A DNA stretch of 64,000 nucleotides, taken from Mobula hypostoma. Taxonomy: Eukaryota. The position numbers were made by a program, and so were the translations under genes. Position 1 is the stretch's first letter, and each line of letters opens with the position of its first letter. The notes under the pieces are model-generated. The model saw nothing but the letters and a program-made list of their open reading frames with translations, was not told where the DNA came from and searched no databases. Positions 1 through 64,000 of the stretch are shown here, piece after piece. The DNA lies in contig NC_086108.1 in assembly GCF_963921235.1 (NCBI RefSeq), positions 77,254,001 to 77,318,000 of the forward strand, read 5' to 3'.

Positions 1-812
1 CTTAGCAGCAGCAGTTCAATGCAGTACATAATCTAGCAGAGAGAGAAAAAATAATAAATAAAATAAAACATAATAAATAAACAAGTAAATCAATTACGTA
101 TATTGAATAGATTTTTAAAAAATGTGCAAACAAAAATACTGTATATTAAAAAAAAGTGAGGTAGTGTCCAAAGCTTCAATGTCCATTTAGGAATCAGATG
201 GCAGAGGGGAAGAAGCTGTTCCTGAATCTCTGAGTGTGTGCCTTCAGGCTTCTGTACCTCCTACCTGATGGTAACAATGAGAAAAGGGCATGCCCTGGGT
301 GCTGGAGGTCCTTAACAATGGACGCTTCCTTTCTGAGAAACTGTTCCCTAAAGATGTCCTGGGTACTTTGTAGGCTAGTACCCAAGATGGAGATGACTAG
401 ATTTACAACTTTCTGCAGCTTCTTTCGGTCCTGTGCAGTAGCCCCTCCACACGAGACAGTGATGCAGCCTGTCAGAATGCTCTCCACGGTACAACTATAG
501 AAGTTTTTGAGCGTATTTATTGACATGCCAAATTGCTTTAAACTCCTAATAAAGTATAGCCACTGTCTTGGCTTCTTTATGACTACATAAATATGTTGGG
601 ACTAGGTTAGACCCTCAGAGATCTTGACACGCAGGAACTTGAAGCTGCTCACTCTCTCCACTTCTGATCCCTCTATGAGGATTGGTATGTGTTCCTTCAT
701 CTTACCCTTCCTGAAATCTACAGTCAACTCTTCCGTCTTACTGATGTTGAGTACCAGGTTGTTGCTGTGGCACCATTCCACTAGTTGGCATATCTCACTC
801 CTGTACACCCTC
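1..812 (-). mobile_element. Rex1/Babar-like LINE, 3' fragment (RT C-terminus and 3' UTR)
   Basis: ORFs 602-838 (WCHSNNLVLNISKTEELTVDFRK, FKFL) and 194-526 (LPSGRRYRS...RFRNSFFPSAI) are typical C-terminal motifs; same family at 63642-64000. Confidence 0.85.
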
Positions 813-869
813 AAAGTGGATGAAGGACAACTGGACAAGTTGAGGGTGTGGCAGATGTGATAGTTTAAT

Positions 870-1925
870 CTTCAGATCATCAATTCACACTACGGCAAGA
901 ACGAGCAGAGCAACAAGACACAATGGGATTATCCTGCTTCAGAAAGGTCTCTCCAAAGCAGAATTTTTGTGGTAGATAGGAGTTTCAAAGTGTGTTGTCC
1001 AAGCTCTTCTGAAGAAGTGCAAAGAAACAGGCAAGGTTGAGAATCAGAAATACAGTGGTCAGTCACATAAACTGAATGCAGCAGACAAGAGATACATCAA
1101 ACTAAAGTCCCTTCTAAACTGGAAGAAGTTCAGCACTTCCATCAGCTCTGAACTCACAGAAACCACTGGAACCCAAATATACCCCTCTACATTCTGGAGA
1201 AGTCTTGTCTGAAGTGGTCTTCATGGAAGAGTTGTTGCCAAAAAGTAATTCCTCTGAAGTGGAAACAAAGCCAAGATACTCACCTATGCACAAAAATACA
1301 AGGGCCGGAGTGCTGAACAATGGCAGCAAGTGTTCTGGACTGACGAGCTAAAATTTGAAAATTTGGCTCAAACAGGAGGCATCTTTTCTTTAAAAGAGCT
1401 AGAGAGTACTACCTGAATGAGTGTCTGCAGCCAACAGTGAAGCATGGTAGAGGTTCTCTGCAGGTTTGAGGCTGCATTTTTGCAAATGGAGTTGGTGATC
1501 TGATTAGAATTAATGGAATCCTCAATTGTGAAAAGTACAAGTAGATTCTCATCCAACATGCCTTTCCATTGGGGAGGCGTCTGATTGGTTCTAACTTCAG
1601 GCCAATGATCCCAAAGACGTGGCCAAGGTCATAAAGAACTGTCTTCAGCAAAAAAGCAGAACAAGGAGTTCTGCAACAGATGGTATGGCCTCCACAGAGC
1701 CCTGATCTCAACACCATCGAGTCTGTATGGGATTACCTGAAGAAACAAAAGCAAGCAAGAGAGCCAAAGTTTGCAAAAGAACTGTAACAAGTTCTCCAAG
1801 ATGTGTCAAAGAGCCTATCAGCTGATTTTCTTATAAAACAGCATGATACTGTAGCTAAGAGAATTGATGCAGTTGTAAAGGTAAAAGATGGTCACTTCAA
1901 ATGTTGATTTTGATTTAGTTTTTTA
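870..1925 (+). mobile_element. Tc1-family transposase relic
   Basis: VFWTDELKFE at ~1330 and WPPQSPDLNTIE at ~1686 are Tc1 DDE motifs; frameshifted. Confidence 0.85.
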
Positions 1926-1929
1926 CTAT

Positions 1930-2905
1930 TCATGACCACAATGTTCTGGTGAAACCTTTCACCATGTTTGACATTGACACTGCCAATATTTGCAGGGAAG
2001 TCGTCTAAGTGGGAATGCAGAAATTGGATCTTTAGTGATATGTTGCACTTCATGGTTTTGTATGCCTGAAGCATGTTGTCCACCAGCTGCATGTAGTTTG
2101 GTGGCCTGTAGATACCAAGAAAATTTTCAATACCATCCTTGAATGCCTTCCATGCAATTTTCTCCAGTCCCGCTAGAAGTTCTTCAAATTGCCTCTCACT
2201 GATGACATGTTTTGTGGACCAACAAAAATGCCTTCCTTTATCTTGGCATCAGTTATTCTAGGAAACATCTGCCTCAAATATTGAAATACTTCACCTTGCT
2301 TGTTCATCACTTTCAGAAAATAATTCATAACGCACAGTTTTATATGAAAAGCAGGCAAAAATACCTTTGTTGGGTCTACAAGTAGTTTATGGGCCACACA
2401 TTTCCGTATTGGAACCAACTGCATATGGAGTGGGCTACCCTTTTTAATGCAATGAGGTTCTTTAGCATAGCGTATCTGAGCTGCATTCCTCGTCACAGCA
2501 CTATTACTTTCAGATTATCAAAGGTGTTTCTGTTATAGTTGCTGTACTGTAAGTGTTTCAATAAGACTTCCAAATTTTAGTATTGAAGGGTGACATTGTT
2601 GTTTTGTAGCAGCACAGCTTTCAGGGTTAACACTGAAGGATCAATAAAAAGACACCATTGTTGTGGATAATGCTGGCAAACCAAAGCATGCCCGGGCAGG
2701 TCTGGACAAGATACAAAACTTTTTAGCTTTCATTGCAGGCAATATTTTAAATGACTTGAATAATGAATTGAAATAACAAATATAGGGGTGATTCCAAAAA
2801 GTAATGTGTAATAGGGAATTTTCATGGTGATTTTTTTGATCAGCAGCGCAAAATCCATAAGATACACCCAAAAGTATTCAGGAAGCAAAATCTTTGTTGT
2901 CCTGT
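1930..2905 (-). mobile_element. Chapaev3-like (CMC) DNA transposon relic
   Basis: LPAFHIKLCVMNYFLK, AKIKEGIFVGPQ and SLKIQFLHSHLDDFPANIGSVNVKHGERFHQNI resemble Chapaev3 transposase motifs; terminus-like sequence near 2900. Confidence 0.7.
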
Positions 2906-3099
2906 ATAACTAATCAGAAAAGGCCATTGCTGCTGTATGGTCATCCCTGCTAGGACCCCCTTCCAATCAATTTTAGTAAGCTTCTCTCTTATGCTTCTTT
3001 AGTTAAGCCTAGCTTTACTCTCTCAAATTTGCAGGGTGAATTATTGCATATTATGATCACTGTCCCCTGAGAGTTCCTTTACCTCCGATTTCCTAACTA

Positions 3100-3513
3100 C
3101 GGGGGGTGTTTGTGGCCTAACATAGAAGGAGATGTTTAACTTCAAACGTTCTGCATTATCACTCAAAGAGTTGAACTGCACGTGCATGTAACGAGAGCGT
3201 CTTGAACCTCCAGGTGGTCCACAACAGGGGTGATTGATAAGTTTGTGGCCTAAGGTAGAAGGAGATGAGTTATACAGCTCTCGTTACATGCACATGCAGA
3301 AAGTTTGAAGTTTCTGCTCACCTCCTTCTACCTTAGGCCATGAACTTATCAATCACCCCTGCTGTGGACCATTTTCTGGAGGTCCAAGACACCGACTTCT
3401 ACAAAGAAGGGATCTGTATGCTCCACAACTGCTGGACTAAGTGTGTAAATGTGCTAGGTTTTCTAAAATCAACTCCATCTACCTTAGGCCACAAACATAT
3501 CAATCACCCCTTG
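3100..3513 (+). mobile_element. mariner-derived MITE
   Basis: TA on both flanks (3098-99, 3514-15), TIR-like ends, and DFYKEGICMLHNCWTKCVNV matching the mariner transposase C-terminus. Confidence 0.8.
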
Positions 3514-3564
3514 TACAGTCTCTTTATAATTTGAAATTAAACCAGTTAAACCAGTTCGTAAAGT

Positions 3565-3990
3565 TAAGAACATAAAAGAATAGGAATAAGAAGAGAACAT
3601 TTTGTGCTTTATTTGCTCGGCCATTCAACAAAATCATGACTAATCTTCTAACTCAATGACATTTTCAAACCTGTCCTCATTTCCTTTCTTTCTCTTAATG
3701 CCTCTTTAGAAACATCACGCTCTTCATAAAGAAATCCCTCCTTATCTCAGTTATATAGGCTTGTTCCTTATTCTAAGATAATGGACCATAGGTTTGGACT
3801 CCTCAGCTAGGGAAACATTGTCCCTGCATCCAGTCGGTCGAGTCATTGAAAGCTTCATTGAAGTCTCTTTTCATTCTGCAAAACTCCTGAAAATATAGGC
3901 CTTTTCTAATAAAACTCACTTCACCTGGCAAACCTGCTAAGCAGAAGCCATTTGAATGAATCTTTGCTGGCCTTCTCTGTGGAATGAAAA
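3565..3990 (-). mobile_element. old CR1 3' fragment
   Basis: Degenerate reverse complement of the CR1 3' end seen elsewhere in the window. Confidence 0.6.
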
Positions 3991-4009
3991 TCTGTTTGCT
4001 CGAATCTCA

Positions 4010-4702
4010 AAATGTTGGCTTGCAGGTACAACAGGTTATTAAGAAGGCAAATGGAATATTGACCTTCATTGCTAGAGGGATTGAATTCAAGAGCAGGGAG
4101 GTCATGCTGCAACTATGCAGGGTATTGGTGAGGCCGCACCTGGGGTACTGTGTGTAGTTCTGGTCTCCACACTTGAGGAACTGGCTTTGGAGGCAGTGCA
4201 GAGGAGGTTCACCAGGTTGATTCCAGGGATGAAGGAGTTAATCTATGAGGCCAGATTGAGTTGCCTGTGACTATACTCTCTGGAGTTCAGAAGAATGAGA
4301 GGGGATCTTATAGAAACATACAACATTTTGAAAGGGATAGATAAGATAGAAGTAGGAAAGTTTTTTCCATTGGTAGGTGAAACTAGAACTAGGGGATGTT
4401 GCTTCAAGATTCAGGAGAGAAGATTTAGGATGGAGATGAGGAGAAACTGTTATTCCCAGAGAGTGGGGAATCTGTGGAATTCTCTGCCCAGGGAAGCAGT
4501 TGAGGCTTCTTCACTAAATATATTTAAGAAACAGTTAGATAGGTTCTTAGATAGTAAGGGAATTAAGGGTTACGGAGAAAAGGCAGGTAGATGGAGCTGA
4601 GTTTATGGACAGATCAGCCATGATCTTGTTGAATGGCGGGGCAGGCTCAATGGGCTGGATGGCCTACTCCCGCTCCTATTTCTTATGTTCTTATGTTCTT
4701 AT
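4010..4702 (+). mobile_element. CR1 LINE 3' fragment
   Basis: MRGDLIETYNILKG...TRTRG...NLWNSLP; CR1 3' UTR and (TTCTTATG)n tail. Confidence 0.92.
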
Positions 4703-4799
4703 AGGTAAGGAAACTAAAGTTGTACGCAGTCCTCAAGGTGTGCAAACTCCAGTGCCCTAACAGGTCAAGATAAACCCACTGTACTTAAATGCACACATA

Positions 4800-5085
4800 T
4801 GCTAACTCGTAGAGCTTAGCACGATGCTGTTGCAGCTTGGGATGTGGTGTTCAAAGTTCAATTCAATGCCATTCGTAAGGAGTTTGTATATCCTCCATGA
4901 AGAATGCATGGGTTTTCTTAGTGCTCCAGTTTCCTCCCACAGTCTAAAGACCTAATGGTTAGTAGGCTAATTGGTCACTGTAAATTGTTCTGTGATTAGG
5001 CTAATGCTAAATCAGGAGATGCTGGACGGTCGGTCTCAAATGGCCAGAAAGACCTACTCCATGTTGTTTCTCAGTAAATAATAAA
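4800..5085 (+). mobile_element. tRNA-derived V-domain SINE (HE1-like)
   Basis: Central gtgctccagtttcctcccacagtctaaagac...ggttagtaggctaattgg V-domain and a CR1-like tail. Confidence 0.7.
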
Positions 5086-5525
5086 GACATACGATGTATT
5101 TGTCTCCTGACCTCTTATAGTGCATGCATGTTGACTTTCAATGACCAAGATCCCTTGGAGCATCAGTGTTCTGTGAACAGAAATTGCTGTAACTTAACTT
5201 ATTTCAGAGTCAATTACATTTTTACGATGAAGCCTGTGAAAAAATAGTCCCTACAAGGAAAGCCCATAAATTTGAAAATTCTAGTAGATGTCTTTTTCCT
5301 TGGTAGTAGTGGTAGCCATACTTGGTAACATTGTCTCAGTGAAAAATGAGATGTAACCAGGAAGGGGAATCATTATTCTTATCATATTACTAGACATGAG
5401 TTGTTAGTGTTTTGGAACTCATAGGTTACGAGTCAAAACTGAGCTCTGAGGAAGTTTTATTGGGGCAAAATTAGTTTTTTCCATTTGCATACTGCTTCAC
5501 GTAGGAATTTCAGATTACGTAAGTA

Positions 5526-6100
5526 CACTCAGTGACCACTTTATTTGGAACCTTCTCTACTTAATAAAGTGGCCACTCAGTTATTGTTTGTGATCATTTG
5601 CTGCCATAGTCCATCTACTTCAAGATTCGATGTGTTGTGCATTCAAAGATGCTCTTCTACACACCACTGTTGTAACGTGATTATTTGAGTTACTGATGCC
5701 TTCCTGTCAGCTTGAACCAGTCTGGCCATTCTCCTCTGACCTCTCTCAATAATAAAGCATTTTTGCCCATGGAACCACCACTCACTGGATGTTTTTATTG
5801 TCTTTTGCACTGTTCTCTGTAAACTCTAGAGACTGTTGTGTGTGAAAACCAGGAAATCAGCAATTCAAATCACCCTATCTGGCACAGATTAAAGTTACTT
5901 AAAGTTACTTCATTCCACAGTTAAAGTTACTTAGATCACATTTCTTCCCCATTCTGATGTTGGTCTGAACAACAACTGAAACTCCTGAGACCATGTCTGC
6001 ATGCTTTCATGCATTGAGTTGCTGCCACATGATTGGCTAATTAGATACTTGCATTAATGAGCAGATGTACAGGTGTACCTAATAAAATGGTCACTGTGTG
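5526..6100. mobile_element. Tc1-type non-autonomous element
   Basis: TA|CACTCAGTGACCACTTTATT ... AATAAAATGGTCACTGTGTG|TA imperfect TIRs with TA duplication. Confidence 0.85.
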
Positions 6101-6749
6101 TATATTACTACCAGGCAACATTTACATGAGCGACACTTTAATGATGTTAACAAGTAAGGATAGACTTGTTTACAATACTCAATAGGCTAAAAGAAATATC
6201 TTTATATCTGTATTGAGAAAATTATTCAACAAAGAAATCTTTATGTCTTTAACTTTGGTTTCAATCACATAGGATTAAGGGAGCTATGCTAACTACAAAG
6301 TGCCAGAGTTCCAAATTGTTGAATTTTTCAAGGTGGAATATAATCCCTGCAACAAATCTTCAGAATCAGATAAAACTGTTTTATTTCCAATATAAACATA
6401 GTTAGCAATCATCAGATATCTGACTGTACAATCTTCCCACCTCATTTAATCCTCTTGGGATTCAAATATTTCTGACACTTTTAAATGTTTATTTAAACTT
6501 TTATTACAACCTTGCCATTCTATGACATGTTAAGACAATCTTTATCATAGATATTATAGATGGCTGTACTGTTCTCTGATGTTGACTCTTTTAGAACACA
6601 GAACAGTATAGCACAGGAAGAAGCACTTTGTCTTATGATGTCTGGACTGATCATGCTGCCAATCTAAACTAATTCAATTTGCCTGAATAAGGTCTATATG
6701 CAACTATTCACAGCTCCTTCTGTCTGAATGCTTCTTAAACTAGCATAGC

Positions 6750-7872
6750 AATCCTGGCCATTGGATTCCTGATTTCCTCACTTGCAGACCCCAATCAGTT
6801 CAGATTGGCAACAACATCGCCTCCTGAATCACCATCAGCACAGGTACACCTCAAGGCTGAATGCTTATCCCCCAGTTTATACTTATGATTGTGAGGCTAA
6901 GCAGAGCTCCAGTGCCATATTTAAGTTTGCTGATGACACTACTGTCAACTGGCTGGATCAAAGGTGATGACGATGCAGCGTATAGAAGGGAGATGGAAAA
7001 TCTGGCTGACTGGTGCCACAAAGGCAACCTCTCACTCAGAGTCAGCAAAACTAAAGAGCTGACTGTTGACTACAGGAGAAATCCTGAGGTTTATGAGCTA
7101 GTCCTCACCAAGGGATCAGAGGTGGAGAAGGTCAGCCACTTGATGTTATCTTTTCTGAGGATCTGTCCTGGGTCCAGCACATAAGTGCCGTTACAAGGAA
7201 GGGATGACAGCCTTCTACTTCCTTAGAAGTTTGCAAAGATTCTAAAACTTTGACAAACTTCTATAGGTGTGCAGTGGAGAGTCTTTTGACTGGTTGCCTC
7301 ACAACCTGTTAGGGAAACACCAAAAGCCTTAAACAGAAAAGCCCACAAGAATTAGTGGATACAGCCCATTCCATCAGGGCAAAACCTTCCCCACCATTGA
7401 GCACATCTACGAGGAGCACTGTCACAGGAAAGCAGCCCCTGTCATCAAGGATCCTCACCATCCAGGCCATGCGCCCTTCTCTCTGCTGCTATCAAAAAGG
7501 AGGTACAGAATCCTCAGGACCCACACCACCAGCTTCAGGACCAGTTATTACCCCTCAACCATCAGGTTTTTGAACTTGAAGGGATAACTTCACTCACCCT
7601 AGCACTGAAATATTCCCATAACCTATGGGCTCATTTTCAAGAACTCATCTCATGTACTCAATATTTATTGCTTATTATTTATTTATAATTACTATTTTGT
7701 TTGTGCTTATTTCTTTTTGTATTCGCAGTTCGTTGCCATTTGCACATTGATTGTTCTGAGTGCTGGTTTTCACTGATTCTAATGTGTTTCTTTGTATTTA
7801 CTGTGAATGCCTGTAGGAGAGTTAATATCAGGGTCATATATGGTGATATGTGCAGTGTGAACTTTGATAATA
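6750..7872 (+). mobile_element. Rex1/Babar-like LINE 3' part (tail resumes 8605-8632)
   Basis: IFKFADDTTV, WCHKGNLSLRVSKTKELTVDYRR; ACTTTG tail split by an insertion. Confidence 0.85.
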
Positions 7873-8604
7873 TAGTGTATGGGGTGTGCAGGGAGGGTAA
7901 CACCTCTGGTGAAAGGGCTTGTTGTCTCCATTCCAAGGCAGATCGTTCACCTTTGGTCCTCACTAGACAATTAGCTCTCGCCTGTGGCTCCAATTAACTG
8001 TTTGCATGTGACAGTGCCACAACCTGTGAACCGCTTCAACAGGTTGGCTAAATGAGGTGAGTGTAGCTGGTGGCCTCAACCCCTAACACAAACAGGAAAA
8101 TCTGCAGAAGCTGGAAATCACAGCAACATGCACGAAATGCTGGAGGAACTCAGCAGGCCAGACAACATTTAGGAAAGGAGTACAGTCGATGTTTTGGTCT
8201 GAAACGTCAACTGTACTCTTTTCCTAGATGCTGCTTGGCCTGCTGAGTTCCTCCAGCATTTTGTGTGTGTGGCCTCATACCCTGGTGAGATAGGGACATG
8301 CTTGTCTTAGTATGCTAAGTCAGTTCTGGCAGACTGGGCGGATGAGATTTTCAGTGAGATCCATCAGCCAGGAAGGTGGTGCTGCGGTGTTTCCGTGGAG
8401 ATCGAAGGGCATTACAAGGCACAGAAGAAATCATGGTCATCTGCTGCAAACACAGAAGACCTCAGTTTGTGATGCTTGTTTGTACCACTGGACTCTGAAT
8501 TCTGGGATCAACAGAGTGGAAATACCACTGTGCAATGGGTTTTCCACTTTATAAACTCATCTGCGCAAGTCTTCTGTCATTGTCGGACACAACGGACAAA
8601 CACC
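7873..8604 (+). mobile_element. non-coding, probably RTE-mobilised retroposon
   Basis: 12-bp duplication ACTTTGATAATA at 7861-7872 and 8605-8616; no ORF; RTE link is inference. Confidence 0.6.
8085..8270. mobile_element. palindromic Penelope terminal-repeat derivative
   Basis: Arms aaatgctggaggaactcagcaggcca and tggcctgctgagttcctccagcattt; homologous to Penelope 3' end at 38205-38300. Confidence 0.8.
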
Positions 8605-8784
8605 ACTTTGATAATAAATTTACTTTGAACTTTCACATGGCATGGTCTTTTAAATTTCCTTTGAAATTTACCTCTCCCACCTAAAAGCTATGCCCTCTGG
8701 TATTTGGTTTGGTTTATTCTTGTACATATACTGATATACTGTAAAATGGATTTTGCCTGCATGCCATCCAATCAGATTATATAG

Positions 8785-9390
8785 AGTCATAGACTCCTAG
8801 AAAAGTACAGCACAGAAACAGGCCTGTTGGCCCATCTAGTCCTTGCTGAGCCATTTACACTTCCAACTTCCATCCAGCTGCACCGGGACCATAGTCCTCC
8901 ATACCCCTACCATCCATGTATTTACCCAAACATCTTTTAAAGGTTGAAATGCAGCTTGCATGCTCTACTTGTCCTGGCACCTCATTCCACACTTGCATTA
9001 TCTTCTTGAATGAAGAAGTTTCCCCTCAAGTTCCCCTTAAATTTTTCACCTTTCACCCTTAACCCATGACCTCCAGTTATAGCCCCCAAACTCAGTGGAA
9101 AGAGCCTACTTGGATTTATCTCATAGTTTTGTATATCTCTATCAAATCTCCTCTCAATCTTCTACATCGCAGGGAATAAAGTCATAAGCTATTCTATCTT
9201 TCCATATAACTCTGGTCCTCCCGACAGCAACATCCTTGTAAATTTCTCTGCACTATTTCAGCCTTATTTACATCTTTCCCGTAGGTAGGTGATATTCCAA
9301 ATTAGGCCTCACCAACATCTTATGTATCTTCAACATAACATCCCATCTCCTGTATTCAGTATTTTAATTTATGAAAGCCAATATACCATC
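8785..9390 (-). mobile_element. CR1 3' fragment (continues 11963-12230)
   Basis: CR1 tail at ~8785; sequence resumes at gccagaaggtttctttatgacc after nested inserts. Confidence 0.8.
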
Positions 9391-9394
9391 AGAC

Positions 9395-11275
9395 TGTAAA
9401 ACCATAAAACATATGAGCAGAATTAGGGCATTTGGCCCATCGAGCCTGCTCCGCCATTTCATCATGGCTGAATCCATTTTCCTGCTCAGCCCCAATTTCC
9501 AGTCTTCTCCCCGAATTCCTTCATGCCCTGACCAATCAAAAATCTATCAACCTCTGCCTTAAGTATACATATAGACTTGGCCTCCACAGCTGCCTTTGGC
9601 AACAGCTTCCACAGATACACCACTCTCTGGCTAAAGTTTCAGTTTCAGCACATCCGTTCAAAGATAAGTGGCCCTAAACAGCTCACAGTAACCTCACTAG
9701 AGCTTTATAAAGTTTCAACATAACATCCTTGCTTTTATATTCTAGTCCTCTTGAAATGAATGCAAACGTTGCATTTGCCTCTTCATCACCAACTCAACCT
9801 GCAAATTAACCTTTAGAGAATCCTGCACAAGGACTCCCAAGTCCCTAAGCACCTTATGTTTTGTATTTTCTCTCCATTTAGAAAATAATCAATCCTTTCA
9901 TTTCTTCTACCAAAGTGCATGACCATACACTTCCTGATACTGTATTTCATCTGCTACTTCTTTGCCCATTCTCCTAATCTGTCTAAGTCTTTCTGCAGCC
10001 TCTCTACTTCCTCAAAACTCCTTGCCTTTCCACCCATCTTCATATCATCTGCAAGCTTTGCAAAAGCCATCAATTCCATCATATATCATTGACAGAAAGA
10101 AAAAAAAGCAATCCCAACACAGATCCCTGTGGAACACCACTAGTTACCAGCAGCCAACCGGAAAAGGCTCCCTTTATTCCCACTTTTTGCCTCCTGCCAG
10201 TCAGCCACTGCTTTATTCATGCTAGAATCTTCCCTGTAATACCATGGGGTCATAGCTTGTTAAGCAGCCTCATGTGTGGCACCTTCTCAAAGGACTTCTG
10301 AAATCAACCAATTCTCTTTTGTCTATCCTGCTTGCTTTTTCTTCAAAGAATTCCAACAGATTGATCAGGCAAGATTTTCCTTCAAGGAAACCATGCTGAC
10401 CACGGCCTATTTTGTCATGTTCTTTCAAGTACTCCAAAACCACATCCTTACCAGTCAACTCCAACATCTTCCCAGTCACTGAGGTCAGACTAACTGGTCT
10501 ATAATTTTCTTTCTTTTGACTCTCCGCCTTCTTGAAGAATGGAACGACATTTGCAATTGTCCAATCTTCTGGAACCATTTCAGAGTGTAGTGATCCTTGA
10601 AGGATCATTACTAATGCTTCCGCAATCTCTTCAGCAACCTCTTTCTGTACCCTGGGGTGTATGCCATCTAGTCCAGCTGACTCATCTACCTTCAGACCTT
10701 TCAGTTTCCCAAGAACCTTCTCCCTAGTAATGGCAGCTTCATACACTTCATGCCCCCTGATACCTGGAACTTCCACCATACTGCCAGTGTATTCAGTTCA
10801 TCCACCATTTCCTTGTCCCCCATTATGACTTCTCCAGCATCATTTTCCAGCGGTCCAATATCCACTCTCGCCTCTCTTTTACACTTAATGCATCTGAAGG
10901 AACTTTTGGTATCCTCTTTAATATTACAGTTTAGCTTGCTTTCATATTCCACCTTTACCTTCTTAGTGACTTTTGTTTGCCTTCTGTTGGTATTTGAAAG
11001 CTTCCCAATCCTCTGACTTCCCACTAGCTTTTGCTCCATTATGTGTCCTCTCTTTGGCTTGTATGTTGGCTTTGACTTCTCTTGTTAGTCACAGTTGTGT
11101 CACCTTGCCTTTAGAATACTTTTTTCCTCTTTGGGATCCTATGCTATCTGAACTGTTTAGAGAAATTCCAGCCATTGCTACTCTGCCATCATCCCTGCCA
11201 ATGTTCTTTTCCGATTAATTCTGGCCAACTCCTTTTTAATGCCTCTGTAATTCTCTTTACTCCACTGTAATACTG
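9395..11275 (-). mobile_element. CR1 LINE, 5'-truncated, internally deleted
   Basis: GLDGIHPRV, ENYRPVSLTS, QHGFLEGKSCLINLLEFF in ORF 10270-10779; CR1 tail near 9400. Confidence 0.9.
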
Positions 11276-11280
11276 TAATG

Positions 11281-11962
11281 GGAGGAGAAGATGGCAGCGT
11301 GACGCAGCACGCGCGGCCTCTCCGGTGAAATGATATCGTATTTGTTAAATAGGGGCCATGCACAATCCTGATTTGATGGAGACGGATGTGAGAAGCACAG
11401 AGGAACATCTGGAGAAACTTCTGATATGCCCGGTTTGCTGCCGCTGCTACTGTGCGATTGAGAATCTCCGGAGGGAAGGCCCCAAATCCTCGGCTTTGCC
11501 TGTTGCTGGCGGCTGGGGCTGGGGTCGAAGTGCTCAGCAGAAATGGTGCTTGGTGCTCGGTGTCGGAGGGCTGGTCGGTGGCTCGAAGTTTTCGGAAGGT
11601 CTGAGTCGGACTGTGGTTGGGTGCTTCCAGGATGCTGCACCGGCAAGTTTGCGGTGCTGGAAGCTTATGGCAGGAAGAGTTTTCTTCCTTCAACTGTCTG
11701 CGTGAGATGCTGGGACTTTTGAGAGACTTTGAGACTTTTTTTTACCGTGCCCATAGTCTGTTCTTCTATCAAGTTACGGTATTGGTTGCACTGTTGTAAC
11801 TATATGTTATAATTATGTGGTTTTTGTCAGTTTTTCAGTCTTGGTCTGTCTTGTGTTTCTGTGATATCACACTGGAGGAACATTGTATCATTTCTTAACG
11901 CATGCATTACTAAATGACAATAAAAGAGGACTGCGTGTCCTCATAATCTAATGTAATCTAAT
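11281..11962 (+). mobile_element. ~680-bp non-autonomous retroposon, copy 1
   Basis: Starts GGAGGAGAAGATGGC and ends AATAAAA...(TAATC)n; homologous over its whole length to 15805-16506. Confidence 0.8.
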
Positions 11963-12234
11963 GCCAGAAGGTTTCTTTATGACCCTATCAACCTGTGACT
12001 CTACTTTCAATGAATTATGGACCTTTATTCTACTGCACTCCTCAGTGCCCTACCATTCACTGTGTGTGACTTACCCTGGTTGATCATATCAAATTCTAAC
12101 AGCTTGTGCTTGTCTGCATTAAATTCCATCTGCCATTTTTCAGCCCATTTTTTCAGCTGGCCCAGATCCCTCTACAAGCCATGAGAGCCTTCCTCACTGT
12201 CCACTACACCCCTAATCTTGGTGTCATCTGCTTG

Positions 12235-12770
12235 ATGTCATACACAAAAAATGAGGAAGTACTAAGAAAAATAGATGGGAAATAAAATGTTGTACCTACA
12301 GAGAACATGCAGTCAGGGGAAGCAAATAAGGTGCAGAGGCCATAATGAGATACATCAGCTAATCAATAGTTCATCTTTAGCATATGAAAGGTATATTCAA
12401 GAGTCTACTGAACACCGGGTTAGAATCTGTTGTTGATTTTAGTGCTACCTGTATATGCTTTTCAGGATTTTGTACCTTGTGCCCTTTGGGAGAAGGGGGA
12501 ATAGAGAATGGCCCAATAGAAAGGATCCTTTATTATGTTGGCTGCTTTCCCAAGTGGCAGAAAGTGTAGGCGGAGTCAACGGAGGCAGGGCTGGTTTGCA
12601 TAATAGCTTGGATTGTGCTTCTGACTCTCCAAGTTTTCTTGTGATCTGGGGCAGGTGCCATGGTAAGGTGTGATCTGTCAAAGTAGGATGCCCAGTATGA
12701 TGCATCTGTAGAAATGGACATGATTCATCTGGGACATGACTTTTCCACACTGGGAAAAAGACTCTCATCC
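12235..12770 (-). mobile_element. degenerate Rex1/Babar-like 3' fragment
   Basis: Decayed similarity to 194-526 region. Confidence 0.5.
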
Positions 12771-13702
12771 TATCTACGCCTCTCATAGCCTTGTATTCCT
12801 CTGTCAGTTCACCCGCCTGCCTCCTACGGTCCGTCAAAAACCTGTGTTGCTTTTGCTGTTCTGTCGGAGGCAGACTATAGTACAGGAAAACTTGCTTTGG
12901 TTTTCTCAGTGAATGGCATTCACAGGACTAACTGATACATCTTGTAGTGATGTGTCTGAAGATTAAGTGCCTCCTTCCAATTGGATTTAAGTAAACCTTA
13001 TGATACATTTTAAGCACTTAATTAAACAGCAAATTATTTTCTCTGAAGTTTTTCTTTCTGTTAAGCTTTGAAAATCATTCCTAGACTCTTCAGTAATTTT
13101 GAGTGACAACAATGTAATATGATACATGCTTTAGGCACATTTGAAATTAAAAAACAATTAAATGATATCTTAAACTTATAAAGTATTAGCTTGGTTCCCA
13201 ATGCAGATTCCACCAGAATTACTAATATTAATTTTCTGTGTAGTAGTAGGTCAGATATCTCATAAAAATCAATTAATACACCTCCACCTCAGGCAATGTG
13301 GTAAGGACAAGATGTTTGTCAAAGGCAAGGATTGTTTGCATAAATTCCAGAGCTTTAAGCATGGGGTTAGATTCATGTGAGGTGCATCTATTCCATCAAG
13401 TACAAGGAAGAATTTATTACTTGACCTTTAAGGCTACATATGTCAAATTTTTGAAAATGTTTCTATTGTAAATTTTATAAGAAATTTCTGAAAGTATTTC
13501 TTGGACGTTTAAAATGTCTATTGTATGAGGATAAAAAGCAGTGGTACTGTGCAATTTGATTTGCAATAATTTTTAACCCTTTTTTCCTTCTCTCCATTCC
13601 ACACCTTCTTCTCAGAAAACTTGTAGGACCAGATCTAATTGAGTTTGTAACCTTCATCTGGAACTACTGTCCATGATCATGCCATGCTTACATACTTACC
13701 TG

Positions 13703-14900
13703 GGTTCAAGTTCAAGTTTAGTTATCATTTAACCATGCATGAATATAGCCAAACAAAGCAGCATTCCTCCTGGGCCAAGGTGCCGAACATGTTACCAACA
13801 GATTACAGCACCCGGCACATTGCACCTAGCACAAATAGCATATATGATTACGATTTCAGAAAAACATATAGTCACAAAGTAAATAAAATATAGCCCAAGT
13901 CCCCGAGTGGCCTGACTGTGGAATTATAGTCCTGATTCAGCTAGATCCAGACCGGAAAGCAGAACTGAGTGAACACCAGAGGGCAGTACTGAGTGAACAC
14001 TGGAGGGCAGTACCGAGTGAACACTGGAGGGCAGTATTGAGTGAACACTGGAGGGCAGTACCGAGTGAACACTGGAGGGCAGTACTGAGTGGACACTGGA
14101 GAGCAGTACCGAGTGAACATCATAGGGCAGTACCGAGTGAACACCGGAGGGCAGTACTGAGTGAATACTGGAGGGCAGTACCGAGTGAACACTGGAGGGC
14201 AGTACCGAGTGAACATCGGAGGGCAGTACTGAGTGAACACCAGAGGGCAGTACTGAGTGAACACTGGAGAGCAGTACCGCGTGAACACTGGAGGGCAGTA
14301 CCGAGTGAACATCGGAGGGCAGTACTGAGTGAACACCAGAGGGCAGTACTGAGTGAACACTGGAGGGCAGTACCAAGTGAACACCGGAGGGCAGTACTGA
14401 GTAAACACTGGAGGACAGTACTGAGTGAACACTGGAGGGCAGTACTGATGGGAGGGTCAGGCCCCAAACCCAAGTCTGGATACCAGTGCACCACACAGAG
14501 GTTCCCCCACACCACCTCGCTGCCTTCACCTCAATTGGTTTAGTCCTCACCACAATCGAGGCAACACAGCTGCGTCATCATTGGTTTCACCAATGAACCA
14601 GTGAACTGGACTTCCACTATTCTACATTATCAATGTCCAACAGGGTCTTATGATCACAATAAAAATGTCCCAGACAATCACTTGCACTGCACCCTGTCCA
14701 GCGGTACACGATAACAGTACACATTAGAGTCCAACTCACTCGCTATCAAGCAACTCACAGATGGGGTAGTCCTGCAGTATTTGATGTCCTTATTATCCAG
14801 CAGTGACTTACAATCATAAAAAAGACATACAACACAAACAAGTGCACCTTTGATTGGACCCAGAGTGGCTTCTGGGTATGAGCACACCACAGTCTTACGA
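13703..14900 (-). mobile_element. non-coding retroposon or LINE 3' UTR carrying a minisatellite
   Basis: (TTCAAG)n tail at 13705-13718 on the plus strand; far boundary uncertain. Confidence 0.5.
13960..14448. repeat. 24-bp minisatellite, 20 full units plus 9 bp
   Basis: Consensus CAGTACYGAGTGAACACTGGAGGG, read directly; no indels. Confidence 0.97.
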
Positions 14901-14955
14901 GTTGAATGGTGATGGTCAATCTCACATCCAGCTCCAGTCATACAGCTTGAGGAAC

Positions 14956-15690
14956 AATAGAATAGAATAGAATAGACATTTATTGTCGTTGCTCAAGACA
15001 ATGAAGTTGCAATTCTACTCTAGTCTGTGCAAAGCAGACACTTACATTGCATGTGGTACGGCTTAATTTAAAAAATTCCCTTATTGACATACAACAAGTG
15101 ACTCTGGTAGTCCGTAACACTCAAAGGCCATTGGCAAGCCAGGGTGTAGCATTATTCTGCTGGACAACAACCCTCAGGAAGAAGCTGTTTTTCAGTCTTA
15201 CTGTACTGACGAAGATGTTTCTATATCTCCTACCAGACGGCAGGAGATTGAACAGATGGTGTCCGGGATGGGATGGGTCTTTAATGATGTTATGAGGGCG
15301 CCATGGGCATTGTAAATTGTAGATTGTTTCCAGATTCCACAGTTAAGTCCCAATGATGTGCTGAGCCGTCCTAATCACCTGTTGGAGTGCTTTGTGATCT
15401 GTCTTACTGCAGCGAAAGGATCACGCTATCATTCCGTATGTCAGTATGTTCTCTATCACACATCAACAAAAGTTGGCCAGCAATTTTTACAGCAGATTAG
15501 GTCTCTTTAAGCAGCTCAGGTGGTATAGTCACTGTTGTGCCTTCCCTACAATCAAGATTTGTGTTGATAGACCAAGAGGTCTCCTCAGTGATGTTCATCC
15601 CCCAAAACTTGAAACCGGAGACCCTTTCAGCTACCTCATCAGTTACGAATAGTGGGGTCTTGCTTTCCTGAAGTCAATTATCATTTCTTT
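14956..15690 (-). mobile_element. Rex1/Babar-like 3' fragment
   Basis: (AATAG)n tail at 14956-14975; antisense of HPGH..FNLLPSGRRYR at ~15220-15275. Confidence 0.7.
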
Positions 15691-15804
15691 TGTATGGACT
15701 GATTGGTTATTTGGCCACGATGAATTGCCTTAGAGTATAGGTGAGTAGTGAGGTCTGTGGGGAGCTGATGAGAAGTTAGAGAGAATTAAAAACAAATATA
15801 GGGA

Positions 15805-16506
15805 ATTAGATTAGATTAGATTAGATTAGATTATGAGGACACGCAGTCCTCGTTTATTGTCATTTAGAAATGCATGCATGCATTAAGAAATGATACAATG
15901 TTCCTCCAGAGTGATATCACACAAAAACAGGACAAACCAAAGACTAACCTGACAAAACCACATCATTATAACATATAGTTACAGCAGTGCAAAACAATAC
16001 CATAATTTGATAGAGAACAGACCATGAGCACGGTAAAAAAAAGTCTCAAGTCCTGATCGACTCCTATAGTCCTTGACAGCAGGCGGCAAAAAGGGAGAAA
16101 CTCCCCTGCCATAAACCTCCAGGCACCGACAACTGACAACTGCCAATGCATTGGAAGCACCCGACCACAGAAGACTGAGCCTGTCTGAAAACTTTGAGCC
16201 TCCGAGCAGCCCCTCCGATACAGCCTCCCGAGTGCCATCCTCTGCCGAGCACCTTCGACTTCGTCCCGGCCACTAAAACAAGCAAAGCTGAGGACTCAGA
16301 GGCCTACTCCTCCGGAGATTCCGGACCACACAGTAGCAGCGGCAGCGAAGCGGGCATTTCAGAAGTTTCTCCAGATGTTCCTCTGCGCTGTCACGTCTGT
16401 CTCCATCAAGTCAGAATTGTGCACAGTACCCTACTGAACAAATACAGATATCATTCCGGAGTGGCTGCGCGCGCTGCGTCGTGCCGCCAGCTTCTCCTCC
16501 TCCTCC
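15805..16506 (-). mobile_element. ~680-bp non-autonomous retroposon, copy 2
   Basis: (ATTAG)n tail at 15805-15833; reverse-complement homology to 11281-11962. Confidence 0.8.
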
Positions 16507-16529
16507 TTTAGGCAGAATTATATAGGATT

Positions 16530-16945
16530 CTGAGATTCTGCCAATGCTTGAAATCCAGAGCAACACATAAAATTCTGGAGTAACTCAGCAGGTCAGGCAG
16601 CATCTATGGAGGGAATAAACAATCAACATTTTGGCCCGAGACTTTTGTCAGGATTATAAATGTGGGGATGAGGCCAGAATAAGAAGGTGGGGGAGGTGAA
16701 GGAGTTCAAGCTGGCAGGTGATAGGTGAAGCCAGATGAGGGTGGGTGGCTGGGGGTGGGGGGGTTGTTGAAGTGAGATTTTGGGAGGTGATTGGTTGAAA
16801 AGGTAAAGGGCTGAAGAAGGAGGAATCTGATAAGGGAGGAGAGTGGATCATGGGAAAATGAGGAGGAGGAGGAATGCCAGAGGAAGATGATAGAGAGGAG
16901 GAAAGAGGAGAGCAAGAAATAGGAATTGAAAAACAGAGAAGAAAC
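16530..16945 (-). mobile_element. Penelope 3' terminal region
   Basis: Reverse complement resembles 37910-38300 (pyrimidine tract plus terminal motif). Confidence 0.75.
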
Positions 16946-17029
16946 AGTTTTCTGCCTTCATACAAAGGATACTGTCCGTCATGTCATATTGCATTACTGC
17001 TGTGTTGAATATATAAGATTGAAATAGAG

Positions 17030-17350
17030 CAGATCTGATAGCCCAAATCTGATTAAGCTTGAGGTAGTGTGTGACACCACGTCAGAACAAAGGAAACACT
17101 ACCTGCAGTCACTGAGGTGCAGTACAGAGAAGATGCCTATATATGTGCATGTTCGGACATTGAGCAAAACATCAACACCAACTCCTTCACAGATGCATAG
17201 ACTTTGCAGTAAGACGCACTAGCTGGACCCTTATTGACCTGCCTCCACTGAAAAGCACTACCCCCTGACAACAAAAGTCCACAATAAGACTATAGAAAAT
17301 GTTGGTCATTTACCATATCGAAGGACCTACCTCTCAGCTAAGACATGAAA
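17030..17350 (+). mobile_element. degenerate RTE fragment
   Basis: Similar to the RTE segment at 34086-34466 (LQ...Y.KM...FP.IEG.YLS). Confidence 0.45.
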
Positions 17351-17924
17351 CATTTACCATTTTAGGGAAAAATGATGAAGAACTCAAACCCAGCATGAAA
17401 CATAAAGTCCACTGCTTAGCAGTGATCTCTGCCTTTGCACGAGCTTCTGAAATGTGTCTGACTGTATCTACAACACTGAAAACAAATCATCTATTGTGTT
17501 GCTTAAAAAATCCTCCCGTCCACCGGAAGAACGTCAGTATCCTCCCCCATGTGAGCATCTGCGGGAGTTGATTGGTTTCATCAGAAGCCAATTATTGTTT
17601 TGTTCAGCAGACTCCAGAAACAAACACATTGTATTGTGCTCTGTCCTGAAAGAGGTTGCCAGGTAGAGGAAGGCAACCTCCCTGCTTTTATATTTATGCT
17701 TCAGCAAGTGTAACGCAGTATCCCACAAGCATTTTTAACCACTTTACTACCTTCACACATCTGTGAATATGCATTACAAGGAAATTCTGTTCCATTCCAT
17801 GTTGGTACTCTACCATGTATAGTGCCTTGAGTGCTCTCCCAAAATGCATTACCACACACCTCTAGGGATTGAAGTTCACTTGACACTTATGTGCTCACTC
17901 AACCAGTCCATTGATATCTCCCAG

Positions 17925-18230
17925 AGGTGCCACAGTGGTGCAGATGGAAGAGTTGTAGCCCATAACCCCAGCATCCCAGGTTCAATTCCGACCCTTCGTT
18001 CTGTTTATGAGGAGTTAAACCACCTTCCTGTGATGCCATGAGTTTCCTCGTGTCGTCCAGTTTCCTCCCACATCCCAAAGATTTGTGGATATTAGGTTAA
18101 AATTTAAGGTTCCCGACCTTTTTTTATGCCAAGGACCTCTATGATTAACTGAGGGATCTGTGAACCCCAGGTTGGGAACCCTCAGGTTAAATGGGCACTG
18201 TAAATTGCCTCATGTGTGTAGTTGAATGGG
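17925..18230 (+). mobile_element. V-domain SINE interrupted by a hAT MITE
   Basis: B-box-like ggttcaattcc at ~17980; ccagtttcctcccacatcccaaag V-domain. Confidence 0.75.
18102..18183. mobile_element. ~80-bp hAT MITE
   Basis: 8-bp duplication AGGTTAAA at 18094-18101 and 18184-18191; homologous to 56891-56973. Confidence 0.7.
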
Positions 18231-18374
18231 GAAAGAACTACTCTCTAGGGATTTTACGAGCTTTCTTTCCACCCCTCTTTCATGTTTACATTTCTATGGA
18301 GCTCCATGTTCATCCACTCTCTGAACTCCTCTAGCCTTCCTCATTTATCAGCTGAGACAATTGGATTCATTAAC

Positions 18375-18621
18375 TTTATATTTTGTCACTCCAAAACATA
18401 AAATCTAATCAAAAGGAAAACAAGGGAGTCTGAAATATGAGTCTACCTTTGTCTTTTACTTTAAGTGAGGCCTGCACGTATCATATGGCGGCACAATGAT
18501 GTAAGCTATTTACATACTTTTACAGATAACTTGCAGTGCATTATTTAAACAAACAAGAATGCTTAATTAAACAATATATTTACAATAACAGTCAAATATT
18601 ACTGTTATTAAATACACAACA
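18375..18621 (-). repeat. Gypsy 3' LTR
   Basis: Colinear with 21614-21838; PPT adjacent at 18622-18635. Confidence 0.85.
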
Positions 18622-18949
18622 TTCTTCCCTACTTAGCTATAAACTCCACTTAATATAGAATGCATCTTAACTACATACACTATACAATATAATGCAACTA
18701 TTATCCATACATCCACAGCACAGTAAATTTTAAGTTGACCCATTCAGGACTAAAATGTAATTGTAGTGGAGGCTTTCTTATTCTTGTGGGGAAACATCAT
18801 TCCTGACAAGGTGAGGTCACTCTGCTTTGCAGGTGAGACTTGTGGCTGAAAACAGTCTCAGATTCTGGGACCACCTCCGTGGTGGTTGTAGGAGTTGACT
18901 CTGAGACTTCAGGAAGTGGTTCTGACAACTCTGCACACCTTTCTTCTCG

Positions 18950-19773
18950 TTTCTTTGGATTTTCTGTTTGGATCTACTTCGATCCCTGCTTCTCTCCTGG
19001 TCTCGGCTTCTTTCTCCCTCTTTATTCTGCTTTTGATCACTATTACAGTCTTGCTCAAGGTCTTTTTCTCTCTATGCTTTCTTTCCTTTTCAACTTCCTG
19101 TCTTTCATTTTCTCCCCTTTCTTTGTCTTCTAGTTTCTTGTGAGTATCCCTGAATTTGCTTATCCCTCAGGAAATTTGGTTTTGTTTTTCTTAATTCCAG
19201 TTCCATAGCACTTATGTCATCCTCCTCTTTATTTTCCTTTTTCTTCCTCTAATTTGTGCATCTTGATCTTGGGAAGGTGCATTTATTTCACTGAAGTATT
19301 CTCTTATTAATCCTTCTATTGCTCCCTTTATGATCTGATCTCTCTTAGTTTTCTCATCCACAATATCATCTGACAAATCCTCTGTTTTTGTATCTCCATT
19401 GACTCCTTTCTTTTTGTTCTACCATTCATCCAGCTGGGTTTTGGTCTTGGCAGCTTTTTGTCTCCCACTTGAAGTTCATGCAATAACCTTAATACACACA
19501 GAGTAGATTCTCATTCTTTGTACTCACAATAGCTGAATGCTTGCAACTTTCCTGAGGCTCCCTGAACTCTCTTGTGGTTTAAAACAGAGAAATAAAATTG
19601 CAGTCAACTGCTTAATTGACAGAAGCTTTTTCAGGTATGTTGCCTACTAAAACTATTGAGGCAGACCACTGATTTCGTTACTTTCATGATTCCTCTGAGC
19701 AGCATTGTCCTTCATTGGTCCAATATGCTTCCCACTAGGCAATAGTTTATGGTGTACACCATGGAGACAGTTG
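18950..19773 (-). pseudogene. RBM25: intronless RBM25 fragment (RRM to ER/RS-rich region) inside the Gypsy element
   Basis: Manual minus-strand translation: TVSMV..GKHIGP, VLVGNIPEKAS, KRVQGASGKLQAFSYCEYKE*ESTLCVLRLLHELQVGDKKL, AKTKTQLDEW, RDQIIKGAIEGLIREYFSEINAPSQ, ISKFRDTHKKLE, RSRDRSRS; matches recalled vertebrate RBM25; has stops and frameshifts. Confidence 0.92.
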
Positions 19774-20374
19774 TGGCATCATCCAGTGCCTTTCTTAATT
19801 CACTTTCCGTTGACTCTATTGCAGGGGATGTCTCATGCAACTGGTGGATGGATCTCCAATTTAGTTGTAATTTTCTTAGCCACTCAAAACCCGCAACGCC
19901 GACTCTTCTGTTTTTACCACATTCAACCCTAATGTGACTTGCTGATTATTGTATTTCACCGTTGCAAATGTCATTCCCACAGAAGTTATCTTTTCTTCTG
20001 TACAAGTTCTCAACTGCATATTTGTAGGCTTCAGTTAAGTATCTTTGAAATGCCATTCAAACTCATCTTATGAAATGACTGAAACAACTAAGTCAACATC
20101 TAATTCCAATTTAAGCAATATGCCGTTCACTTCTGGTGTAAGCCATATTACTCATCTGTTGTTAGTTTTCACATGGTAAATCTCAAGACTACTCTGCCCT
20201 ATGTCAGTCTCATCATTATTAGATTTTTTCATAAACATTGTGCAGATTAGTGTTCTTTTTGAAACTGCAACTTGACTTTTTATCTTTTTCTCTTCCCTGT
20301 GCAGTCCATTTATTTTTATCTGTCCAACATGCCCTTTGTGTGTGTTCTACCTTGTTGCATTTTCTGCAAGTTTC

Positions 20375-20762
20375 ACCTTTTTTCCTTGGAGCGACGAAGG
20401 AAGAGAGGTGACCTGATAGAGGTGTATAAAATGATGAGAGGCATTGATCATGTGGATAGTCACAGGCTTTTTCCCAGGGCTGAAATGATTAGCACGAGAG
20501 GGCACAGTTTTAAGATGCTTGGAAGTAGGTACAAAGGAGATATCAGGGCTAGGTTTTTTATGCAGAGAGTTGGGAGTGCGTGGAATGGGCTGCCGGTGAT
20601 GGTGGTGGAGGCAGATACAATAGAGTCTTTTAGGAGACTCCTAGACAGGTACATGGAGCTTAGAAAAATAGAGGGCTATGGGTAAACCTAGGACATGTTC
20701 GGCATAGCTTTGTGGGCTGAAAAGCCTGTATTGAGCAGTAGGTTTTCTATGTTTCTATGTTT
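20375..20762 (+). mobile_element. CR1 3' fragment nested in Gypsy
   Basis: FSLERRRKRGDLIEVYKMMRG...AWNGLP; (TTTCTATG)n tail. Confidence 0.9.
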
Positions 20763-21613
20763 AAATCTGCGTTTGTCTGGTGAGCCCCTGCCACAATGGT
20801 AACATCATTTATTCAGCCAGGGCCGATTTCTGTTTAGATGTTGCAACTCTGTTCATGCTCATTTTCATTCCTGACTGCAACACAAACTGTGTCTCTGCAG
20901 TTTTCATTGATACAGTTATTCCAACTGCTCTTTTAAATGTTAAGTTGCACTTCAGTTAGGAGCTGCTTTTGAATTCTTTCTTGTAAGATTCTGCAAACTA
21001 AATGATTTCTGAGTGCATGGTTGAACCCATCAGTGAACTGACAATGCTCAGAAAATCTCTTTAATTCAGCCACGTATGCTGAAATGGACTCCCCTTCCTT
21101 TTGATTTTTCTTATGAATCCCAAAGCATTTTGCAATCAAAAATGGTTTCAGTTCTAAGTGTTCATGCTTCATTTTCACAAAGCTCATTTTGGCTGGTTTA
21201 GCTGGAGAAGTTAAATTTCTAGGCAAATTATATGCCTTTAAATCCAATACAATCAGCAAAATTGGTACTTGTTTCTCATTAGCTATTTAATTTGCTTTAA
21301 AATATCGCTCAATTCGGTCAGTAAAAACAAATCAGTTATCCGCTGTGCAATCAAACAGGTGAATCTGTCCAATATCACCAGCCATTTCTGTTCTTTTTCT
21401 AGATGATTATTACCACCTAGTACTCTCTGTTTATGAACCTGTGAATTCTTCTGTTTTCTGGTTTTCGTTTACTCCGCCATCTTTCCTTTTGTGAAGAAAA
21501 CATGCTGCTCTGAAGAAAAAAATGTGCAGCACTTTTGTTTTTCTTGATCACCTTGCTGCACTTCAATAGGTAGGTAGTTGTCTCAGGTTTGTTTAAAATG
21601 TACTATTTGCCAC

Positions 21614-21838
21614 TGTTATGCATTGTAATTTGAAAACATTAAACTAATTAAACAAAAGACACGGGAGCCTGAAATGCAAACCTAACTTCATCTTTTACTG
21701 TAAGTGAGGCGTGCACATATCATACGGTGCATGATGACATATGCTACTCACATAATTTTTACAAATAACCCACAATGCATTATTTAAATGAATCAAACAA
21801 TATATTTGCAATGTTACTGAAATATTAAACACACATCA
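21614..21838 (-). repeat. Gypsy 5' LTR
   Basis: TG...CA ends; colinear with 18375-18621. Confidence 0.85.
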
Positions 21839-23459
21839 TTAACTTAATTCATTACTGAGAAAGATACTGATTTTTCAGTGGCCCAATTTCAATCTCCAAT
21901 CAAGAGTAATGAGTCAGCTGTCCAATTGATGTGATTTGTTGGCCATGTGCTTGTATTTTCAAACATAGGACCCTAAGTCAGAAACTTTAAAACATGTGAA
22001 CACAATTATGTTGACAAAGGCTCTTGTACTAAAGGAGATCATACAGAAGATTTGACATATTGGAGTGTTTCCCCACCATGCCAACAGAGAAATTTAAATG
22101 CGTATTAGTTGGTTTGAGCAGTAGCAAGGACCACCATAGCAAAACATTGGAATCATCAACAGTTTGTCCTGGTCCTGCCAGATGGTATTCATCATTTGCT
22201 AGGTGAAAACTAGAAATGTTTCAGCCTCTTAAGTCTGAGTCTCCAATCCATAACTCATGACTGTGCACAAAAACTTATGAAATAAGGGGAAGACAAAGAA
22301 AGTTATCTTAAAATCTAACAATTATAAAACAGCACCAGACTAGATAGGTTATTTGTGCAATACTATTCGTTCCTTTATGGATGATGAAACCATTTATAAA
22401 TCAGAATATTTAAATACATCCAGTGAACTAACTGACCAACATTGGCCAATGATATATCCTTTCTTTAGGGGGTAAACATACCATTTTATAAATCAACCAG
22501 CTTGTTGGCTAGATGATGTTACTCTGATGGGTTAATCAGTAAAATTGTTCCAGAGGGAATTCCTGAGAGCACTATACTTAGGAAGTTGCTAGTCTGTTGA
22601 TTATATTGTTATAACAGTCGGTTTGAGACAAGATTCAGCTTGGAACTGGTGTTAGGTTTGGAATATACTTTGAGAAACAGTAGAGGATAGAAGGGTAAAG
22701 CAGCACATGGAGATGGTGAAATAACAACATGGTTTATTTGCATGTGAATTAAGGAGCAAATTCACTGGTGGGATAATTGTTGAGGCCATTAGGATGTGGG
22801 AGGATAGAGACCTTTGATTATGACAGCTGAATCACACTGCTGTACTTTTTACATAACTCATCATGTAATTTTGCAGGAGAAATAGTTATTAATACGTGGA
22901 CAATGAGTCCTTTGTCTGATAGAAAAGATGCTCCAGCAATTATGAGTTATTTCATCTTACGTTGGCCTTAGCAACAATGTATCTTTGTTCTTCAAAATGG
23001 TATACTTTGCAGATCCTTATAGACAAGACATTTAACACTGAAAGGTCTTTGCCATCAGGTTTTAAATAAGGATGATAACATGGTATAACTGATAAGGCCC
23101 TGGGGATCTTCATGCTATTCAGACAGCTGACAGTTGCTTTGTTACTGGCCATAGTGATAGCAATGTTGATTTTGGTTTTGAGGCCAGGAATAGACAGAGA
23201 ATAGTAAATTGATACAGAGTTCCTGAAAAGATACTTATTTCAGTTAAAAGAAATATTCTGTACTTCCACAGAGGTTATGATGTCCATTGGGATGTCTTGC
23301 ATATTTGAATTAAATACTCAGGTAACTTTAGGTCTCTGCAGTAAAAAACGACATAATTTATGACAGTGCAATTTTACCCCCTAAGTAAGTATTTGAGAAT
23401 GATTTGTGTTTGCATGCTGAGCCTGGTGACATAGTTTAACAAGTGCAAATTGATTTTAA

Positions 23460-23560
23460 TTCTGAAAACTAACTGCTGGAGGAACTTAGTAGGTTAGGCA
23501 ACATCTGTGAAGTGAAAGGGTTGATTGGTATTTTGGGTCGAGACCCTGTATTAGTACTGA
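23460..23560 (-). mobile_element. Penelope terminal fragment
   Basis: tgctggaggaacttagtagg...ttttgggtcgagaccctg. Confidence 0.65.
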
Positions 23561-24109
23561 TTTTAATTCAGCTACTGTGGGGTATCCTTATTTGCAAGAT
23601 TCCTTAAATAATTAGTGTTAAAACTTAACACACTATGATGAACCCACCATTTGTATGTCAAGATGTCCCAGTGATGTAGGGCGAAATCTGTGAGTTATAA
23701 GCTTTTATAACTTATGATTTCAGGTTAAATTTTATGTTAAAATTTCAGCATTCTAATCATTCTGCCTTACAACATATAACACTGGGCTTTATTTCAGTTT
23801 ACGTTACAAGGAAATAGCACATTCTTATAAACGGTAATATTTTACATAATGCATAGAGCCACAATAGTATGAACATATTGGTGTAAAATATGAATGACAT
23901 AATTACTACAATTTAGAATAAATAAAATTCACTAATCGTATATTTTAACATTCTTTTCAATGTTTCTCATCTATTGAATCAATAATATTTGCTCAAACAA
24001 TGGATCCAAGGTTAGAGAAGCATCAGCACCCTTCAGATGTATTTTATGCTCACTCACAACTGTTATCCACTTCAACAATGAAGAATAAGGCAATAACCTG
24101 CTCTGTAAT

Positions 24110-24458
24110 CTTTCTAGAAAATGCGGTAAAAAAGACATACAGTTAGTGGCCGGAGGTCCATAACCAGTGGTGTTTCAGAGAGAATGGTGCTGCAGCCTCT
24201 ATTGTTTGTGATATACGTAACTACCTGGATGAAAATTATATGGACGAGTGAGTTAGTAAGTTTGCATACAAAAGGAGATTGATAAGCATTGTGGACTGAG
24301 TAGAGAGATGTGGAATTATACAACAGAATGTAGATCAGTTACAGATATGGACAGAGAAATGGTAGATGGAGTTTAATCTGAATAAGTGTGAGGTGTTGCA
24401 CTGCGGGAGGTGAAATGTAAAGGGAAAGTATGTAGGTAATGGCAGGACCCTAAACAGT
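24110..24458 (+). mobile_element. old CR1, left part (resumes at ~30010)
   Basis: Degenerate SGVP..QG region and W.MEFNLNKCEVLH...GRTLNS. Confidence 0.8.
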
Positions 24459-27400
24459 GAGATTACTTATTACATACACCTGTTAGGGTGCATTCTCCAG
24501 ATACCTTTTTAGGTAACCGTAGCCTTCAGCCAGGAGCAGATGTCATCAGGTGGTTCACAACCTTTACAGAGTGTCTTGACTCTTAACCACGACACTCTCC
24601 AGTTGGTGGGCCAGCAGTGGTGGCCAAATCACTGCCCATCTGCTCCTGGCTTCCAGCTCCCCTCCTCTCACCAACTCCAAATCCAACAAGAGGCTCGTTC
24701 TGCCTCTTCCTCCATCCTACGAGCTGGTTGTTTTTTGCTCCTTTCATCCAGGCCCAGAGCTGACAACAACTGCCATGCTGATTTGGCTGGGAAACCTCTG
24801 CAGCCGATCTCCACAGGGAACAACCATGCCTGCCATCCCTTGTCTTTACACTCCTGCACTAAGGGCTGGTACTTCAAGGCCTTTATCTCGTGGGCCTCTT
24901 CCCATCCCTTCTCCCATGGCACAGTCAGCTCAACCAGAATTATTTTCCTGTCTTCAGTTGACCACAGTACAATGTCCGGGCATAGGGTTGTGTGCACCAC
25001 ATCCGGGAACTGCAGCCTCCTTCCTACAACGACCCTCATCTCTCAGGACCTGACCATTGGCAGCAGATTGGGCTTTTGTTGTTTGGTTATGAAAGGCCTG
25101 GCTCCCTCTTTGATGAAGGTGATGGCCTTCCTCAAATCTGTGCCAGCTGTCCTCTTCTTGCATCTCTCCTGCTCTAGTGTGTCAGCAAGAGCCAGAAGCA
25201 CCTTATCATGGCGCCACCTATACCATCCTTGAGTTAGAGCTGTTTTACACCTGGACAGTATATGAGCCAGTGCCCCCTTTGACCACAGAGCTTACAGTTC
25301 GGGTCCTCTCTCATCCCCCATGTGTACAGATATAATGGCGAAGGAAGGGTGTCATACACGGATCGCAAGAGGAAGGAAATACGGAAGGGCTCCAGTCTCC
25401 ATAACTCTGCCCATGAGATCTTGCACTTGGGCAGATCCCATTTCGTCCAGGCACCCTGGGACCCTTGTTCCACTGCCTTTGAAATCCGCTTCTCTTCCTC
25501 ACGGATCCGTACTTCTCCCCGTATCATGTCTCACCTGTTCGTTATGCTTGCGTTTCCCCATTTCTGGAAGTGAACTGAGCCGAGGCCCTGCCGCCCGATG
25601 CAGGGGTTGCCGATGAGATCTCGCAGCTTCAGAGAACACACTGCCTCCTCCACAGCTGTGTTGGCTGCCCACTTGCGCCCAGTTCTGGTTGTAACACCTG
25701 CTTGCTTTACCAAGACGTCATTGGAATCTCTCAAGCTTAATAAGGCTCTGCATTTTGCCACCTTGAATTCCTCCACAACAGATGACAGGGGAAGCTGCAG
25801 TTGCCCAGATTGAATATAGAGGCCCACTGAAGAGAAGCGTGGGGGAACTCCTAACCATCTCCACAGGTGCTTGTTGGTTTTCCTCTCGATGCCCTCTACG
25901 GCCGTCATGGGGAACTCATAAAGTGTGAAGAGCCAGAGAAGCCTGGGCAGAATGCCGTATTGGTACAGCCAGGTCTTGAATTTACCAGGAAGTCCAGATT
26001 AGTCGATCTTCTTCAGCCTGTCTGCTTCACAGCATCGGAGACATTGGCCCCATCTGTCAGTGACACATTAAACCACTCTCTCAAGCATTTTATTGGGTTA
26101 TCTTCGATGGAAGGGATGACCTCACCCTGAACTTTGAGGCTAAACTTGCTGGTGACTTTGCCCTTTCTGATCACCATACACCTGGACCTCTTGGCCTTGA
26201 AGGACATCCTCACCCAAGTGGCTACATTGTCCAGGGTATCCAATACCCATCTTTCTTGGACATGTGACACAGTCGTTATAGTGATGTCGTCCATGAACCC
26301 TCGTAGAGCCGGCTGAACAATACCCGACTCCAGTGTCGGGCTGCGGGTTGCATCTTCTGCTGCTGATAACAGGAGGTTCATTCCCATAATAAATAGGGTG
26401 GGGGAGATGGTGCACCCTGTTGGAATCCCCTTCTGGAGGTCCTGCCACCTAGTTGTGAAATGGGCTGATGTAAATCTGAGTTTGAATCCTCCTAGGTAGC
26501 TGGTGATCACGTCTCAAATAGCCACTGGGATGTAGTAGTGGTCAAGTCCTTCTAGGATGAGGTCATGTGGAGTAGACCCGTAGGCGTTCACGAGGTCGAA
26601 CCAGACAACTGTTAGGTCGCCTTTTTTCTGCTTGGCATCACAGATCAAATGGCTAATCATTGAGGTGTGTTCCAGACACTCAGAAAAGCCTGGAATACCG
26701 CCTTTCCGAATGGATGTGTTGATATAGCAGTTCTGCATCATGTAAGAAATCAGCCTTCTTGCGAGCACAGAAAAGAAAATCTTACATTCCACACCTAGGA
26801 GAGAAATTGTCCTAAACTGGGCAATTGTGGAAGAGTACAACGAGTACAAGCCCAGTTCATCCAGTCTTTCTTCATATGAAAGTCCTGCCATCCCAGGAAT
26901 CAATCTGGTGAACCTTCTTTGTACTCCCTCTAAGGCAAGGATGTCTTTCCTCAGATTAGGGGATCAAAACTGCACACAATACTCCAGGTGTGGCCTCACC
27001 AAGGCCTTGTACAACTGCAGTAGTACCTCCCTGCTCCTGTACTCGAATCCTCTCGCTATAAGTGCCAGCATACCATTCGCCTTTTTCACCGCCTGCTGTA
27101 CCTGCATGCCCACTTTCAATGACTGGTGTATAATGACACCCAGGTCTCGTTATACCTCCCATTTTCCTAATTGGCCACCATTCAGATAATAATCTGTTTT
27201 CCTATTTTTGCCACCAAAGTGGATAACTTCATATTTATCCACATTAAATTGCATCTGCCATGAATTTGCCCACTCACCCAACCTATCCAAGTCACCCTGC
27301 ATCCTCTTAGCATCCTTCTCACAGCTAACACTGCCACCCAGCTTTGTGTCATCCGCAAATTTGGAGATGCTACATTTAATTCCCTCATCCAAGTCATTAA

Positions 27401-29107
27401 TATATATTGTAAACAACTGGGGTCCCAGCACTGAGCCTTGCGGTACCCCACTAGTCACTGCCTGCCATTCTGAAAAGGTCCCGTTTATTCCCACTCTTTG
27501 CTTCCTGTCTGCTAACCAATTCTCCATCCACATCAATACCTTACCCCCAATACCGTGTGCTTTAAGTTTGCACACTAATCTCCTGTGTGGGACCTTGTCA
27601 AAAGCCTTTTGAAAATCCAAATATACCACATCCACTGGTTCTCCCCTATCCACTCTACTAGTTACATCCTCAAAAAATTCTATGAGATTCGTCAGACATG
27701 ATTTTCCTTTCACAAATCCATGCTGACTTTGTCCGATCATTTCACCGCTTTCCAAATGTGCTGTTATCACATCCTTGATAACTGACTCCAGCAGTTTCCC
27801 CACCACCGACGTTAGGCTAACTGGTCTATAATTCCCCGGTTTCTCTCTCCCTCCTTTTTTAAAAAGTGGAGTTACATTAGCCACCCTCCAATCCTCAGGA
27901 ACTAGTCCAGAATCTAACGAGTTTTGAAAAATTATCACTAATGCATCCACTATTTCTTGGGCTACTTCCTTAAGCACTCTAGGATGCAGACCATCTGGCC
28001 CTGGGGATTTATCTGCCTTCAATCCCTTCAATTTACCTAACACCACTTCCCTACTAACATGTATTTCGCTCAGTTCCTCCATCTCACTGGACCCTCTGTC
28101 CCCTACTATTTCTGGAAGATTATTTATGTCCTCCTTAGTGAAGACAGAACCAAAGTAGTTATTCAATTGGTCTGCCATGTCCTTGCTCCCCATAATCAAT
28201 TCACCTGTTTCTGTCTGCAGGGGACCTACATTTGTCTTTACCAGTCTTTTCCTTTTTACATATCTATAAAAGCTTTTACAGTCCGTTTATATGTTCCCTG
28301 CCAGTTTTCTCTCATAATCTTTTTTCCCCTTCCTAATTAAGCCCTTTGTCCTCCTCTGCTGAACTCTGAATTTCTCCCAGTCCTCAGGTGAGCCACTTTC
28401 TTTGAATTAGATAGATTGTACACTATGGCTGTGAGTGAGTCGATCACTTTGTGTACTGGACCTGCTAAAGCAACTTCCAGGATGCCGTCTAGATCATCAT
28501 CGAACTGCATCCAGGCGACGTTGTCTGATGATCTAGGCCATTTGATCCTGTCTTTCCTTGACAAATGGATTGAGGTAGACGAAGAGGAACTCACTAGGTT
28601 TGTTGTTTGGTGCTGAGGTGACTCAAGTGTGGAGAGATCTTCAGCTCTGTGGGTTGCTTCCCGGCTGGAATTCTCCTTCGTCTCACCGGACACTAAGTCT
28701 GTGCGTTGCTCTTAGGTCACCATTGATCCACATCTAGACTTCCTCTGGTGTATCTTGAGCCCGCTGATCTTTTTGCAGACTTTCCTGCAATGACATCTTA
28801 CCATGAACTCCTCTCCGGTCAGTTTTGTTTGCTTTAGCTTCCTTGTAGTCGTGTTTCCTATCCTGGCTGTTGCCGGTATGACCATCCTGTTGAGTCTCTC
28901 ATCCCCCCCACCCCTCGGGAGACTCTGGGGGTATTGCTCTTCGTGTTCAGTCGTAGCTTGAGTGGTGCCCTCTTGCGAGTGCTGCCCACAAGGTTGCTAG
29001 CCTTGTGAGCCCGTGCCAGTCTTTCCTGGAGGTCAGCTGTCTCTCTGGTGTCACCAACCTTCCTTGGTTGCCATCCAGTCTTTCCTGGAAGGCACTGGTA
29101 CAACCCA
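24459..29107 (-). mobile_element. HERO-like non-LTR element with restriction-like endonuclease, both ends present, decayed
   Basis: N-terminal CHCRKVCKKISGLKIHQRKSRC zinc finger (~28730-28804); RT FRTISLL, WFDLVNAYGS, KGIPTGCTISP, FMDD; CKLC..H...C knuckle; PDIVLWS...ELTVPWE...KALKY RLE. Confidence 0.88.
26838..28401 (-). mobile_element. young CR1 internal fragment inside HERO
   Basis: ORF 27150-28199 (SGVPQGSVLGP, KFADDTKL); nearly identical to 31705-33270. Confidence 0.95.
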
Positions 29108-30012
29108 GAGATTACTTGTTACATACACCTGTTAGGGTGCATTCTCCAGATACCTTATAAGGTAACCGTAGCCTTCAGCCAGGAGCAGATGTCATCAGGT
29201 GGTCATCAACCTTCACAGAGTGTCTCGACCCTTAACCATGACACTCTCCAGTTGGTGGGCTGGCAGTGGTGGTCAAATCACTGCCCATCTTCTGCTGGCT
29301 TCCAGCTTCCCTCCTCTTGCCTACTCCAAATCCAACAAGAGGCTCGTTCTGCCTCTTCCCCCATCCTACAAGCTGCTTGTTTTTTGCTCCTTTCGTCCAG
29401 CCCCAGATCTGACAAAAACCGCCATGCTGATTCGGCTGGGAAACCCCTGCAGCCGATCTCCACAGGGAACAACCATGCCTGCCATCCCTTGTCTTTACAC
29501 TCCTGCACTAAGGGCTGGTACTTCAAGGCCTTTCTCTCTTGGGCCTCTTCCCATCCCTCCTCCCATGGCACAGTCAGCTCAACCAGAATTATTTTCCTGT
29601 CTTCAGATGACCACGGTACAATGTCCAGGCGGAGGGTTATGTGCACCACATCCGGGAACTGCAACGTCCTTCCCACATTTACCCTCATCTCCCAGGACCT
29701 GGCCGTTAGCAGCGGTTTGGGCTTTGGTTGTTTGGTTATGAAAGACCTGGCTCCCTCTTTGATGAAGGTGATGGCCTTCCTCAAATCTGTGCCAGCCGTC
29801 CTCTTCTTGCATCTCTCTCGCTCTAGTATGTTAGCAAGAGCCAGAAGCACCTTATCATGGCGCCACCTATACTGTCCTTGAGTTAGAGCTGTTTTACACC
29901 CAGACAGTATATGAGCCAGTGTCCCCTTTTGACCACAGAGCTTACAGTTTGGGTCCTCTCTCATCCCCCATGTGTACAGATGTATTGGCGAAGGAAGGGT
30001 GTCATACATGGA
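29108..30012 (-). mobile_element. second, 5'-truncated HERO copy in tandem
   Basis: ORF 29278-30009 with CCHC and RLE; colinear with 24459-25363. Confidence 0.9.
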
Positions 30013-30755
30013 TCATGGGGTCCAAATCCATAGCTCTCTGAAAATACCCATTCAATGTTCAAAGTTCAAAGTAAATTTATTGTCAAAGTACAGATATATC
30101 ACCCTGCAAGTAGATAGGCTGGTAAACAAGGTATATGGCATTTTTGCCTTCATTGGTCAGACAATTGAGTTTAAGAGTAAGGAAGTCATGCTGCAGTTGT
30201 ATAGAACTTTTGCTAAGCTGCATTTGGAGTATTGCTTTCAATTCCGATCATCCCTTTACAGGAAGGATGTGGAGGCTATACAAATGTGCAGAACTGGTTT
30301 GTCAGCACACTGCCAGGATTAGAGAATACCAGCTATGAGGAAAGGTTGAACAAACTTGGGTTGTACTCCCTGGAGCATTGGAGGCTACCAGTAGACAAGA
30401 TAGAAGTTTATTTAATTATGAGAGGCATAGATAGGGTAGACAGTCAGAATCTTTTTCTCCAGGTGCGAGTTTCAAGTACCAGAGGACATGCATTTAGGGT
30501 TAGAGGAAAATAATTTAAAGGAGTTGTGCAGGGCAGGTTTTTCATACCAGGGAGAGGTAGGTGCCTGGAATGGTTTGCCAAGGGTGATGGTGGAAGTAGT
30601 GCTGAGATATCTGTTGGATAGACACATAAATATGCAATGAATGGAGAGACGTGGATCATGTACAGACAGAGGAGATTCAGTCTAATTTCAGCACTGTGTT
30701 TGGTGTGGACAACATGAGGCAAAGAGTTGATTCCTGCACTGTACTATTTTATATC
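30010..30755 (+). mobile_element. old CR1, right part to 3' end
   Basis: DHGVQIHSSLK...LHLEYCFQF...TRGHAFRVRG. Confidence 0.85.
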
Positions 30756-31525
30756 TAGTGGCAGTTGAAACTAAATGCCATGTGGTGGAAAACAGTGGTG
30801 TTGGGGGGAAAATGGAAATGATGGAAAAAAAAAGAAAAACATACAACACAACAGAAATTAATAAGAATTTATTTTAAAGACCCTGGGTTTTGTTGTCATT
30901 TCTGGCACCAATTGATAGTTTTATCAGATGTGCCTTTTGATCAAAGTACACAGGAATCAAACAAAACCACATCATGAAATTTTATATTGCAGAACCTCGT
31001 TTTCAAAAAAATGTTGCTAAAAATTTGAACAATTGACATTTTTCATCTCTTTATGCTCTCCTGTACAAAGAAGGTATGAGTTTACATACTGTTTTCCATA
31101 GGGAATCTTCCCTCTCACTCTCTAGTCAAATCCTTGATCTTTATGACTCTAATAAATACACATCAAAGGAGCTCCTGTTGAAGTCAGGAGATAAGGTGAG
31201 TCCATGAAACCTATTATAAGTTAAAACAAATTTAGTGACAACCTAGCTTTTCCCTTAAACCCAATCATCAGTAGGAAACCTTAGCAAGCTGATTAATAAA
31301 GAACTTTTAGTACTCCTACAATTTTTCATAACTGTTGATCTTTGAGTTCATGGATATATAATCATTTTATATAACAATACGATATCAAAGCAGCCTTACA
31401 CATAAGGTGAGGCTAAAATTTAATTTGAAGTAATAAATAAGCAGCTAGCGACTTAAAGTCTGCTTCTATTCAGGGAAAGGAGTCTGAAATTCCAAGTATC
31501 CCTTTCATCTGGTAGATTAAAGGAC

Positions 31526-33685
31526 ACTTAAAGGATTGACGGTGGATATGCAATGGCAAGCATTTAAAGGTTGCATGGATGAACTACAACAATTGTTCAT
31601 CCCAGTTTGGCAAAAGAATAAATCAAGGAAGGTAGTGCACCCGTGGCTGACAAGAGAAATTAGGGATAGTATCAATTCCAAAGAAGAAGCATACACAGTA
31701 GCCAGAGAAAGTGGCTCACCTGAGGACTGGGAGAAATTCAGAGTTCAGCAGAGGAGGACAAAGGGCTTAATTAGGAAGGGGAAAAAAGATTATGAGAGAA
31801 AACTGGCAGGGAACATAAAAACGGGCTGTAAAAGCTTTTATAGATATGTAAAAAGGAAAAGACTGGTAAAGACAAATGTAGGTCCCCTGCAGACAGAAAC
31901 AGGTGAATTGATTATGGGGAGCAAGGACATGGCAGACCAATTGAATAATTACTTTGGTTCTGTCTTCACTAAGGAGGACATAAATAATCTTCCAGAAATA
32001 GTAGGGGACAGAGGGTCCAGTGAGATGGAGGAACTGAGCGAAATACTTGTTAGTAGGGAAGTGGTGTTAGGTAAATTGAAGGGCTTGAAGGCAGATAAAT
32101 CCCCAGGGCCAGATGGTCTGCATCCTAGAGTGCTTAAGGAAGTAGCCCAAGAAATAGTGGATGCATTAGTGATAATTTTTCAAAACTCGTTAGATTCTGG
32201 ACTAGTTCCTGAGGATTGGAGGGTGGCTAATGTAACCCCACTTTTTAAAAAAGGAGGGAGAGAGAAACCGGGGAATTATAGACCGGTTAGCCTAATGTCG
32301 GTGGTGGGGAAACTGCTGGAGTCAGTTATCAAAGATGTGATAACAGCACATTTGGAAAGCGGTGAAATCATCGGACAAAGTCAGCATGGATTTGTGAAAG
32401 GAAAATCATGTCTGACGAATCTCATAGAATTTTTTGAGGATGTAACTAGTAGAGTGGATAGGGGAGAACCAGTGGATGTGGTATATTTGGATTTTCAAAA
32501 GGCTTTTGCCAAGGTCCCACACAGGAGATTAGTGTGCAAACTTAAAGTACACGGTATTGGGGGTAAGGTATTGATGTGGATGGAGAATTGGTTAGCAGAC
32601 AGGAAGCAAAGAGTGGGAATAAACGGGACCTTTTCAGAATGGCAGGCAGTGACTAGTGGGGTACCGCAAGGCTCAGTGCTGGGACCCCAGTTGTTTACAA
32701 TATATATTAATGACTTGGATGAGGGAATTAAATGCAGCATCTCCAAGTTTGCGGATGACACGAAGCTGGGTGGCAGTGTTAGGTGTGAGGAGGATGCTAA
32801 GAGGATGCAGGGTGACTTGGATAGGTTGGGTGAGTGGGCAAATTCATGGCAGATGCAATTTAATGTGGATAAACGTGAAGTTATCCACTTTGGTGGCAAA
32901 AATAGGAAAACAGATTATTATCTGAATGGTGGCCGATTAGGAAAAGGGGAGGTGCAACGAGATCTGGGTGTCATTATACACCAGTCATTGAAAGTGGGCA
33001 TGCAGGTACAGCAGGCGGTGAAAAAGGCGAATGGTATGCTGGCATTTATAGCGAGAGGATTCGAGTACAGGAGCAGGGAGGTAGTACTGCAGTTGTACAA
33101 GGCCTTGGTGAGACCACACCTGGAGTATTGTGTGCAGTTTTGGTCCCCTAATCTGAGGAAAGACATCCTTGCCATAGAGGGAGTACAAAGAAGGTTCACC
33201 AGATTGATTCCTGGGATGGCAGGACTTTCATATGAAGAAAGACTGGATGAACTGGGCTTGTACTCGTTGGAATTTAGAAGATTGAGGGGGAATCTGATTG
33301 AAACGTATAAAATCCTAAAGGGATTGGACAGGCTAGATGCAGGAAGATTGTTCCCGATGTTGGGGAAGTCCAGAACAAGGGGTCACAGTTTGAGGATAAA
33401 GGGGAAGCCTTTTAGGACCGAGATTAGGAAAAACTTCTTCACACAGAGAGTGGTGAATCTGTGGAATTCTCTGCCACAGGAAACAGTTGAGGCCAGTTCA
33501 TTGGCTATATTTAAGAGGGAGTTAGATATGGCCCTTGTGGCTACGGGGATCAGGGGGTATGGAGGGAAGGCTGGGGCGGGGTTCTGAGTTGGATGATCAG
33601 CCATGATCATAATAAATGGCGGTGCAGGCTTGAAGGGCCGAATGGCCTACTCCTGCACCTATTTTCTATGTTTCTATGTTTCTAT
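31526..33685 (+). mobile_element. young 5'-truncated CR1 LINE
   Basis: Uninterrupted ORF2 remainder, intact 3' UTR, (TTTCTATG)n tail. Confidence 0.95.
31536..33587 (+). CDS. CR1 ORF2 reverse transcriptase portion (endonuclease missing; not a complete gene)
   Basis: 683 open codons: NYRPVSL, QHGF, YLDFQKAFAKV (conserved D changed to A), GVPQGSVLGP, FADD. Confidence 0.85.
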   Translation: MTVDMQWQAFKGCMDELQQLFIPVWQKNKSRKVVHPWLTREIRDSINSKEEAYTVARESGSPEDWEKFRVQQRRTKGLIRKGKKDYERKLAGNIKTGCKSFYRYVKRKRLVKTNVGPLQTETGELIMGSKDMADQLNNYFGSVFTKEDINNLPEIVGDRGSSEMEELSEILVSREVVLGKLKGLKADKSPGPDGLHPRVLKEVAQEIVDALVIIFQNSLDSGLVPEDWRVANVTPLFKKGGREKPGNYRPVSLMSVVGKLLESVIKDVITAHLESGEIIGQSQHGFVKGKSCLTNLIEFFEDVTSRVDRGEPVDVVYLDFQKAFAKVPHRRLVCKLKVHGIGGKVLMWMENWLADRKQRVGINGTFSEWQAVTSGVPQGSVLGPQLFTIYINDLDEGIKCSISKFADDTKLGGSVRCEEDAKRMQGDLDRLGEWANSWQMQFNVDKREVIHFGGKNRKTDYYLNGGRLGKGEVQRDLGVIIHQSLKVGMQVQQAVKKANGMLAFIARGFEYRSREVVLQLYKALVRPHLEYCVQFWSPNLRKDILAIEGVQRRFTRLIPGMAGLSYEERLDELGLYSLEFRRLRGNLIETYKILKGLDRLDAGRLFPMLGKSRTRGHSLRIKGKPFRTEIRKNFFTQRVVNLWNSLPQETVEASSLAIFKRELDMALVATGIRGYGGKAGAGF

Positions 33686-33689
33686 TTCT

Positions 33690-34470
33690 CCTGGCTCTCT
33701 TCTGCTGTCTTCTGGTTAGTCTTTCCATCTCCAGAATACGAACCCCATCCCTATACAGCCAAGTGGTGTGGTCAGCAGCAACCTCCTCCAGGTCCTCGGG
33801 TCTAGCCTTGCACTTCCTTAAGGAATTCTTCATCTGATCCTTATAGCGCTTCTTCGACCCTCCAGCTGGCCGTATAACATTCTTTGGGTAGCCGACATGG
33901 GGGCATCCTTATCACGTGCCCCAGCCACTGCAGCTGGCGCTGGGTGATCATGGCCTCAGTACTTCTGCAGTTGGTCTTTACAAATATTTCAGTGTGAGGC
34001 ACCCACTCATGCCTGGTAATTCCCAGGATGCGCTGGAGGCAGCTTATGTGGAAGCGCTCCAAGGACTTGATGCGACAGCTGTAGGTTACCCAAGCTTCAG
34101 AGCTATAAAGAGGGTGGTGACATGGACCACTTGGTATACGGCGACCTTTGTGGAGGGACGAAGGCTCCTGTTCTGAAAGACTATATGCCAAAGTCTCCCA
34201 AAGGCAGCTGATGCCTGTTTAATGTGGCTCTGGATATCGTTGTCAATGTCGCTATCCTCAGAGAGAATGCTCCCCAGATATTTGAAAGATGGCACTACTG
34301 ACAGCTTTTCATCACCAACTGTGAAGGCAGGTAGAGTGTGTGGGTCACTAGTATTCCATTGGCAAACCTCTTCTGTCTTGGTGGTATTGACAGTCGGCCC
34401 CATCCTGCTGTACGCTCTCACTGTCACAGCAAGGACAGTTTGAAGATCCTCTGGAGTATCAGCCACAAGA
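33690..34470 (-). mobile_element. RTE LINE fragment
   Basis: FKYLGSILS..DIDNDIQSHIKQASAAFGRL; LQWLGHVIRMP..RLPK. Confidence 0.85.
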
Positions 34471-34489
34471 GCACAGTCGTCCTACACGT

Positions 34490-34711
34490 TAAACTCATGA
34501 ACACTACCTCACTTATTAAATATATATTATTTCTGTTTTTTTGCACGATTTTTGATCTATTCAATATACATATACTGCAATTGATTGATTGATTTATTTA
34601 TTATTATTTATTTTTTTCTTCTATATTATGTATTGCATTGAACTGCTGCTGCTAAGTTAACAAATTCCACGGCACATGCCGCTGATAATAAACCTGATTC
34701 TGATTCTGATT
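34490..34711 (+). mobile_element. Rex1/Babar-like 3' UTR end
   Basis: aataaacctgattctgattctgat tail; same family as window ends. Confidence 0.8.
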
Positions 34712-34921
34712 CATTCCTGATAGTGTTTGTTTCCAATCAACTTGAGCAAGCTCCACTCTCATGCCTCTGCTAGTCCCTTTACTCCACTATAATACTGATA
34801 TATTGTATCTGACTTTATCTTCTCCCTCTCAAACTGCAGGGTGAATTCTATCATATTATGTCCAGTGGTTCCTAAGGGTTCCTTTACCTTAAGCTCCCCA
34901 GTCAAATCTGGTTCATTACAC

Positions 34922-36074
34922 CAGCGGTCCCCAACCACCGGGCCGCGAGGAAACCTTTACTCATTCCCTGTCACGCACTGTTGAGGAATTACGTATGCGA
35001 GGTCATTACCCGCGCGTCATCCATGTCAGCACAGGAAGGAGATCAACTCCTCAAGCTTGCAAATGACGGTGGGCTGAAAAGTATGTCTGACATAACATCT
35101 CTGCCGGCATTCTGGATCAAAGTCAAGGCTAAATATCCTGAGATAGCCACGAAAGCATTGAGAACGTTGCTTCCATTTCCAAAATATCTCTGCGAAGCGG
35201 GCTTTTCTGCAATGAATGCAACGAAAACTAAATTGCGGAATAGACTGGACATAAGGAACCCCCTTCGAGTATCACTGTCTCCCATCACCCCTCGACAAGA
35301 CCGTCTTGTTGCAGGGAAACAAGCCCAGGGCTCCCACTGATTCACCGATATTGGTGTGTTGCAATGATCTTATACGTTCATACGGGGAAAATATGTGCTG
35401 TGTGTTTAATATCCAAATGTTACGTAAAATGTTATGATGCTATTGACTTATATAACCATATAACAATTACAGCACTGAAACAGGCCATATTCTGCCCTTC
35501 TGGTCCACGCTGAATGCTACTCTCACTTAGTCCCACCTATCTGCACTCAGCCCACAACCCTCCATTCCTTTCCTGCCCATATACCCATACAATTTTTCTT
35601 TAAATGATAATATTGAACCTGCCTCTACCACTTCTACTGGAAGTTCGTTCACTACTTACTTCAAGCTCCCCTGTCCTCTCCTGATAATTGACTTATCACT
35701 ATACTGATGCGAGGAAAATATGCACTGTGTGTTTAATATTAAATTCATTAGATAACCCCCTTTAGAAAGGAAATTGAGTGTATTAGCCAGTTATTACTGA
35801 TATTCCGATTGTGATTAACACCCCCCCCCCCGCGCCGAACAGAATCGCCAAAAACAATTTGTAGGGAAGAAAATCGGCACGTAAACACATGTGCACTGGT
35901 GCCCGCGCAAGGCTTCATGGTCATTGTAGTCTTTCATGGGGTAAACACAACGTACTTGACTGCTACTCCTGTCCGTTGGGAACCCTACCCCCCCCACCCC
36001 CACAGTCAGCCGGTCTGCAAGAATATTGTCAATATTAAACTGGTCTGCATTCCAAAAAATGTTGGGGACCCCTG
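34922..36074 (+). mobile_element. hAT (Charlie/Buster-type) deletion derivative
   Basis: CAGCGGTCCCCAAC...GTTGGGGACCCCTG TIRs; perfect 8-bp TSD CATTACAC; hATC dimerisation motif FWIKVKAKYPEIA...YLCEAGFS. Confidence 0.93.
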
Positions 36075-36310
36075 CATTACACAACACCCAGTACAAAGTA
36101 CAACGTTTGTAGCTGATACCATAAACTGCTCTAAAAAGCCATCATACAGGCTTTCTACAAATTCCCTCTCATGGGATCCAGATCTAAACTGATTTCCCCA
36201 ATCTACCTGCATATTGAAATTCCCCATGACTATCATAATATTGCCCTTGTTACATGCGTTTTCTATCTCTTGTTGTAATATATATCCAGCATCCAGACTA
36301 CAGTCCATAG

Positions 36311-37908
36311 TTCCCACACCCTGCACTTCCCGTTTCTACCTCCTACCCAAGATCCACAAACCTGCCTGTCCTGGCCGACCTATTGTCTCAGCTTGCTCCT
36401 GCCCCACCGAACTCGTTTCTGCATACCTCGACACTGTTTTATCACCCCTTGTTCAATCCCTTCCGACCTATGTTCGTGACACTTCTCACGCTCTTAAACT
36501 TTTCGATGATTTTAAGTTCCCTGGCCCCCACCGCTTTATTTTCACCATGGATGTCCAGTCCTTATATACTTCCATCCCCCATCAGGAAGGTCTCAAAGCT
36601 CTACGCTTCTTTTTGGATTCCAGACCTAATCAGTTCCCCTCTACTACCACTCTGCTCCGTCTAGCGGAATTAGTCCTTACTCTTAATAATTTCTCCTTTT
36701 GCTCCTCCCATTTCCTCCAAACTAAAGATGTAGCTATGGGCACCCGTATGGGTCCTAGCTACGCCTGCCTTTTTGTTGGGTTTGTGGAACAATCTATGTT
36801 CCGTGCCTATTCTGGTATCTGTCCCCCACTTTTCCTTCGCTACATCGACGACTGCATTGGCGCTGCTTCCTGCACGCATGCAGAACTCGTTGACTTTATT
36901 AACTTTGCCTCCAACTTTCACCGTGCCCTCAAGTTTACCTGGTCCATTTCCGACACCTCCCTCCCCTTTCTAGATCTTTCTGTCTCTGTCTCTGGAGACA
37001 GCTTATCCACTGATGTCTACTATAAGCTTACTGACTCTCACAGCTATCTGGACTATTCCTCTTCTCACCCTGTCTCTTGCAAAAACGCCATCCCCTTCTC
37101 GCAATTCCTCCAACTCCGCAGCATCTGCTCTCAGGATGAGGCTTTTCATTCTAGGACGAGGGAGATGTCTTCATTTTTTAAAGAAAGGGGCTTCCCTTCC
37201 TCCACTATCAACTCTGCTCTTAAACGCATCTCCCCCATTTCACGTACATCTGCTCTCACTCCATCCTCCCACCACCCCACTAGGAATAGGGTTCCCCTGG
37301 TCCTCACCTACCACCCCACCAGCCTCCGGGTCCAACATATTATTCTCCGTAACTTCCGCCACCTCCAACGGGATCCCACAACTAAGCACATCTTTCCCTC
37401 CCCGCCTCTCTCTGCATTCCGCAGGGATCGCTCCCTACACAACTCCCTTGTCCATTCATCTCCCCCATCCCTCCCCACTGATCTCCCTCCTGGCACTTAT
37501 CCGTGTAAGCGGAACAAGTGCTACACATGCTCTTACACTTCCTCCCTTACCACCATTCAGGGCCCCAAACAGTCCTTCCAGGTGAGGCATCACTTCACCT
37601 GTGAGTCGACTGGGGTGATATACTGCGTCCGGTGCTCCCGATGTGGCCTTTTATATATTGGTGAGACCCGACGCAGACTGGGAGACCGCTTTGCTGAACA
37701 TCTACGCTCTGTCCGCCAGAGAAAGCAGGATCTCCCAGTGGCCACACATTTTAATTCCACATCCCATTCCCATTCTGACATGTCTATCCACGGCCTCCTC
37801 TACTGTAAAGATGAAGCCACACTCAGGTTGGAGGAACAACACCTTATATTCCGTCTGGGTAGCCTCCAACCTGATGGCATGAACATCAACTTCTCTAACT
37901 TCCGCTAA
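36311..37908 (+). CDS. Penelope RT and GIY-YIG endonuclease (partial, open)
   Basis: FYLLPKIHK, PGRPIVS, TMDVQSLYT, AMGTRMGP, RYIDD, VIYCVRCSRCGLLYIGET; the first ~32 codons of the tracked ORF come from flanking CR1. Confidence 0.88.
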
Positions 37909-38204
37909 GGCCCCACCTCCCCCTCGTACCCCATCTGTTACTCATTTTTATGCACACATTCTTTCTCTCACTCTCCTTTTTCTCCCTCTGTCCCTCTGAA
38001 TATACCTCTTGCCCATCCTCTGGGTCACCCCCCCTCCTTGTCTTTCTTCCCGGACCTCCTGTCCCATGATCCTCTCGTATCCCCTTTTGCCTATCACCTG
38101 TCCAGCTCTTGGCTCTATCCCTCCCCCTCCTGTCTTCTCCTATCATTTTGGATCTCCCCCTCCCCCTCCAACTTTCAAATCCCTTACTCACTCTTCCTTC
38201 AGTT

Positions 38205-38240
38205 AGTCCAGACGAAGGGTCTCGGCCTGAAACGTCGACT
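38205..38240 (+). ncRNA. minimal type I hammerhead ribozyme motif with a core mutation
   Basis: AGTC-C[A]GACGA-AGG-GTCTCGG-CCT-GAAA-CGTC-GACT. Confidence 0.7.
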
Positions 38241-38557
38241 GCGCCTCTTCCTATAGATGCTGCTTGGCCTGCTGCGTTCACCAGCAACTTTGATGTATGT
38301 TACAGTTCATAGGCCTGCTTCTAACTTCCATCAAGGTCTTTTACCCCTTTGCAGTTTCTTAAATCTACTCACAAGGATTCTATATCTTCCAATGCTATGT
38401 CACCTCTTTCTAAGGATGTAATTTCTTTCTTTTACCAACAGAGCCACTCCCTCCCACCTGTCTGCCTGTCCTTTTGATACAATGTGTACCCTTGGATGTT
38501 AAGCTACCAGCTATGATCATCTTTCAGCCACGACTCAGTGATACCCACAATGTCATT

Positions 38558-40141
38558 CAGGTTTTCCCCGCCATCTGAAGGTAGAGCGTTCCTATGAAAC
38601 AGTTTGTAAGCCGAAATGTCGTAAAGCGAAGAAGCATTTACCATTTATTTATGTGGGAAAATTTTGTGACCGTTCGCAGACCCAAAAATAACCGACCAAA
38701 TCATGCCAAATAACACATAAAACCTAAAATAACAGTAACATATAGTAAAAGCAGGAATGATATGATAAATACACAGCCTATATAAAGTAGAAATACTTCT
38801 CTACAACGATTGCCTGCACAGATCTCTGTAGCGAAAATCTCACACAAGCGCATTTGGCAGAAAATCTGACGCAAGCGCTGTTGGCATAAACGCGCTCTCC
38901 AGTAACCTTTAAACTATGAAGCTGCCAAATCTACCAAGTAACATGTGAAAATACACAGCCTATATAAAGTAGAAATAATGTATGTACAGTGTAGTATCAC
39001 TTACCGGAATTGGGAAAACGGCGCCGAGCACACTGATAATGGTGTGTTAGACTGAGTCGTCGAAGGTTGGATGGTGCAGTGGCCCCCACCCTCCAGGTTG
39101 CCGACTGATACATTGCTGCGAAGCACGCAGGGGTAGCCGGGAGGCACACAGCACATCTTTAAGAAAAAAGCCAAAATAAACATGCTAATTAATTAGGTGC
39201 TGCCCGGCACGTAAATGTCGGCACAGATCAGAGGCGATTGCCGATTGCATCGGCACTGATCTGGGCCGACAATTACGTGCTAGGCGGCACCTAATTAATT
39301 AGCATGTTTATTTCGGTTTTTTTCTTAAAGATGTACTGTGTGGTTCCCGGCTACCGCTGAGTTCTTCACGAATCGGTACAGTATCTGTCCGGGGCCCAAG
39401 GGTTGGGGTGGTGGGACACGGGGGTGTCATCTCATTGTTGATCAGGGCAGGCAGCTCATCTTCTCCTATGGCTGCCTGCCTCGATGTCAAAGGTCGAGGT
39501 TCGTCGTTTGCTGTGGCTGATGTGGAAGGCTTGCTTGACTGCTGATCCTCGAGCATTTTTCTATCATACAGTTCTTTGTAAGAACTAAACCCATCTTGCA
39601 AATATCCCCTAAACCTACGTATCCTTTCAAAATTAAAGTTGTACTTTATCATTGCAGCGAAAATCTCATGCAGTTGCTTCACGGTCAGTTCCTGGACGAC
39701 TTCACTTTCGCTACTGCATTCGGTTTCGATTGTTATCCTTTCCTCTTCCAATTGCATCAGCTCTTCATCTATCAGTTCTTGGTCTTGGGATGCCAAAACC
39801 TCTTCAACATCATCTTCGTCAGCTTCCACAAACCAAACTCACTTTGTCCTTGCTTTGTTCGAAACGCTTAATTATGTCTAGTTTTACGCTAAGTGTAACA
39901 CCCTTACGAGCTCTTTCAGGGTTTTCCGACACCTTAGAACTCATCTTGCTAACGGCTGCTCAATGCAACGTGTTTAAGTGATGCCATTCAGAATCCAGGG
40001 GAGAGCGGCTGCTCGGGGTGCACGCTGCCTTTCTTCGTAACAGTAAAAACACCTTCTGAAAGCAAAATCAGAGTACTAATGTAGGTCTCTCGTAACAGTG
40101 AGGTTTCGTAAAGCGAACGTTCGAATAGCGGGGGACACCTG
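38558..40141 (-). mobile_element. Tigger/pogo deletion derivative, copy 1
   Basis: CAGG TIRs, TA at 40142; N-terminal KGVTLSVKLDIIKRFE and C-terminal EADEDDVEEVLASQDQELIDEELMQLEEE joined, DDE domain absent. Confidence 0.88.
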
Positions 40142-40299
40142 TACCTGCCATTTCCTAAATGCGCTACAAGATCATCTATCTTATTCTGTATACTGCATGC
40201 AAATGAAGCATCTTCAGTCCTGTGTTCATCCCCTTCTTCAATTTTCTCCCATGTTGCAGCTCAGCTTGCCCCATTGACTGTAATTTTGCACCATCATCT

Positions 40300-41228
40300 C
40301 AGTGCCAGACATGGTTATAAGTAGCACTGGGGCCCCACAGGGGACCTTATTGGCTCCCTTTCTGTTTATCCTGTATCCTTGGACTTTAGAAACAATATTG
40401 AGTCATGTCATCTGCAGGAATCCTTCAATGACTCAGCAATAGTCGGATGTATAAAGGAAAGACGGGAGGATGAATAAGGGCCCTGGTAGAAGGCATTGTG
40501 AAATGGTGTAAGCTGAATCATCCGGAGCTCAATATGCAAGACAAAGGAGATGGTGAAGGACTTTAGGAAGACTAAGCCTGCACAGCTCCCTGTTACTATT
40601 GATGGTGAGGGCGGGGATGTGGTTAAAACCTACAAGTACTTGGGGGTGCACCGAGATGTCAGGCTTGAGTGGAAGACCAACACAGAGGCTGTGTACAAGA
40701 AGGGCCAGAGTTGCCTCTATTTACTGAGGAGACTGAGGTTCTTTGGAGTATACAGGCCTTTCTTTTATGGTACTACCAGGCTGTTGTTGCCAGTACAATC
40801 CCCTATATGGTGGTATTTTGGGGCAATGGCCACAGGTGATACCAATAGGCTCAATAAACTGATTAGAAAGGCTGGCTCTGTTATAGGAGTCAAACTGGAC
40901 ACAATGGAGACTGTGGTGGAACAAAGGACTCTACGGAAAATCCTGGCAATTCTGGACAATGTTTCTCACTCTTTGCATGCCACCTTGGCAGAACAAAGGA
41001 GCACTATTAGTAATAGACTAAGACAATTGTGCTGCTCTAATGAACGGTATATGAGGTCATTCTTACCTCGACAATTAGGCTCTACTATCAGTCAACCTAT
41101 AGCCGGGGAAGCTTTTTGAGGTAACTTATTTTTTATTCTTTCTTACTTCTCTTCTAATATTTGTATATTTGGATATCTGTGCACTTGTAATGCTACAGTG
41201 ACACTTTGGGATGAATAAAGTATCTATT
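40300..41228 (+). mobile_element. Rex1-like LINE 3' part
   Basis: STGAPQGTLLAPFLFILY, YKYLGVH, RLNKLIRKAGSVIG. Confidence 0.85.
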
Positions 41229-42213
41229 ACACCATGCATTGACTTGTATACCGCCTGCTCCATCCTCAGCCCTATCACTTCAGTTCCCATCTCCCATCTA
41301 AATTAGGTTAAGCCCTCCCCAACAACTCTGGCAAACCTACCTACATGGATATTGGTGCCCCTCATGTTCAGTGTAACCCGTTCTTTTTGTACAGGTCATA
41401 CCTTTCCCAGAAGAGATCCCAATGATCCAGAAGTCTGCAATCCTGCCCCCTGCACCACTTCCTCAGCCATTCATTCATTTATACAATCATTCTCTTCTTG
41501 CCCTGAATAGCACATGGTACTGAGAGTAATTTCCAAGTTTCTACCAATGACGTGAGGGTTCTACTTGATGTTCTCTCACTATGAGGTAGAAGATGGTGTG
41601 TTCAGGTTCTCTTCTGAAGCAATTAGCAAATTCTTATTTTCAAAACTAGTTTGGAACTTCATGGCAGCACCAAGGGAGTGCTGTACATGTAGGGTAATGT
41701 AGTTGGTGGAACTGTACGAGTTCATGACCATCGACATTGGGTTGGGGTTCATTTTAAGAGGCTGGTCTGACCTGATGAGGTAATTGTCTAAAGTACTTCT
41801 ACCACACCTGGTGTTCAATAATTGAGTTGATATGATTTTTCTTAAACATAAAACACCTCCTTTGTTTTATTTGTGAAAACCTACACACTGTTAGAGATGC
41901 CATTTTTCAGATTAGATTTTAATCCGTCTTCTTGTCTTCTCTCTAATATTGATGCGCAAGTTCCCAAGACATTTGAAGGCCATAGTTAGAGTTATTTCTG
42001 GTACTCTGCTTAATAGCTATGTATTAATGAGTATCTACAGATTATTTATCATTTATTGCCACATTGTTTTGTGGGCTCTTGATTAGCTAACTTTTCTTAA
42101 TCACAGCCAGGAGTACTTCAAGAGTGCATCATCAGTTGTAAGGAGTCTTTGAATAATTTAAGCTTGCAAAAGTTGCTATATGAATGCAAGTTCTAGTGCA
42201 CAATTCCCATCTT

Positions 42214-42505
42214 AAACACAGGAAATTCTGCAGATGCTGGAAATCTTGAGTAACACACAGAAAATTCTGGAGGAACTTAGCAAGTCTGGCAGCATCTATG
42301 GAGGAGAATAAACAATTGACATTTCAGACAAAGACTCCTTCACCATCTTGTACTCCCCATCCTCTCCCAGTTGCTTATTTTGGCTTCTTCCCCCTTTATT
42401 TCCAGTCCTGGTGAAGGGTCTGGGTCTGCAATGTCGACAGTTTATTCATTTCCATAGATGCTGCCTGACCTGCTGAGATTCTCCAGCATTTTGTGTGTGT
42501 TGTTC
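42214..42505. mobile_element. palindromic Penelope terminal-repeat derivative
   Basis: Inverted arms (ctggaggaacttagcaag / cctgctgagattctccag) around a spacer with a degenerate hammerhead at 42404-42439. Confidence 0.75.
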
Positions 42506-43699
42506 ACACTTCCCATCAACATTTCAGGTCATTTTTTTTTTTGCTGAGAAACCTATAGCTCGAGGAAGCTTTCTTTCAAATCTGGAAGGCAAGCTCAGGG
42601 TCATGTCTGTCTCATATAACAATGGATCTTACCCTTTGACCCTACTTCAGAGCTGCCCATAGTTCACTGGCACTCATGAACTCCACTTATTTATGTGAGT
42701 AATGAATCTCAGTCCGAGATCATGACTCAGGTTCTCCTGCAACTAATCTGCCATGGAAGAACAACCAACCCTCCTTTCCTTGTCACATAATTGAATTGAT
42801 GGTTGTACAGTTGTCTCAAAAACATACAGGTTAATTACAGGAACATGAAATAGAAGAGTTAAGCCAGCTGAATAAGTAGAGCCAAAAGACCGTTCAATTG
42901 GCACGGGATATGCTGAATACAGTACATATCTTGCAGAGAATTGTACTTTACTTTGGTCTACCTGATACTTCCTTTTAATGAAGTTCTGTAAATGAAAAGT
43001 CCTGAAGGGGGTAACATTGGCGTCAGTTCTGAAAATAGAACTCAGTTGTAGAATATTCAGTTACGCGAATCAGACTTGAACTGCTATTTGACAGATTGTA
43101 AAGGCTCGATAAATTGCACAATTCCATGGTATACACTGCCTACTAGCATTAATGTAGAAGCTTGCCAATAACACATACCAACACATTCATGCAAATATGA
43201 TATGTATCTCTATGTGCAATAAATTTTCTTCTTGGGTGAAATCAGATAATGTTGTCTTTTACTCTTCAGCTCCTATTTCAATATTGATTTTAATGTGACA
43301 AGTCTGGAGGGCAGTTACTAAGCAAAAGGATGATTTTCGTTTAACAGGTTTTCAGGTTTAAAAATTAACTCCTTGGATGCTTCCTTTTTCGCGTTTTCTA
43401 TTGTTCGGTATGAATTAATGGTTCACAAAAAGGATCTAGTGCTTTGGTTCACAATTGCAGTGGCCCGTGCATATATCCACGTAGGTGAATGTGTCAGATC
43501 CTAACACTGGAAATGGATGCATGGAAAAAAGCAGGAGAGATCTGTCAATCGTAAACATTGCGAGGCTCTAATTTCAGACTGCTTTAACAGTACTGACTCT
43601 ATACAAAGTATTGTTGACTTGCCAACTATTTGTTTAGATAGGGAAGATGTTTGGCGATATAAGGGAGACTGAAGTATATTTTGAATGGAATAGAGGAAT

Positions 43700-44735
43700 A
43701 TAAGACCGTAAGACATGACAACAGAGCTACGCCATTTGGCCCGTTGACTCTACTTTGCCACTTCACCATTTCACCATTTTTTCTCTCTGCCCCAATCTCC
43801 TGCTTTCTTTCCGTATCTCTTCATGCCCTGACCAATCAACAATCTACCAACCTCTGCCTTAAATATACATAAACGTTTGGCCCTCACAGCTGCCTGTGGA
43901 AACAAATCTAACACTCTAGTTAAAGATACCCATCCTCATCTCCAGTCTAAAAGGAGACCCTTCTATTCTGTGGCTGTCTTAGACTCTCCCACCATATGCA
44001 GCATCCTCTCCACATCCACTCTATCAGGGCTTTTTACCATTCAATAGGTTTCAATGAGATCATCCCTCATTCTTCTGAATTCCAATGAATACAGACCCAG
44101 AGCCATCAAATGCTCTTCATATGACAAGCTGTTCAAACGTGGAATTATTTTCATTAACCTCCTTTGAACCCTCTCCAGTTTCAGCACATCCTTTCTAAGA
44201 TAAAGTGTCCAAAACTGCTCACAATACTCAAAGTGAGGCCTCACGAGTGCTTTATAAAGTCTCAACATTACATCCTTGCTTTTATACTCAGTCCTCTTGA
44301 AATGGAATGAAAACGTTGCATTTGCCTTCCTCACCACAGACTCAACCTTTAGGGAATCCTGCACAAGGGCAACCAAGTTTCTTTGTGCCTCAGTTTTTTT
44401 TTGTATTTTCTCTCCATTTAGAAAATAGTCAACCTTTTCATTTCTTCTACCTAAGTGCATGACATTACACTTCCCAACATTGCATCCCATCTGCTATTTC
44501 TTTGCCCATTCTCCTAATCTGTCTAAGTCCTTCTGTAGCTTCTCTACTTCCTCAAAACTACTTGCCCCTCCACCTTTCTTGGTATTGTCTGCAAACTTTG
44601 CAACAAAGCCATCAATTCTATCATCCAAATCATTAACATACAACGTAAAAAGAATTGGTCCCAACACAGACCCCTGTGGAACACCACTAGTCTCCAGCAG
44701 CCAACCAGAAAAGACTTCCTATATTCCCACTCTGC
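43700..44735 (-). mobile_element. CR1 3' fragment
   Basis: ORF 44041-44490 (LYKALVRPHFEYC, RMRDDLIETY). Confidence 0.88.
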
Positions 44736-44869
44736 TTAGCTGTTGGTGTTTACATTAAAAACCATTTTTATTCTGGTTGCATAAATTATTGTTCACATCA
44801 TTGAACATTTCCATAGATTGGAGATTTCAATCATTAACAAATATGAGAAAAATCATAAAAGATCCATTA

Positions 44870-45240
44870 AGGTCTCAGCAGTGGAAAGGGTGAGCAGTTT
44901 CACGTACCTGGATGTCAATATTTGGTGGAGAAGAGGTCACTAAACAAACGGAAAATGAGGCACATCCTCTCCTTGACCTACTGAATAAGCAGTGGAGCAC
45001 CCTCTCAAATGGGCTCATTCAGCTCTGCCGTCACAAGGATCCTTAGAGAGGATTTTCATATCAAATGTAATAAGCATATACAACAGTTCATCTCTGTGCG
45101 ACAGGAGAGCATACATCATAGTACAATTGTCTCTATTTTATTACTTTGTATATTATTATTGCACAGTATTGCACATTGGTAAATTATTACTGTGTATATT
45201 ATTATTCTATACTTATTATTAGTTAATATTATTATTATTA
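44870..45240 (+). mobile_element. degenerate Rex-like 3' end (resumes ~46807-46875)
   Basis: VERVSSFTYL-like start; AATATTATTATT occurs on both sides of the 45245-46800 insert. Confidence 0.5.
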
Positions 45241-45244
45241 TATG

Positions 45245-46800
45245 ATTACAGCTGAAAGCACTGGATACTGCGAAGGCTATGGGCGCAGACAAAATCCCGG
45301 CAATAGCCCTGAAGACTTGTGCTCCAGAACTTGCTGTGCCACTAGCCAAGCTGTTCCAGTACAGCTACAACACCAGCATCTACTTGGCAATATGGAAAAC
45401 TGCCCAGGTATGTCCTGTACACAAGAAACAGAACAAGTCCAACCTAGCCAATTATCGCCCTCTCAACCTGCTCTCAATCATCAGCAAAGTAATGGAAGGG
45501 CTCATCAACAGTGCTATCGGCAATAACCTGCTTACGGATGCCCAGTTTGGTTCCGTCAAGGCCACTCGGCTCCTGACCTCATCACCTCCTTGGTCGAAAC
45601 ATGGACCAAAGAGCTAAATGCCATAGGTGAGGTGCGAGTGATAGCCCTGGACATCAAGGCAGCATTTGACCGAGTATGGCATCAAGGTGCCCAAGCTAGA
45701 ATGGAGTCAATAGGAATTAGGGGGAAACCCCTCCACTGGTTGGAATCAGACCTGACATAAAGGAAGATGGTTGTGGTGGTTGGAGGTCAATCATTTCATC
45801 CCCAGGACATCACTGTAGGAGTTCCTCAGGGAAGTGTCCTAAAACCAACCATCTTCAGCTGCTTCATCGATGACCTTCCTTCTGCCATAAGGTCAGAAGT
45901 GGGGATGTTCACAGATGACTGCACAATGTCCTGCCCCATTCATGACTCCTCAGATAGTGAAGCAGCTTATAGCCAAATGCAGCAGGACCTGGACAATATC
46001 CAGGCTTGAGCTTACATGTGGCAAGTAACATTCGAGCCATGCAAGTGCCAGGCAATGACTATCTCCAACAAGAGAGGCTCTAACCATCGTCCCTTGACAT
46101 TCAGTGGCATCACTATCACTGTATCTCCTACTATCAACATCCTGGGGGTTACCATTGACAGGAAACTGGACTGGTCTAGCCATATAAACAGTGTGCCTAC
46201 CAGAGCAGGTCAAAAGGTAGGAAACCTGTGGCATGTAACTCACCTCCTGACTTCCCAAATCCTGCCCACCATCTACAAGGCTCAGGTCAGGAATGTAATG
46301 GAATACTCGCCTCTTCCCTGGATGAATGCAGCTCCATCAACACTCAAGAAGCTTAACACCATCTAGTACAAGGCAGCCCACTTGATTGGTACCCCTTCCA
46401 CAAGTATCCAATCCCTCCACCATCAATGAACAGTTGCAGCAGTGTGTACTATCTACAAGATGCACTGCAACGACACACCAAAGTTCCTAAGGCAGCATCT
46501 TCTAGACCCACGACCACTACCAGACAAGAGCAGCAGATACCTGGGAACACCACCACTTGGAAATTGCCCTCCAAGTCACTCACCCTCCTGACCTGGAAAC
46601 ACATCACTGCTCCTTCATTGTCACTGGGTCAAAATTATGGAATTCCCTCCTTAACAGCACTGTGGGTGTACCTACATGTCAGAGTCTGCAGCAGTTCAAG
46701 AAGGCAGCTCATCACTACTTTTTCAAAGGCAACTAGGGACTGGCAATAAATGCTGGTTTAGCTGGCAATGTCCACATCCTGTAAATGAATACATAAATAA
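45245..46800 (+). mobile_element. second CR1-clade lineage, 5'-truncated
   Basis: LKTCAPELAVPLAKLF, NYRPLNLLSIISKVMEG, GVPQGSVL, FTDD; distinct 3' end gcaataaatgctgg...aatgaat. Confidence 0.85.
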
Positions 46801-46879
46801 AATAAAATATTATTATTTATTATTGCGAAGTGTGTTTTAAATGTTGCTGCTGTAACAAAATAATTTCCTACTACATATT

Positions 46880-47456
46880 GATGCAACTACAAAGAAGGCA
46901 TGTCACCAGCTATATTTCCTCAGGAGCTTGAGGAGATTGATATGTCACCAAAGACTCTAGCAAATTTCTTCAGACAAAGTAGAGAGCATTCTAACTGGTT
47001 GCATCTCCATCCTGTTTGGGGGCTCCAATGCACAGAGTCAGAAAAAGCTGGAGAAGGCTGTAACCTCAGCAACCTCCAACATGGACACTAGACTCCCCGC
47101 CATCGAGGACTTTTGAGAAGACGATGCTTCAGAAAAGCATCATCTGTCATTAAGGAACACCACCCACCCAGAGCATGGGCTCTTTTCATTCCCACCATCA
47201 GGGAGGAAGTACAGGAACCTAAAGACACACTTTTTAGGACTGGCTTCTTCCCCTCCACCTTCAGAGTTATGAATGGTCCATGAGTCCATGAAGACTACCT
47301 TACTATCTTTTTCTCCTGTTGTACTACTTATGTATACAGTATATATATGATTTCTTATTGTAATTTATAGTATATTTTATGTATTGCACTCTACTGCTGG
47401 TACAAAACAACAAATTTCATGACATATGCCGGTGATAATAAATCTGATTCAGATTC
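46880..47456 (+). mobile_element. Rex1/Babar-like 3' fragment
   Basis: PSGRKYR...FFPST; tgattcagattc tail. Confidence 0.78.
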
Positions 47457-47844
47457 TCTTTTCCTATGGCTGAACTCGCCACTTGTAACTCTATGATAGG
47501 ACTTGACCTTGGCTTGCTGCACCTAAAGGGCTTCTTAACTCTAATTATAAAATTACCTGTTATTTGAAGTACTAGAAATGAAATAAGATAAGGAAATATA
47601 AGTAAATAACTTATTTGAACTTACCTTTTTAATTAAGATTGTCAACCTATTCCATTGAATGGGCTGTACTCCTTCCACCAGCCTTATCCTTAGAGTCAGG
47701 TCTGGAAGTGAAGCCCCTCTGCTCAGGGTAGGTGCATTCTATCCTGGAATCAGCAGAAGATGGTGAGATGGAATGAATTGATATCTGTTTTCCAGTTTTT
47801 CTCTAGATATGCAAATCAGAGATGAACTAGACATTCAGATCCCT

Positions 47845-50800
47845 ATGATCATAAGACCATAAGATATAGGAGCAGGATTAGGTCATTCAGCACATCGACT
47901 CTGCTCCACCATTTGATCATGGCTGATCCATTTCCCTCTCAACCTCAATCTCCTGCCTTCTACTAATAACCTTTCATAGCCTGACTTATCAAGAATCTAT
48001 CACCATCCATCTTAAATGCACCAAATGACCTGGCCTCCACAGCTGCCTGTGGCAATGAATTCCACATGTTCACCACCATTTGGCGAAGGAAGTTCCTCCT
48101 CATCTCTGTTCTTAATGGATATCCCTATATTCTGAAGTTGTGCCCTTTGGTCCTAGACTCCCCCACTATAGGAAACATCCTCTCCACATCCACTTTATTT
48201 AGGCCTTTCAACATTCGATAGGTTTCAATAGGATTCAAAGTGTACAGGCCCAGATCTATCAAACACTCCTCATATGATAAGCTTTTCATTCCCCGAATCA
48301 TTTCTGTGAACCTCCTTTGAACACTCTCCAGTGTCAGCATATTCCTTCTAAGATAAAGGACCCAAAACTGCTGTCAATACACCAAGTGAGTCCTCAGTGG
48401 TGCCTTATCAAGCATCAACAATACATTCTTGTTTTTATATTCTAGTACCCTTGAAATGAATGCTAACATTACATTTGTCTTCCTCACCTCTGCCTCAACC
48501 TTTATGTAGGAGGACTCCCAAATCCCTTGCACCTCAGATCTTTAAATTTTCTCCGATTTAGAAATTAGTCTATGCTTTTATTCCTTCTACCAAAGTGCAT
48601 GACAGTACACTTCCTGACACTATATTCCATCAGCCACTTCTTTGCCTATTCTCCTAATCTGTCTAATTCTTTTTGAAGCCTCCCTGCTTCCTCAATGCTG
48701 CCTGACCCTCTATTTATCTTCGTATTGTCCTCAAATTTGGCCACGAAGTTATCAATCCCATCATTCAAATCACTGACATATAATGTAAAAATAAGTGGTC
48801 CTGTGGAACACCCACTACTCACTAGCAGCTAACCAGAAAAGGTTCCCTTTATTTCCACTCCTTGCCTCCTGCTAATCAGCAAATGCTCCAACCATTGTAG
48901 TATCTTTCCTGTAATACCATAGGCTCTTAACATGTTAATCAGTTTCATGTGTGGCACCTTGTCAAAGACCTTCTGAAAATCCAAGTATACAAAATCCACC
49001 GATTCTCCTCTGTCTACCCTGCTTGTTATTTCTTCAAAGAATTCCAACATATTGGTCAAGCAATATTTTCCCTTAAGGAAACCATACTGACTTTGGTCTA
49101 TTTTATCATGTGCCTCCAAGTACTTGAAACCTCATCCTTAACAATTGACTTCAACATCTTCCCAACTGCTGAGGTCAGACTAACTGGCCTATAATTTCCT
49201 TCCTTCTGCTTCTCTCCCTTCTTGAAGAGTGGAGTAACATTTGTAATTTTTCAGTCCTTCGGAACCATGCCAGAATCAATTGATTCCTGAAAGATCATTA
49301 CTAATGCCTCCACAATCTCTTCAGCCACCTCTTTCAGAACCTTGGGGTGTACACCATCTGGTCCAGGTGATTTATCTACCTTCAGAACTTTCAGTTTGCC
49401 AAGCACCTTCTCCCTAGTAATGGTAACTTCACTCATTTATGCCCCTCGACACTCTTGAATTTCTGGCATACTGCTAGTGTTTTCCACAGTGAATCGTGAT
49501 GCAAAATACCAGTTCAGTTCATCCACCATTTCCTTATCCCCCTTTACTACCTTTCCAGCATATTTTTCTAGCTGTCCAATGTCTACACTTGCCTCACTTT
49601 TACTCTTTATATATCTGAAGAAACATTTGGTATCCTCTTTAATATTATCGGCTGGCTTACCTATGTATTCCATTGCTTTCCTCTTTATGACTTTTTTAGT
49701 TGCTAACTGATTGTTTTTAAAAGCTTCCCAATCTTCTAACCTCCCACTAATTTTGCTTTGTTATAAGCCCTCACATTTTCTTTTATGTTGTTTTCTGACT
49801 TCCATCATCAGTCATGGTTGCATCATCCTGCCTTTAGAATACTTCTTCTTCTTTGGGATGTATCTGTCCTGCACCTTCCAAACTGCTTCCAGAAATTCCA
49901 GCCATTGTTGCTCTGCTGTCATTGCGGCTAGTGCCTCCTTCCTATCAAGTTTTCCCAGCTTTTCTCTCATGCCTCGGTAATTCCATTTACTCTACTCTCA
50001 TTTGGCTTTAGCTTCTCCTTCTCAAATTGCATGACGAATTAGATCATATTATGATCACTTTCACCTGAGGGTTCCTTTACCTTAAGCTTTCTAATCAATT
50101 CTGATTCTTTGTACACCTAATCCAGAATTGCTGATCCCCTAGTGGGCTTAACCATTGAGTGCCTTTATATATTCCCCTTCTAGGGATCCAGCCCCAACCT
50201 GATGTTCCCAGTCTACCTGCATATCGAATTCTCCCAGGACTATTGTAACATTGATTCTTTGACATGCCTTTTCTATTTCCTGTTGTAATTTGTAGCCCAC
50301 ATCTCTGCTACTGTATTTAAGTCTCAAAATAGTCTTTTTACCCTTGCAGTTTCTTTGCTCTACCACAAGGATTCTATGTCACCTCTTTCTAGGGATTTGA
50401 TTTCATTTTTTACCAACAGAGCCACCTCACCACCTCTGCCTACCTGCTTGTCTACCGTGTATATTCTTGGGTGTGAGGCTCCCAGCTATAATTTTCTTTC
50501 AGCCACAACTCTGTGATGCCCTCAACAGCATACTGGCCAACATCTAACTGTGCTACAAGTTCATCTACCTCATTCTGTATACTACATGCATTCAGTCGTA
50601 ACACTTTCAGTCCTGTATTCATCACCCTTTTCAATTTTGTCCTGCTTTTATATTACAACTCATCCCATTGACTGCAATTTTGCCCTATCATCAGCATGTC
50701 CTTGCTAGCAGTCTCACTACACACTGCCTCTGTTGGTAAACTAACTGCCCCATCCTCAGCCCTCTCATTCTAGTTCCCATCTCCCTGCCAAATTTGTTTA

Positions 50801-51960
50801 AAACCTCCCTGCAAGGATATTGGTCCCCCACAGGATCAGGTGTAAAGTATCCCTTTTGTACAGGCCGTACTTGCCCCAGAAGAGACTCCAATAATCCAGT
50901 AATCTGAAGCCTGCCCTCCGTACCTTTTCTCCAGCACACATTTATCTGCCAAATGCTCCTATTCTTACCTTCACTGGTGCATGGCACATGCAACAATCCA
51001 GAGATTACTAGCCTGACAATCCTGCTTTTCAGCTTTCTTCCCTGCTCCCTAAAATCTCTCTTCAGGACCCCTTCGCCTTTCCTACCCATGTCATCGGTGC
51101 CCATATGTACCAAGACTACTGGTTGCTCATCCTTGTCTTTCAAAATGCCATGGACATGATTCGAGACATTGCTGACCCTGGCACCTGGGAGGCAACATAC
51201 CATCCGCTGTTTCTATTGCATCCACAGAATCTCATCTCTACTCAGAACTCTAACTATGGAATCTCCGATCATACTGATGTCCTCTGCACCTCTCTTCTCC
51301 TCAGAGCCAGAGCTCCAGACTCAGTGCCAGAGTCCTGGTCACTGCAGCTGTCTCCTGGTAGTTCATCCCACCCCCCCCCACCCCCAATAGCATCCAATAC
51401 AGTTACATATTATTGAGGGGAATGTTCACAGGGGTACTCTGCACTGGCTACCTATTTCACTTTCCTTCTTATAACAGTCACCCTGCCTCCTGCAGCCTAG
51501 GGTGACTACCTCCCAGCAGCTCCTATCTTTCACTTTTTCAGTGTCCCATATGAGCTGAAAGTCAGTGAGCTCCTGCTCCAATTCCTTAACACGTTCTCTA
51601 AGGAGCTGCAGCTTGGTGCACCTGGTGCAATTCTGTAGTTCCCCAGAATTCCCACATCTTACGCAAAGAATATAATACTGCCACTAGAGTCATTTTCACT
51701 GCTCTACATATGCCCGAACAGATGAGGAACAAAGAATAAAGATGAAGATGAAGATACCTCACCCAAGCCTGATCTCGCCTAAGCCTGATGAGCCAAAGCT
51801 GAATTCTCCCCACTCTATACTGACCCATTCACACAATGGCCACTCCAAGAGTTGTTGCTCTGTTTTCCCCTGCCTTAACTTTCCCCTTGACTTTGCTAAT
51901 GAATCCCATCCACTGACTGGCCGCAGTTCAAACTCTGAAAACTGCTGCGAAGTGCTGGCT
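47845..51960 (-). mobile_element. near full-length decayed CR1
   Basis: ORF1 SGNH-esterase (VCCLPGARV, LVHMGTDD), endonuclease (LNACSIQNEVDEL, GITELWL), RT (YLDFQKVFDKVPH), 3' tail. Confidence 0.9.
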
Positions 51961-51974
51961 TTTTACAGAAAGCA

Positions 51975-53430
51975 TCTTGCCCTATCATCTGCCTGTTCTT
52001 TCTGACAGTCTCACTGCACACTGCCTCTGCTTATATCCTAACTGCCCCATCCTCAGCCTTATCACTCAGTTTCCCATCCCCCTGCCAAGTTTGCTTAGTC
52101 ACTCCTCAACAGTTCTAGCAAAGTTGCCCGCAAGCATATTCGTCCCCCTCAGGTTCAAATGTAACCTGTCTCTTTTGTACAAGTCATACATTCCCCAGGA
52201 GAGATCCCAGTGGCCCAGAAATCTAAACCACTGACCCTGCCCTTGTTCCTCAGCCATGCACTCATCTGCAAAATCATCCTATTCTTACCCTCACTGGGCA
52301 GCACAGATGGTCATACTACCCTGGAGGTCCTGCTTTTCATCTTTCTACCTACAGTAGCTCCCCAAATTCTCTCTTCAGGACCTCCTCCCTTTTCTACCTA
52401 TATATGTCATTGGTGCCAATATGTACCAAGATTTCTGGCTGCACACCCTACCCCTTTAGAATGCTGTGGACCCCATCTGAGACGTCCTCAACCCTGTCAC
52501 CCAGGAGGCAACATACTATCTGAGTGTCTCTTCTCTATCGCATCTTGTGTCTACTCCTCTAACTATGAAATCCCCTATCTCTACTGCAGTTCTCTACTCC
52601 CCACTTCCCTTCTGAGCCACAGTGTCTGAGTCACTGCTGGAGACCCTGTCGCTGCAGCTTTTGGTAGGTCATCCCTCCAAACTGTATCCAAAATGTTATA
52701 TTTATTATTGAAGGGACCGGTCACAGGGGTATTCTGCACCGGTCACCCTTTGTTTTCACTCTCCCAACAGTCACCCAGGTACCTTCATCCTGCAACTTAG
52801 GGGTGACTACCTCCCTGTAGCTCCTATCTAATCTATCACCTCCTCAGTTTCTCATATGAGCTGAAGATCACCGAGCTGCAGCTCCAGTTCCTTAACACAT
52901 TCTCTGAGGAGTTGCGGCTTGGTGCACCTGGAGCAGATGTAGTTATCTGTGAAGCTAAGTGTTTCCCAGAATACCCACATCTGACAGGAAGAACGCAACA
53001 CAGCTCCTAGAGCCATCCTCGCTGCTCTAACTATGTGATAACAGATGAAGAATGATGAATGAAGAAGAAGAAACTTACCAGATGCATACTTTGCTAAGCC
53101 TGTTCTCGCTGAAGCCTGATGAACTAAAGCCTCCCTACTCTAACACAGGTCCACTCACACAATGGCCACTCCTCTTGTCTCTGCCTTATTTTTATTTGCC
53201 CTTGCTAATGAATCGCTACTTGATTGGGCCTGTGGAAAATGGTGAAAGCCAGCGGACAATCCTCTTTCAAAATCTCACTTCCAGATCTATGACTTGCTTC
53301 CTCTCTCTCTCCCTATTTGATTGGACCAGGAGAAAAATGCTGAGAGACCATGAATGTTCCTTTTTTAAATCTCATTCATTGATCTGTGATCTCTGGCCAC
53401 AAGAGTTCATGATTTGGCCGAATAGTTCTT
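51975..53430 (-). mobile_element. CR1 5' region (5' UTR and ORF1) of a related copy
   Basis: Colinear with ~50680-51960. Confidence 0.8.
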
Positions 53431-53536
53431 AATGATTACAGTTTAGAGTCTTCAAGGATTTGAAACTAGGGGAATGTGGCATTATTTGAATTTACCTGAA
53501 AGTTTTGAAAACAAAGAAAACTATGAAAAGAGAATC

Positions 53537-53672
53537 GGTCCTGCCGAAGGGTCTTGGCCGGAAACGTCGACTGTACTCTTTTCCATAGATGCTGCCTGGC
53601 CTGCTGAGTTCCTCCAGCATTTTGTGTGTGTGTTGCTTGGATTTCCAGCATCTGCAGATTTTCTCTTGTTTG
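53537..53672 (+). mobile_element. Penelope terminal fragment with hammerhead motif
   Basis: GGTC-CTG[C]CGA-AGGGTCTTGGCCG-GAAA-CGTC-GACT followed by the Penelope terminal sequence. Confidence 0.8.
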
Positions 53673-55324
53673 TAAAAAGAGAATTGATACATACTATGTT
53701 TAACTCCCGTTGAATAAACAAAATAATTAACGTGATCTTTTTCAAGTCATTTTTTACTAAAACGTACTGTCATTTTCATACCTTGTTAAGGTGCACTTAC
53801 TGAGGTGCAGCGATGCATCCTGATCAGTTCCATCGTTTCCAAAGGGAATCTTGGACTCCAACTCAGCTTGGTAACTGAATCTCAAGCTAAACTTTTAGAA
53901 TTTCAAGTTCAAAGTTCAAATAAATTAACTATCAAAACATATGATGTTACTGTATACCTCCTTAATATTCTTTTCCTTACAGGCTTTTATAGGGAAAGTA
54001 GAAATAAAAGAGAAGGTTATGAAAAGTTATGTGTAAACTGACAAAGACTGACAAACACCAGAGTGCAGAAGAGAACAAACTGCAAAAAATGAGATGATGA
54101 GTTGCAAAGAGCTATTGAAAGTGAACTTGATCAAAAATAATACTTCCATGAGTTTTCCCTTTCTGCTTATAATTTCCTTTTTAACGGTGTCGCTAGCTCT
54201 TTTGTGAACTCAATATTAAATACTTGGTTATGTGTATTCAAAACAACTTTATGACTATTATTGCCTTTTAAAGATTCTGTGGGAGGTTTCTGATAATGTC
54301 ATGGCCTAATTATCCTGCTTTTGTGATGTGCTTCCTCCATAATAATGCAAAGGATTCTCTGAGGCTACATTTTTTAATAGCATGTGTATCTGTGTAAGTT
54401 TATCTTGAGAAACTTCCTTCTCTTCATCAAATGCATTAGTTCAAGTTAACAGAGCTCCGATTCAGGAAAGTTTTTATTTAATCAGATCAACAGCTGACTG
54501 CTCTGTCAGCAGTGCGGTGTCATTATAATGCTAATAACTCAATAAATAAAGCATCTTGCTGCAGTGTTTAACTTGGGGACAGCTTCACAGGACTGAGTAC
54601 AAAGGGGTCAATTTCAGCAGATGTAAACTCGTTTCTGAAAGATAGTCATTCAGAACTCATTGGTCTAATCTGAAACGGGAAAGGATCCAACTTAGCAATT
54701 CAACAAGTGCTCCAGCAACACAAGGACGCTGAATGTTCAACTCTCTTTTATGGTCTGGCCTAACTGAGTTATTGAGGACAGGGTCTAATTTAAGCCAATT
54801 CATCTATCAACATTTGTCTAAAAGGTTTTCATAAATTGGTAAAGACCAAAGGTTTTGTGCAACTGGGAAGAAAATAATGATGACCTCGGTTTGCTTTAAT
54901 TGTTTGATCTGATCTACTGTAATTATATAGAGGTTAGTCTGATATAGTAGAATTTGTTCCTGTTTTAATAAAGTTATATATTACCAGGAGAGTTCCAGGT
55001 TAAGTAACCCTTACTGTACTGAATGTACACAAGCCAGCTATTGAATTAAAAATAAAATGCCACTAAGCAACATAAAGAAGTTTGTCACGCAGTTGGAGGA
55101 GATGAAGTGAAAGTTGCAAGGAAATATTAATTGCTTTATTAATTCACAGACTAAAGCACACAGTTTATAAACTGACACATGATTGCTTTCATCTGGGAGG
55201 TTTTACACCAATTTGTCACTAGGAATTTTAAGTATAAAATACAGCCGTTGAATTATGAGACATGTTTTTCTATAATTCCATAATCAACTATTTGACCTTT
55301 GATGAGAAAATCATGAATCTCTTA

Positions 55325-55560
55325 TATAGAGGCATACACCTATATACCATATCTATGTCCTTCTTCATTTTCTATACCCCTATAAGGTTACCTTGTTAGC
55401 CTCCTATTCTTTAGAGGAGAAAGTTTCAACCTATCCATCCTTTCTATAAAACACCCCTACTACCCTTGTGAATCCTTTCTGCACCCTTTTCTGTTTAGTG
55501 ATGTCCTTCCTATGGCTGGGGGACGAGAACTACACACAGTATTCCAAGTGTGGAATTCAG
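55325..55560 (-). mobile_element. old CR1 fragment
   Basis: Antisense of PHLEYCV.F. Confidence 0.7.
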
Positions 55561-56438
55561 TTAGTCTATCTTTGGACTGATGTTATGTTGATGACTGAAG
55601 TCCTACAAAACCAGAAAATGGATACTGATGAGGAGGAGAGTAAATACCACATGATAATATGTTGATGACACCTTCCATTTGGGATGGACCTGTTGCCTTT
55701 GCTGGATTTTTCTCGCTTCGATGGATGAATAAAGAAGTACCATTTCTCCAATGGTAAATTTTTACCTTTGCCTTTGTTTAATGACTGGCTCAAATAATAC
55801 GGACTTGCTGATAATGCAAGTTGCTTAATTTATATAGAGGTCATTTTCAAGTCATTAGTGACTTAGAAGACTCAAGACTCATCTTAACCTGGAATGATTT
55901 GGTTTACAAATCTTGGAGAGGAGAGCTGGAGGACTTTGGATGTCACTTCTACTCACAAAGCTGCAAATAGTGTAAAAGTAACTAAATAGTGTTTCTTGGT
56001 TTTAAGCTGTCAAGTAGTTCATTTCACAGTGATGGTACTGATAACTTTGATCTCAGTTTGGGAGATAAGGAAGTATTTTCATGTTACAATGTCGAATAAA
56101 ATTAAACACTATCTTCATAAATAGTATTTACCACATAATTTTCATGACTCCAATTTCATTTAGAGTTTTTGTTCATATATTTTTCTAGATAGTAGGCAGG
56201 GTAATTATGGTGCAGTTCTCTATTGCTGGTGATGATAGGTATTTGGCAATCATTGGTAATCTTTGATTGTCTCAAAGGATCATATTAAGTTTTCAGTGTG
56301 GTGTGTATAGCCACATCAGAGTTGGAATGATTCTTGAGTGCTGCATGTCTCAGCTACAGAAATAACTGCCACACCCATCAGCCTTTACCTTACATCTTCT
56401 GAGGAAACACAACAGGTCTACCTCCATCTGTCTGCCAT

Positions 56439-56439
<1 letters not shown>

Positions 56440-56469
<30 letters not shown>
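56440..56469. repeat. (GA)n microsatellite
   Basis: Read directly. Confidence 0.95.
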
Positions 56470-56471
<2 letters not shown>

Positions 56472-56479
56472 GAAAAATG

Positions 56480-56810
56480 AGGTCACTTTCAGCCCATTAA
56501 GTCCATCTTGACCACCAACTGCTCATTTACATAAACCCTTTATTAGTCTTATTTTATTCTTCCCACAGTCTCAAAAACTCCCCTCAGATTCTAACACCCA
56601 TCTACACATTAGGAGCAACTTACAATGCCCAATTAACAGACTGACCTGCACGCCTTTGGGATGTAAGAGGAAAGTGCAGTACCCAGAGGAAGCACACATG
56701 GTCACAGGTAGAACACGTAAACTGTACACAGATGGAGGTCATGGATCAACCAGAGTCTTTGGCTCTGTGAACAAGTAGCTCTGCTGGCTCTGTGACTGTG
56801 CTGCCTGGGC
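56480..56810 (-). mobile_element. V-domain SINE
   Basis: ctttgggatgtaagaggaaagtgcagtacccagaggaa is the antisense V-domain. Confidence 0.7.
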
Positions 56811-56890
56811 TCTGTTACAGGCCCTCTCATTTATGCCCCTCATTTTGCATGAGATATTCTTGTTCCCCAACTTCGTTTATTCCTCTAGAT

Positions 56891-56973
56891 CAGTGTTTCC
56901 CAATCTTTATTTTTATGCCATAGACCAATAACATTAACCAAGGGGTCTGTGGGCTCCAGGTGGGGAAACCCTG
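56891..56973. mobile_element. 83-bp hAT (Charlie-type) MITE
   Basis: CAGTGTTTCCCAA...TGGGGAAACCCTG; perfect TSD CTCTAGAT. Confidence 0.9.
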
Positions 56974-57799
56974 CTCTAGATCAATTATCTCCTTGTGCTC
57001 TCAAACTTGAGTCTGAAGGCCTATCATAGTTTATCTTTGTCCATCCTCCACAGCCAAATCTTTTCATTGCCCTGGAGATTGTAAAGAGTGAAAATAATCT
57101 GAGATTTTTGCTTAAGGATAAATGATTTCTGATGCCCTGACCCTCATAGGTGTTTTATTCTTTGTGGCATTGCACAGCAGAAGGCGTTGACAACTTTGAG
57201 CTTAGCTAAAGTTGTGAGATGCATAAGTAAATGTTGTCTCTATGATAGATCTTTACAGTATGTGTCATAGACTGCTCTTCCCCAAACTTTTGACCTTATA
57301 CATATTTGGACACTTTCTTTCAGTTCTGCCAGCTTCACCTCAGACTTCCCAGGGATTGTTTCCTTCATAAATCCTACTGCCTGCTCTAATCTCCTTGATG
57401 ACTTCTGGTAAGATGTTGGCGACTTTGTTGCAGCAGACACTCCGGGTCCAAAGAATTGTGTAAATGTGTGCCTCTTAAACGACTTTCTTGATTGCAGAAC
57501 CTTTTTGGACATTAATGACGCAAAATGCTACATTGGTGAGTCTGACAGGATTGGGGGTGTGGGGGCTGCAGTGTGGCCTCGTTTGTTGTATGAGCCAACC
57601 CTTTATGCCACAGCATTACCTGTTGTAGTTATTCAGGGAAGGACATGCTGGAGGTGATGTGGGAAAGAACAGAGGTGCGGTGGACGCACTGGAATCTGTG
57701 CTGGGTTGAGGCCTGGCCCCTGCAGCCTGGCTTTCCTGTCGGTGCTGCTCTCTAGTGTTCACTCCCTGGAAGACAAGCTGGATTGTTCTCATCTGTGTC

Positions 57800-58580
57800 A
57801 GACGGAATTTAAATCAGCCAAGTGTGAGATGTTGCACTTTGGGAAGACAAACCAGGGTATGACTTACATGGTGAGAAGCAGGACACCATGGCATGCAGTA
57901 GAACAGTGGGATCTGGGAATACAGATCCATAATTCTTTGTAAGTGTCATCATATGTAGGTAGATAATATCATAAAGAAATCTTTGGCACATTGGCCTTCA
58001 TAAATCAAAGTACTGAATACAGGAATTGCGATTTTATGTTGCAGTTGTACAGGACACAGATGAGGCCTAATTCGGAGTGATAGTTACCTACTACAAGATT
58101 GAAAGAATGCAGAGAAAGTTCACAAGGATGTTGTCAGAACCTGAGAATCTGAGTTATGGGAAAGGTTGAAAAGTTTAGGACTTTATTTCCTAGAGCATAG
58201 AAGAATGAGAAGAGATTTGATAGAAGTATACAAAATTATGAGGTGTTTCGATAGGATAAATGCAAGTAGTCTTTTTCCATTGAGTTTGGGTGAGACTAGA
58301 GCTAAAGGTCATGGGTTAAGGGTGAAAGGTGAAATGTTTAAGGGGAACATGAGGTGGGAGCTTCTTCACTCAGAGGTTGTTGATAGTGTGGAATGAACTG
58401 CTAGCAGAAGTGGTGGATGCGCGATCAATTTCAACATTTATGAGAAATTGGGATAGGTACATGGATGGGGGACATGGGGGCTATCATCTGGGTGCAGGAG
58501 GAAGGGACTAAGCAGACTAATATTTCAGCATAGACTAAATGGGCCAAAGGGCTTGTTTCTGTACTGCAAGTGTTGATCGA
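57800..58580 (+). mobile_element. CR1 3' fragment
   Basis: KCEMLHFG, DLGIQIHNSL, RMRRDLIEVYKIMR. Confidence 0.85.
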
Positions 58581-58811
58581 CTCCATTGTTTTGTTTAGAA
58601 TTGTGTAAGGAATGTTATTTCACACCCTGGGGACTGCTTAAGTCATTTTTCATGGCTTTTGTCATGATGCACATCTCATTTTATTGTGATTCATTCATTA
58701 ATGTTATAAGTTGTGGTATTTTGATCTTGTTTTTGTTTTTATGTAGTTAAAATGAGGCTTATAAATGCCGGTGAGCTCATGGCACGTGGAAAGTAAGACA
58801 GACAAAGGATA

Positions 58812-59140
58812 GGGTGACACAATGGTGTAGCTAGCAGAGCTGCAGCCTCAGAGCACCTGAGCCTCAGGCTCTATCCTAACGTCTGCGTGGAGTTTGAGTG
58901 TTCTTAATGTGACTGTGTAGGTTTCCTCCAATAACTCTGCTTTCCTCTGACGTTGAAAGATGTGCATGTTAGTCGGCCACTGTAACCTCCCCCCACCCCC
59001 TTGTGTGTAAATGTGTGGAAAATGTGGGAAGAATTGTTGAGAATATAGGGAAGACAGAATAGAAATAATGAAAGATTAATTTACATGGGCAGACGTGGTG
59101 GACCAATGGGCTGGTTCTGTTCTACGTATGTCTATGACAC
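58812..59140 (+). mobile_element. V-domain SINE
   Basis: tRNA-like head, degenerate V-domain, CR1-like tail. Confidence 0.6.
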
Positions 59141-59547
59141 CATGATGTTGTTGATTGGGTAAATCATGACAGGAAATGCTTGACCTCATTTCCTGATGAC
59201 CAGGTTTTCAAAAGAAATGCTCTTCGAAACAGGAGAAAAATGCTTTTTATGCACAATTTGCAAACAATCACAAATGAATCCAATACTTCAGCAATATTGT
59301 AATAGTTTGAACTGAGTGAATCCAATCAGAACGTTGCTGACATGGTATCAGGCTTTGTCTCATCAAGTGCTTCCTCAGTCAACCTCTGCATTCCATGTGC
59401 AGGAAATGTAATTATCCAGTCCAGGCCGCAAGTGCCTTGTTATTGTTAGACAGATGAGTGGAAATAAGGAAAGGTGAATTCGTTTTCTTCAACATAAGAG
59501 GCTCAGGTTGTATTAGCCTGATAGTTCTAATTGATTCAATGCAAATA

Positions 59548-61082
59548 CAGGTGCCCCCACTTTTCGAACGTTCGCTTTACGAAACCTCACTGTTATGAAA
59601 GACCTACATTAGTACCCTGTTTTCGCTAACAGAAGGTGTTTTCACTGTTACGAAAAAAGCAGCGCGCACCCCGAGCAGCCACTCTCCCCCGGATTTGGAA
59701 CGGCATTCTCGCCGACATTGCTTAAACACATGCCTGTGAGCAGCCGTTTGCAAGATGAGTTCTATGGTCTCGGAAAAGCCTAAAAGAGCTCGTAAGGGTG
59801 TTACACCGCATAAAACTAGACATAATTAAGCATTTTGATCGTGGTGAACAAAGTAAGGACTAAGTGAGTTTGGCTTGTGGAAGCTGACGAAGATGATGTT
59901 TTGGTTTTGGCATCCCATGACCAAGAACTGATAGATGAAGAGCTGATGCAATTGGAAGAGGAAAGGATAACAATCAAAACTGAATGAGTAATGATAAAAT
60001 ACGACTTTAATTTTGAAAGGGTACGTCGGTTTAGGGGATATTTGCGGGATGGTTTGAGTGCTTACAAAGAATTGTATGATAGAAAAATGCGCGAGGTTCA
60101 GCAGTCAAGCAAGCCTTCAGCATCAGCCACAGCAGACGACGAACTTCAACCTTCGACATCGAGGCGGGCAGTCATAGGAGAAGATGAGCTGCCTGCCCTA
60201 ATGGAAACAGATAACGATGAGATGACACCCCTGTGTCCCACCACCACAACCCACAGGTTGCGGAGAGATACTGTACCGATTCGTGGAGAATGCTGCGGTA
60301 GTCAGGAGGCACACAGCACATCTTTAAGAAAAAAGCCGAAATAAACATGCTAATTAATTAGGTGCCGCCCGGCACGTAATTGTCGGCCCAGATCAGAGGC
60401 GATGCAATCGGCAATCGTCTCTGATCTGGGCCGACAATTACGTGCTGGGCGGCACCTAATTAATTAGCATGTTTGTTTCGTTTTTTTTCTTAAAGATGTG
60501 CTGTGTGCCTCCCGGCTACCGCTGTACCCCTGCATGCTTCGCGGATCCATATCGGCTCGCTGCCCGGAGGTTGGGGGCCACTGCACCACCCAAACTCTGA
60601 CGACTCAGTCTAACACACCATCATCAGTGTGCTCGGCGCTTTCCCATTTCTGGTAAGTGATACTACACTGTACATAAATTATTTCTACTTTATATTGGCT
60701 GTGTATTTTTACGTGTTATTTGGTATGATTTGGCAGCTTCATAGCTTAAAGGTTACCGGAGAGCGCTTGCGCTGTGTTTTTGCCGATGGCGCTTGCGTGA
60801 GATTTTCGCTACGGAGAACAGTTCAGGCAATGATTGTGGAAAAGTATTTCTACTTTATATAAGCTGTGTATTTATCATATCATTCCTGCTTTTACTATAT
60901 GTTACTTTTATTTTAGGTTTTATGTGTTATTTGGCATGATTTGGTAGGTTATTTTTGGGTCTGCGAACACTCACAAAATTTTCCCATATAAGTAAATGGT
61001 AATTGCTTCTTCGCTTTACGACATTCCGGCTTACGAACCGTTTCATAGGAACGCTCTACCTTCGGATGGCGGGGGAAACCTG
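59548..61082 (+). mobile_element. Tigger/pogo deletion derivative, copy 2
   Basis: TA|CAGGTGCCCCC...GGGGGAAACCTG|TA; homologous to 38558-40141. Confidence 0.9.
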
Positions 61083-61949
61083 TACAAGTACTTAAACAGG
61101 TTATAAAATATATAACACTGCAATTCAGTATCGGCTGTTATGCAAATTAATTGTCAATTGGCTCTGCCTGGTTCATTACGGGATGTTTTTAATCATCAGT
61201 AGCTCTGTTAGGCAAGTTATCGTAAACTTGGAAACAAAGATATCACAATTTTTCATGATCGTTTATAAATTTAAGTTTTATTTTATTCACACAGACACAT
61301 CTAATAGGAAGTTATACGGTTTTGAAAATATGAGCATCTACTTGGCTTGCCAATACCACTTAAATTTGCAGACACTGTGTTATGACAACAACTTTCCTTT
61401 GCTAAGTAATAACAATAATCACATTTCACTTACACGCCCCAAGTCGATATATAGTAACACAAGTTCTTTTAAGTATCAGCCAGCTAAATTCCTGCTTAAA
61501 CTATTTACTTTGTATCTCTCTGAATCCAAATCAAAGTTTATCAATGGCGTCAAATCACACTGTATAAAGGCGATGTCATCACAAGTTTCCAGAGAAAACT
61601 TTAAACAAATACTTTTTTTTAAATTAGCTTTTTACACAGTTCTTTTTAGAGAGGCACAGAAATTCAAACAGCCCATATGCTGAACTACTGTTTCAAATGG
61701 CGATATGAACCACTTTAAATTAGTGCAAAATCTCACTGCAGTGACTCACGTGTGTGTTGGCTGTGCTACTTACTTTACGCAAGTCAGGATGGTGGGGGCG
61801 AGAACCAGGTTTCTCTGATAGCACATAGAAGGCATAATTTCTGGCCACAGAGAACAAGGAAAATTTGAGTCAAAAATTACTTTTTCTGTTTATTCATTTC
61901 TGTGATATGATCATTGGTTGTATCATTGCTTATTGCCCATTCCTATCCA

Positions 61950-63495
61950 TCCACAGAGAGGTAGCTAATTGGATTCATAATTGCCTCGATGGTAGGAAAC
62001 AAAGAGTGATGGTGAAAGTTGTTCCTTGCAGTCGAAACCTATTATCAATGGTGTGCCATCGGGGTCATGCTGGGACCACGGCTGGATGTGAATGTGCAAG
62101 GTATGGTTAATACTTTTGCAGATGATACTAAAATAAGTGGTATTCTAGAAGGTTACCAAAAATTACAGGAGTATTTTGATCTGCTGGGTAAGTGGGTTGA
62201 AGATTGGCAAATGGCTTTCAATTTGGATAAGTGCAAAGTTTTGCATTTTGGGAAGTCAAACCAGGGTAGGACTTGTACTGCGAATGGCCACACCCTGCGG
62301 AGTGCTGTGGAATCAAGGGACCTAGGAGTACAAATACATAGTTCACTGAAAGTGGTGTCAAAGGTTGATACAGTGATGAAGAAAGGTTTTGCCAGCCTGA
62401 CCTTCATCATTCAGGGCACTGAGTGTAGAAATTGTGAAGTCATGTCGCAATTGTACAAGACACTGGTGAGGAGTTTAGTTTTGGTCAGCCTGTTATAGGA
62501 AAAACATCGTTATGAAAATGCTGCCAGCATTTAAGGGCCTGAGGTATAGGGGGAGGTTGGGAAGGACTTTATTCATTGAAACATAAAAGTTTGTGGGGTA
62601 AACTTATAAAGGCATCCATTAGTCTTGCGAGACCATGGATCTGCGCCTGGAAAGTCTTCACTCTCCAGGGCGCAGGCCTGGGCAAGGTTGTATGGAAGAC
62701 CAGCAGTTGCCCATGCTGCAAGTCTCCCCCCTCCACGACACTATTGTTGTCCAAGAGAAGGGCATTAGGACCCATACAACTTGGCACCGGTGTCGTCACA
62801 GAGCAATGTGTGATTAAGTGCCTTGCTCAAGCACACAACATGTTGCCTCGGCTGGGGCTCGAACTCACTACCTTCAGATCGCTAGTCCAATGCCTTAACC
62901 ACTTGGCCATGTGCCCACGTATAGTGTAAACTTATAATGTGTATAAAATCACAAAGGGATCTAGATCGGCTGAATGCACAGTCTTTTTCTCAGCGAAGAG
63001 CAACAAAAGGGGAACCCTGGGTATTCTCTCTTCTCCCCTCTATACTCGAGCAGAATATACAAAAACCTGAGAGCAGGTATCACCAAGCCCAAGGGCAGCT
63101 TCCAACCTGGTGTAATAAGGCTATGAAATAGTTCCCTAGATCAATAAGATTGGCTCTTAACCTCACAGTCTACTTCGTTATGATCTAGCATTTTACTTTT
63201 TACCTGTAATGCACTTTCGCTGTAGCTAATGCACTTTATTCGACATTGTTATTGTTTTACCTTGTTCTACGTAATACACTGTGTAATAATTGATCTTTAT
63301 GAACAGTATGTAAAATACCGTACCTCACTACATGTGACAATAAAAAACCGATATCAATACAATACCAATAAATACAAGAGACTATAGGTTTAAGGATAGA
63401 GGTGAAAGATTTTAAAGGGACCTGAGGGGCAATGCAGAGGGCAGAACTTATATTGAAAGAGTGGCTGAGGCAAGTACAGTAACAATATTTAGGGC
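61950..63495 (+). mobile_element. old CR1 RT and 3' fragment with nested inserts
   Basis: FADDTKI, WQMAFNLDKCKVLHFG, LYKTLVR; interrupted at 62610-62925 and ~63010-63370. Confidence 0.8.
62610..62925 (-). mobile_element. tRNA-headed SINE with CORE-like domain
   Basis: A box TGGCCAAGTGG, B box GTTCGAGCC, ttgtgtgcttgagcaaggcacttaa; 12-bp TSD GTAAACTTATAA (62598-62609, 62926-62937). Confidence 0.85.
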
Positions 63496-63499
63496 ATTA

Positions 63500-63641
63500 T
63501 AATAGCATTCTGGAGTTCGGAGTTCAATTCTGGAACTCTTAGTAAGGAGTTTAAACATTCTCCTCATGAACCTTGTTGGTTTCCACAGGGTGCTCTGGTT
63601 TCCTCCCACGTTTCAAAGACATAATGATTATAGGTTAATTG
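63500..63641 (+). mobile_element. V-domain SINE, interrupted
   Basis: gggtgctctggtttcctcccacgtttcaaagac. Confidence 0.7.
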
Positions 63642-64000
63642 AATCAGAATCAGAATCAGGTTTATTATCACCGGCATGTGATGTGAAATTTGTTAACTTA
63701 GCAGCGGCAGTTCAATGCAACACATAATATAGAAGAGAGAAAATAATAATAATAAATTAAATTATAAAAATTAATAAACCAATAAATCAGTGACTGTATA
63801 GTATATTGAATAGATTTTAGAAAGTGCAAAAACCAGAAATACTGTATATTTTTAAAAAGTGAGGTAGTGTCCAAGGGTTCAATGTCCATTTAGGAATTGG
63901 ATGGCAGAGGGGAAGAAGCTGTTCCTGAATCGCTGAGTGTGTGCCTTCAGGCTTCTGTACCTCCTACCTGATGATAACAGTGAGAAAAGGGCATGCCCCT
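63642..64000 (-). mobile_element. Rex1/Babar-like LINE 3' end
   Basis: (AATCAG)n tail; same family as 1-300. Confidence 0.85.

Follow-up and report, generated by a model that had tools for sequence, protein, structure and literature searches.

A dead Gypsy copy carrying spliced RBM25 mRNA in place of its polymerase core, and the amplified chimeric family to which it belongs

How does part of a spliced host mRNA come to lie inside a long terminal repeat (LTR) element, at the place where the element should carry its replication enzymes? The question is raised by a minus-strand locus in the window, the whole 64,000-nt stretch of Mobula hypostoma DNA analysed here. The initial annotation had read this locus as a Gypsy element in which a captured RBM25 fragment took the place of the pol core, and the peptides it named are all present in minus-strand frames. 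Our analysis confirms that the locus is a dead Gypsy (Mag-like) copy with RBM25 mRNA replacing the reverse transcriptase (RT), RNase H and integrase core. Positions 18370-21843 hold, in minus-strand order, a target-site duplication (TSD), 5' LTR, gag, protease, linker, the RBM25-like stretch, integrase tail, polypurine tract (PPT), 3' LTR and the second TSD copy, as follows.

21839..21843, minus strand: left TSD copy, GTTAA (TTAAC on the plus strand)
21614..21838, minus strand: 5' LTR, 225 bp, with TG...CA ends
21603..21613, minus strand: degenerate stretch resembling a primer-binding site (PBS), TGG..., directly after the 5' LTR
20230..21385 (end approximate), minus strand: gag, broken by stops and frameshifts, with two CCHC knuckles
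20933-21286, minus strand: capsid-like part of gag, 53% identical to fish Gypsy polyprotein P0122
about 20381-20759, plus strand: LINE 3' fragment, which we take to be CR1-like, a later insertion inside gag
19779..20180, minus strand: broken stretch of aspartic protease and the linker that leads to RT; identity to the pol-bearing relatives L050-L053 is 76-81%
19772..19778, minus strand: 5' switch point, in frame; its TGCCACA occurs both in the Gypsy linker and at the end of RBM25 exon 3
18940..19778, minus strand: spliced RBM25 mRNA piece, decayed, without the PWI domain
18940..18948, minus strand: 3' switch point; its GAGAAGAAA occurs in both the integrase tail and RBM25 exon 11, and the join is out of frame with the tail
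18745..18939 (end approximate), minus strand: remnant of the integrase C-terminal tail
18622..18634, minus strand: PPT
18375..18621, minus strand: 3' LTR, 247 bp
18370..18374, minus strand: right TSD copy, GTTAA

The element integrated as a unit, with both LTRs (~72% identical to each other) inside a single GTTAA duplication, which is read assuming the loss of 1 nt at the 3' LTR end. The LINE fragment in gag is private to the window copy and absent from the other copies compared. A single frame of the fish polyprotein P0122 runs from gag through two zinc knuckles and the protease into the start of RT. Both the chimera and relatives L050-L052 pass from the integrase tail to the PPT and 3' LTR in no more than ~320 nt, and env was not encountered there. 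Pfam searches of the window open reading frames gave no match above the cut-off, and neither the RRM piece nor a decayed RT frame had a match in the PDB.

Elsewhere the window holds further repeats. A 571-aa open frame at 36193-37908 (plus strand), presumably Penelope-like, has an RT and a GIY-YIG-like end and looks young. Positions 24513-30012 and 27150-33587 contain nested elements that we take to be LINEs, with pieces of an element bearing a restriction-like endonuclease motif (minus strand) and near-identical, presumably CR1-like RT frames, one of 378 aa and one of 688 aa, that lie on opposite strands. At 13887-14574 there is a tandem array whose 30-bp unit can be read through in three frames.

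The identification of the insert as RBM25 holds on two counts. Its RRM piece, with the stop read as X, matches RBM25 proteins at 75-84% identity, the best being a protein of the shark Heptranchias (E 2e-13), and the window insert is 85.1% identical over 824 columns to the spliced sequence of an intact parent gene on another contig (C1), a sequence that is itself an open RBM25 frame. The insert joins nine parent exons spanning 29 kb, namely exon 3, a 48-nt cassette exon and exons 4, 5, 6, 7, 9, 10 and 11 (numbers that we take to follow the human gene); it comprises the last 10 nt of exon 3, the cassette exon, the RRM exons, Arg/Glu/Asp-rich exons and the first ~28 nt of exon 11. That the source was spliced, as initially proposed, is borne out by the exon junctions: six out of eight are cleanly crossed in the window insert, with 14-16 of 16 bases matching at each, while one of the remaining two was lost to a 43-nt deletion and the other is degraded. 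The captured mRNA measured about 1,070 nt, and the window copy is short of about 230 nt of that. Of 11 candidates for the RBM25 C-terminal region, 3 proved to be matches; because these are parent exons only, all on contig C1, we consider the parent to be single-copy, with no free 3'-anchored retrocopy seen in that search. A search for the PWI family turned up a different pair of genes, presumably SRRM1 and PRPF3, and not RBM25.

The cassette exon is an observation in its own right. It lies at L049:4586-4633 (minus strand, contig C1), in frame between RBM25 exons 3 and 4. We rejected a reading of these 14 upstream codons as a retained intron, and hence as read-through capture: the 48 nt are bounded by an acceptor and a donor of their own, as in an exon, and it is exon 3 that contains the junction with the element. 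The 14 residues compared are identical in the Heptranchias RBM25 protein, and the exon was seen in 1 of ~120 RBM25 proteins screened by motif; it is possibly specific to cartilaginous fish.

The switch points were defined against pol-bearing relatives. The four relatives listed above part from the window copy exactly at 19772 and continue from the linker into RT. In L050 and L051 we recovered the Ty3/Gypsy domain order protease-RT-RNase H-integrase, with RT_RNaseH over the cut-off and a weak integrase-core match (rve, E 8e-4); the RT of the decayed pol-bearing copies had no Pfam or PDB match. L050 carries ~2.5 kb of RT, RNase H and integrase between the same two points, which confirms that these domains are missing from the window copy at the insert: about 2.5 kb or more of pol was replaced by the RBM25 piece. 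The breakpoints, initially placed at ~19773 and ~18950, fall at 19778-19772 and 18948-18940, and both are exonic. At the 5' switch, the 7 shared nucleotides read Ala-Thr in the frames of both the linker and exon 3, so that the fusion is in frame, and in natural copies reading frames of 281 and 284 aa remain open across this junction, with an RRM_1 match. The overlap at the 3' switch, between RBM25 exon 11 and the integrase tail, is 9 nt long and out of frame; it is based on one fully aligned relative, L050 (L052 gives 8 nt). Random sequence pairs reach 7 nt at a frequency of 6.5e-4 and 9 nt at 7.5e-5, although this null may be too lenient for the A/G-rich sequence at the 3' switch.

The account that we favour, at a probability of roughly 75%, is that one double template switch gave rise to a non-autonomous element that rode the burst of its helper with RBM25 as a passenger. 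A particle of an active Gypsy (Mag-like) element would have taken up one RBM25 mRNA, and during reverse transcription RT would have jumped from element RNA to the mRNA and back to element RNA at the two short shared stretches; it is the anatomy of the junctions that points to two such switches in a particle. The RT, RNase H and integrase core would have been swapped in this way for the mRNA piece. Because the product would have retained both LTRs, the PBS, the PPT, gag and protease, a helper could have copied it, and the founder was presumably able to translate Gag-protease-RBM25. The RT and integrase of the helper may then have copied the hybrid repeatedly in trans, in the same burst, to an estimated 2,000-3,000 copies.

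Junction anatomy alone does not fully separate RT switching from DNA repair patched with cDNA. Microhomology likewise marks DNA repair junctions, and the genome is LINE-rich. An origin at the DNA level would have an RBM25 cDNA enter a genomic Gypsy copy by way of a LINE or the repair of a double-strand break, its flanks being lost through microhomology and the product being amplified afterwards; in mouse zygotes, capture of spliced mRNA at DNA breaks is reported (PMC4516963). We nevertheless judge this route improbable. The marks of a LINE-made processed pseudogene, namely an mRNA 3' end, poly(A) and a flanking TSD, are lacking: the insert stops inside coding exon 11 with no poly(A) at its 3' end, as initially noted, and the sole TSD lies outside the LTRs, with none flanking the RBM25 insert itself. 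The C-terminal search saw only the exons of the parent, and the route requires more steps than two switches.

The initial annotation further suggested that the chimera may belong to an amplified family carrying an RRM, and the genome supports this on a large scale. Searching the genome with the insert returned 2,830 first-look candidates (40 scored), and element sequence flanks the insert on both sides in 27 of 29 other loci picked by the insert. All 39 aligned copies are 83-89% identical to the parent RBM25; the start of the cassette exon is reached in 33 of them, and 32 of these 33 have the same linker junction. A 22-nt pattern for the chimeric 5' junction (up to 2 mismatches) gave 1,112 matches against 3 in the control, and the corresponding parental-type pattern gave 2,434 against 0, so that about 31% of junction matches are chimeric. 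Exact matches sampled among those listed run into RBM25 in 26 of 26 chimeric cases and into RT in 10 of 10 parental-type cases. Since the chimeric pattern recovers 24 of 45 known insert-picked copies (and 0 of 4 pol copies, the parental pattern finding 0 of the 45), the chimeric family should number near 2,100 or more; protein searches with short queries returned 2,606-3,093 candidates. We estimate a total of 2,000-3,000 copies, and at least 1,112. A SUDS3 cargo query of the genome at a strict threshold gave 0 matches, with 150 of 331 candidates scored.

Among 10 copies with both ends, 7 have a 5-bp TSD matching at 4-5 of 5 bases, every one different, which indicates that the copies integrated one by one; of the other three, one TSD matches at 2 of 5 bases and two have damaged ends. 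The amplification implies that the hybrid would have been transcribed from its LTR as one chimeric RNA. Dispersed copies without pol, each with its own TSD and co-existing with an autonomous partner, are what is expected of a non-autonomous LTR family. Segmental duplication, or many independent captures, in place of retrotransposition of one chimera would be compatible with a protease-linker tree in which the chimeric copies form no clade (10 changes, as in shuffles). This tree is poorly supported, with 2 of 42 inner branches starred, and the copies have both junctions in common, along with some 25 fixed differences from the parent, while their TSDs and flanks differ across many contigs; such origins are therefore largely refuted and now seem extremely unlikely.

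The family and its relatives also vary in structure. The pol-type copies L051 and L052 are internally deleted, with about 1.75 kb from linker to tail against 2.5 kb in L050, and the 2,434 copies with a parental junction are consequently not all full length. In shortened chimeric sublines (L088-L103, L024, L026, L029, L039-L043 and L058) the end of the RRM region, at mRNA position ~610, is joined directly or nearly so to the integrase tail, and these joins run through A/G-rich overlaps. L055 (minus strand) carries a 575-bp tandem duplication of linker plus RRM region; the head-to-tail units are 84% identical, an age that fits an origin in reverse transcription or soon after. The integrase tail is expanded to about ten 51-bp tandem units at L002:856-1427, and at L025:989-1245 hardly anything separates an LTR from the RBM25 cassette exon after it, which would suggest a deletion of gag and protease.

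The chimeric and pol-bearing copies amplified in one shared burst. Their protease-linker tree (33 chimeric and 12 pol rows, 13 of 58 having been dropped for short alignment) is a star in which the two kinds are interleaved, with a median end branch of 0.12, and it says neither for nor against monophyly of the chimera. Eight well-aligned LTR pairs give K2P distances of 0.19-0.29, which are rough values, as the alignments extend into the flanks. Divergence in the insert is about 0.09 per non-CpG site and about 0.3 for CpG transitions, as in methylated neutral DNA. At the slow rates of elasmobranchs, this would correspond to an age between some tens of millions and more than a hundred million years. 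Decay after insertion has been neutral, with pN/pS about 1: private changes (transitions/transversions) occur at 0.053/0.018 per synonymous and 0.055/0.018 per non-synonymous site, and stops arise at a nearly equal rate. These equal rates, together with the stops and frameshifts of the window copy, agree with the initial description of the chimera as decayed.

Did the cargo contribute to this success? The founder might have made a Gag-protease-RRM polyprotein, and the RRM itself, a long open frame (through RNA stability) or host-like sequence (as a shelter from silencing) might have raised copying. The in-frame 5' junction and the open frames across it speak for this, as does the chimeric share of junction matches. 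Over the positions covered, gag-protease has no majority-shared stop among the 39 of 43 copies with matches, and among 45 copies the RRM has no shared frameshift except a homopolymer slip in 3 copies. Of 16 junction-picked copies, 8 are interrupted; in 8 of the 8 that reach the tail, the RRM exons are kept and Arg/Glu-rich sequence is lost. The fixed differences between family and parent, which are unpolarised, show a mild synonymous excess (23 against 16.4 expected, P 0.07), with 9 transversions among the synonymous ones against 3.5 expected (P 0.009, post hoc and likewise unpolarised).

Each of these points has a plainer counterpart. An in-frame junction has a chance of 1 in 3, the A/G-rich repeats in which the deletions lie would be expected to lose sequence in any case, and constrained evolution of the parent accounts for the synonymous differences, the total excess being not significant. 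Sublines are marked by non-synonymous changes (at codon 5 for 12 of 34 copies and at codons 194-195 for about half) or by a 1-nt frameshift that follows the RRM, at one position in 8 of 45 copies, and no annotated protease-RRM fusion protein appears among the best 120 of 162 matches, of 154-492 aa. The star tree, almost without inner branches, gives little power on selection during amplification. Selection on a Gag-protease-RRM fusion is thus unsupported, and a useful cargo is unlikely. RBM25 was probably a passenger: sublines shed parts of it freely, and all copies decayed neutrally after insertion.

The RBM25 family has uses beyond the locus. For one captured gene, the parent, the family of helpers and the two switch points can all be read, which permits direct tests of whether cargo or reading frame affects the success of an element. 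The capture also dates a host mRNA isoform, since cells with an active element included the 48-nt cassette exon in this mRNA, and the many neutrally decaying copies can serve for rate estimates. A caution follows for annotation: RBM25-like matches in such genomes are transposon copies and not a gene family.

How does the chimera compare with known systems? In acutely transforming retroviruses, an in-frame gag-onc fusion replaces pol and the virus depends on a helper; in read-through capture of oncogenes, the 5' junction often lies in an intron. The initial annotation likened the locus to such capture, and the likeness holds for the layout, namely an in-frame gag fusion in place of pol and helper dependence. 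No selection on the cargo was found; the RBM25 chimera also lacks env, and both of its junctions are exonic. That it is the counterpart of a gag-onc virus, forming particles with a host splicing-factor RRM instead of RT and carried by this cargo to thousands of copies, is a doubtful proposition.

The initial annotation knew of no description of such a case, and we found none of an RBM25-carrying Gypsy family in the literature searched; Repbase and Dfam lay outside that scope and may contain the family under a plain name. RBM25 has 0 mentions in the main text of the manta genome preprint and 0 in the main text and 12 of 14 supplements of the river stingray genome paper. The element itself resembles Mag C in its short LTRs, whose ends, TGTTATGT...ACATAACA, fit the motifs TGTNATRT / AYANAACA given in the consulted part of PMC3601003; from these terminal motifs we provisionally assign it to the Mag A / Mag C clade of Ty3/Gypsy.

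Gene-carrying LTR elements are known from several lineages. Maize Bs1 and other plant elements likewise hold pieces of host genes where element coding sequence should be, although Bs1, according to the portion of PMC13317346 consulted, joins three genes and is reported to be transcribed and translated, whereas the chimera here carries a piece of a single gene and shows nothing to suggest that it functions at present. Human FAM8A1 in HERV-K and the mouse IAP retrocopies, as cited in the consulted sections of PMC5131818, also place vertebrate mRNA between LTR-element sequences with microsimilarity; these have retroviral carriers and are single cases, in contrast to a family of thousands. The closest parallel comes from the LTR-mediated retrocopies of Tan et al. 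(2016, Genome Res 26:1663, PMC5131818, in the sections consulted), in which a partial intron-less mRNA replaces an internal part of the element's open reading frame, between both LTRs and without poly(A), with microsimilarity (median 6 bp) at both switch points. The re-amplified cases there amount to a few insertions, nine fly retrocopies having 18 insertion sites and two of them more than one site; the RBM25 chimera, old and fixed in a cartilaginous fish, has at least 1,112 and probably 2,000-3,000 copies, a scale two orders larger. The mechanism is thus known and there is no evidence of function, and it is the scale of amplification that is exceptional: the same sections propose, on a handful of fly insertions, that LTR-made retrocopies can persist through further non-autonomous cycles, and the RBM25 family represents that step in a vertebrate, on a very large scale.
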